Below, piece after piece: positions 1 through 64,000 of a DNA stretch of 64,000 nucleotides. A program made the position numbers and the translations under genes. Origin of the DNA: Prorocentrum cordatum (lineage: Eukaryota); NCBI GenBank assembly GCA_963575745.1, contig CAUYUJ010000001.1, positions 186,001 to 250,000 on the forward strand, written 5' to 3'. How positions within the stretch are numbered: position 1 is the stretch's first letter; each line of letters opens with the position of its first letter. Below the pieces are notes generated by a model that had not been told where the DNA came from, made no database searches, and saw nothing but the letters and a program-made list of their open reading frames with translations.

Positions 1-13425: not shown

Positions 13426-15743
13426 TGGACGGCGTGCCAAGTCGCCCCCCTGGCGCGAGAGGCAGTCAGGCCGACGTCGCAGCGCAACTGGCGGTCGACG
13501 GTTTCGCGCCCGCGGCCGCCACTGGGGGCCGCGACTAATCCACGCCATTGGAAGACCTGGACTTGCACCAGGCCCTTGGAGGTCCCCCCGCATTTGCACG
13601 CATCCCTGTCGTTCGCTCCGCCGCCTGGGGCCCCCTGTCCAGAGCCTTCAAAGACGCCGATTTGCCGGCAATTCGCTACCCAGCCGCATTGTGGGCACTG
13701 GTGCATTGCACCCCGTCCCTCCGCGGTATCCGGCGCGATCTCTGCAGCGGAGTCACGCTGGATCGCCTGAGCAGGCCCGCAAGCGCCGCGCGCCACTCCA
13801 CGTCACCTAAGCGCCCGGCGTGGAACGCGAGATATCCACGAAGCACGCTGGCCCACAAAAGCCAAATCAAGCTAGCCGCGATCGCGGCGGCCACCGCAGC
13901 GTGTCGGGCGGCCTTGCTCCGGGAAGCCCACTCCACCGACCGCGACGCGCGGCCCTGGGCTGTCCAATTTCCTGCGCCGCGCCTCGCGGCCGCGCCTTCC
14001 CACCGAGGCCCCATTGGAGGGTGGGCCAGGGGCGCTGCCATCCTGTTCCCGGACGGCCGCGAGGTCCACTCTCCCACGATGGCCCCAGGACGCGCGCCAG
14101 AGGTGACCACCAGGCAGGGCGCGCGGACTGCGCGCTTCATCTCGACGCGCGCCCCCCTCGACCGACGCGCCGAGACACTAAGCGAATCCCCTTGGCTCTG
14201 GCGCCAGCCGATGACGCCCGCGCGCGCTAGAGCGGGGGCGCCAACATGCAGTGGGGCCCCGCGGGGAGGGCGAGGCGGAGGGCCCGGCCGCCTGGGCCAC
14301 GCTGCTCGCGGACAGGCAGGCCCGCGCCACCGCCATGGACGAACCCACCTGGCTAGACGGCTAGACCGCAAGGGGGGGTCCAAAATTGACGCAGCGGCCT
14401 GCGCCGCAGCGACGGCCGGGCTCTACCCGGCGCGGAAAGCGCGGAAAACATCCCCGTCAGACCGCGCCCTCGCGCGCGCTGACCCCGCGACGCAGCCGCC
14501 CACCAGATGGGCCGACGTTCTCACGCCATGGGTTGTATAGCCGCTACCTGGCGAAACGCACGCCGACCTGCGGGAAACGCGCTCGTGCCTTGAACGGGCG
14601 TTTGGCGCCCCGCGGATCGACCTTTCCGGGCCGCCGCAGCCGGCGGACTGGCCGGGCAGCGCTGGGCCCGGCCAGTTCCCAGATGATCACCCCGCAGGTG
14701 CAGCGGCCAATGACCAGCCGGCCATCCGCCCCTCCCAGGCGGCACAACCCCGATGCTGATGCGGCGTCGCCGCGGCTCGGACTGATGGCACGCGGCAAAC
14801 GGCGCCGCCGCGGCGCGCAGAGGCTTCCCGACGCCTGCTTCGCGCGCAGCTGGCGCGTTCGGGTCGATGAGCGGCCGCGGCCCACATTGGGGGGGCAGCT
14901 CTGATACTTGGACCTGGCGGCAGCGCGCCTGGAGCGGGCGGGGAACCGTGCAGGCACATCGCGTCGGGTTGTTTTTGTTCGTCGCGCGCATGCTGGCCAG
15001 CAGCATCTGCGCGGCCGAAAATGACCCTATCTTTCCGGGCGCCATCTCGGGCCCGTCTACACGAGAAGAGCGGCAGGCTTCGGGAGGAGCAGCAGAGCAG
15101 TGGGCCTCCGGGGGCCAGCCACTCGGCACGGCATCGCCGTGCCCAGGGGACGCGCTTCCCTTCGGCGGCGCTCGCGCTGGGCGGGCGCACGCTCCGCCAG
15201 TGGCAATAGTGGTCCTGGATCTCGTGGGCCAGGCCACGTGATCCACGGGTGGCAGAAACATGCGCCCGTCATTTTCCCTACACACGGCAAGCATCAGAGG
15301 GGGAAAAGGTACCCATACCACAAATTACCCTGGCCTCCTGGGAGGCCCTCGTCGCCACTGCTGGATTCGCCTCGACATCCTTGTCAGACCGCACCCCAGG
15401 AGAGGTCCGGGGAGAGCGGTGTTGGTACCTGTTGGTTCCTTCGAACATGGCACGGACGACGAGTTCGTGCCTCCGGTCAGGTGCACGTTCTCATGCGAAG
15501 CAAGTCGTCCGCCTTGCACCCCATTCCCCGTTCCAAGCACCGCCTCCCGGCCCCACCCTCCTGGGAAGCGGCAGCCGGCGGCAGTGGCGGCGCCGCTCGG
15601 CGGAAGTTTCAGCAGCAGCCGCGGCCCAGGCCACGATGCTCTGTGTGGCGCCAGCGGGGGAGGATGACGAGCAGCAGAGGCGCGAGGAAGGCCAACGATC
15701 ACAACGGGACGACCAATAAATAAGTGCTGAATATGACGTGGTA

Positions 15744-15879
15744 CAGTCGAAACCTATAGTCAGGATGGGCGACCTTCCCAAGGGTACCCTTGCATCCTTG
15801 CCTCCTCGGTCCATCCTTAACCCCTTTCGATCGCCAGCCCCGCCCTCAGAGCTTCGACGTGGGCGTCCAGGGGTCTTAC
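15744..15879 (+). mobile_element. truncated copy of the CAGTC-ended MITE at 28109-28281
   Basis: TA|CAGTC…GGATGGGC…CCCAAGGGTACC.TTGCATCCTT is shared with 28109. The right TIR is absent. Confidence 0.65.
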
Positions 15880-17719
15880 ATATGACGTGGTATCGAGCTG
15901 CTTCCGCGCCTGGACTCGAGCGAGCTGGCAAGCGCGCCGCTTCCTGCGCCATCGCAGCAGCCGGAGCAGGTGCGGCGGCACATGGCCCACACAGAGTACT
16001 GTCAAGAAGCTGATAAGGACCACTTCGGGCGCGGGTGTACGGAGGCCGCGTTCTCAGGGCTCATATCGACTCTTCCGATTCGATTCGATTCAATTTCGGC
16101 GGCTTCCGAGTCCGATTCGACTTCGACTTCGGATTCCGATCTGGCTCCCGATTTCTCAACCGAGGCCAATTAGCTTGCCGATTTCCGCCGATTCGTACTC
16201 TCCCGCCACAGCTGCCGATTTCCACCGAACCGATTCATATCGATCGCCGGTCCGTCTTATCGATTCGATTCTAGGCTCTCCTGCGTTCTCGCGCCAATCC
16301 AGCAGCCAGAAGGCGGAAGCAGGACTCGAAGCATCGTTCGGCATACAAGGAGGAGGCCTTGGTCCTGGACACCGACCAGAAACCCGCCTCGGAACCAGCT
16401 ATCCATTCACGAGTCGTTTCTGAGAAGGAGGAGGAGGAGCTTTGAGAGGAGGAGGAGGAGGAGGAGGAGGAGGAGGCGGAGGCAGAGGCGGAGGCAGAGG
16501 CAGAGGCAGAGGCGGAGGCGGAGGCGGACGAGGAGGCGGAGGAGGGAGGAGGAGGAGGAGGAGGAGGAGGAGGAGGAGGAGGAGGAGGAAGCGGTGGAGG
16601 AGGAGGCGGAGGCCGAGTCGGAGGCGGAGGCGGAGGCGGAGGCGGAGGAGTAGGCCCCAGGGCCCCGAGAGCAGCGAAGGCATTCCAGGATCCCCCACTG
16701 TCGTGCCAGTATCAAAGCACCATATGCACACGAGGGGTCGACGAGGGGAGGAGGGAGGAGGGAGTTGTCAAGAGAGAGGAGGGAGGAAGGGAGGAAGGAG
16801 TTCTCGAGGAGGGGAGGAGCTATCGAGGAAGAGGGGGGAAGGAGTAATCGAGGGACGAGGGAAAGAGTTATCGAGGGAGGAGGGAGGGAGGGAGGGAGGG
16901 AGGAGTTATCGGGCCGGAGGAGCTATCGAGGGAAGAGGGAGGAAGAAGTTATCGAGGGAGGAGGGAGGAAGGACTTCTCCCTAGGTCGTTGAAAGCAGGT
17001 ATTTCTGGATTGGTTGATCCCAATCTATGTCAGGCGCCTTCCTACTTCAACGATCGATGGACTTTCCCTTTTCCCTGCTCTTCCTGCGGCGGGCGGGGAC
17101 CCAATCCATTTCCAACGCCTTCCTATGTCATGCTTCTGCCCACTTCTTCCGACCGATGCGGAAAAGTCTAGACCCCGTCCCCAGGGTAAGTTTTCTGTCG
17201 TCGGGCCCCGGAGGCCGAAATCACACAAAAGCGCCCCGATCTGGAAGAGCAGATCGTCGGAGATTGGGGCCCTCAGCGTCACCACACGGTTTCTCCTTGA
17301 TCTCTCGGCCCCACGTTGGCGCGGCATTCCTCGGGCCAGTTCGGTCCTCGAGGGCGCCCGCACACGAAACTGGTGACGAGGCGCTCGTCGTGTGTTTTCG
17401 TTGGGGCTTCTTTTAGATGGCTGTTCACAGCTGTCAACATGAGTCTTGCTGCCACTGTGCCTTCAGCACGAAGTGGAGTGCCCGACAGCGGATGCAATCC
17501 TGAGGAGTGGAGGGTTTCCAGAGTTCCCAAGGGCCTGGACCCCCGGTGCCCCGGACGAGGAGGAGGAGGAGGGATGAGGAGGAGGAGGAGGAGGAGGAGG
17601 AGGAGGAGGAGGAGGAGCTTTGAGAGGAGGAGGACGAGGAGGAGGAGGAGCTTTGAGAGGAGGAGGAGGGGGAGGAGGAGGAGGAGAAGGAGGAGGAGGA
17701 GGAGGAGGGGGAGGGCGGC

Positions 17720-18400
17720 AGCGGAGCAGAGAGGCCACGAGCCTCAGTGGTTCAGAGGCAACCAGGAAGCAGACCTCTGGGCCAAGAGGGGTGCCAAGGC
17801 GCACCCTGCCAACCATCATCTCCGAGATCGCCTTTGGCATCATCATGATCAGGTTACGCTTGTATCCAGGTATATGCTGGCTATTCTCAAGCATGTCCAT
17901 CAGCTGGGTTATCCTAATGTGTCTTCGTGCTCTGAGCGTGCCAAAAGAGAGCCTAGGAATTCGGAGGCCCCGATTCTTGAGATAGTCCCAGATGATAAGG
18001 GTCACGTTGTCTCGCAGGCTCCCGGCGGTGGGTGGGGGTGCAGTGTCTGCGGTGCGTCGCGGGCGATCCGCTCTCGGTTGGTGCAGCTGCCGTGCCCTGG
18101 GGTCCCGAGGGCTGTCTCCCTGGCCGACCCACCCCACCCATCGTCTCTGGCAGAATGGAGGAGTGACCTTGTGCGTGCGCTGCGGGGCGCATGCCCGTTC
18201 GAAGGTCAAGGAATTAGCCAAGAGGTGTTCGGAGCAGCCCGACACCCCATGGAAAGCCAAAGCCCTGGGGATTCTGAAGCAGGGGAAGGACCCCTCGGAC
18301 TCCAAATTGGAGGCGGCCATCCCTGTCCCCCCCAGGCGCTGACTTTCTGTTTCGTTCGGGCAGGCGTTTTGTGTTATCGCGACGACTGCTGAGGAGCGCA
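17720..18400 (+). mobile_element. LINE 3' fragment (end of RNase H plus Cys-rich tail)
   Basis: FRGNQEADLWAKRGA (GNxxAD RNase H motif), CSVCG and CVRCG motifs across a frameshift. Flanked by (GGA)n on both sides. Confidence 0.75.
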
Positions 18401-19341
18401 AGAGCACACGAGGAGGAGGAGGAGGAGGAGGAGGAGGAGGAGGAGGAGGAAGAGGGGGAGCTTTGAGGGGGCGAAAAGTGGGAGTGGATGAAGAAATGTG
18501 CACCTCTTGTGCCCTAGAGGGCACGAAGGGGGCGCACGTTTCTCAGCCCCCCCCGCATCTGGGGAGACCAACAGGTACTCAGACCGCCACTGCACGGCCC
18601 TCTCCTGGAGCGCGTTCTGACCAGGCTTCCGACGCGAACCGAATCCAGCGGTAGCGACGAGGGCCTTGCGGGAGGCATGAAAAGGGGGGACACGATAGAA
18701 AAGCAACAGCATATGGGTGCTTTTTCTGGTTCCCATATCGGCCCCAATGAAATACAGTCGGTGCCCTGAAGAAGGAACCCTTTTGGTTGGGAAGGGGCTC
18801 CGCGTTCCTCAAGTGTTTCACAGCTTGCCTCAGGTGTTCCTCATGTTTTCGACAGGAAATCGAGGTTTAACTTATGGAAAGAAGGGGCCTCGTTCCTTAT
18901 TTAGGGTTCCTTAGGTCAACGCCCCGACTGTAGCGCCCAGTACACGGCCCCTCCTCCGCCGCACCCGCTCCTCCGCACCGGCCCAGGTCGGGCGGGGGGC
19001 TCGCGGCGCGCGGGCGAGGGCGCGCGCGCCGACGCCGCCCCCCAGGAGCGGCAGGAGACGCTGCGGCTCACCGAGGAGAACCAAGGCCGAGGGAGAGGAG
19101 GGGGAGGACGGGGAGGAGGAGGAGGAGGAGGAGGAGGAGGAGGGGGAGGACGGCAAGCTAGGTGCGCTCGCGTCATATCTGACGTCCTACCCCTCCCTCC
19201 CATCCCTTACCATGGCGCTGATTTTCTCTATCCGCGGACGCGTGTCGCAGCGGACCTGTGGCTCCGCGTGCGCGTGCGTAACTAGTGGGTGGTGGTGCGC
19301 GTGCGTGCGTGCGTGCGTGTGTGCGTGGTTGTGGTGGTGGT

Positions 19342-19521
19342 GGTGCTGGTGCTGGTGCTGGTGCTGGTGCTGGTGCTGGTGCTGGTGCTGGTGCTGGTGC
19401 TGGTGCTGGTGCTGGTGCTGGTGCTGGTGCTGGTGCTGGTGCTGGTGCTGGTGCTGGTGCTGGTGCTGGTGCTGGTGCTGGTGCTGGTGCTGGTGCTGGT
19501 GCTGGTGCTGGTGCTGGTGCT
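19342..19521. repeat. perfect (GGTGCT)30 hexamer array
   Basis: Seen directly. Confidence 0.95.
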
Positions 19522-20139
19522 GGGTGGTGGTGGTGGTGGTGGTGGTGGTGGTGCGGCGCGGTGGTGGCGGGCGGATGGGCGCGCGAGAAAGAGGCCCGCG
19601 CTGGGGCGAGAACGCCATCCTCAACGACGGAGGCCAAACACCGATCCGAAAATGAGGCCCACGCTGCAGCGGGAGCACGATTCGGAACGATTCGGGAGCA
19701 GAAATGAGGCCGGCGCCTCAGCGAGAGCAGCATTTTAGGAAAAAACCCAGCGAAAACCCAACTCCGGGGAATCCTGTGTGTAAAAAAAACAGTACGCGGG
19801 GGGGTGCCGAATATCTTCCGGACGCCATCAGGGGAAGTGGGAGAGTATTTTCATATTGTGTAATTGTGGAGGAGGAGGGGGAGGACGGGGAGGAGGAGGA
19901 GGAGGAGGAGGAGGAGGAGGACAGGGAGGAGGACAGGGAGGAGGAGGAGGAGGAGGAGGAGGAGCGCAAGCAGGAGCAGGAGCAGGAGGACTGGGAGGAG
20001 GAGGACTCAGGGCTCGCACCCTGTGTTTTTTTCTTTAAAAAAAAATAAACAGGGAAAGTCACTAGGCTCAAACTGGGTTGTCGGCCCCCGGTTTACAACA
20101 GCAACAATGGTTCCAGCTTGATACTTCCTCACAATGTAT

Positions 20140-21300
20140 TCACAGACCGCGCTCTCGCGCGGGACGTCCTCACAATTTGAATACGAATCGCGCTCTCGCG
20201 TGGGACTTCATCGCAGTTTATTCCGACGATGCGCCCTCGGCGCTCAGGAATCACGCTCTCGCTTTGGTTTGTTTCACGATTTACTTGGGAATCGCGCTAT
20301 CGCTCGGGACTTCTTCGCGATTCATGCAGGACCCACGCTTCAGCAACCCGCCTGCTCGACATGGTCGCCTGGGCCCGCCTTCTCGACCTGCCCGCTATGT
20401 GTTTGCCCACCCGATCAGCCCGTCTGGTTCCACCACTTGTTTTCTGCTCCTTGCCTCCCTCCTAATTTCTCTCGTGCTCATGATTCTCCCTCCCCCTTCC
20501 ACCCGTCTTCTCTTCCCTTGTTTTAGGGGCTGCACTGTATGCACATGGCAGATAAGGAAGATGTACCCCAAGGGGGAACGATCGAAGACGACGAGGGCGG
20601 GCACCGAGGGTTTGGGATATACGTATTGATTGGCACGTGAGCAGATAGGAGCGAACATAATTAAAATGAGTGTTGTTGTTGGTTTTGCTGTTGTTGTTGC
20701 TGTTGCTGCTGCTGTTGTTTTGTTCAATACTCATTGCTTCAGAATAATGATTGCTGATCTCCGGAAACGGTTCCACGCGCTCTCGCCTCGACGCCGGCTC
20801 CCGCTCGAGCGTTGGCGTGAGCCTAAATGGGGGCCCTTGGAGGCCCAGCTACAACGACAACGGCTCTCGCTCGATATTTAGCTCACAATTTGCCCCGAGG
20901 CACCCTGGCCAGAGAGGCCCCCGAACTCAGGAACGGCGCTCTCGCTTGAGACTTCCTCGCAATTCAATCAAGTTGGCGGAGGCCCAGCCACGACGGCAAG
21001 GGTTCCTGCTCGATAATTCCTCACGGTTTACTCCGAGAGCCCCTGGCCAAGAAGCCCCCGAACTCAGGAACGGCGCTCTCGCTCGAGACTTCCTCGGTCA
21101 GTGGCCGACAAGGAAGAGATTCCCCCCGAAAGGGGTTGCAATCGAAGACGGAGTGGGCGGGCATCGAGGGTTTAGGGTATACGGAATGCAAGGCACGAGT
21201 GCCAGTAAGAGCGAACAGTCTTAAAATGATTGTTGTCGTTGTTGCTGTTGGTGTTGTTCATGTTTCTCGTGTTGTTCGTGTTGTTCGTGTTCTTGTTCGT
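20140..21300 (+). repeat. two related units carrying CGCTCTCGCTCGAGACTTCCTC-like subrepeats, each ending in a conserved block and (GTT)n
   Basis: 20565-20720 and 21122-21300 share ATCGAAGACG…GGGCGGGCA.CGAGGGTTT.GG.TATACG…GAGCGAACA…TTAAAATGA. Confidence 0.7.
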
Positions 21301-22055
21301 GTTCTTGGTGGTGGTGGTGGTGGTGGTGGTGGTGGTGGTGGTGGTGGTGGTGGTGGTGGTGTTGGCGTTGTTGTGATTGGGCTGGCCTCCGGCCAGTGCC
21401 GCCGGGGGGGGTGAGACTTGGGGACGTCTTGGAGGTTTCTGGGGCATCTAGGGCGGTGCGAGCGATGTTTCGGCGATTCGGGGCCCTCTTGCATTGTCTA
21501 GGGGGCCTCTGGGGCCTCTCGTGGCTTCCTCTTGGGCTGTCTTGGGCGGTCAGGGCTCCGGAAGTGGAGTTTTCTATACCCCCGTGTCGCTGGGTACCGA
21601 AAAACGTCGGAAATGACGTCGAAAATATCCCGGTGTGCCGAAAAACGTCGGAAATGACGTCGGAAATAACGTGCCCCCCCCCACTGCAGAGCGAAGCTTG
21701 AGCGAGCTCAAGTCCACTCTCTCAGAAACTCACACGCCGGATCGGCGGATTTGTTGTCGTCGTCCCGCCCGAGACTTGGCCCGCGAATCACCCGCGTTCC
21801 ACCCGCGACCCGCCCGTGACACTCCCGCGACCCACCCGCGACCCGCCCGCGAACCACCCGGCGACCCACCCGGCGACCCACCCGCGACCCACCCCGCGAC
21901 CCACCCCGCGCCCCACCCGCGACCCATCCACGACCCACCCTCGACTCTGCCCTCAACCCGCGCGATTGTGGATCGCATTCGCCAGAGTCTCCAAGGAGGA
22001 CTCCATAGAACGTCGCAGGCTGTTGTTTGGAGCAGGGATGGGGGCTTGGCTAGCC

Positions 22056-22213
22056 TTAGGTCGGGCATGTCCCCTTACAGGAGGAACATTCAGAAATAGT
22101 AAAAAAATAGTCGGGGGACGATTTTTTGAGTATGTCCGACTATTTGTGAGTATTGTTTGACTACTCTATGTTTTTCGCCAAAAATCCGCCTGTAGGAGAC
22201 ACGCCCGACCTAA
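22056..22213. mobile_element. MITE family A (158 bp, ~25-bp TIR, 8-bp TSD)
   Basis: GGCTAGCC|TTAGGTCGGGCATGTCCCCTTACAGG … CCTGTAGGAGACACGCCCGACCTAA|GGCTAGCC. An 8-bp TSD is typical of the hAT and P superfamilies. Confidence 0.9.
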
Positions 22214-22621
22214 GGCTAGCCCCGCCCACGCCCGCCGCCGACGCAGGCCTGGAGCGCGACGTGGTCGACCTGGCCAGGATGCTGAAAGAGCTCAAGGCGG
22301 CCGACGCGCGGGGCGCGACGAGGAAGGGCGAGGCGTCGAGAGTCAGGCGACCGCAACACATGGATTAAGCGAATCTAGGGTTGTGGTCCGCCTCGGAGCC
22401 GCGTCCGGCCAATCTCCGGCCTGACTGTTGGGCTCAGTGTCGGAGCGGCCTCGGGGGCTGCCTCGGCCTCCCATGGTCTCCTTGTGCCCCGCGTGGATCA
22501 GGCGATCGAACACATGGAGCAGGGGGGCGGCGTGGATTAGCGACGGGTCCCGTGTCCGTGGGAAGTCGCGGATTCCCGCCGCCGAGCCAGGGCGCGACAG
22601 ATTCGAGGAGGAAGAAACGCC

Positions 22622-22789
22622 AGAACCATAACCGTTTGGCGCTCCGCGCGGATTTCGCGGATCTGCGCTGGGCCCCCCCGGCGGCGCCTCCAGCGCCGCC
22701 ACAGGCGCGCTCCGCGCGCCAGGGAGGGTGGTCCGGCGCAGATCCAAGAAACCCGCGCGAAGCGCCACAAGTTTATGTTTATGGCTTCT
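22622..22789. mobile_element. MITE family B copy
   Basis: Inverted arms CGCGCGGATTTCGCGGATCTGCGC … GCGCAGATCCAAGAAACCCGCGCG. Confidence 0.75.
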
Positions 22790-22983
22790 TTTTTATTCTA
22801 GATACAATCGAAGCACGAGGTCGCAGAGACAGGGTTCGAAATTCGAGGTGCCCAGACGATATCGTCGTCGGGTCTCGCCGGCTTTCTGGCCTCGGGACGT
22901 TTTTCAGCGGCTGCGCCTTGTTGTAAGTCGGACCTGTCCTTCTACAGGAGGGGTATGTTTGAACAATTTTGGAGCATTTTTGG

Positions 22984-23175
22984 TCGATAAAATGAGACGA
23001 TGTTTTCAACGTGGCAATGGCCCCCGAGGAGTTCAGCTAACCTCGGTCTGGCCTCGTCGCTTTAGCGCTCTGGGCCAAAATGCCTACAGTGAAGTGTGCG
23101 CACGCCCCTGCCGTTACGACGGATTCTGCAAATTTGGTCGTCGGGCTTCTGTCGCCCAAGGGCTATAGGGCTATA
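22984..23175 (-). repeat. 3' terminal direct repeat (192 bp), candidate structured RNA
   Basis: Matches 26571-26762 except C23037/A26624. Ends in (GGGCTATA)2 on the + strand. Confidence 0.95.
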
Positions 23176-25406
23176 AACCTCCACCGACCCCAACCAACCT
23201 CCATGTAATATCGCACCACGCTGAGGGTGCTGCTGCCTGGACAAGCATTGAAACTCATTAGTTTGTGCAGCAAGTGGCCTTCTGACAGTCTGAAAGACAC
23301 GCGAGGGGTCTTTAACCCGCTCGTGCCAAACAACCGCTCGGCCTCCCGGAATACGCGGTTAAATTTCGCATGTTCCCATTCTCTGTAGTAGGGAAGAATG
23401 ATAAAGCCGTCATTCGCACGGGATGTGTATTGGGCAGAAGGAGAGGGATGTAGGCTCAAATCGACACCGCCTGTCGCACGAAAGGACTCAGAAAACTGCG
23501 ATATGCAAGCTTTTGCGGCCTTCGCATTGCTATTCAAGGACATGTATCGATGAATCATCGCGAAGGGCCATGCCATGTGCACATGAAAGGGGTGAGCAGA
23601 CGAGATAGAGAGCGGGGTAAAGATGGAAGAAGGCTTCGTGTGGCAGAACGACGAGAGTTTCCCTGACTTTCTCCATTCAGCATCCTTTCTCAGCTCTACA
23701 TCTAGCATCGTGGTTGCCTCGGTCGATCTACTCTCGAGCTCGATTTTGAAAAACCTGCTCCTCTCCATCATGCGTCTCAGAAAGAGTCCGTGCAAGCCAC
23801 TACTGACGTCGCCCCGGAAAATGATGAGACCATCATCTTTGAATCTGCCGTAAAATTTTACACCATGGTGTCTTCGGACATCGGGTCGAATGACAAATGG
23901 GGCCTCAACCATGCTGTGGAAAGCGGCGTCGGCCACTTCGCCCGAACATAGGAGACCCATGCCTGTGCCAAGCTCTACCTTACAAAGTCGATCCGTGCCT
24001 TCAGCACTGATGAGTTGATTGCGAAGGATAGCCAGAAGCAAAATCTCATAAATTCTCTTATCGTCGGCGTCGTCGAGCAGCTCGCTGGATTCATCAACCA
24101 GTTCCTGGTGCGATCCGCTCATGAAAAAATATTTTATATCGAAACGTACGAACACATCGTCCGCATCCACCTCAACATGACCAAGCTGTTTGAGTAGATC
24201 GTGGGTGTCACGTAAAATGTGTATTTGTTGCCTCAACTTTGGCTTCAACATCGAAGACACGTGAACCATGGCGCCGGTCATTGGGTTCCCCGCGCTTGCG
24301 TGAATTGGACGCAACTTTACGTCACCAGCACGCTTGTGAGTTTTAACCGTGTTCTTCAAAGTCGATACCATATTTCTGTATCCATTGTGGGCCCAACTCA
24401 AGACCGAATGGCAATATGAAAAGTCGTTCAGTATTGTACCCACATCCATCACGCTTTCTTTGAAGCTGTCGAAAAATTCCTTTGGGGTGTCGCTCGTGCC
24501 ATCTACCTCACGGTAGTTAGAACCTCCCAGAATCTTGAGACGTGCCTCCAGGAGATGTTATTTAGCCACCAAGCAATATCCTCCATCTTTGTCTGTGGGG
24601 AGAATACCAACCGTGCCGAACTTCAGTATGTCAAGCGCTAGACGGTGAACGCCAGAAACATTTGAAGTCGAGTGACGATGACTGAAAAATCGCCCTCTCG
24701 CTACTCGGCACGCCTGCCAGATGCCATTGGTGATGTATTGCAGATGGGCCTCCACCTGAGGAGACATATTGTAAGGGCATGCAGGGGTGATGCGTCTTCG
24801 CGCTCTCAGGTGCCACCAACGGTTGGTGTCCTCTCCTGCATAAAACAACTTCCACTTCTGACGGTGATACCAATTACTCAGAGATTGGCCGACTCGCGCA
24901 AGGTCAGGGGCCTTGCGTGTTCGCAAGACGTGCTTTCTATGAAGGGTGAGCAAGAATTCAACAGGCCAACATAATACACTTGCTGCCGGGCGGTGAGCCG
25001 TTAGGTTGACCGCGTCCCACATGTATACATCGGGACTCGATTTGCCGCACTTCAGAAGTACTTTGAAATCTGATATGCTCATCCCTCTCACCATTTTCCA
25101 GAATAGCCTTTCCCCTGTTTGGCCTTGCCCTTGCCGTATCCTGCTTTCCCAGAGTTTGATCCTCCTTTTCCTTTTTTGCCACCTTTCGGAGTTGACGTAG
25201 TCGTCGCTTTGCCACCGCCTTTGTCGTAACGGTCGCCCTTGCCCCCAGTCTTGTCGTAACGGCGCTGGGCGTCGGTCTTGCCTTTCTTGCCCTTTGGAAG
25301 GTACTTGCCGTCGTAGCCCTTGCCTTTGGTCTTGCCCTTGCCGTTGCTCTTGGCTTTGACTTTTGCTTTGCCTTTGGACCCCGCCGCCGCCGGCGGGGGA
25401 CCGCCG
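23163..25406 (-). CDS. Penelope-like reverse transcriptase (one in-frame TAA at 24558-24560)
   Basis: ILPTDKDGG, KTHK, LRPIHAS, RFDIK (motif A), GTGMG (B'), GRFKDDGL (C), MLDV, TKP and SAHPFH (PLE thumb). Track ORFs 24558-25820 and 23163-24452 are the same frame, linked by HLLEARLKILGGSNYREV. Confidence 0.88.
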
Positions 25407-26543
25407 TTTTTTTGGTTTGAGCGCGCTCTCCACCAGCTCTTCGCTCACCATGCCCTCGGTGCCGACGCGCTTCATGATCTCTGCGGGGTCTACGTCCACA
25501 TTCGCTTTGGCTGCCAATGCCTGGATCGGATCCTTCTCCCGAGGACCTTTTCCTTTTCGCCCGCCTTTGACACCAAGACTACGCAGACGTTCGTCCAACC
25601 GTTTATCAATTGTCATCTCAACGTATTCTTCGGGGGTCTTTTCCACCAGCTTCTCAATCAAAAGCTTCTTGCTCGTGAGTTTGTCTTGTTGAACCTTTCC
25701 TCTTGCGTCCTCCGCTGCCGCTGCCTTGTCAACAACTTGCTTGTATATGGTCGTCACCTGCAGCTCGAGCTCATCTCTGCTCATGCCTGCGAGCGTAGCC
25801 TGGTCATCATCATTGTCCAAATCTAATTTTGACTATACTGTTCTCTGCTCGTCGTTCAGGCTCATGCAACGTTCAACGAAGTTTGACCGTTTTGTCACCA
25901 TTCTCAAAGACCGTTTTGTCACCATTCTCAAATTTGTTCTCTGCGCCTCTAGCAACTGAAGGTCAAAGTTCTTCTGTAGCTTGACCATCTCCTTGTGGAC
26001 AATGGCCTTGGCATCACGAATGGAAGTATTCTGGTCGATGTTGATGGCCGTAGAAATCGCCTCATTGATGCGGATTGTGTCTAGAAGCGGTGTCTCGAAG
26101 TGTATCGGGACTCGGCGTAGTCCACGTCTTGGTGGAAGTTCCCCAGGTGGTGTTGGATCCATCTCTCTGAGGACGTCCTTGCAAGACTGAATTGAGCGGT
26201 TCGTATTCTGTAAATTTTGAATTTTAGCTCCCAGTTCTGACGCGTGTTTCTTCACATGACGGGTGATCTTTGGACATTGATTTGTGCCCAATCTCACATC
26301 CACCAAGCGCCGTATATCCGCCGTGAGAGGTGGATACGTATGCGTCCTTGTTGGGCTTGGTGATCGATCCCACGCTGGAGGAGAACGGCTCCTCCCACGC
26401 GTCTGGACTGCGCTCCCTGGTTCCACCGGTTGCGGTTCATGCAATTGTCGTCTATGCTGCCGTGTTTGGGGCCCCGCTGCAGGGGCTTCAAGGGCACCTC
26501 CACCACGGGGGGCACCGCCGGCAGACACATCCACGTCGCCCAT
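25088..26543 (-). CDS. ORF1 of the Penelope-like element: charged helical/coiled-coil-like protein with a GKG-rich basic tail
   Basis: ATG at 26543 and an in-frame TAG at 25833-25835. With six A's at 25407-25413 it would read …PKNGGPPPAAAGSKGKAK…GKGYSGKW* to the TGA at 25088-25090. This copy has seven A's. Confidence 0.7.
25379..25413 (-). promoter_or_regulatory. -1 programmed ribosomal frameshift cassette
   Basis: A_AAA_AAC heptamer, 7-nt spacer, then an 8-bp all-GC hairpin CCCCGCCG-GCGG-CGGCGGGG. Confidence 0.75.
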
Positions 26544-26570
26544 CGCTCAGGAAAGTACAGTACCGAAAAC

Positions 26571-26778
26571 TCGATAAAATGAGACGATGTTTTCAACGTG
26601 GCAATGGCCCCCGAGGAGTTCAGATAACCTCGGTCTGGCCTCGTCGCTTTAGCGCTCTGGGCCAAAATGCCTACAGTGAAGTGTGCGCACGCCCCTGCCG
26701 TTACGACGGATTCTGCAAATTTGGTCGTCGGGCTTCTGTCGCCCAAGGGCTATAGGGCTATAGGGCTATAGGGCTATA
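26571..26778 (-). repeat. 5' terminal direct repeat extended to (GGGCTATA)4
   Basis: 192-bp repeat plus two extra octamers. The four units span 26747-26778. Confidence 0.95.
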
Positions 26779-26936
26779 GGGGGACAGGCCCGACCTAAGC
26801 CTTGTCGAGAGCTTTCCAAGGGGGCGCCCGGATCGCCGCGAACGGCCGCCAGAGGCCCGAGTCTGGGCCCCCACGGGGCCTCAGATGTCCGACGATCTGA
26901 TCGCTTCAAAGCGATGATTTGAACTCGATTTAGTCT

Positions 26937-27330
26937 AGGCCTCCCAGATGGGGTCGGAGTACACCTTATGCGATGCTTAAGAAAACCTAAGTTTTCGGCC
27001 AGAGTCTCGATTATTCTTAACGTTTCAATGTGAACCCCAAGATTTTGATAGAAGTTCTGGGTTTTATTCAATTTCTGAGACTATGAATTTCTTAACCCAT
27101 GGTTTCTTAAGCATTTCGCAGGGTGTAGATGGGGTCGGAGGATCGCGCCGCATCGCCGATGCATCGGCGATGCTGCTCGATGTGGAGCCCGACTTGCTCC
27201 ACGTCGACGTCGCCGATGCACCGCCGATGTCGACGTTGCATCGTCGGTGCATCGCCGATACGTCGCCGATGTATCGGCGATGCGGCGCGATCTTCCGACT
27301 CCATCTCCTCCGACCCTATTTGGGAGGCCT
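26937..27330. mobile_element. palindromic MITE-like family C (CATCGCCGATG-rich); relatives at ~2895-3030 and ~27800-27968
   Basis: AGGCCTCCCAGATGGGGTCGGAG … CTCCGACCCTATTTGGGAGGCCT termini and long internal inverted arms. Confidence 0.75.
26962..27125. mobile_element. 164-bp AT-rich MITE with TA TSD, nested in family C
   Basis: TA|CACCTTATGCGATGCTTAAGAAAACC … GGTTTCTTAAGCATTTCGCAGGGTG|TA. The uninterrupted site GGAG-TA-GATG is seen in reverse at ~27940-27950. Confidence 0.85.
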
Positions 27331-27517
27331 CTATGTAGGCATCTGCGGCCCGCTGTCGCGCCCCAGGGCCGTCAAAAATGGATCTTGGGCGAAAAATTGA
27401 CCCCGGGGAAGGAGTCGGATCGGCGGATGTCAGGAGAGAGAGAGAGAGGGAGAGGGAGAGGGAGAGAGAGAGAGAGAGAGAGACCATCACAGGCTATTAG
27501 GGAAGGCAAGGCTAGGC

Positions 27518-27676
27518 TTAAATCGGGCCTGTCCCTCTACAGGGGGAATATTCAAAAATAGCCAAAGAGTAGTCTGGGGACTATTGTTTAAAACTGTTCT
27601 GGACTTTTTTTATTTGTGTAAACTATGTTTCAGTTTTCGTCCAAAATCTGCCTGTAGGGGGACAGGCCCGACTTAA
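27518..27676. mobile_element. MITE family A (159 bp)
   Basis: GGCTAGGC|TTAAATCGGGCCTGTCCCTCTACAGG … CCTGTAGGGGGACAGGCCCGACTTAA|GGGTAGGC. Confidence 0.9.
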
Positions 27677-28108
27677 GGGTAGGCCGACCCGACCCTTGAC
27701 CAAAACCTTAGGTTACATCCGATCATCCACGTACGCTCTCTTCGGCCTGCCTCTGAGCCCCTTCCTTGAGGAGCTCTGCGGCAGGGATCGGCTGGGGAAG
27801 TCGGGGGGGCGGCCTTCCAAGTGTTTGTGGGGCGTCGGCTGCCGACATCGCCAGTGCATCACCGACGTTGCCAGTGCATCGCCGATGCATCGCCGATACA
27901 TCGCCGGTACATCGGCGATGCGGCGCGATCCTCCGACCACATCTACTCCGACCCCATCTGGGAGGCCTCTACTCATTCGGGAGGCTCCGCTCCCACCCCC
28001 CACCCCACCCCCAGCCTCTGCACCGCATCGCCCCCTGGAATCTGGCCGCCCCCCGCTCCCGCGAAGCGCTTCGTAGTGGGAGGGGGGTCGAAGAGGAACG
28101 GGGCCTTA

Positions 28109-28281
28109 CAGTCAACCCGAGTAGTAAGGATGGGCAGCCGTCCCAAGGGTACCTTTGCATCCTTCCTTCCTCGGCCCATGCTTGGCCACTTTCGTTGGCC
28201 GCGCCCCGCTCGAAAAGCTTCGACGTGGCCTTCCAAGGCCCTTGCATCCTTATCGTGCATCCTTATTATACTGGTTGACTG
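28109..28281. mobile_element. pogo/Tc1-type MITE
   Basis: TA|CAGTCAACCCGAGTAGTAAGGATG … CATCCTTATTATACTGGTTGACTG|TG. Confidence 0.75.
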
Positions 28282-28579
28282 TGCAAGGGAGGCCTCCTGG
28301 GGTCCCGAAGCTGCGCGAAAGGCGCACCCGTTCTCCACCCCCGAATTTCTCGATTGCCTCCCAGTGAAGCGACGCCCGCTCCCGCGCTTCGCGGGGCCCC
28401 TGCAGTGCATGTTTGACTGATGCACACGGCAAATCCATGACAGTGCACATGTGGGGAATGTGTTCCATTAGTCGTTTGTCGCTCCTCCTCCCCTCTAATA
28501 TTGTCCGTCCTGCCTCTCTACCTCAGCAGGAGGAGGAGGAGGCGGAGGAGGAGGAGGAGGAGGAGGAGGAGGAGGATTT

Positions 28580-31500
28580 GTTTGTTAAATTGCGCCGCTG
28601 CCAACCAAACTCCAGAGTGCAAGAGATGCAGGGGTTGCCAGGCAGGGATTAAAGGATTACGGCACCCAGCACTTGGAGGTCTTATAGGGCGGGAGACCTT
28701 TACAACCCCGCTGCAGAACCTCGCGCTGGTGCTTGGTGATGGCATGCGGTTCCAAGACGGCCATTGGACAGGGCTCCCGCAAAGAGTCAGGGCGAGCTAT
28801 TGCCCTTCGCCACATTCACCGCGGAAAGTGTGGGCACCTGTCTGCCACAAATTGTGAGAGGGATGGACCGCTTTCCCAGCAACCCAAGGCGAGACTAGCT
28901 CAGGGAGCGGGTCGAGCCGCAGAGAGCGCCAGAGGGAGTTCTCCCTGGCAGGAAGATGCCGTCCAGGCCTCGCCCAGTTCTTGGTTGTGACCTCCGCCTC
29001 CACCGACCCCCCAACTCCACCTCCTCCAGAAGCAGGACAGGCAAAGCAGAGCGTCGCTCGAAGCGAGGGGGCGACGTCGGATATCGAAACTTTGCACAAC
29101 CCACAGGTCCAAACTCCCAAACCGAAGTCCCAGACGCGCGACGAGATAACACCAGCTTCGATCCACCGACGCCAGCGGAGCACCAAATCGTGCGGTTGGT
29201 TGCGCAGCCTGCAGCCGGGCTCGGCCTTAAGGGCCGCACTTTCGAGGATATAGACGCATTGCGCTTGAGGATGAGGCAGGCAATGGAAACGAACTCGTGA
29301 TTACCCTTGGCAACACCATCAGGGACATGGCACTTCCGGGCTCGAAAATCGGCAGGCTCATCAGCGACAGAGTTGAGCACAACATGGTCCCAGTCCACAG
29401 AGTCGCCAAAACGGGCGAGTTTCTGGGGGCAGCAGGTGGTTGGGGACATGGGAAAGCCGAAAATCACCCGAGCGCTCCGAGAGGAGCTGCCAGAATTCCC
29501 ACCAGAGGTCAAAATTGGCCAGCCTCGCAGAGGCCGCACGGCCCGCCAGAAAACATTGGAGAACGTCAGCGTGGTCGGTAGCCACGTGCAGAGCTTGGGA
29601 AGGGTCCACACAACGCAAACACCCGACGATGACCGCGAGCTCTGCACTGGGAAAAGCCTGTCGAACCGAGTCGAGCATGCCCGTGACTCCACAGCCCCAG
29701 CCGAAGTCTTCCCCAAGTCGGGGCCTCACACAGGCGAGCGCAACTCTACGGAGGACCGGAAATTTGGCAAATGGGCCACCAGTGCCGTCGGTGGCGCACA
29801 GGCCTCCTGGCAAGATGCCCGGAGACTGGGGACACGGCCCCAGGACAACGCCGCCCCTGGTGATCTTTGGGGCTGGGCACAGGAGGGAGGTGAAACCAGG
29901 AGAGGAGACTACGCCTTCGCATGCAGAAGCACTGGTACTGGGCGCCCTTTTGCAGAGCACCGTGCCTCAAGCGCCGGGATTCAACAACAATCTCTTGGAC
30001 CTGGGACGAGGCGTTGCACATGCATTCCCAGAACTTGCGCGACGAGGTCTCGGGGTCACGCATGCACGTGCGCCAGGAGCCATCTGGGCAGTGCGCCATC
30101 TCTCCTCAGCCCAGTATCCGCCAGAGACCAAGAACCGAATCATAGTCGGGAGGCCCCGGCGCCCACCCTTGCCAAGGGGGGCAACACTGTCCCAGACATG
30201 GCGAAGAGAGACGGGCCCCTGGACCCACCGCCATCGAGGTGCTCAGCAGCCTGGCGCCGCTGGAGCGCGCCGATGGATTCGTCGAAGTTTTCGGGCAGCG
30301 GGCCCAGAGGGTCGCGCCCATTCTCCATCATCTGCCACGCATCTCCACAAGGGGCAATGAGGGAAAAAAAAGGCGAGGGGCATTGCCCATCGACCGCCAT
30401 GATAGTGGCTTGAACGGCCGCCATCGGACCACGGACCCAGGCCCGCCCCGTTTGGACTTTGGCAAACGAGGCCGCCCAGCGCCTGGCCAGACGACGCAAG
30501 AGATCCGGGCGACCAGCCAAACGAGAGTACCAAGACTCAACGACACGACGGACATAGACCTGGAGGGGGTCCCGGCCGAGGCCGAAGGTGTAGGCGGATG
30601 GCAGTGGTGGCGCGAATTCCTCTCTGAGGGGCTTCACTAGCAGCTCGCGCCACATCGCGCAAACCTGTGAGCACTGACGGAGAAGCACCGTGAATCCATA
30701 GCGCCCACGTGACCTTTGCATAAGCAGTGGGGCAGAACAACTGACTGGATTGCTTGCAAGTGCTGTCGAAACGAAAAATCGCGTTAGTGAGATCCCGCCC
30801 CTTGGAGAAGCGGGTTTCCTGGCGGCCACAGCCCCCCAGGCGCCCAGGGCGGCGTCGCGCCCCGGGCCCCGAGCCGCGAGAGCGACCGGAAACTCGCAGC
30901 CCTCGCGGACGGCAATCCTGGAAAGCTCAGCCCGAAGGGCAGGCGAGGAAGCGAGCAGATGGCCTCACACCAGCGCTTCCTCAGGCCCGCGAGGAGGGCG
31001 AGAGGCAGGGTCGGAAAGGCAGCGGCAATCGAGGCGCGCGCGCCGAAGAGACGAGCAGAGGCATCATCAGCCCGCCCCCGAGGCCGACGGCCACCGACTG
31101 ATCCACTGGCTCCCGCAAAGGGGATGACGCAAATGCGCGCGGGCGAGGGAGGCGGCCTGGCCGCGTCCAGCCGACGTGCTCAGAAGAGCCAGGATACCTG
31201 GATGAACAGCTCCCTCAAACGACAAATGCCGCGCCCCCGCACGCACATCAACGGCCAGGGCGTCGGAGCGGGCACTTTAATTCGGCAGCAGCGTCTACCA
31301 GGTCAAGCAGGCAAACCTGGTCATGCTATTTCTTCAAATCGAGCAATATGCCCCCGACGTGGAAACCGCCCAGGAGGGCCAGTTCCGGTCCAAGCTCATC
31401 AAGCCAACCAGCCGAGCCACAACGTTCTGGCCCCATGGCCCAATGTGCCTCACGGCCCCGCGCCGCGACGACAGGATTCTCGATGCGCCGGAGAAGAGCG

Positions 31501-34500
31501 CGGACAAAGCCGAGCAGCGCAATGGGCCCGCTTCCCCCGTCAGGCTCTGGGATGAGGGCAATCGAGGCAAGGAGCTGCTGGAACGGCTAAGCTCATTGCT
31601 CCTCGCATCGCTTCGAGCAGCTGGAATAAGCGCAGCTGCTCATCATCACTGGCCTTCTCAATGAGACGTGGCTCGACGACTGGCGTTGGGCGTGGACCTG
31701 TGCGCGCGACGAAGCCCGTCCAAGTCGACGGGCGGCAAACGCGGGGGCGACCGAGCACACTTGCGCAGGGCAGCCAACGAAGATCTCGACCTGCCCTTAT
31801 CGCGCTGCTGCCATACAGCCCCCAGGCGGCAGTCTCGAAGTCTAAGGGCTGGTCGAGGGCTGGGCAGGGCCCTTCATCGCCGATCTTTTCGCAGGGCGTG
31901 ACAGAAATCTGTTGCAACCGAGTCCTCCACAAGTTAAAGGTGCCACGCTGACCAGCATTAGAAGCCCGATGGAGACGGCGGCGCCTGCCGAGCGCGCTAA
32001 GCCAGGGCGGCGCGATGCTGTTCGGCATGCTTTCGTTCAGGCTGCGGCGGAATGTCCTCAATGATTCAACCGGGACAAGCCCGGACGTCACGATCGGCCT
32101 GGCAGGGCCTTTCAACTTGGGCAGCCGCGATGGAAACCAGACGAAGCCTGGGCCCCCGGCACCGCCCGATACATTGGACGAACCCGGGCCTGGCCCAAGC
32201 CGAGCGCAGAGAATGCCTCGAGCACAAGAGCGGCAATCCAGGTCGAAAGCTGAGCCCCCAGAGAAGGGAATCCCGGGTGTTGTCATGCTCGAGCTTAAGG
32301 ACACCAGCAGCGGCATGGTCGGCCCTGAAGAAGCCCGGCCACCCACGCTGCAGCCCGCGAGCCCGCGCCAAGAAGCGCGCCCAGGCACGGGGGCAGCCGC
32401 GCCTCTGACTGGGAGAGGCTTCGGTCGCATAGCCTTCTAAACCTCCTGGCCCTGGGAGACGCAGAGACATGAAACTCCAAAGCAGCACGGGCGCCCCAGG
32501 GCACCGCGACTAGCGACCTAATTTCGACGGCGCTGAACATGCTAGAAGAAATTAATTCGCAATCGGTCCGACTGGTAGAGACGCCCGAGCAGGCGACCGA
32601 AACCCTTAGCATGGGAACAGGGGCGAGGCCGAGAGGCCCCAACCAACCTGACCGCTCCAGAACATTCTGGTCAACCCGCCAGTCGCTCACCACAAAGGCT
32701 GGGGCCCCTGCCGCGCTCAGGTGGGCTCCGAGGCCCGCCAGCAGCTGAAGGTTCTGGCCAGCGAGCCCACCTCCCATGATTAGGTAGACGGGCACGATGG
32801 TCAGCGAAGCCTCGCGCGGCGCCAGCAGAAGTCCACTCATCAACCTCCAGGCTCGCCATCAGGGCCTTGGCCATCACCACCATGCGCTCCTCGCAAAACA
32901 GGCTGGCCCCCCCTCCGCTCGGCTTCTCACCGGGCGACTTCTCCAACCCCGCGGGCCTCTGGGAGGAGGTCGGCTGCCCTGCGACGAAAGAACCTGACGA
33001 ACCAGGATTTCCAGCAGCGCAGGCGCGAGCAGCTACGTCACCATCTGGAACATGTCGCGCAGGGGTCGCGCCACCTTCAGCCGCAATCATGGAGCGAGCG
33101 CGGCGCAACAACTGCTCTTGTCATTCGTCAAGACCGCCTTGGGAGAGGCCCAACATGTTGCGGTGGTACCTCGCCCTCACAGTCCGGCTCGACCTCCAGG
33201 CTGAAAAAACAAATATCCCGGCTCATGCCGAGTCTCACAAAAGCCAAGTTCTCGATGCCAGAACTAGCCGTTTGCTCCATGACGAGGGGCAGAAACGCAG
33301 CATGAGGCGACAAGTCTGGGACATAAGCGGCACATAAACGCATCCAATGAGCTTGACCGCCAGGCTCGCCCAGCAGACTCCGGCCCCGGAGCCGGAAGGT
33401 GGCGTCAGACCGAAGCCGACGCTCAAGACTGAGACGGCGAATGATCGCAGCCCGTCGCTCGGGGACCGCATCCTTGCAATTGAGGAAGTCGGGGATTCTA
33501 ACTGATGGGCCGCGTACCCTTGGGAGAAAGGGCCCGCCCCCTCTGCAGCGGCGCCTCCCTCGTCGCACGCCAGCTGGAGCCCGCGAGACAGACAGCCTGC
33601 CCATGCAGCAGTAGAGCTTGAAACCGACGCAGTAGATGTCGAACCTGACGCAGAAATGGCCGAACTGGCCGCGCATGGGGCGTCGTCTGCCGAGCCCCCA
33701 GCAAGACGCGCGCCGCGGGGCCCGCGCCGAGGTCTTGGCCGGGCCAACCTGCAGCACGTTTCGCCCACGGGACCAGTGCCTTCGCAGGCACGGCGAGCGA
33801 GCGCCCATCGTCTGAAGCCGATGGCGAGGTCGCCCCAGAAGCCGAAGCAGGGCGAGCTCCGCAGGATAGCGACGCATTGGCCGCCGTCGATTTGGACGGA
33901 CACCAAGAGAAAACATAAGCTGAGGAGGCCGAAACGAGGGGCCGTACTCTTACGACCTGCAAGTAGAACAGTCGTCGGACTCTTGATATCCCTCATCCTG
34001 GAAGTTACCCGCCACGCGCTCCTCCAGCCTCTTCCTTGGCCTTGCGCGAGGCAGCCGCGGCTCGGGCCAGGGCGTCGGCGCGGGCCTTCTCGATCCGCTT
34101 CTCCTTGTCAGTCTTCTCGACTGGGGCAGCTGCCTAGGCCTGGGGCGCATCCCGCGGCGCCGGAGCCGACTGCGACGCTGCCGCGCCCTGGCTGCTTGCA
34201 CCATCAGTGGGGCCGCGCCAGTCGCCGCCGGGCCGCCGTCAGTCCGTTGCGCAAGTCACCCATCCCCTTCTGGCACTCAGCCTGGCGCGTCTGAAACTGG
34301 GCCGTGATCGAGGTGAGCGCGCCATGCAGAAGGGTCTTGACCTGCTTCGACTGCTCAAGCTTGAACATGTCGAAACCGTCAGGGCCCTCCGGCGTGAAGG
34401 CTGGCCCAGAGACATCAAAGTCTTCGCCGAAGTCAAGCGCAATCTCCTCGGCCGAGCCCTTAAATAGAGCGCCGAGCGAGATGGCGTCCTCTTTCGGGGG

Positions 34501-35280
34501 CGCTGTGTCTTTAGGCTCGAGGACCTCGACGGCCAGCGCACGAGTGGCCTGCTCAAGTAGCGAGGCATTCTCAAGGTCCTTTGCCATGAGCTCATCGAGA
34601 AGCTCGCCGAGCTCGCTGGCTTCCATGTCCAGGGCAGCACGACGTGCCAGAGCCTTCTCCAGCTTCTCCTGGGAAGCCTTCTTGGCCTGGGTCGCCCTCT
34701 GCCACTCAGCCTGGGGAGTGACCTGGGGCTGGGGCGACGGCTTGGGCACAAACTGCGACAGAAGCTTCTGGGCCAGGTCGGGAGCAAGATGCGAAGCAGC
34801 CTCCATGACCGCCTCGAGAGCTCTTGGAGGAAGGGCGTCACTGAGGGCTGCTGCAGCTGCTGGAGCTGCTGGGCCTTGCGCCCACTCGTCCTCCTTTCGG
34901 TTTGCCACCCCCGTCGCCGTGCCAGTCATGGCCAGGAACCGAGCACTGGGACTTGCACCCGACGCAGACGCTGCGCCGCTTGGCGAGGAGGGCATTCCAC
35001 GCCCACTGACCACAAGAGCACACAGTGTACAAGCGAGCGCCCCGAACTTGCCCATCCTTGGCGCCCCCACGCGGAACTCGGACCCACGGCTGCCCTGTCC
35101 AAGTGTCGCCCGCGTCGTCGGCAGGAGCGTGCCACGGGGCTGGAGCCATCGCGGCGTCGTAGCAACTAGTTGCAAGTTCCGAGAGGAGCAAGCGCAAGAT
35201 GGGTTGCCAGAAAGCCCGTGCAGTGCTGGCAAAGCTGTCAGGCGGGAGGCCTTGACACTGCTGCGGGCTAGCACCTTCCA
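28580..35280 (-). mobile_element. decayed near-full-length LINE (ORF1, APE-like endonuclease, RT, RNase H, Cys tail)
   Basis: Coiled-coil-like ORF1 (34204-35000), IVPVYL…FVVSDW (~32700-32800), GILLDLKK*HDQV (~31330), ADD (~31065), ANFDLW…SHVP…NSVADE (~29360-29520). Many frameshifts. (GGA)n on both flanks. Confidence 0.75.
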
Positions 35281-35683
35281 GACGGAGAGGAGGAGCAGGA
35301 GGAGGAGGAGGAGGAGGAGGAGGAGGAGGAGGAGGAGGAAGGACGAGGGGCGACGAGGGACGACAAGGGACGACGAGGGACGACGAGGGACGACGAGGGA
35401 CGACGAGGGACGACGAGGAGGAGGAGAAGGAGGAGGAGGAGGAGGAGGAGGAGAAGGAGGAGGAGGAGGAGGAGGAAGAGGAGGAGGAGGAGGAGGAATG
35501 GGAGGAGCAGGAGGAGGAGCAAGAGGAGGAGCGGGACGAGCAGGACGAGCAGGAGGACCAGGAGGAACAGGAGGAGCAGGAGGAGCAGGAGGAACAGGAG
35601 GAACAGGAGGAACAGGACGAGCATGAGGAACAGGAGGGACAGGAGGAAGACGAGGAGGAGGAGGAGGAGGAGGAGGAGGAGGA

Positions 35684-35783
35684 NNNNNNNNNNNNNNNNN
35701 NNNNNNNNNNNNNNNNNNNNNNNNNNNNNNNNNNNNNNNNNNNNNNNNNNNNNNNNNNNNNNNNNNNNNNNNNNNNNNNNNNN
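35684..35783. other. assembly gap (100 N)
   Basis: Run of N. Contiguity across it is not assured. Confidence 1.
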
Positions 35784-37764
35784 CGAGAGCCAAAACACGG
35801 GCCTGGGGAGGGTACCTGGGAGGGACGGGCCCGAGAGGAAAAAATTGAGTCCCAAAAGGGCCGCGGAGACAGAAGAGGACGGAGAGGGGAGAGACGAGAG
35901 GCCCTCCCCCTCCCCAGGCACCCTCACTAAAACCTTACGTTCTACGCTGCGCGCAGAATCCCACGGTTGACTGGGGTCCTGCTTGGAAAACCGCCACGCG
36001 GAATCAAAATGCCGCAAACAGCGAGTGGCACAGGGCGACACGCGGTAGTCTTCACGACCGCGCGCCCCGAACCCGGGAACAGCAAGTTGTTTAGGGTAAA
36101 CACTGTTGTGCATTACGGGTTCGCGCTTGCGCCTCCATGTGCCATATTCCAAATATGATATTACCCGGTACGTGCAGCACTGAAGACACCTGGTTTTGAC
36201 AGAATTGGCAACTGAATTGAGGAATGATGGCGATTGGTTGGTTGCACCAAAATTGGTGGGAGTTCACGGTGCGCAAAGTGCCCATCAACAGTTGGGACTG
36301 CAGGGAATACAGCAACAGCCAGGAGTGTTTCCACAACAACAGCTAAGATTATTTCGAGGGTGCTGGGGATATCTCAGGGAGCACAACAAGTGGGAATGGT
36401 TCAGGGCGCGACGGTCCCAGGAGCATTTCCATGATTTCGGGTACGGGGGCCACTTGATTCTTCAGGCTTACGCCACATCCGCCGACCCCTTTGAATTTTT
36501 CAGGGGCCCGGGCTTGTCGGCCAGATCACGATGTGGCGTTAAAGCCACCGGAGGCGGACTGCGTCCTGGGCAAAAGAGGCTTCATTGCTGGATGGGGGTT
36601 GGGGGTTGGGGAGGCGGTTAGGGCGATGAGCTTTCTCGCGCGCCGAATGATCCACAAGGAGTCGGCGAGGTGACGCTTCCAAGTAGAGGAGAGAGGCAGG
36701 ACGAAGGGCGAGGCGAGAGGCACGAAGGTCAGATGGGCAGTCCTCTGTCTGAAAGGTGGTTATGCAGGCCTTGTTGTCGATGGGTTTGGCGTCTTTGTGG
36801 GCATTGGTGTTTGTCTTCCTCGTCCTCTTCGTCGGCTCCACGTGTTCGCCCGAAGGCCTTACACCTCAATTGGGAGCTTGTTTCGTGACCCTAGGCCCCT
36901 CGCTGCGGCCCCATGCCATGGGATCACTGTCGGAAATTAGGTTGGGCTCGCGGGCCCCCTGCAGCATGCGCCGCTTGGCTTTCGTTTGCAGGCGCGAGAG
37001 GGGCTGGCTACCAGCGCTGCTTGCGGCGGCGACGATGGCGACGCGCTCGCCGCGGCCGGCTGACGCTCGAAGCATTCCGCGCCCTCACCCCCCTCGGCGC
37101 CACCGGCGGGCCTCCAGGGCCGCCGCGCGCCGGTTTTTTTCCAAAACGGCGCGGTGACAACGCCGCGGGCGCGGCGACGACGACAGCGGCAAGGCGCTAG
37201 CGGCGGTGGCGACGGTTCAGCGGAAGGGGGAGGAGAGAAGACTTCTTCGTCGCCACGGCTGGACACAGCGTGAAAAACTGTCGCGCTAGGCCCCCGGGAG
37301 GTGTTTTGGGGGCCGATATGCGTCAGATTTCGCGGCCAATCGCGGCGGCGGCGGCCGCGGGGACAGCAGCGGCGACCGCGTTTAAGATCGCGCTGCCCGG
37401 ACGGCGGCGGCGACAACAACGAGGGGGCGGCGGCGGCGCTGATGGCGTCGCCGGCGGACGCGTCGGCGACAGCGTCGAAGCGCCCGCCGCGGCCGCGTCA
37501 AGTGAACACTCTGGGGTGAGTCGATGGGGTTTCTCGGGTTCGCTCAGGTTTGTTGCGACCGGTTTGCGCGATTTCTCGACGCATCGATCCCCCCGCAGGT
37601 CGATCTCCCACGTCTCTGATGCCCGGACCCTTCAACGCCTCGGGCGGCTGACGAAGTTAATCCTAATCTCCGGGGCTCGACGCGCGAAGTAATTTTGGCG
37701 GCCCTCAGCGACGCTCAGGAGGGAGGTCGCCGCGTCTCCCGCGCGTTGCTCGGCTAACGATCTG

Positions 37765-40700
37765 TTGTCGCCTTACGGGCCGAAGAGCATGTACGACGAC
37801 GGGGTGACTGCGATGGAGATGATATGTTGCAGTCCGCGCATCACTGCTATGATCTGCTTTTCGTTGGAAGTGAAGTACCAAAACCTGTTCGACTTCGTCG
37901 CTGGAATGCAGGAGACGCGGGTCGCGGCGCGGGGGAATGCAACCTCGTTCGCTCTCCCATGGCAGGGGATCCTGTCAGGGGATCCTGTCAGGGCTTCGGA
38001 GAAGTGTCGCGTCGGGGGAGCGCACGGTCGGCGCGCCTGCCCCGCGCGTCGGCGACGACCCCCCCCCTGCGGTTCAAATTTTGCGAAAGGTGAGCGACGC
38101 GACGTCGAAGGGCGACTCGCCGAAATTCATCCATCAGGCCACTGCACGGCGGGACGCGGTTAAGCACCACATCAAGAAGACGATAGCTCGCGGGCACAGG
38201 GCGCACATGGACGTGGACGTTGCAGCAGTGGGTGCACGCGCCGAGCAGCTGCCAGTAGATGGCGCACCCCCCGAGCTAGTGCAGTTGTTGCCGTATGACA
38301 CTCATTTGGATAAGACCACGGCGCGAAAGAACACGACCCCGTCGGATGCGAAGCAGGCGACGGTGAAGGTCGCCTGCGAAGACACGGGCCGGAGGATCCC
38401 GAACATGGCGGCAATGGAGAAGTCAAGGCTAAACGAAGTGGATGAAAACGCGATGAAGGAATCTACTTTGCAGTACACGACGCGCAGGCTGAATGCAGGA
38501 GACAGGGCGGCTTGCGGCGGCGGGGGCGCGGCCCGAAGAGCCGAGGGGCGTGCAGTTCGCGTTCGAAGCATGGCGGGGCCATTCCATCGCGTTGGCTGCA
38601 CACGCGCTCAGCGCCCAGGACAATGGTCGCGCGCGGTGAACCTGCAAAGTGGCGCCAGTTATAGCGGGGATCGGAGAAGCGTCGCAGCGGCGCAACCTGG
38701 TGCTGATGCACGTTGACGGACGGGGGATGTGGATGGGATAGATGCGGTTGCGGCTCGCTGTGTCTCTTGGCACGGCCATGATGAGTCAGTTGGCGCCGTG
38801 GTTATTCGGCGTCGCGTTTCCTTTCTGCTTCGCGTTTGGGACAGGCACGCCAGATATGCCGGAATGGTCGGAAGTGAGCCGGCACCGGCGTGGCCCAGAT
38901 GCACCCCGCGTGGAACTCCCGTCGTGGACCTGCGCCATGACGCGGCGGTTTAAATCTCAATTCCGGCGCGACGGGCGGTTCGGTTTCACGATGTCTTCAT
39001 TGTTTTACCAGAGCGCATTGAACGCATCCAGGAGCATGCGGTTGTTTGCGGACCATGAGCAGGTGGAGGACGAGTCGGGCCGCGACTCTCCGCGCATGGA
39101 AAAGGCAGCTGTTAGCATAGTAGAAGCTCTTCGAGGAACGTGCTCAGAGCCAGGCGCCGGGCAGCGGCGCGCGGTGAATGGAGACGCGTCGAAGTTGAAA
39201 TGCGCCGCATCACTGTCGGACACCACGCAGAGGATGGCGCGACAAGCACAGGCCATTAATAAGAAGTTCGCGGGAACAAACGAGGCACGCACCATAATGC
39301 AGCACGATACTCGCGCAGCTCGGGCGCCCCAGGGCGCCCCAATATGTTTTACAATGTCGCCAGATGAGAGGCGTGACCTCCTGATGGCACGACTCAGCAG
39401 GTCTCGCCGAGAGGACCCCGTCAACAGACGTCATATGCAGGAGGAGCGACGGCCGTCCAACGGCGGGTTGTTCGAGCCAGATTTCACAAACGCGTGCGGC
39501 GTGCAATCCGAGGAGGAAGAGGTCGGGAACATCGCTGACGATGTGAAAACGGCGATGCCCGTGAATGCGGTTGGTCAAAACGTAGCAGCGGCAAGGATGC
39601 GTTTGGAGTGTTTGGCGCGTGACCCTCTGGCTAGCGTCGACGGCTTTCGCACCATCGCAGGATTGGTGCTGGAGCACCTGTTCGGGGTCCGATGGCGCCC
39701 GCGGTGTCCTGACTGCGATTGCGCGGATCTGTCAGGTAGCAACGCAAAGCTGGTCGGCGGATGCGCGGGGCGAGTGGGCGGTGTATACGGACACATAGAA
39801 GCTCAGAAATCCGCGGGAAGATTGCACCTGCATGCGCAGTTGTTTGTCGAGTGTCCCCACAAACACACGCCACTGCACGAGATTATTCACCATCCCCCAG
39901 ACGAGTTCAAGCGTCTGGTAGATGGGCACGCAGCGGTCAAAAGGCTTGTCTCGCGGCAAGTGCACGCAGACGTGGCGGGAAGGCACAGGCAGAAGAGCAC
40001 ATAGAAGAGGAGTGGCCTGCCTACCAAGGCACGGCAGAGCTCACGCAGGCAGAACAGCATCTGAGGCAGTCCGACGCGGCGGCGCGGCGAACGCAAGGAG
40101 GAGCTCCTGAGTTTGCCCAGGAGTCTGCGGACGGTGGCGCGTCGAAGCGGCGGGTGCGAAAGCATTTGTCGCGCGTGCAACGGGGCCAGGGCTACCGTCA
40201 GGAACACGTGCACAAGCGGAGCCGCCGGCACTCTAAATTTGCGCCCCTGCTCCACTGTCAACGGGATGACGACCCGCTGAACTGCGAGAGTTTTTTCCCT
40301 CGGGCGACATGGTGGAGAAAACCGTTCTCCTGTGCCCAGGATTCCTCGGGACCCGCCCCATGCCGCGCGCGGGGCGGAGAGATATGACTGGCTGCCTGCA
40401 CGGGCCACGGAACGAAGAGAATCTGAACGGGGCGTTGCCTGCGCTGTTAAGCGGCGGCCTAGGATTGAACTTCATCTCGGATGTGCAACTCCCGCACCGG
40501 TTCCCAATTTTGGAACAGACGCATAACGGGGATGCCTGCGCTGAGAGGCGCTGGGACGGGGCGGAGGTATAAGATATCGTGCTCGCGGCGGAGCGCGCGC
40601 AGAACGCGCAGGCAGGGCACGCGCGCGACTAAGGGGCGAAGCGCATGGCGTCGTCATTCAACGAGGTGAAAGAGTGTGAGAAAGGTCATCATGCGCTAGC

Positions 40701-42900
40701 GGAGAAAGTACAAGGGCGCAGCGCCTCGCACGCGGCGCACCGTCACATCACCGCACCGTACGTGGCGCACAGCCACATCACCGCCACATCACAGCGCGTC
40801 GTCGACATGCGTCCCGAGGGAGAAGACGCTGGAAGGAAGCGCGACGATGACTTGTTCAGCGACGAGGAAGTGGACGTGGACGAACTCGACGAAGAGGTCC
40901 GGCGGCGCGGGCACGTTGGGGGCACGCGCCCAGAGGACGACAAAAGGGAAACGACAGCCGCTGCCGCAGAGGCGCGTCGGCTGAGCGCAGGAGACACGTC
41001 ACTGTCGACTCGCACGGGGCCGAGAGGTTGGCGGAGAAGGAGGGGGCGCAAGAGGGGCGCGGGCTAGATCAGACGGACGCGCACAGGTGCCAGAGGCAGA
41101 GCTGAAGCGACGGGAAGCAGAAGCTAGGGCATCTCAGACGAAGACGACTGGGAACGCGTTGGAGGGTTGCGACAGGGTGAAGGAGCGCGTCACAGAGGTC
41201 GTCGCTGGCGGCGTGGAGGAGTTGAAGCGGTGGAAAGCACGCCCGCGCGGACCGCTCAACGAGCGCGTCGTTGAGATGAATGAGAAGCAGCGAGAGGTCG
41301 CCGAGAAGGTCGTCGACAGGATGATCGCGGAGTGTCAGGAAAGCGACGGCGCAAGCGGCAGTTCAGAGCCGCTGTTGTGGATGCTGCACGGAGGCCCGGG
41401 CACAGGGAAGAGCTTCGTGGTGGACGCATTACGGAAGCACGTTTTCGAAGGCGCGATGGGCTGGGAACACGGTCTGGACTTCCAAGTGGCTGCGTTACAC
41501 GCCACGAACGCGCCCAGTCTGGATGGGCACACGTTGCACGCTGAGTTTGGGGTGACTCCGCACGGCGGAAGTCTGGGCGCCAGTAAAAGGCGCGGAGAGC
41601 CGGACAGCGCAAGGGCGAGCGCTCGACGCTGTAATAGCTGACTTGGAGGAAGGGAGGAACGTCAGCAGAATGTCGATCTACGCGGCCATAACACGCGTAA
41701 GGACTCTCCGCGACCTCCTCATCTATCGGCCATTTTCGAGACAGCCGCACACGCAAGGAGGCTTGGAAGGAACGAAGCTGTCGTTGCAGAAGTTGCGCGG
41801 GGGAAAGTTGCCGCGGCCCGAAATTGAGGAAGGCTGGCCCCGCGGAAGACATGCGGGAAATTCTTGAAGGTGAAAGAAACAGCTGAATACACGACGAATG
41901 AGTTCGGCGCGAAGTCGGGCCCGAGCTTCTGCTGCGAGCGCACGGAGATGTTGACGGGGGCAGGCGGGAAGCGGTGCACGACTTGCGCGCAATGGGCGGA
42001 GATGGCGCCCAGAATCTCGAGAGCCGAGTCCAACAGGAGTAGAGTGTTCGCGCGGACCAGCAAATGCAACCGGCGCGCAGGGCCAGCACCCCAGAGGAAG
42101 TCGCGGGAAGAGTCGCAAGGGTGGCAGAAGAACGCGCAAGAGATGCAAGGTGCGCTGCGCAGAATGCCAGGCATTTCTGAAGACGGAGGCAGAAACTGCG
42201 GCGAACCAGTTCGCGACGAAGGGCACGGGAGAGAAGCTCTGCAAGAAGTGCGCGGGGCAGAGAAAAGGCGGGCGGAACGAGTGGAGCAAGTCGCAGAAGG
42301 AGGGGGAGCACGTGAACGAGTCGAACGCTGCGCGACATTTGGGACGCCAACAACGGCCGTTGAGGTGTTCGGCGTGTCCAACACAAGCAGATAGAAGAGG
42401 GTGGACATTCGCGGACGTGGGCCATCTGACACGGATACAAATCGATAAGTACAACAAGACGGGCGCAGGCCATAGGCAAGTGATTACCGCGCGCGCCACG
42501 ACAAGCGGCAGCAATCGCGAGTGCCCAGGCGCCCCGCGCGCCCGACAGAAGCAGATGGGAGAGGGCGAGAGTTCGCGGACAGGACGCACCTGACGCAGAA
42601 GCAAGTGGAGCACTTCTTCGAAACGGGTTCGAACCATCGCCCGGCGGTGCGCGGAGCGTGCCACGCAAAACGCAGAGAGTCTAGTCAGTTTGAATGCTCC
42701 GCGCGCCCCCCGAAACAGGACGGCTCGAAGCCCGCGTTCACCGACGGGGGCCATCTGTCGAAAGACGAGGGGGGGAATTTCTTCATGCGACGCAATCCTG
42801 CGGTTTGCGCGAAATGCTATAGGCGGGGCGGGCGCCGAGGAGAGATCCGCCGAAACGGCCTGCGGAGGCAAGCGACGAGCACGGCGGCAAGCAACGGAAG
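37765..42900 (+). mobile_element. decayed Helitron-like Rep-helicase element
   Basis: ICFTMSPD (Rep motif 1), ARDP, YGHIEAQKSAGRLHLH (HUH motif 2, ~39780-39840), LHGGPGTGKS (Pif1 Walker A, ~41385-41415), IYAAITRVRT (helicase motif VI-like, ~41680). Multiple frameshifts. Confidence 0.85.
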
Positions 42901-43074
42901 TTGCGAGGCATCTGGCGGCCAGGGGCAGGATGGCTAGGGGCAGGTGGAGGGATGAGGAGGGGATCGGGGGATGACAGGGCGGGGGGTGGGGGGGTATGCA
43001 GGGAGAAGGGGAACGGGAGGGGAAGGATAACGAGGAGGAGGGGAGGCGGAGGGAGGAGGAAAAAGAGGAGGAGG

Positions 43075-45330
43075 GAGAGGAACTGGAAAGCACGAGCTAC
43101 TTACACGCAACATACGACGCCACCGTGCGCGGTGGGGGTCTGAGGCTCGTGCGTCGTTTGCTGGGATCACTTGGGATGCTTTTCGCAGGGCTCGCGGGGG
43201 TAGCGCCGAAACTTCATTAGGGCCTTTTTTTGAGCCGCATGGAAGTTTTTGGGGGGGTCCCCGGGGAAGGGGGGGAAGGTTGGGGGGGGGGGCTCCTGGA
43301 ACTTTTTGGGCGCCCCGGTGGGTGACCCGAGGGCCTGTGAGAGCGGAGGGCTCGTGTTTTCGATGCGGGCACCTCGGTTGGGGAACCTCTTGGAGCCGTC
43401 TTGGGACACTGTTGGGCCGTCTCGGGGGCCTCCGGAGGCATGTTGGCGTCGTCGCGAGCCGTCTTGAACGCCTGTTCACCCTTTCGGGACGTCGTTGGGT
43501 GGACTCGAGGCCCTCTCGGAATGGCTGGACCTCCGTGCAGGCTGGAAAGTCGCCCACGCATAAAATGTACGTTATCCCATAGAAAATCAATAATTGCGGT
43601 TGCTTCGGACTTTCGTGGGGGGGGGGATGGAAGGCGGGGGAGAGAGGACTCTAGAGGATGAGAAGGCGCAAGAGGGAACGGGGGGGGAAGGAGAACGAGG
43701 AGGAGGAGGCGGGGGAGGACGAGGAGAAGGAGGAGGAGTGAGAGGAACTGGAAAACACGAGCTACTTACAGGCAACATGTGACGCCACCGTGCGCGGGTC
43801 GGGGGTCTGATGGCTGCGTCGCTTGCTGGGATCACCTGGGGTGCTTTTCGCAGGGATCGTGAAGAGGTAGTGTCGAAGTTTCATCCAGGCTTTTTTGGGA
43901 CCTGTTGTGGGGACTGTTTTTGGAGGGTTCCCGGAAAAGGGGGGGAGAGTTGGGGGGGGCCTCTTGGAACTTTTTGGGCGCCCCGGTGGGTGACCCGAGG
44001 GCCTGTGAGAGCGGAGGGCTCGTGTTTTCGGTGCGGCACCACGGTTGGGGAACCTCGTGGAGCCGTCTTGGGACACTGTTGGGCCGTCTCGGGGGCCTCC
44101 GGAGGCATGTTGGCGCCATTGTGAGCCGTCTTGAGCGCCTGTTCGTACCCTACGGTTGGGGAAACTCTTGGAGCCGTTTTGGGACATTGTTGGGCCGTCT
44201 CGGGAGCCTCCGGAGGCAGGTTGGCGCCGTCGCGAGCCGTCGTGAGCGCCTGTTCGTACCCTTTCGGGACGTCATTGGGTGGCCTTGAGGCCCTCTTTGA
44301 ATGGCTGGACCTCCGCGCAGGCTGGAAAGTATGCTTAAAAATGTACGTTTACCAATGGAAAATCAATAGTTGTGGCTGCTTCGGACCTTCGCGGGGGGGG
44401 GGGAGGGAGGAGAGAGAAGAAGGGAGAGGATGAGAGGATGCAAGAGGGAACGGGAGGGGGAAGGAGAGCGAGGAGGAGGAGGAGGCGGAGGAGGAGGAGG
44501 AGAAGGAGAAGGAGGAGGAGGGAGAGGAACTGGAAAGCACGAGCTACTTACAGGCAACATGTGACGCCACCGTGCGCGGGTTGGGGGTCTGAGGCTCGTG
44601 CGTCGTTTGCTGGGATCACCTGGGATGTTTTTCGCAGGGCTCGTGGAGGTAGTGTCGAAGTTTCATTAGGGCCTTTTTGGGACCTTTTGTGGGGATTCTT
44701 TTGAGCCGCACAGAAGTTTTTTGGGGAGGGCCACCGGGGAAGGGGGGGAGAGTTGGGGGGGGGCCTCTTGGATTTTATTGGGCGCCCCGGTGGGTGACCC
44801 GAGGGCCTGTGAGAGCGGAGGGCTCACCACGGTTGGGGAACCTCTTGGAGCCGTCTTGGGACATTGTTGGGCCGTCTCGGGGGCCTCCGGAGGCAGGTTG
44901 GCGCCGTTGTGAGCCGTCTTGAGCGCCTGTTCGTACCCTTTCGGGGCGTCATTGGGTGGCCTTGAGGCCCTCTTGGAATGGCTGAACCCCGTGCAGGTTG
45001 GAAAGTCGCCCATGCTCAAAAATGTATGTTTTCCCATGGAAAATGGCTTCTTCGGGCCTTCGTGGGGAGCCCCTTGGAGGCCTTTTGAAGCATCTTGGAG
45101 GCATCGCGGGCTGTCTTGAGCCCACATTGGGGGATGTCGGGGTCACTGGAGGCCTCATGGAGGTCCGTTTGGAGCCGTCTTGGGACACTGTGGGGCCGTC
45201 TCGGGATCCTCTGGGGTCTTCTTTTTGCCGTTGTGGGCTGTTTTGGGCGCCTTGTCGGACCTTTTGGGATGCAGGGGGTGGCCTGGAGAGCCTCTTGGAC
45301 TGTGTGGACCTCCGTGCAGGCTGAAAAGTC
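43075..45330 (+). repeat. tandem triplication of a ~670-800-bp unit
   Basis: Unit starts GAGAGGAACTGGAAA.CACGAGCTACTTACA at ~43075, 43740 and 44522, separated by GA-rich linkers. Confidence 0.9.
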
Positions 45331-45589
45331 GTGGACGCAGCCTCACACATCAAATATTTACATCATCGAACCGAAACAGCCATACGCCATAAGCGCGCGG
45401 GCAAGGAAAATTAGAGCGACATGCCAAACGCGCGCCAACGTGGCCTGGACGCGCCAAATGCGTGCTGAGCGGAGGGAGAGAAGAGGAAGGAAAATGATGA
45501 ACCAACAATTACACGCGGATGTTTTTGTGTCTTGCCAAGATGCACAAGCCATGCAAATATCATAGGTACTTGTCTTTTGCGCATTCAAT

Positions 45590-46600
45590 TGGCTTGGAAA
45601 TTGTGATTGCTATCAGAACTGGGGAAACAATAAGAAAGAAGTGATAACAATTGTGTTGCCCATTCTCTTTTTAATCTCCCCCGCGCACGTTTTGCAAAAG
45701 AGCGTAACCGGCTTGCGGTCTGCAAGTTGAGACGTTGCGGCACGTACCGGATGAGAATGAGGGTTCCGGCCAAAATGTTCCCGAATAGCTGAAGTTGTTG
45801 TTGCAATCGTTGCGATGTGTAAGGCAATGTGGTTTCTTTCCAAAACGATTTGGGAAATTCATTATTTTCTTAACATTTTCTTGGAAGGTGTCCAATCGTC
45901 GTTCTTCGGTTTTGTTGAACCAATCCGATGTAAAGAAATACAAGAATTTGGTTTTGTTCGATTCCGCGTAAAAAGTACCCAATTTTGTAGATTGCAGTTG
46001 CAAGGTATGATAACTTATCTTTTGCATATATGTTTCCCGTGGAGGATCAAAAATATTACATTTGTATATGATACGTCTTGAAATTATCGAGCTAAGGTCT
46101 GTGATAATAACATGCGGAACGCATTACCCAAACAGGCGCCTCTCAAACATTGAAGGTCTCTTGCTCGGGTTGTTTCCACCGTTTCGAGACCTTGTCGTTT
46201 GCATAATTGGAAGCCTATATGTAGCAGAATTTGTTTTCTACCCTTCCCTTTCCTCCCTCCTTGGTTTCCCACCCCGCTTTCCCCATGTCGCTGGGCAAAC
46301 GTTTTCTATTGTTTCCAGCTAGTTATGTATTGAGACTTCGGGGTTAAATTCTATGCGGTTTTGCCGTTTTGTTCGCCGTGTTAATTTTCGTACGGAGCAA
46401 ATTGGAAATGGAAATGTATTGGGGCAAATTTCCAATGAAATAACAATATGAACATACTTATTTTATTTTATCTAGCCGTACCGGAATAGACTTTGCAATA
46501 TATTGTTCGTGTTTTCGATTGATGTAGGGGTTTTCGATTCTATATTTCGGGCCCGCATAATGCCTTTCGATAGTAATTATCTGTCAAAATCGAGCCCGTA
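45590..46600 (-). mobile_element. AT-rich decayed non-LTR (RTE-like) RT C-terminal remnant
   Basis: KFLY…WFNKTEERRLDTFQ and KRARGRLKREW resemble the RTE-type C-terminus. Heavily broken. Confidence 0.5.
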
Positions 46601-48277
46601 TCTCTAAAGAATTGATGCTAGATTGTCGTGATATGGTTGTGGACAAAGACAAAGACAATTCCGGAAAGAAGAGAGAGCACAAAATTGCATTGATGCTTGC
46701 ATTTTGCTATTTAGGCTTGCCTTTCGTACTTTTGGACATCCGTGTCAGGATCCCAGCAAATGCCGAGATCATCGTCTACCTAGACTTGTTTGTATGTTGG
46801 GCAGCGGAAGCACTACTAATTTGGTGATGGGTGTAGAGAAAATTATACATCGATATGAGGAAGGGCAATACCACGATCCATATGGAGACGAGCAACGCAA
46901 CGATGAGCAATATGATGAATCATACGACGACGAACATCGCGGCGATAGATAACATAATGGGCATTCCCACAATGAGGAATCATATTTTTGAGGGCATTCT
47001 GACGATGATGGATTCTGGAATGACTTTAATGATCCATGTGATGGGGGGGGCGCTCTGACGACAACAAACACTACAACGACTCCGGCACGATTCAGACCGA
47101 CACCAGTTCCGACTACACCACTTGCGGAAACAATTCCGACACTGTACCAGCAAAGGTGTGCGCAAGTGATTTTGCATAATATATTGGCATCGATTTGGTT
47201 CGATTACGCATGGTACAAAATATAAGGTCCATTTAATATTCGACGCCTGCGTAAACGGCCGTACACTGCATTAATGTTTGCAACGGCGATACGGTATGGT
47301 ATGTTTGACATATATTCAATACCACATACGGCTGTATCGCTTAACACCATTTGCTGGACGACGCATCGGAGAAACTTCAAACCCAAGTCCGCACGGGCTC
47401 GACTAAGCGCTGTAATGTTTGGGGCTTGGACCCGCAAACCAATTGGTACCTTATCGGGCACTGAAACCATCAAGACATTAACTACGACCGCCACCTCCCC
47501 CACCTCTCCACCGTAACTCTTTACCCATTTGTCCAAGCTATTAGAATGCCCGCCCCCAGCATCTCCGCCCCAGACCCGAGCGTCCTTGCGGGAGAGCCCC
47601 CCGGCGCTGAACCATTATCGCCAGGTAGAGGTAATAAGAGCCTCTTCCCAGGACCGCGCAAGCCCTAAAGGAACTTGATGATTTTTCTAAACCACCTCAG
47701 CCTTCAGGCGGGCTCCCAATACAATTCGGTCCTGCTCACACCTCCGCCCTTGAACTTGGAGCTTCCATGGGGCGATCCTTGGAGCGAATATATACCCGCC
47801 CTCCCTCCCTTGGACCTCCGCCTCCACGACGTAACGACCATTCCCCGCGCCCAGTGCTCTTTCATGAGCCTGTCATCCCAGACCGCCCGAGCTCCACGGA
47901 AGGATTTCCTGACGCGTTCCAACTTGGGCTCCCCTGGCCCGACGACTTGACGAGAATTGACGGGCCTTTACCCCAACACCCACACGACGCCCAAATCCAC
48001 GAACTGCCACTCTTACCACCAACTCTTCTTAGAGCATTAGGCCCGCCACATGATGCCCAACAAGACGAATCTTTGGCAGGCGGTGTTGGAGAGGTTCCAT
48101 CCCAAGTTGGGCGTGCTTTGAACGCAGTGGGTCTTGAACCTCCAAGACCTCCAACTCCGGTTACAGGTTGGCCTACGCCGTTTGGCAGTCTAAGATGTGA
48201 TACCGGCGTACACCAACCAAATGGTATATTACCTATACGACCACCCTTCGGGTGATAAGGAGGTCCGGGGGTCTCAT

Positions 48278-49340
48278 TTGATCGATCTCACAATTGATCG
48301 GACTATCGATCTCATAATCGATCTCACAACCGAACTCACATTCGGTCTCATTATCGATATCACTATCGATATCACAATCGAACTCACAATCAACGTCATC
48401 ATCGTCATCATCATCACTATCATCATCAACGCTATCATCATCATCGAGACACCGTTATCATCATCGTCATCATCAACGTCATTATCATCACCATCATCAT
48501 CATCATCATCATCATCGGGGCACCATCATCATCACCATCAATATCATCATCCCATCATCATCACCATCATCATCTTCATCATGATCAACATCATCATCAT
48601 GGGGACACAGTCAGTCATCATCATCAGCATCATCACCATCATCTTCATCATCGGGACACCATCATGATCACCATCGTTATCATCATCAACATCATAATCA
48701 ACATCATCATCATCACCATCATCATCGGGACACCATCAGCACCGTCATCACTTGATCACCATCATCATCGCCATCAGCATCATCATTATCATCACTATCA
48801 CGATCATCATCATCCTCATCGGGACACCATCCTCATCATTACCAACATTATCATCATGATCATCATCATCATCATCATTTTCATCATTATCATCATCGGG
48901 ACCACCATCATCATCATCAGCATTACCATCCTAATAATCATCATCATCATCATCATCATCAAGATCATCAACATCATAATCATCATCATCGGGACACCAT
49001 CATCATCAACATCCTAATCATCATCGTCATCTGGACATAATCATCATCAACATCATCATAATTATCATCATCATCATCATCGGGACACACCATCATCGTC
49101 ATCATCATCACCAACATGATCATCATGATCATCATCGTCCTCATCATCGGGACACCATCATCATCATCCTCATTGCCATCATCATGATCATCCACATTAT
49201 CATCATCATGATCATCATCATCATCATCATCTTGATCGGAATCATCATCATTATCATCTCATCATCATCATCATCATCATAATCATCATCACCATCATCA
49301 TTAACATTTGCATCATCATCATCGCCAACATCAACATCAA

Positions 49341-49372
<32 letters not shown>

Positions 49373-49420
49373 CAATCATCACCTTCATCATCACCATCAC
49401 TCATCACCATCATCGGGACA
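48278..49420. repeat. 12-mer ATCGATCTCACA array followed by (CAT)n punctuated with CGGGACACC
   Basis: About nine 12-mers at 48280-48390, then a ~1-kb CAT tract. Confidence 0.9.
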
Positions 49421-49799
49421 CGGGACACCGGCGGGACACCGGACCTCGCGGGGCCCCGGCCGCCCGGAAAGGAGTCATTTGGTCCAGCTGCGAATCACCC
49501 GCACGGGACATCAGAGGGACACCCGCGGGACACCGCGGGCCCCTGCCGCCTGGAAGGGAGACATTTGGTCCGGCCGCGCCTCAAATACAGGAGACTGTGT
49601 CTCGTCAGGAGGCAATATTGAATTGGATTTACTGTTGGTTTCTGGAGGTGCGTGATGTTGGGAAAATTTCACCATAATTCTTTTCCGGGAAAGTTACGGT
49701 GTACAAGCAGAATATTACTTCGGTTGATTAGAAAACGAAACATTCAATGCTCATCATCGATAGATACATCAATTCACGGCAAATTGCCACACGATTTCA

Positions 49800-52718
49800 A
49801 GTCGCATTTGCAATTGAAAATGTGATGTTTTTCCGGGCTCCGAGGGCGCGGCTTTACATTTCCAATGCGCTACGAACCCCGCAATTGCCCCACGCACCAC
49901 CTCCTCGTGTCCCTTCCGCAGATTAACCCCGCCAACTGGACAGCTTCTCAATTATACTCAAATTTACTCATTTGTGAACAGAAAAACGCGGGAGGATACA
50001 TGTCCACAGAAATGCAAGAAAAAAATATGGATCGAGGTAAAGCGCACGAGCCCACTGTGGAAGGATTCGGATCGGCATTTGTAGGTGGGTGTATCGTTCT
50101 GCTCAAACTCCACGAGATCAGATTCTATCTTTCGCATGCGCTGCATGATAATATTACTCATCGCACACCGTCGTACCGATTTCTACCGCTTCGATCCGCT
50201 GGCAACGTGCCAGGACAACCACTCCCTCTCGACCTTCCCCGGGAAAGACGACGGCACCGAACAACAAGACTTGCACCATTGGCAGTGGAATGGGCACACA
50301 TGTCGATCATTGACCTCGCTGTGGAGATACGTACACCACTACGAACCATGCAAAGAATTCCGTGGTGCATACGGGCGCAATATCTACGCTGCACATGTGC
50401 TGTCGTCATCCGGTTTGGCACCAGGAGATGACACAACGCTTGGCGAAGTCAAAAACCTCAACTACGACCAGAAATTCCGATAATACCTTTCCCGGATGGC
50501 TTCCGAGATTTTCAACCATCGTCGCCACTCACCTTAGCCAGAGATTTATTCGGAGAGGTCTTCTGGCAGACGCGGCGCGGGTTATCAGCAGGGCTCTGGG
50601 GAGCACGATGCGAACACTACAAAATCTGTCTTGAAAACGATACTGCTTTCGAGGCACTTTGTGACATTGGCTCAGCGCGCAAATTCCGAATACTATCCGT
50701 GATGCTTTGCACTTGTCGTCCCTCTCAGCTCTAACCCCACCAAACAATCGGGTCAGGGGGATCTCAGCTAGAGATACATTCCGCCGATTGGTGGCGAAGG
50801 CGCTTGCAAGACAATATGGCCCAAGTCATCAAACTGCTGTGTGGCCGCTCAATTTCGGACTATGCAATGCGAGCGGCACGGACGCAGCTATTCACTACCT
50901 ACGATATGTTTCGGAGGCTTACCCACACAAGGTTATTATGAGCATCGATGGGGTCGGAGCGTTCGATCATGTAAGTAGAGCCTGGATGTTCGAACAACTA
51001 ATGGGCGACCCATCGTTGCATGGATTATTACCCTTCGTCAGACAATGGTACGGCATCCAATCTAAATTTCTGTGGCGGGATGACAACGGACATGCGCACA
51101 CGATTTTGCAAGGAGACGGAGGGGAACAGGGGGGATGCACTCACGCCAACGTTATTCTGCCTGGCACTGCATGCAGCATTATGCCGGATACGGGACAATG
51201 TCCCAACAGGGGCGGAGATTTTTGCATATTTGGACGACATCTATGTGGTGTGCGACCCAGATGAGATCACACCCATACTCCAGGATGTCACGGAAGAATT
51301 GTTGCGAACATGCTGTATTGATGTCAGCATGGGGAAACTGGCGGTATGGGGCCAGTGCGTGTCCAGAAGCGCTTGCTGCTGAGGCTCCAGACGCTTGGCG
51401 GTCCGACAAACCACTGGAAGAGCGGGGCATTCGGGTGCTAGGAGCCCCTTTTGGCAGCCCTGAATACATTACTACCTTTGGTGCTAAGCTAACTGCAGAA
51501 CGGGCGAAGCTGCTGACCTACATTACGAAACTCTCCGATCTGCAAATGGCACTGTACTATTGTGCTGTGCCCAGGCTTAACCATATCCTACGCACCACGC
51601 CACCCGAATTGGTCCGCCCACTGGCAGAAACTCATGACGCAGACATCTTAGCGACATTTCGGTCCATATTCGCAATTCCATCGCACACGACGTGGGATGT
51701 GAGGTTACATGGGATACGTTACGAGACAATGGTATTACAAACAACTCTGCCATTGAGGATGGCCGGGATGGGATTACGGAGCGCGGTCCGCACGAGCACG
51801 GCGGCTTACTGGGGAAATTGGGCTGATGTGATGCCGGAACTTATCCAGCGATTTCCGGAAATGGGGAATCAAATACTGCATCGGCTTACTATGCTCCACG
51901 CCACGGCACCTGATGAGACAATGGTGGGCCCGCTATGTCTGCGAAGTGCAGAACACGGAGGTCGGCTAAGCGAAGCTACGGGGTGGAAGGATCGCCCTAC
52001 GTGGGCCGCCTTAGCCTCTGGAGCACGACCGCCCGAAATCCAGTCTCACGAGGTGTCCCTTGGTGAACATCGGCACGGATGGCAATATCATGCGTCTGCA
52101 CCGCTTGAGCGTGCAACCCATGCAAAACTACTACGCGACTTGGCACCTCCGGGGACGCGGCGGCGGAATGCAATATCCACTGGGAAGGCCCGAATCCATT
52201 CGTGCATGGGTGCGTTTGCCTCGGTTTGGCTCCTCGTATGTCCAACTACACAAGGGCTAACTATTGCTATTGCAAACGATCTGCTACAATGCGCTGTGCG
52301 TCGACGGTTGGGTGTGGCATGTATTACCGATGGGCCAGCCCTATTTCACGGAATGGGCAACCGAGATCTGGGACGAGCAATCGCGGGGGAGCATTATTAG
52401 AGCAAGCAGAACGCAGAAACAATGAAGCAAAGTATGGGAGAGTGGATTGGGATCATTACTATGCTTGGGGTCGGAAGTCTTTGGCCGATGGGGGCCCAAA
52501 GCATGCAGATTGTCCCACAGCTTGCTCGAGAGCACTCCCGGGGGTTGCATCGAAGGATCGGGCGGGGCACGACCTACAGTCTTCTACACCGTTGGTGGGG
52601 GCTTCTGGGGATCGGCCTGCAGTCAGCCGTAGCTAGGGCTGTTTTGCGCGACGTGGCTGACTTGCCAGAAGTGCGGCTCGAGCCCGCACCACCACTGGCA
52701 GACTTAGAGGTCGTGTGA
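49800..52718 (+). mobile_element. CRE/SLACS-like non-LTR retrotransposon pol (RT plus restriction-like endonuclease remnant), pseudogenised
   Basis: RGISARDTFRRLVAK, SIDGVGAFDHVSR, GGEQG|DAL.P.LF (frameshift in a G-run at ~51130), AYLDDIYV, VLGAPFGSPEY, GMGLRSA, EVFGRWG. Followed by (CCT)n. Confidence 0.85.
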
Positions 52719-52989
52719 ACCTCCCCCTCCTCCTCCTCCTGCTCCTCCTCCTCCCTCTCCTCCTCTTGCTCTGCTTAAGGCAGCGCTGTCTCACCCGCGA
52801 TGCTGTTTGTGTCAGGTCTTTCACCCCAGGCCAGCCTGCAGTCTTAGGTCCGAATCGTAAAAAAACATGAAAACTGAAGGCGTGGAATATAATTGCAGCC
52901 CAATGCCTGCCAAAGCTTCGCACATTTGGCAAAAACATGCAGAAAACGAATGGGCACATGCAAGAGAAAAATCTCAAACATTTTGAAGC

Positions 52990-53400
52990 ATCGCTGGGGC
53001 CTGCAAGCAGGTTGCATCTACGGAGGAACTAACCGAACTTATTCCTAAAATCCCGTGTGTGCTGCCTGGTTGATACTGTGCTACTGTGTGGCCCCACGCC
53101 TTAACCATCTGCTCCGAAAGACCCCTCCAGCCCGGGTAGCAATTGCAGTAATTTCATGACGGCCGCACCGTAAGAATATTTCAAGCAATATTTTCGATCC
53201 CACGGTCTACCGTCTGGAGGTACAAATTACATGGGATACTGATTCAGACTTGAGTAACACAAAATCGCATTTTCTACGTCCGGGCAGAATCGGCTTTGCG
53301 GGACTCCAACAGGACCGCTGCAACAACATATTTGGCAAGTTGGGCAGATACCATCCCTAATATCACTGCCCGCTTCGCAATTATAATCAAAATCCGGTTC
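52990..53400 (+). mobile_element. second, more decayed CRE-like RT thumb fragment
   Basis: CYCVAPRLNHLLRKTPP and LRDSNRTAATTYLASWAD parallel YYCAVPRLNHILRTTPP and LRSAVRTSTAAYWGNWAD in the upstream element. Confidence 0.7.
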
Positions 53401-53880
53401 AAAATGACCAAGAATACTGCTTCTATTTCGATCCACTCTTTCGGCACTTCTTTCTGTTCCCATTTCGACCGGCTTTTCATCTTGAACCTTGTTTGACGCC
53501 CCCGATGCCCTGTGAGGGCCCGAGGCTATTGAATTTTTCATGACCCGATGGTGAACGTTTTTTCTTATTCGGCGTTTCGACATTGGGCGGACAAAGGGGG
53601 TCGGGGGGCGGGGTCTGGATCCGGACCTCTGCTCGGTGCGACTGTTTGCAAGAGTGCGTCATCTGGGGCACACCCCATCTGCTTGAGACAAGCACCAAAA
53701 TCACCCGCGCCGATCGGCAAAATGATGAATAACAAAACAATCACTAGAATGTATATGAATTTTTTGGCTGATGCTCTAAAACTTCCCAACGGCGACCCCA
53801 CATCCCTACCCCCTGGCCTGGCTCCCCGAAGCCCGTCTCGGCTTCTGGACGACTCAGAAAGCCAATACGGGAACGAACAA

Positions 53881-54049
53881 TGACGTAAACAAAAAAGCTC
53901 GGAGGTCCGCGCGGATTTCTCGGATCGGCGTTGGACCCTTCTCCCTGGCGCGCGGAGCGCGCCAGGGGCGGCGCCAGAGGCGCAGCCAAGGCGTTCCAGC
54001 GCCGATCCGAGAAATCCGCGCGGACCTCTGAGTTTCTATGTTTATGTCA
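53881..54049. mobile_element. MITE family B, best-preserved copy (~50-bp TIR)
   Basis: TGACGTAAAC…CTCGGAGGTCCGCGCGGATTTCTCGGATCGGCG / CGCCGATCCGAGAAATCCGCGCGGACCTCTGAG…GTTTATGTCA. Confidence 0.9.
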
Positions 54050-54132
54050 TTGTTGGTTCCCCTAGCAAAGGACCGGGGTCTGGGCTTGGAGACCCCCCCT
54101 TTATGGGCCAAGTTTCACCACTACCACATGTC

Positions 54133-54270
54133 GAGTATTCAAAAATAGTCGAAATATCGCCAGGGGGCGATATTTTCTGCATTATTTGTCAAGTTCCGAA
54201 CATTTTCTTGGCATCTTTCGAAATTCTCGCCCAAAATCTGCTTGTGGGGGGGGGGACATGCCCGACCTAA
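54133..54270. mobile_element. MITE family A copy lacking its left TIR
   Basis: TATTCAAAAATAG…CCAAAATCTGC…GGGGACATGCCCGACCTAA. Confidence 0.7.
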
Positions 54271-55781
54271 ACATAGGATAGTTCAGCGGTGGACAAACCT
54301 TCCTTTAACAAACCACTAGTAAAAACGGCCTGGAACCGAAACCGACGGAGCTGGACTCGCAAAACGAACGGCCGCGACGCCCTGTCGCGAACCAGAAACG
54401 GCCAATTCGCTTATCGACGCGTCAGGGTAGGAGGTCTACCAACCTCGGAAACACAAGATAGTGGTGGTTTTGGAATCCCGAAACGGTGCGGTGACAGACC
54501 GTGCGGTGACCTCGGAACCCCAACAAGAGACCTCATCGCACGGTCCGTTACCGCACGGTCTTGGGACCCCGGAGGCCCCTGTCGCCCGAGACGTCCTCGG
54601 TGAAGGACTCGAGTCCCAAAACCGTGCGGTGACCTCGAATCCACACCGACTCACCGCACGGTGTGGTCACCACCCTGGCGCCTCCCGGCGCAGGAGGCGT
54701 GGGCCCCTCGGTGGGGCTGAAACCAGCTGCATGCAGTAGATTTCGTAACCCCTTTTCCCCATCCCCCCCTTTCGTTCGGTCCGAGAAACATAGGGTAGTG
54801 GTGGTGAAGATTGGCCCATCACGCTTCCGGAGCACCTCCGCAGCGGCGCGCAGACCGCGGGGCGGCGCCTCTCGCTGCGCCCGGCCCAAGGCGCGCGGCC
54901 GCGGCACACGCTGGCCGACCGCGCCCGAGGCGGGCGGCTCCGCGGGCCGCGCGGCTTCCGCGCGGCCTGCGCGGCTCAGGACGTGGCGTTAACCATGCAG
55001 CCCTGGCCCCCAGGAGGACGGGGACGCGGAGGAGGACGAGAGGGAGGAGGAGGACGAGAGGGAGGAGGAGGAGGAGGAGGAGAAGGAGAAGGAGAGGGAG
55101 GAGGAGGAGCAGAAGGAGGAGGAGGAGGAGGAGGAGGAAGGAGGAGGGAGGAGGAGGGAGGGAGGGGGAGGAGGAGGAGGAGCAGGAGGAGGAAAGGAGG
55201 AGGGAGGAGGAGCAGAAGGAGGAGGAGGGAGGAGGAGGAAGGACAGGAGGAGGAGGAGCAGAAGGAGGAGGAGGAGGAGGAGGAGGAGGAGGAGGAGAAG
55301 CACGAGGAGGAGGGCGCACGGCGCAGAGGACCTAAACATGCTCGCTTCGTCGAGTGAAAAAGTCAGGACGGGCCTCGGGATGAACGAAGGCGGTCCCGCC
55401 CAGGGGGTCGGGACTTCCAGGGACCTGGAGCTGAGGAAATCCGAACGTCGCACGTCTGGGGATCGGGCTGGTGGTACTGGGGGGTGACCTACATGGGAGG
55501 TGAAGAAAAGGGCCCTGAAGGGGCCCTGGAGGGCTCCTTTTGGGCCCCTGCTGGCTCCAACAAGGGCCCTAAAGGGCTCCTTCATGGCCCTTGTCTTCGC
55601 CCCCATTTGGGTCTCCCCCCCCGTTACCACCCGCCCGAGGGGAGAGCTCCCAGAGGAGCCTGGTCGGACCGGACCTGAGATCTGGGCGTCTCGGAGGTTG
55701 GCCGGGCTAGGTGCACTGGGGGACGCCTCCCCGCCCCAGTCCACTCATTGGATCTGCCGCCCCCCGATGAAGCATCAGTTT

Positions 55782-56033
55782 GGGTGACCCAAAAAAGGAG
55801 GTCCAGCTGAAAGGGGGTGGTGCAATAGATTTGGGGCAATTGTATTGCAAATGTACTGCGCCGCAGAATTGTATTGCATTGTATTGCAAGTAATGTACTG
55901 CACGCGAAGATCCAGCAATACATTCGCGCCCTGGAATGTATTGCACACTCCAAATGTACTGCAACCCCACAAACCTATTGACCAAATCTATTGCACCACC
56001 CCCTTGTCGCTGGACCCCCTTTTGGGTCAACCC
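55782..56033. mobile_element. ~250-bp MITE with ~55-bp TIRs and internal TGTATTGCA repeats
   Basis: TGACCCAAAA…GGTCCAGC…AAGGGGGTGGTGCAATAGATTTGG / CCAAATCTATTGCACCACCCCCTT…GCTGGACC…TTTTGGGTCA. Confidence 0.85.
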
Positions 56034-56919
56034 CGAATAAGCTACGGCAGACCTGGTTTAATGATTCTGGCCATTTTTGTTCGGGCTTCGGGGCCCAACC
56101 ACTAACCGACTCCCCTTACCCGGGGTTCCTGGCGATATCCGAGCGTTGCAAGCTTTCCACGCTGGGCCATTCCGCCCAATTTCGGCCCCCGGGATTGTAG
56201 CAGACCGATGCGGCTCGAAAGAAGCCGCAGCAATATTGGGTCTAAGGCTCCAATGCTGACTTTGCGCGACGCTGCAATCTGTCCGCGCCGTCGGATCTCC
56301 GGGACCACATGCTCATCCTTCCCTCAACAGTCGGACCTAGGCCAGAAGAACATCTCTCAAGAACACGAGACCCTCCGCCGGCCCAAACCGAAGAACATTC
56401 GAGGGTGCCCTCCCCCAGGATGCACAAGAGGATCTACCAAGCACGCAAACATTCCCGAACCAACCTCGATCTTGTACCTCGGTCCCACTGCTCCTCCTCC
56501 CCTCTTCCTCCTCCTCATCCTCCTGCTTCCTTCGCCCCTGCGTCACACATCGCCGCCGCCGCTCCTCCCCCCTCTCCCTCCTCGCTCCTCCCCCTCCCCC
56601 CTCCCCCTCCCCCTCCTCTCCTGAACCACTGTGTGGCATAGCCTGTTCCTGTTCCTGTTCCTCCCCTCCCCTCCTCCCCTCCCTCCTCCCTCCTACCTCA
56701 CACCCTCCCGCTCTTCAAGGCCGGGTCGGGCTGGGCCGGGATAGGCAGAGCTGGGCCGGGTCTTGCCCCGTCTCCTCACTCCCAGCCTCACTCTCTCCCC
56801 TCCCCCCTCTCCCCTCTCTCTCATCGCTCTCCCTTCCTGGCCACTCCTTCAAACTTTCCCTCCTCCCTCTGCTCTGCCCCTTCTCCTCAATCTCTCCCCT
56901 CTCCTCTGCTACCGCTGTC

Positions 56920-57545
56920 CCGACAAAACCAGCGCTACCGCTCGGGAATTCCTCCCGTTTTACGCTGGACTGGCGCCCTACTCATTCCTTCATCGGCGCC
57001 GCCCCCAGCAACAAACAACAACGCTCCCGCTCGAGGCCTCCCACCTTTTTTACTCAAGGCGGTATTTTTCCTCGCCGCCGAAAACCGCCGTCCCGACAAC
57101 ACCAGCGCTCCCGTCCAAGACTTCCTCCCGTTTTACGCTGGACTGGCGCCCTAACATTTTTTGCATTGGCGCCGCTCCCAACAAAACAACGCTCCCATTC
57201 GAGGCTTCCCTCCTTTTTCCTTAGGACGGTGCTGTTCCTTGCCGCCGGCAGCCCCCGTCCTGACAAAACCACGGCTCCCGCTCGAGACTTCCTCCCTTCT
57301 TACTCAAGGCGGTGTTCCTCCTCACCGCCGACATACGCCGTCCCAACAAAACCAGTGTTCCCACTCGAGGCTTCGTTTCATTTTACGCTGGACTAGCGCC
57401 CTACTCTCTTCAGAATTGGCGCTGCTCCCAGCAACAACAGCGGCCCTGCTCGAGACTTCCTCCCTTTCTATTCAGGGCCAGGTCCTTGCCTCGCCGCCGA
57501 CAGCCCCCATCCCCACCAAAGCAATCCTATCGCTCGATACTCCCT
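56920..57545 (+). repeat. ~85-bp minisatellite, about 8 units, with A/B alternation
   Basis: Core ACAAAAC.A.CGCTCCCGCTCGAGRCTTCC recurs at ~56922, 57012, 57097, 57180, 57262, 57346, 57432 and 57516. Confidence 0.8.
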
Positions 57546-59159
57546 TGTGCTTTACCCTTGGCTGGGGCTTCACTGGCGGTCTCGGATCGGCGCAGCAAGG
57601 CGCGGGCATGCGTTTTCGTGGCGGGATATGTTGGATTTCCTCGGAGGTGTTTGCAAGACCTCATTGGGCGGGAGATGTGGGAATGGGAATAACAAATCCC
57701 GCTAACGAACAATCATCCCCCATGGTGGGTATGGTTATCATGATGGTCGCATGCTTCGTGTGGAAGCATCGCGCATGAGGGTAGCATGATTGTTGTTGTT
57801 GTTGTCGTTTATGTTTCCTGCTGCTCCCTGACCCCCATTATGCGAATTGCCCTCGTCGTAATTCATCGTCGCCCCCCCTAGCCCCCGTCCTCCTCCCTCC
57901 ATTCTCCATTTCCTTTCCTCTTCGCTCTCCCCGTTTGTCATTTCCGCTTCTTCTTCTTATGTTGAGGGTTGCGCCAACTACGCATGACGAGTAAGGAAAG
58001 GATACCCGCGATGGGGGTGCGCTCGAAGACGGTGACGGCGGGCATCCAAGTTGCGTCATAGCTGGTGCCCGTATGTTGCGCTAGGTTGCGCCGCGCGTTT
58101 CGCCGTGAATTGCGTCCATGCGTTGCGCCTGTGCCATGGGTGGCGACAAAAGCTGCCCCCCATACGTGCGCCATAGGTTGCGCCCGCAGGGCAGGCCACA
58201 TATTGCGCCATTGGTTGCGCTGCGGGGTTCGCCAGTGACTGCACCTCTCTAATGGGGCACGGCGTGCGGACGTCAACCTGTACTCCTCGTCCTCCTCCTG
58301 CTGCTCCTCCTCCTCTTCCTCCTCTTCCTCCTCCTCCTGCTCCTCCTTTTCCTCCTCCGCGTCCTTCTCCTGGAGCCGGATCAGCAAGGGGAAGAGGATC
58401 TCTTTCCCTCCTGGTCGTCCTCCTCGCCCTCCTCCTGGTTCCCCTCCTCCTGGAGAAGGATCAGGGAGGGGAACAGGATCTCTTCCCCTCCTCCTCGTCC
58501 TCCTCGCCCCCTGCTCCTGGGCAGGATCAGGAACGGACACAGGAGGATAAGCAAGACGCGAGAATGACGAGAAAACAACGCGATCATGATATGGACCCAG
58601 ACGGCACCCGCGGGAGACGCCCAGTGCCCGAGGCAACGGGCCCCCCAGCGGCCTTCCAGCCCTCCAGCGTCTTGAAGGGGTGGAATGCGGCCTGGACGCG
58701 GTCCCGACACCACCTCTGGCAGGGCGCGGCGCCGCGGGGTGTTCCCCGTTCCTCCTCCTCCTCCCCCTCCTCCTCCTCCTCCTCCTCCTCCTCCTCCTCC
58801 TCCCCCTCCTCCTCCATCGTCCTCGTCCTCTTCCTCCTCGAGGCTCGTTCCTTCTCGACCCTGGATGTTCTTCCTCCTCCTCCTCCTCCTCCTCCTCCTC
58901 CTCCTCCTCCTCCTGGGCCTCAAGAGGCAACGTTCAGGGGGGGGAGTGGCTCACGGGGGAAGCATTCCTCCCTCGTCCTCCATACTCCATCCTCCATCCT
59001 CGATCCCCCTCCTCCTCCTCCTCCTCCTCCTCCTTCCCCCTTCTGCTCCTCCTCCTGTTGCTGCTGCTGCTCTTCCTCCTCCTCCTCCTCCTGTTCCTCT
59101 TCCTCCTCCTCCACAGCTCCAGCGGAACTCCCTCAAACGAACACGCCGAAACGAAATCT

Positions 59160-62100
59160 AGGCCTCTGGCTCAAGCCAGGCTCTATATCCTGGGGGGGGG
59201 ACGTTCTCCGGCAGGGGCGAAAACCACCATCCTGCCCCAGGTGTCAATGTTGTCTGGGCGACAAGCTTCGCCCAGCTTGACGAATTCCCCGCCGTGAACG
59301 TGGCCACACAATTTTAACACCAGAACACACACCCTTACAAAACGGCAGTTTGTGCGAGGGGTCGATGCCCTGGGGGACCTGGGCTGCTTGCAACTTCAGT
59401 TCGGCCGACGGTCGAAAGAGACACAACAGGCACTTCACACCCTTCCAGTCAGAAACAACACGATGGGCCGACGCAGCTTTGGCCCCGTCAACCTTGAACA
59501 CCTGTTCTTGCCCCGTGCTCAACCTCAGCCGCTCTGGCAGCTTTGTGCGAGGGCCCGGACAATTCTGGGGCCCGCGACGCTATGTGCAGCGCCACCGCCA
59601 AGGGGTGTTCCTGGACCTTGATGGCCAGCTCATCAAATCTACAAGCATCACCAACGACATGCCACCATAATCTGCGCCACGCCGCAACATTCGCTGGGGG
59701 CGCATACTTGGGACCGCGCTGGAAAACACAAGCAGTCATAGCGGAATCGGCTGCGAAGGTCATGGGGCCGAGGGTGCACTAGAGCGCTTGACTGATGGCC
59801 TCTAATTCAGCTAGGAGAACAGGTCGCTTAAATCCTGGCAGCGGCCGTGGCCCCGCCCGAGCTGAGCACCCTCCGAATAAAAAACGAATCCCCACTAACA
59901 TCCCGGCCCGCCCCGCCACCCCGCAGCGCCCCCCCCCCCTTCCAGAATGTATTAGCCCTTGGTTGAGGCTGATTGAGTAAACTGTGCCACTGACTGCATC
60001 TACGAGGGTCCCTCGAGCAACTCAGGGCGGGCCCCTGGGGTATCCCGATTGCGCGGGCACGCGCAAAAATGGTGAAGCGAGGTCCCCGAGGGGGCTCCGC
60101 GCCTGGGGCGCCCGGGGGGGGTGCGATGAACCTCGCCCGCCTCCCCTCCTTCCTCGAACCAATGCGGGCGCGCCTGCCTGTCCTCCTGGTCTTCGCGGCT
60201 CTGGAGGTTCATCAGCTCCGCGAGGTCAGGCTCCTCGCCATCCATTCCTGCAAGAGGCGCGCCCCGAGGGGCGCTGGTCGAACCCTTCGGGCGCAGGGGC
60301 TGGAGGAGAGGGCGGGGCCGCAGAGGTGGCGAGTCGACGTGGGAGACGGGCGTCGGGATTCCTCTCCAAGCCTCCTCGCCGCAGGCAATAGTGCGCCTGT
60401 GAGAACAGTCTTCAACGTCGCAGCCTGGTCATGCTTCCACTGTGGCTCAAGCCTCTTCAAATGGCGGCGCGGCGCGATGCAATCGGCAATGAACTTCAGT
60501 CCCCGACCGAGGTGGTGCTGAGAGGCCTTGCTTCAGATCCAGGTCCAAGGCCCCTCTGAACTCACACATGAGCAACCGTTCAAGGTCGCAATCTCTCAGG
60601 TCGAAACGCAGCCGGGCAGACTGGCCCGCCCAAACCCACGGCTGTGGGGCATCCGAACAGATGTCGTGAATACAAGCTAACTATCACAGCCGTGAACGGG
60701 CCATTGACATGGTTCCATCGATGCCTAGTTCCTGGCAGGCGCCAGACCTTGTTCTATGCGATCGCCGCTGCACGCTCAGACTGCGCGGAGGGCAGCAGGA
60801 CCTCGCGCCGCGGGCGAAACGCCTTCAACCTGCCAGAAAAGAGCGGGCCCCAATCAGACCCCGTCGCGAGCGATGGCCGCGGCGGAGCACCCGCGCTCGC
60901 GGCCAGCCACCGACAGAGCCGCGACCTGCGCGCGCAAGCAAAACGCGGTTGCGGGGGCCAGACTTCTGAATTTTACCCCCGCGTGGCTTGGAGCAGAAAG
61001 CCGTCTCTCTCCAGGGTTCGGGCCCTCGGGGTCACCTCGGCGACCTGCGCGATCGTCGTGGCGCGACCTGCGGCTCCTGAAAGGCGCTTCTGAGTCGCCG
61101 CGCTGCGCCAGGCGGCGGCGGCGTCGATCCCCATGTCCTCGGCAACTTGGGGGGCCGGCGCATGCAGACCCACGAGAACGGGGGACATTCTGGATTTCCG
61201 ACGCCAAGAGCGCGGGACAACTCGCTAACTTGTTCTTGCCGGGAGTTGTTAGACTCCTTCTCGAGCAACGCATCCACCTACTTACTTGCGCAGACTTCGG
61301 GGCCACCTCCCCCGGGTGCCCCGCAACCAACTGCAAACAATCGCCCGCCCAAAAATACAGCTTGATGGGTTCCGAAGGAGTCGTGCAGATCCTGTAAAAT
61401 CTCAAACAGGGCCACTTTTGCTGCGTCGACCGACTGGCGGGACCCTGCCAATATCCCCATCCAGGGGGCTATCACCTCACCCAGGCAATCCTCAGTTCCA
61501 ACTCTCCTCGGGGCAAAATGCAGGGTCATCGCCATGCGCAGATGAGACGTTGTGCGCCTCGTGGCCTGGCCAAGCCTGAAGATTTCGAAACACTGCAAGT
61601 GATCGTGCAACTTCTCGAGGCCCCGAAGGATCTCTGCCCGGGACCCACCCCATAGATGGTTGCAGCCCCTAGCTGCAGCTGTCGCAAGACCGCCGCTCTT
61701 GAAGCTGAGCCCCCTCTGATGGCCTCGTTCCAGAAACGAGGCCAGCCCTCCCCCCATTCGCCCGCCTCGCCGCCGCCCCCCGACGCACCGCTGACCAGCG
61801 TCGATAGAGACCTGTCGCGAAGCTTATCGGGCGATCCGCGATCGGGGATCGCTCGCGAGCTGCGCAAGAGTGTCGCGAACCTATATGGGCCAGGCCAATG
61901 TCTGCTCCACCTGCTGCTTTACCTCTACAAATGGTTGGCGACCGCGACCGGCAACTGGCCCCAAAAGTCGGGGTTCTGGCCGTCCATGCCCATGCCGATC
62001 ACAAACCAAAAGCCCGACGGCGCTGATTCCAAGTCCGCCGCGGCGAGCGGCTGGGGTTCCTCTCGAGCCCCCCTGTAACTTGCCACCGCCAGGCTTGGCC

Positions 62101-64000
62101 CTGAAGGGGGCCCCCGAGCGCCGACCCGCCGGCGCCGCGGCGCCTCCCGCGCCGACGCCGTGGCCGCGATCGAACGCAGAGGGTCCAGGATCAGCTCTCC
62201 CTCAGGACCTCGCCCTGGGTCCAGTGAGGGCTCGGGTGCCCCCCGCGCATTGGCCAGCTGGCGCGGGGCCCCCCCGCCTCTCTTCAAACTCTCAAGGGCT
62301 CCCTCTTGAAAGCATTTCGAAGCCTACCTGCCGTGGAAAATTGCAATGCGCACGGCGATCCCCGGGCGCCGCCTGGCCCGGGTCTGGGCCGCCGGAGGCC
62401 CGCGGGCCCCGGGAAGGGGCCCCCTCGACGCTTCCCAGGGAAAACTTGCCAATTCCTTCAGGCGTGGCACTATAGGCAGCTCACGGAACCCACTCGCATG
62501 TCTCTGCTGGCTGCCCCGCCCTCGCCATCGGACATGGGCGCCCCCCCCCCCCCCCTCGGAAACCGTGCCGGCGGACTCAAGCAAGCGGCCCGCGGGGGCC
62601 CCCTTCTCGGCTGCGCCCGTGGCGCGAGCCATCCAGCCCTAGGGTATCGGGGGGAAGACCTGGACCTCCTGCGCCTCGATCAGGAAGCCTCTCTTGGCCG
62701 CCGAGGAGTTGTGGGCCCCGTCGTCGGCCTGTCGCCCCAGCAGCAGATGCTCCGCCGCCGGCGCGACGCCCGCGCGCCTTTCGATCGATCACTTCCCGCT
62801 CCGCGCCCATGAGCTCGCGCAAGTGGGCCGGCCAATGCGCTCGGTCAGGCTGGCCCGCGCCTCCTGCCGAAGGAGGCTTAACGCGTGATCAGGGTCACTT
62901 TTCTCGGGGGTGATGCGTGGCGGCGTTCCGGCGCCCCGCGGCTTCAACGCGGGGCCAATTTTTTCCGGCGCGCCGCGGGTGTCCGCGCAGGGCGCCGCCC
63001 AAGGAGAGCGATCGTCCCAGGGGGGCCTCGCCGCCGTCCGGATGGAGTCTTGCGCAGGCGAGCAGTCGATGAAAAATTCCCAATTCGGGCGGTCACCTGC
63101 CGCAGCCCACCCGTCAACATATCCGTCAAAACACGAGCGCCCCAACTCATCCAGCGTGAAATTCCAATCGGCATGGTGACGGCAGGCGGCCCCATGAGCC
63201 TCAAATAGTTCCCAATCTCCGACGCGAGGGCGAGGCTGGGTTCCGCGAGCCTCACTCCCACCGCAAAAGAAGCCGACGCGCACGCAATGTCTACGCCCCG
63301 GGAACGCACCCATTGCACCGCCCACTGGCTCGGCAGCGCTGGGGGCGTCTGAGTTCAACAACTTCTCCTCGGTCCTTGGCGCCTTGGCGTGGAAATCGGA
63401 CCTGCTGGTAACTGCCGCGGCCCCGTGTCTCTGGCGCCCTCCGTCGATTGTCGCCTGGGCGCGGGCCAGGTCTCCGCCCCGCCTAGTTTGCGCAATCTCT
63501 TCGCCTTCTCCGTGAGCTTGGGCCCCATCGGGCGGCGCTCCGCGAAGGCGACGAGGCGGGGGCGCGGGTGCATCTGCCTGTTGCGCTTCAGAGTGCGTGA
63601 GAGACCAGTCCATCATTGCCGCCGTAGCTAATGGGATTGGCAAAGTAGAACCCGCACTCATCCACGCCCCCTTTAAAGCCTGCTTCCGACCGTGGCTTCG
63701 AGGCTGAACTCCCGCAGGGCGCGCCCGCTGTCCGGGTGGTTACCGAACTCGCCTGGACTCTATCACCAAGCGTGCCTTCTGCCTTCTCTTCGCGGGAAGG
63801 TGAGTGTGGCATCGGAGAAGAGGAAGAGGACATGCTCCGAAAACAACCTGGTGCGCTCACTAGTAGCCAAGACCGCGCGGTGCCCCCCGCAACACCTGCA
63901 ACCGCTCGCCAAACTTCACTTCCGTCCATTCCCACTGCCACGTCAGACAAAATATCCTTGCCGTGGCCCCCCTGGCTGTCGACAAAGCTGTGGAAGATGT
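59160..64000 (-). mobile_element. decayed LINE (APE-like, RT, RNase H), running off the window end
   Basis: ADWNFT (~63165), VALFEILQDLHDSF and GILAGS (~61380-61460), GIDGT (~60720), VVGD…DELA (~59630). The 3' end abuts (TCC)n. Confidence 0.65.

What the first reader, a model, noticed from the sequence alone, without database searches (positions are those of the whole stretch)
22984..26778. Endonuclease-less Penelope-like RT with its own repeat template: candidate telomerase-like retroelement
Seen: a PLE-type RT with no GIY-YIG domain and 192-bp direct repeats. The internal copy has (GGGCTATA)2 overlapping the RT stop codon (ATA GCC CTA TAG). The outer copy stops exactly at this motif and has (GGGCTATA)4. 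Since the RNA is the minus strand, the extra G-rich units lie at the cDNA 3' end, and the RNA offers a C-rich two-unit template (UAUAGCCCUAUAGCCC), the same polarity as telomerase. Known: PLE RTs are the closest retroelement relatives of TERT, and EN-deficient PLEs (Athena, Coprina) associate with host telomeric repeats. Here the octamer is element-encoded, differs from the TTTAGGG reported for dinoflagellate telomeres, and the site looks interstitial. Inference: the RT realigns on its own template and adds repeats reiteratively.
Basis: partly seen in the sequence, partly recalled or inferred. Interest (0 to 1): 0.92.

Follow-up and report, generated by a model that had tools for sequence, protein, structure and literature searches.

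The report
Endonuclease-less Penelope-like retroelement in a dinoflagellate
This is a real, recently inserted copy of a jumping gene whose copying enzyme resembles telomerase and lacks a DNA-cutting domain, but its eight-letter end repeat is also a very abundant repeat in a sequencing run that holds the element, so the idea that the element makes the repeat itself remains unproven.

Summary
A 3.8-kb retroelement lies on the minus strand (22984-26778). It has 192-nt direct repeats with one mismatch. GGGCTATA occurs twice across the RT stop codon and four times at the outer edge.

The RT gets no Pfam hit. A confident model matches TERT best (Z 14.7-17.4), and profile and Atlas searches link it to Penelope-like elements (PLEs). 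No endonuclease was found. It belongs to a large family (1845 cluster representatives).

The copy replaced about 70 nt of a hairpin repeat loop, without target duplication, and is joined through TAGGG microhomology.

Against the "own private template" reading: in the best run, octamer arrays reach summed depth 65,887 against 10-30 for the element body.

For it:
- The extra units are not target-derived.
- One relative (L010) has a different motif, short inside and about 250 nt outside.
- A conserved G-rich box lies 2-3 nt upstream of the repeat start in 3 of 5 readable junctions.

Verdict: a new endonuclease-less PLE lineage with a satellite-matching tag. Telomerase-like reiteration is possible (about 0.12) but unproven.

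The parts
26747..26778 (-). Outer octamer array, (GGGCTATA)4 on the plus strand and (TATAGCCC)4 in element sense. It is the 5' edge of the insertion. The last TAGGG is shared with the target.
26571..26762 (-). Upstream (5') copy of the 192-nt direct repeat (pseudo-LTR 'U'), including two octamers.
26658..26674 (-). Relic of the dinoflagellate spliced leader (15 of 17 core bases) inside the upstream U, on the sense strand.
   Evidence: leader sequence read in PMC5585692
23163..26543 (-). Long reading frame of 1127 codons from ATG to TAG. The N-terminal half is low-complexity, basic and helical; the C-terminal half is the RT. Two in-frame stops in this copy: TAG 25835-25833 and TAA 24560-24558. 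Contigs of runs X1/X3 read sense codons there (24560 A>G gives CAA; 25834 T>C gives TGG).
23166..25097 (-). RT protein P0001 (644 aa): N-terminal domain with PTDKDGG (24593-24579), RT core (FDIKYFFMSG, GTGMG, RFKDDG), thumb, and a small C-terminal domain of about 65 aa with no conserved polar residue.
23178..23202 (-). G-rich box in sense (GGAGGTTGGTTGGGGTCGGTGGAGG). It ends 2 nt upstream of the inner octamers and is the most GG-rich 30-nt window of the locus.
23160..23175 (-). Inner octamer pair overlapping the RT stop codon (ATA GCC CTA TAG). It is the first 16 nt of the downstream U.
22984..23175 (-). Downstream (3') copy of the 192-nt direct repeat. The element's 3' end is at 22984.
23071..23087 (-). 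Spliced-leader relic in the downstream U.
22924..22983 (.). Left part of the disrupted hairpin (MITE-like) repeat: one inverted-repeat arm (22924-22951) plus about 32 nt of loop, up to the element's 3' junction.
   Evidence: (D10)
26779..26799 (.). Right inverted-repeat arm of the same hairpin repeat (GGGGGACAGGCCCGACCTAAG). About 70 nt of loop between the two parts is missing. There is no target-site duplication.
   Evidence: (D11, I8, I10)

Best explanation
This is a young copy of an endonuclease-deficient Penelope-like retroelement. It belongs to a large family that my searches found in no paper, and its host is a dinoflagellate. The unit is about 3.6 kb: a 5'UTR, one long ORF ending in a TERT-like RT, then a G-rich box, a two-unit octamer and a short 3'UTR. 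It is bracketed by 192-nt pseudo-LTRs.

Proposed mechanism:
1. Having no nuclease, the element used a free DNA end at a break inside a palindromic MITE-like repeat to prime cDNA synthesis at the RNA 3' end (22984).
2. The RT copied the whole RNA and then continued into a second copy of U. This happens either because the RNA is terminally redundant or because the RT switches template, as in other PLE partial tandems.
3. Synthesis stopped at the conserved G-rich box that lies just 5' of the octamers in the RNA.
4. The cDNA therefore ended in GGGCTATA repeats, and it was joined to the other side of the break through TAGGG microhomology, with loss of about 70 nt of target.

The two-unit octamer matches a very abundant tandem repeat found in the run that best holds the element. 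I read it as an end-joining or homing tag, the counterpart of the reverse-complement telomere repeats of Athena and Coprina. I do not read it as a private template.

The two extra outer units most likely arose when the RT stalled at the box and slipped or re-aligned once or twice on the two-unit repeat. That would be occasional stuttering, not a dedicated processive activity.

Shown: the anatomy, the RT kinship, the absence of a recognisable endonuclease, the target deletion and microhomology, the abundance of the octamer repeat, and the position of the G-rich box. Inferred: break priming, the stop at the box, the tag function, and the origin of the extra units.
For: Anatomy.

RT kinship:
- AlphaFold model with pLDDT 92.3.
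- In the VIA-align second look, the top 14 of the 50 rows shown (997 chains aligned) are all TERT, with Z 14.7-17.4 over model residues about 28-555. LINE-1 ORF2p, R2 and group II RTs follow at Z about 14, aligned mostly from residue about 171 on.
- ESM Atlas neighbours of relative P0003 carry DUF8422 + HTH_animal + RVT_1, with or without GIY-YIG. The commonest phylum is Rotifera, and TM is 0.70-0.78 over about 550 residues.
- The family profile reaches four proteins, all with RVT_1 and two with weak C-terminal GIY-YIG hits.
- hhalign of the family against P0165 gives probability 97.5%, E 6.5e-12.

No endonuclease: no Pfam family for the RT piece or 9 relatives. The C-terminal domain has no invariant column.

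Family size: 1845 cluster representatives at E<=1e-3.

Direct repeats are general in the family: 8 of 33 metagenome contigs have identical ends, which implies head-to-tail units of 2.9-3.6 kb (L004, L005, L009, L011, L016, L019, L020, L031). L010 and L012 have U at both sides.

G-rich box:
- The most GG-rich 30-nt sense window of the whole locus lies within -48 to +71 nt of the RT stop in 11 of 18 elements.
- It falls inside the ORF in some elements and after the stop in others.
- U begins 2-3 nt after the box in the window, L010 and L012.

Target: the element replaced about 70 nt of a hairpin-repeat loop. The junction reads CTATAG|GGGGACAGG against CTGTAG|GGGGACAGG in intact copies.

Youth: 1 mismatch between the two U copies.

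Octamer abundance: bin 26642-26787 has summed depth 65,887 in X1 (12,600 in X5; 956 in X2; 813 in X3), against 10-30 for the body. Several hundred contigs carry more octamers as loose ends on either side.

A relative with a telomere-type tag at the same place: L018 reads CTAAACCCTAA across its RT stop, which is 1.4 units of the reverse complement of TTTAGGG.

Known parallels (passages read): Coprina-1_Alen has direct repeats, a coil domain, RT and thumb, with telomeric repeats at both ends (PMC13159263). [quoted passage not shown]
Against: - Only one copy of this family has a readable outer edge.
- In 2 of 5 readable upstream junctions (L032, L001) the upstream copy starts inside the ORF. In L032 it starts beyond the G-rich box, so the box is not an absolute stop.
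- There is no microhomology at the 3' junction (TTTTTGG|TCGAT), so break priming is inferred, not seen.
- The tag sits 176 nt from the 3' end, not at the end as in Athena.
- No hammerhead was found.
- Whether the abundant octamer arrays lie in the same organism as the element, and where on its chromosomes, is not shown. X1 is a single-organism run by its label, but I could not check it further. Short (GGGCTATA)6-8 tracts also occur in three bacterial records.
- The spliced-leader relic in the middle of U shows that U spans an old 3'UTR-to-5'UTR head-to-tail joint. That fits several ways of making the repeat and does not single out mine.
Confidence: 0.5

Rival explanations
1. Same element and same insertion route, but the outer 4-versus-2 difference has nothing to do with the RT. 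Three versions are possible:
- The source copy already had 4 or more outer units and the transcript starts within or upstream of them.
- The units were added at the DNA level after or during integration by replication slippage.
- The G-rich cDNA end was extended on one of the many genomic octamer arrays before end joining, or the tract was gene-converted from one.
For: - Octamer arrays are plentiful, so they are available as templates or partners.
- L010's outer array holds blocks of variant units ((TTGTTTG)n, then (TGTGTTT)n, then (TTGTTTG)n). That is the look of a microsatellite evolving at the DNA level.
- L012 has essentially no expansion.
- EN+ PLEs are reported to prefer microsatellite targets (PMC8557442, passages).
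Against: - The two U copies differ at 1 of 192 positions, which leaves little time for two unit gains from a two-unit tract. This is inference; no rate was computed.
- The pre-insertion target had no octamers.
- A contig of X1 at depth 22.8 spans the inner junction with exactly two units (record 2).
Confidence: 0.25
2. The element's TERT-like RT uses the two-unit UAUAGCCC stretch of its own RNA as a template, with the G-rich box on its 5' side acting as a template boundary. It adds GGGCTATA repeats reiteratively to DNA 3' ends. This activity would cap the cDNA end and might even have produced the abundant octamer arrays.
For: - TERT is the best structural match, including the N-terminal domain.
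- The extra units are at the cDNA 3' end and are not from the target.
- The box lies 2-3 nt 5' of the motif in three subfamilies that share only 24-28% protein identity with the window's RT.
- L010 repeats the pattern with another motif and a roughly 250-nt outer array, next to a U pair that is 100% identical over 213 nt.
- The arrays are far more abundant than the element, as expected if synthesis does not need a full insertion.
Against: - Only +2 units are seen here.
- The arrays contain many variant units (GGGCTATT, GGGCGATT and others, tables 5c and 7) and L010's array has variant blocks, neither of which a fixed template would produce.
- L012, L032 and L001 show no expansion.
- A relative 46% identical over the RT part (P0020) ends ...MEVAWGRRWHNV, so the octamer is not conserved even nearby.
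- The U RNA has no unusual folding energy (z -0.78).
- No biochemical evidence exists.
Confidence: 0.12
3. The copy did not retrotranspose here. A break in the hairpin repeat was repaired by DNA synthesis copied from a tandem array of the element elsewhere (microhomology-mediated templated repair), and both junctions fell at arbitrary points of the array.
For: - The insertion covers more than one unit in both directions when the unit is counted from the spliced-leader relic.
- There is microhomology at one junction, a target deletion and no target-site duplication.
- Head-to-tail arrangement is general in the family.
Against: - The same U-body-U layout, with the upstream edge 2-3 nt from the G-rich box, recurs in L010 and L012. 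Arbitrary junctions would not do that.
- U depth is about twice body depth in X1 (22.7 against 10-14). That fits two U per copy as the rule.
Confidence: 0.08

Closest known systems
Coprina and Athena/Terminon endonuclease-deficient Penelope-like elements
   Same: - RT without an endonuclease.
- N-terminal DK(G/N) motif and thumb.
- An upstream basic/coiled region.
- Terminal direct repeats.
- A short C-rich (in sense) repeat tag carried by the element, with G-strand repeats at the 5' edge of copies.
(Passages in PMC8557442, PMC6431247 and PMC13159263.) ESM Atlas neighbours are commonest in Rotifera.
   Different: - The site is interstitial, not telomeric.
- The tag is GGGCTATA, not the host telomere repeat TTTAGGG.
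- The tag lies at the RT stop, 176 nt from the 3' end, not at the very end.
- No hammerhead ribozyme was found.
- The host is a dinoflagellate; two searches found no paper describing PLEs of dinoflagellates.
- Phylogenetic placement among PLE clades was not tested.
Canonical EN+ Penelope-like elements (Penelope/Poseidon, Neptune, Nematis, Naiad/Chlamys)
   Same: - RT homology: hhalign probability 97.5% to P0165, and the profile reaches proteins with weak GIY-YIG hits.
- Pseudo-LTRs formed by partial tandems.
- 5'-truncated upstream copies, as in L032.
- Naiad and Chlamys also lack canonical hammerheads (PMC8557442).
   Different: There is no GIY-YIG domain at either end. The insertion has a target deletion and microhomology, not an endonuclease-type junction.
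Telomerase (TERT plus template RNA)
   Same: - TERT is the best structural match (Z up to 17.4, 298-411 residues aligned in the TERT rows).
- The extra repeats are G-rich and lie at the 3' end of the synthesised strand.
- A short C-rich two-unit stretch in the RNA has a distinctive element directly on its 5' side, where telomerase RNAs have their template boundary (that placement is recalled, not from a call).
   Different: - The RNA is the element's own mRNA.
- No processive addition is shown (+2 units).
- TERT-specific motifs were not tested.
- The repeat is not the host's telomere repeat.
Endonuclease-independent LINE-1 insertion at DNA breaks, and 3'-tail slippage of LINEs such as the I factor and UnaL2 (all recalled, no call)
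   Same: Use of pre-existing DNA ends, target deletions, no target-site duplication, microhomology at the 5' junction, and RT slippage on short tandem repeats of the template.
   Different: A different RT clade. Here the variable repeat lies at the 5' (late) end of the copy, not at the 3' initiation end.

Membership tests
Penelope-like elements (RT) | Conserved DKG-type motif in the domain N-terminal to the RT core | tested here: met
   PTDKDGG in the window. K170 is invariant and D169, D171, G172, G173 are at least 90% conserved across 48 family members. The motif aligns with ADKSS of P0165. The motif is named in PMC8557442.
Penelope-like elements (RT) | Sequence or structure homology to RTs that carry the PLE domain set (DUF8422 + RVT_1 + HTH_animal, with or without GIY-YIG) | tested here: met
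   hhalign probability 97.5%, E 6.5e-12. The profile search reaches P0164-P0167, which have RVT_1 in 4 of 4 and weak GIY-YIG in 2 of 4. Atlas structural neighbours have TM 0.70-0.78. Direct hmmscan of the window protein and 9 relatives found no Pfam family.
Penelope-like elements (RT) | Pseudo-LTRs from partial head-to-tail tandems | tested here: met
   192-nt repeats in the window. 8 of 33 related contigs have identical ends. L010, L012 and L032 have an upstream partial copy.
Penelope-like elements (RT) | Hammerhead ribozyme motif in the terminal repeat | tested here: not met
   No hammerhead at E<=1 in window 20000-30000 or in 15 related loci. Minimal hammerheads can escape such scans. Naiad and Chlamys PLEs also lack them.
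Penelope-like elements (RT) | Placement inside the PLE clade in an RT tree with TERT and other RTs | not tested
   No named PLE or TERT reference sequences could be obtained.
EN-deficient PLEs (Athena, Coprina) | No endonuclease domain | tested here: met
   No GIY-YIG or other nuclease family in the three ORF pieces. The C-terminal domain of about 65 aa has no invariant column. Modelled alone it gave pLDDT 66 and a best Z of 2.9, which is uninformative.
EN-deficient PLEs (Athena, Coprina) | Attachment to telomeres, flanked by host telomeric repeats | tested here: not met
   The site is interstitial, inside a hairpin repeat. No TTTAGGG tract lies at either end; the nearest 1.5-unit match is at 21168, 1.8 kb away.
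EN-deficient PLEs (Athena, Coprina) | Short reverse-complement telomeric repeats at the 3' end beside a hammerhead | tested here: not met
   The tag is (TATAGCCC)2, 176 nt from the 3' end, with no hammerhead. One relative (L018) has 1.4 units of CCCTAAA at its RT stop.
Telomerase-like reiterative RT | TERT-like catalytic fold | tested here: met
   The top 14 rows are all TERT, Z 14.7-17.4, more than 1 Z unit above most non-TERT rows. A shared fold shows no function.
Telomerase-like reiterative RT | Repeated copying of a short internal RNA template onto a DNA 3' end | not testable with these tools
   Indirect only: 4 outer against 2 inner units here, about 250 nt against about 18 nt in L010, and no expansion in L012, L032 or L001.
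Telomerase-like reiterative RT | Template boundary element on the 5' side of the template | tested here: inconclusive
   A conserved G-rich box lies 2-3 nt 5' of the repeat start in 3 of 5 readable junctions. Its function is unknown.

The most novel reading that the evidence does not exclude
A retroelement-encoded, TERT-like RT that uses a two-unit template inside its own mRNA, bounded on the 5' side by a conserved G-rich box, to add tandem repeats to free DNA ends. That would be a living intermediate between Penelope-like elements and telomerase. This activity, with a different motif in each subfamily, would be a source of abundant simple satellites in dinoflagellate genomes.
Probability: 0.12. 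Interest if true: 0.95.

Novelty: new variant of a known kind. Interest (0 to 1): 0.62.

Why it matters
- Endonuclease-less PLEs are the closest retroelement relatives of telomerase and have been described mainly at telomeres of rotifers, fungi and a few other groups. This is a large family (1845 cluster representatives), and two literature searches found no description of PLEs in dinoflagellates.
- It shows such an element entering an internal chromosome break. Its repeat tag matches an abundant non-telomeric satellite rather than the telomere repeat.
- A conserved G-rich box marks where the terminal repeat begins.
- A spliced-leader relic inside the pseudo-LTR records a head-to-tail RNA joint, which bears on the long-open question of how PLE pseudo-LTRs form.
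- The telomerase-origin idea becomes directly testable: the family offers naturally intact RTs, a defined 3'-terminal RNA and subfamilies with different motifs.

Tried and rejected
- **Whole genome.** None is held for this window, so copies could not be counted in the genome.
- **Earlier findings of the scan.** Nothing on this genome or on look-alike sequences. A word search returned only rotifer Athena notes.
- **Hammerhead or other known RNA.** No hammerhead in window 20000-30000 (only weak miRNA-like hits on neighbouring palindromes). In 15 related loci the only hit was a sub-threshold Twister-P5 match in L018.
- **Folding of the 3' 232 nt as RNA.** z -0.78; 50 of 200 shuffles fold as well.
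- **Sequence searches.** A sequence search of the RT against PDB chains found nothing. The family profile found only a Drt3a RT at E 0.057.
- **Relatives in other collections.** None in viral contigs.
- **Exact U-plus-octamer pattern.** 0 matches in genome contigs and in viral contigs.
- **(GGGCTATA)4 pattern.** 0 matches in viral contigs. Three bacterial records have 6-8 units in unrelated contexts, which says nothing about the element.
- **Literature search for the octamer.** Swamped by T7-promoter primers: 10,127 papers.
- **Papers.** Gladyshev & Arkhipova 2007 is not held; I cite it only through other papers. PMC8110479 gave no telomere sequence.
- **C-terminal domain folded alone.** pLDDT 66, best Z 2.9. 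No conclusion.
- **LTR-retrotransposon reading** (G-rich box as a polypurine tract). Considered and set aside. The box contains many T, the RT has no RNase H or integrase domain by Pfam, and its fold neighbours are TERT and PLE, not retroviral RTs.
- **Octamer as the host telomere.** Not supported by the papers read (TTTAGGG in dinoflagellates including a symbiodiniacean), but not excluded for this particular organism.
- **Runs X2, X3, X5.** They hold small shares of the element's words and were laid together with X1. I draw nothing about habitat from them.

Full report
**1.

- The repeat finder reports one two-copy direct repeat of 192 nt, at 22984-23175 and 26571-26762, 99% identical. blastn gives 99.479%, one mismatch.
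- The 16-mer GGGCTATAGGGCTATA occurs only at 23160-23175 and three times overlapping in 26747-26778. It appears in 0 of 100 shuffles. Single octamers occur nowhere else in the window.
- On the minus strand one frame runs from ATG at 26543 to TAG at 23165-23163, and the inner octamer pair overlaps that stop.
- This copy has two in-frame stops (TAG 25835-25833, TAA 24560-24558). Contigs of public runs read 25834 T>C (TGG; X1, one contig, depth 9.95 of 9.95) and 24560 A>G (CAA; X1 14.5 of 14.5, X3 3.2 of 3.2). Open-frame copies therefore exist.

**2. What the protein is**

Direct sequence searches say little:
- Pfam finds nothing in the RT piece even at E<=1. The other two pieces give only sub-threshold noise.
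- A sequence search of PDB chains finds nothing.
- A profile of 48 relatives finds only a Drt3a RT at E 0.057.

The protein nevertheless has many relatives. There are 16 in the word-indexed search. In the exhaustive search there are 1845 cluster representatives at E<=1e-3, 896 at 1e-10 and 172 at 1e-30; the full-length hits among the 150 listed are mostly 600-680 aa. The 48-member alignment shows PTDKDGG, VKTHKP, FDIKxFFMSG, GxGMG, RFKDD and a thumb-like SxHPxxVHxxWP block.

Structure and profiles place it:
- An AlphaFold model built on that alignment is confident (pLDDT 92.3, pTM 0.91).
- Foldseek finds RTs and viral polymerases.
- In the VIA-align second look (997 chains aligned, 50 rows shown) the first 14 rows are all TERT. 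Z is 14.7-17.4, with 298-411 residues aligned, spanning model residues about 28-555. LINE-1 ORF2p, R2 and a group II intron RT follow at Z 13.9-14.3, mostly from residue about 171 on.
- The ESM Atlas neighbours of relative P0003 carry PF28514 DUF8422, PF26215 HTH_animal and PF00078 RVT_1. Some carry PF01541 GIY-YIG. TM is 0.70-0.78 over 541-576 residues, and Rotifera is the commonest phylum.
- A profile search reaches four more distant proteins (P0164-P0167). hmmscan finds RVT_1 in 4 of 4 and a weak C-terminal GIY-YIG in 2 of 4, both below Pfam's cut-off.
- hhalign of the family against P0165 gives 97.5% probability, E 6.5e-12, over 368 columns that include the DK motif, the RT motifs and the thumb.

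I conclude that this is a PLE-type RT. No named PLE or TERT sequences were available for a tree, so its clade is open.

**3. No endonuclease**

- The family's proteins end about 90 residues after the thumb.
- That tail is a small alpha/beta domain (W-VLPYHP-W ... AW-L). Across 15 members it has no invariant column and only one nearly invariant Trp.
- Modelled alone it is poorly defined (pLDDT 66) and matches nothing (best Z 2.9).
- The N-terminal 660 codons of the window's ORF have no Pfam family above threshold.

**4. Where it sits**

- Both flanks belong to one copy of a dispersed hairpin repeat of about 170 nt, with inverted arms of about 30 nt. Intact copies lie at about 22042-22227 and 27512-27682, and a further arm at 54251.
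- Aligned to the intact copies, the left flank keeps one arm plus about 32 nt of loop. The right flank starts at the other arm, and about 70 nt of loop are gone.
- There is no target-site duplication.
- The outer junction reads GGGCTATAG|GGGGACAGG where intact copies read GCCTGTAG|GGGGACAGG. TAGGG is therefore shared between the last octamer and the target, and the target itself had no octamer.
- This is what one expects of an element without a nuclease entering at a DNA break and being joined by microhomology. Break priming itself is inferred: the 3' junction (TTTTTGG|TCGAT) shows no homology.

**5. The octamer is not private**

- I searched public runs for the element and laid four of them on 22700-27050 at 85% likeness or more.
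- In X1, a run labelled with a single organism that holds 57% of the element's sampled words, the element body has summed depth 6-31 per bin (mostly 10-30) and U has 22.7. The bin holding the four octamers has 65,887. The same bin reaches 12,600 in X5, 956 in X2 and 813 in X3.
- The loose ends are more octamers on both sides. In X1 there are 236+119+63 contigs before 26746-26748 and 33+312 behind 26779-26781.
- The letters between joints show variant units (GGGCTATT, GGGCGATT, GGGTTGTT).
- So (GGGCTATA)n is a very abundant and diverged tandem repeat in a sample that carries the element, far more abundant than the element.
- I cannot say where on the chromosomes it lies. The papers I read give TTTAGGG as the dinoflagellate telomere repeat, including in one symbiodiniacean (passages in PMC11453091 and PMC11508785).
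- One X1 contig (263 nt, depth 22.8, one difference) spans the inner junction with exactly two units.

**6. Relatives' DNA**

A pattern scan of metagenome contigs returned 33 loci that encode relatives. No hits came from viral contigs.

- Eight of the 33 contigs have identical ends of 91-141 nt (L004, L005, L009, L011, L016, L019, L020, L031). This implies head-to-tail or terminally repeated units of 2.9-3.6 kb.
- The upstream edge of the repeat can be read in five elements:
  - Window: U starts 2 nt after the G-rich box; 4 units outside against 2 inside.
  - L010: the 213-nt repeat (817-1029 = 4523-4735, 100% identical) starts 3 nt after the box. The motif there (TTTGTTTTTTGTTTGTTT) is preceded in the upstream copy by about 250 nt of (TTGTTTG)n, with an internal block of (TGTGTTT)n.
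  - L012: the repeat (363-514 = 3767-3919, 88% identical) starts inside the stop codon, 3 nt after the box, with at most one extra triplet outside.
  - L032: the upstream copy begins 104 nt before the stop, inside the ORF.
  - L001: only the last 71 nt of the ORF are repeated.
- So 3 of 5 edges lie at the box and 2 of 5 do not. Two of 5 show an expanded motif, each with its own sequence.

**7. The G-rich box**

- In 11 of 18 elements with a defined RT stop, the most GG-rich 30-nt window on the sense strand of the whole locus lies within -48 to +71 nt of that stop.
- In four more elements only 1-6 windows score higher. L001, L015 and L021 are exceptions.
- The box (core like GGATGGTTGGGGATGG) is inside the ORF in some members and after the stop in others. 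It is therefore conserved as nucleic acid, not as protein.
- By chance a 120-nt zone would hold the maximum in roughly 3-4% of loci of this size (simple arithmetic, not a call).
- It could form a two-layer quadruplex or bind the RT. That is inference.

**8. Spliced-leader relic**

- The leader is given in PMC5585692 (abstract and introduction passages).
- A 17-nt core of it matches both U copies on the element's sense strand with 2 mismatches (23071-23087 and 26658-26674). There is no other match in the window and none in 100 shuffles.
- Among the 33 loci one sense-strand match with 3 or fewer mismatches exists, in L009, 115 nt after the RT stop. There are 0 antisense matches, and mononucleotide shuffles give a mean of 0.2.
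- This supports a dinoflagellate host. It also shows that U spans an old joint between the end of a 3'UTR and the capped 5' end of an mRNA, as expected if pseudo-LTRs began as head-to-tail RNA-templated tandems.

**9. How it most likely works**

I commit to the following route:
1. Break-primed reverse transcription from the RNA 3' end.
2. Continuation into a second U, through terminal redundancy or a template switch.
3. A preferred stop at the G-rich box.
4. A cDNA end made of the octamer tag.
5. Microhomology-mediated capture of the other DNA end.

The tag's match to an abundant host repeat suggests a function like that of the reverse-complement telomere repeats of Athena and Coprina (passages in PMC8557442, PMC6431247 and PMC13159263). 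So does the 1.4 units of reverse-complement TTTAGGG at the same spot in L018.

My odds for the two extra units are:
- slippage or re-alignment of the stalled RT, about 0.3;
- DNA-level events, or extension on genomic arrays, about 0.3;
- inheritance from the source copy, about 0.25;
- anything else, the remainder.

A dedicated, processive telomerase-like activity gets about 0.12.

**10. Comparison and novelty**

- The element works like an endonuclease-deficient PLE and passes the RT, DK-motif, pseudo-LTR and no-endonuclease tests.
- It fails the tests for telomeric location, a telomere-repeat tag at the 3' end and a hammerhead ribozyme.
- Two searches ('Penelope-like' + 'dinoflagellate'; 'Penelope' + 'Symbiodini' + 'repeat') found no paper describing such elements in dinoflagellates. 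The hits are coral and other genome papers, judged from listings only. Curated repeat libraries could not be searched.
- I rate it a new variant of a known kind.

**What the missing steps leave open**

- No count of outer against inner units across copies was possible.
- No RNA ends were determined.
- No RT tree was built.
- The octamer arrays were not located on chromosomes.

Noticed in passing
window 22042-22227, 27512-27682, 22924-22951 + 26779-26799, 54251-54271: A dispersed MITE-like hairpin repeat of about 170 nt, with inverted arms of about 30 nt (CTTAGGTCGGGC.TGTCCC..TACAGG) and an AT-richer loop. One copy is the target of the retroelement. The arm pattern (up to 3 mismatches) gives six matches in the window, against 0.02 expected from shuffles.
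   Followed up: partly
window 23071-23087 and 26658-26674 (minus strand); L009 2773: Relics of the dinoflagellate spliced leader inside the element's terminal repeat, in sense orientation. They imply that the pseudo-LTR spans an old 3'UTR-to-capped-5'-end joint.
   Followed up: partly
window 23178-23202 (minus strand) and the RT stop region of 11 of 18 related elements: A conserved G-rich box (GGATGGTTGGGGATGG-like) at the end of the RT ORF or just after it, independent of reading frame. The terminal repeat begins 2-3 nt downstream of it in three subfamilies.
   Followed up: partly
L018 2050-2066: The RT stop codon of this relative is embedded in CTAAACCCTAA, about 1.4 units of the reverse complement of the dinoflagellate telomere repeat. 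This is the same position as the octamer pair in the window.
   Followed up: no
L018 3393-3431: Weak match to the Twister-P5 ribozyme family (29.3 bits, gathering score 37.6, E 0.036), downstream of the element.
   Followed up: no
window 25885-25932: A perfect 24-nt tandem duplication inside the N-terminal part of the ORF (LRMVTKRS twice).
   Followed up: no
window 22700-22845 and 26934-27050: Flanking stretches with very high summed contig depth in the runs (7,857 and 12,952 in X1). These are high-copy dispersed repeats unrelated to the element.
   Followed up: no
window 27120-27330 and 27843-27971: Blocks of 11-nt palindromic CATCGCCGATG-like repeats that form long inverted repeats. They produce spurious sub-threshold mir-33 and mir-598 hits.
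   Followed up: no
L034 737-800, L035 about 3001-3050, L036 about 1042-1098: (GGGCTATA)6-8 microsatellites in three bacterial genome records (one Marinomonas isolate and two MAGs), in contexts unrelated to the element.
   Followed up: partly
L004, L005, L009, L011, L016, L019, L020, L031: Metagenome contigs of the family close on themselves (identical 91-141-nt ends). This could come from collapsed terminal repeats, from tandem arrays, or from circular molecules.
   Followed up: no
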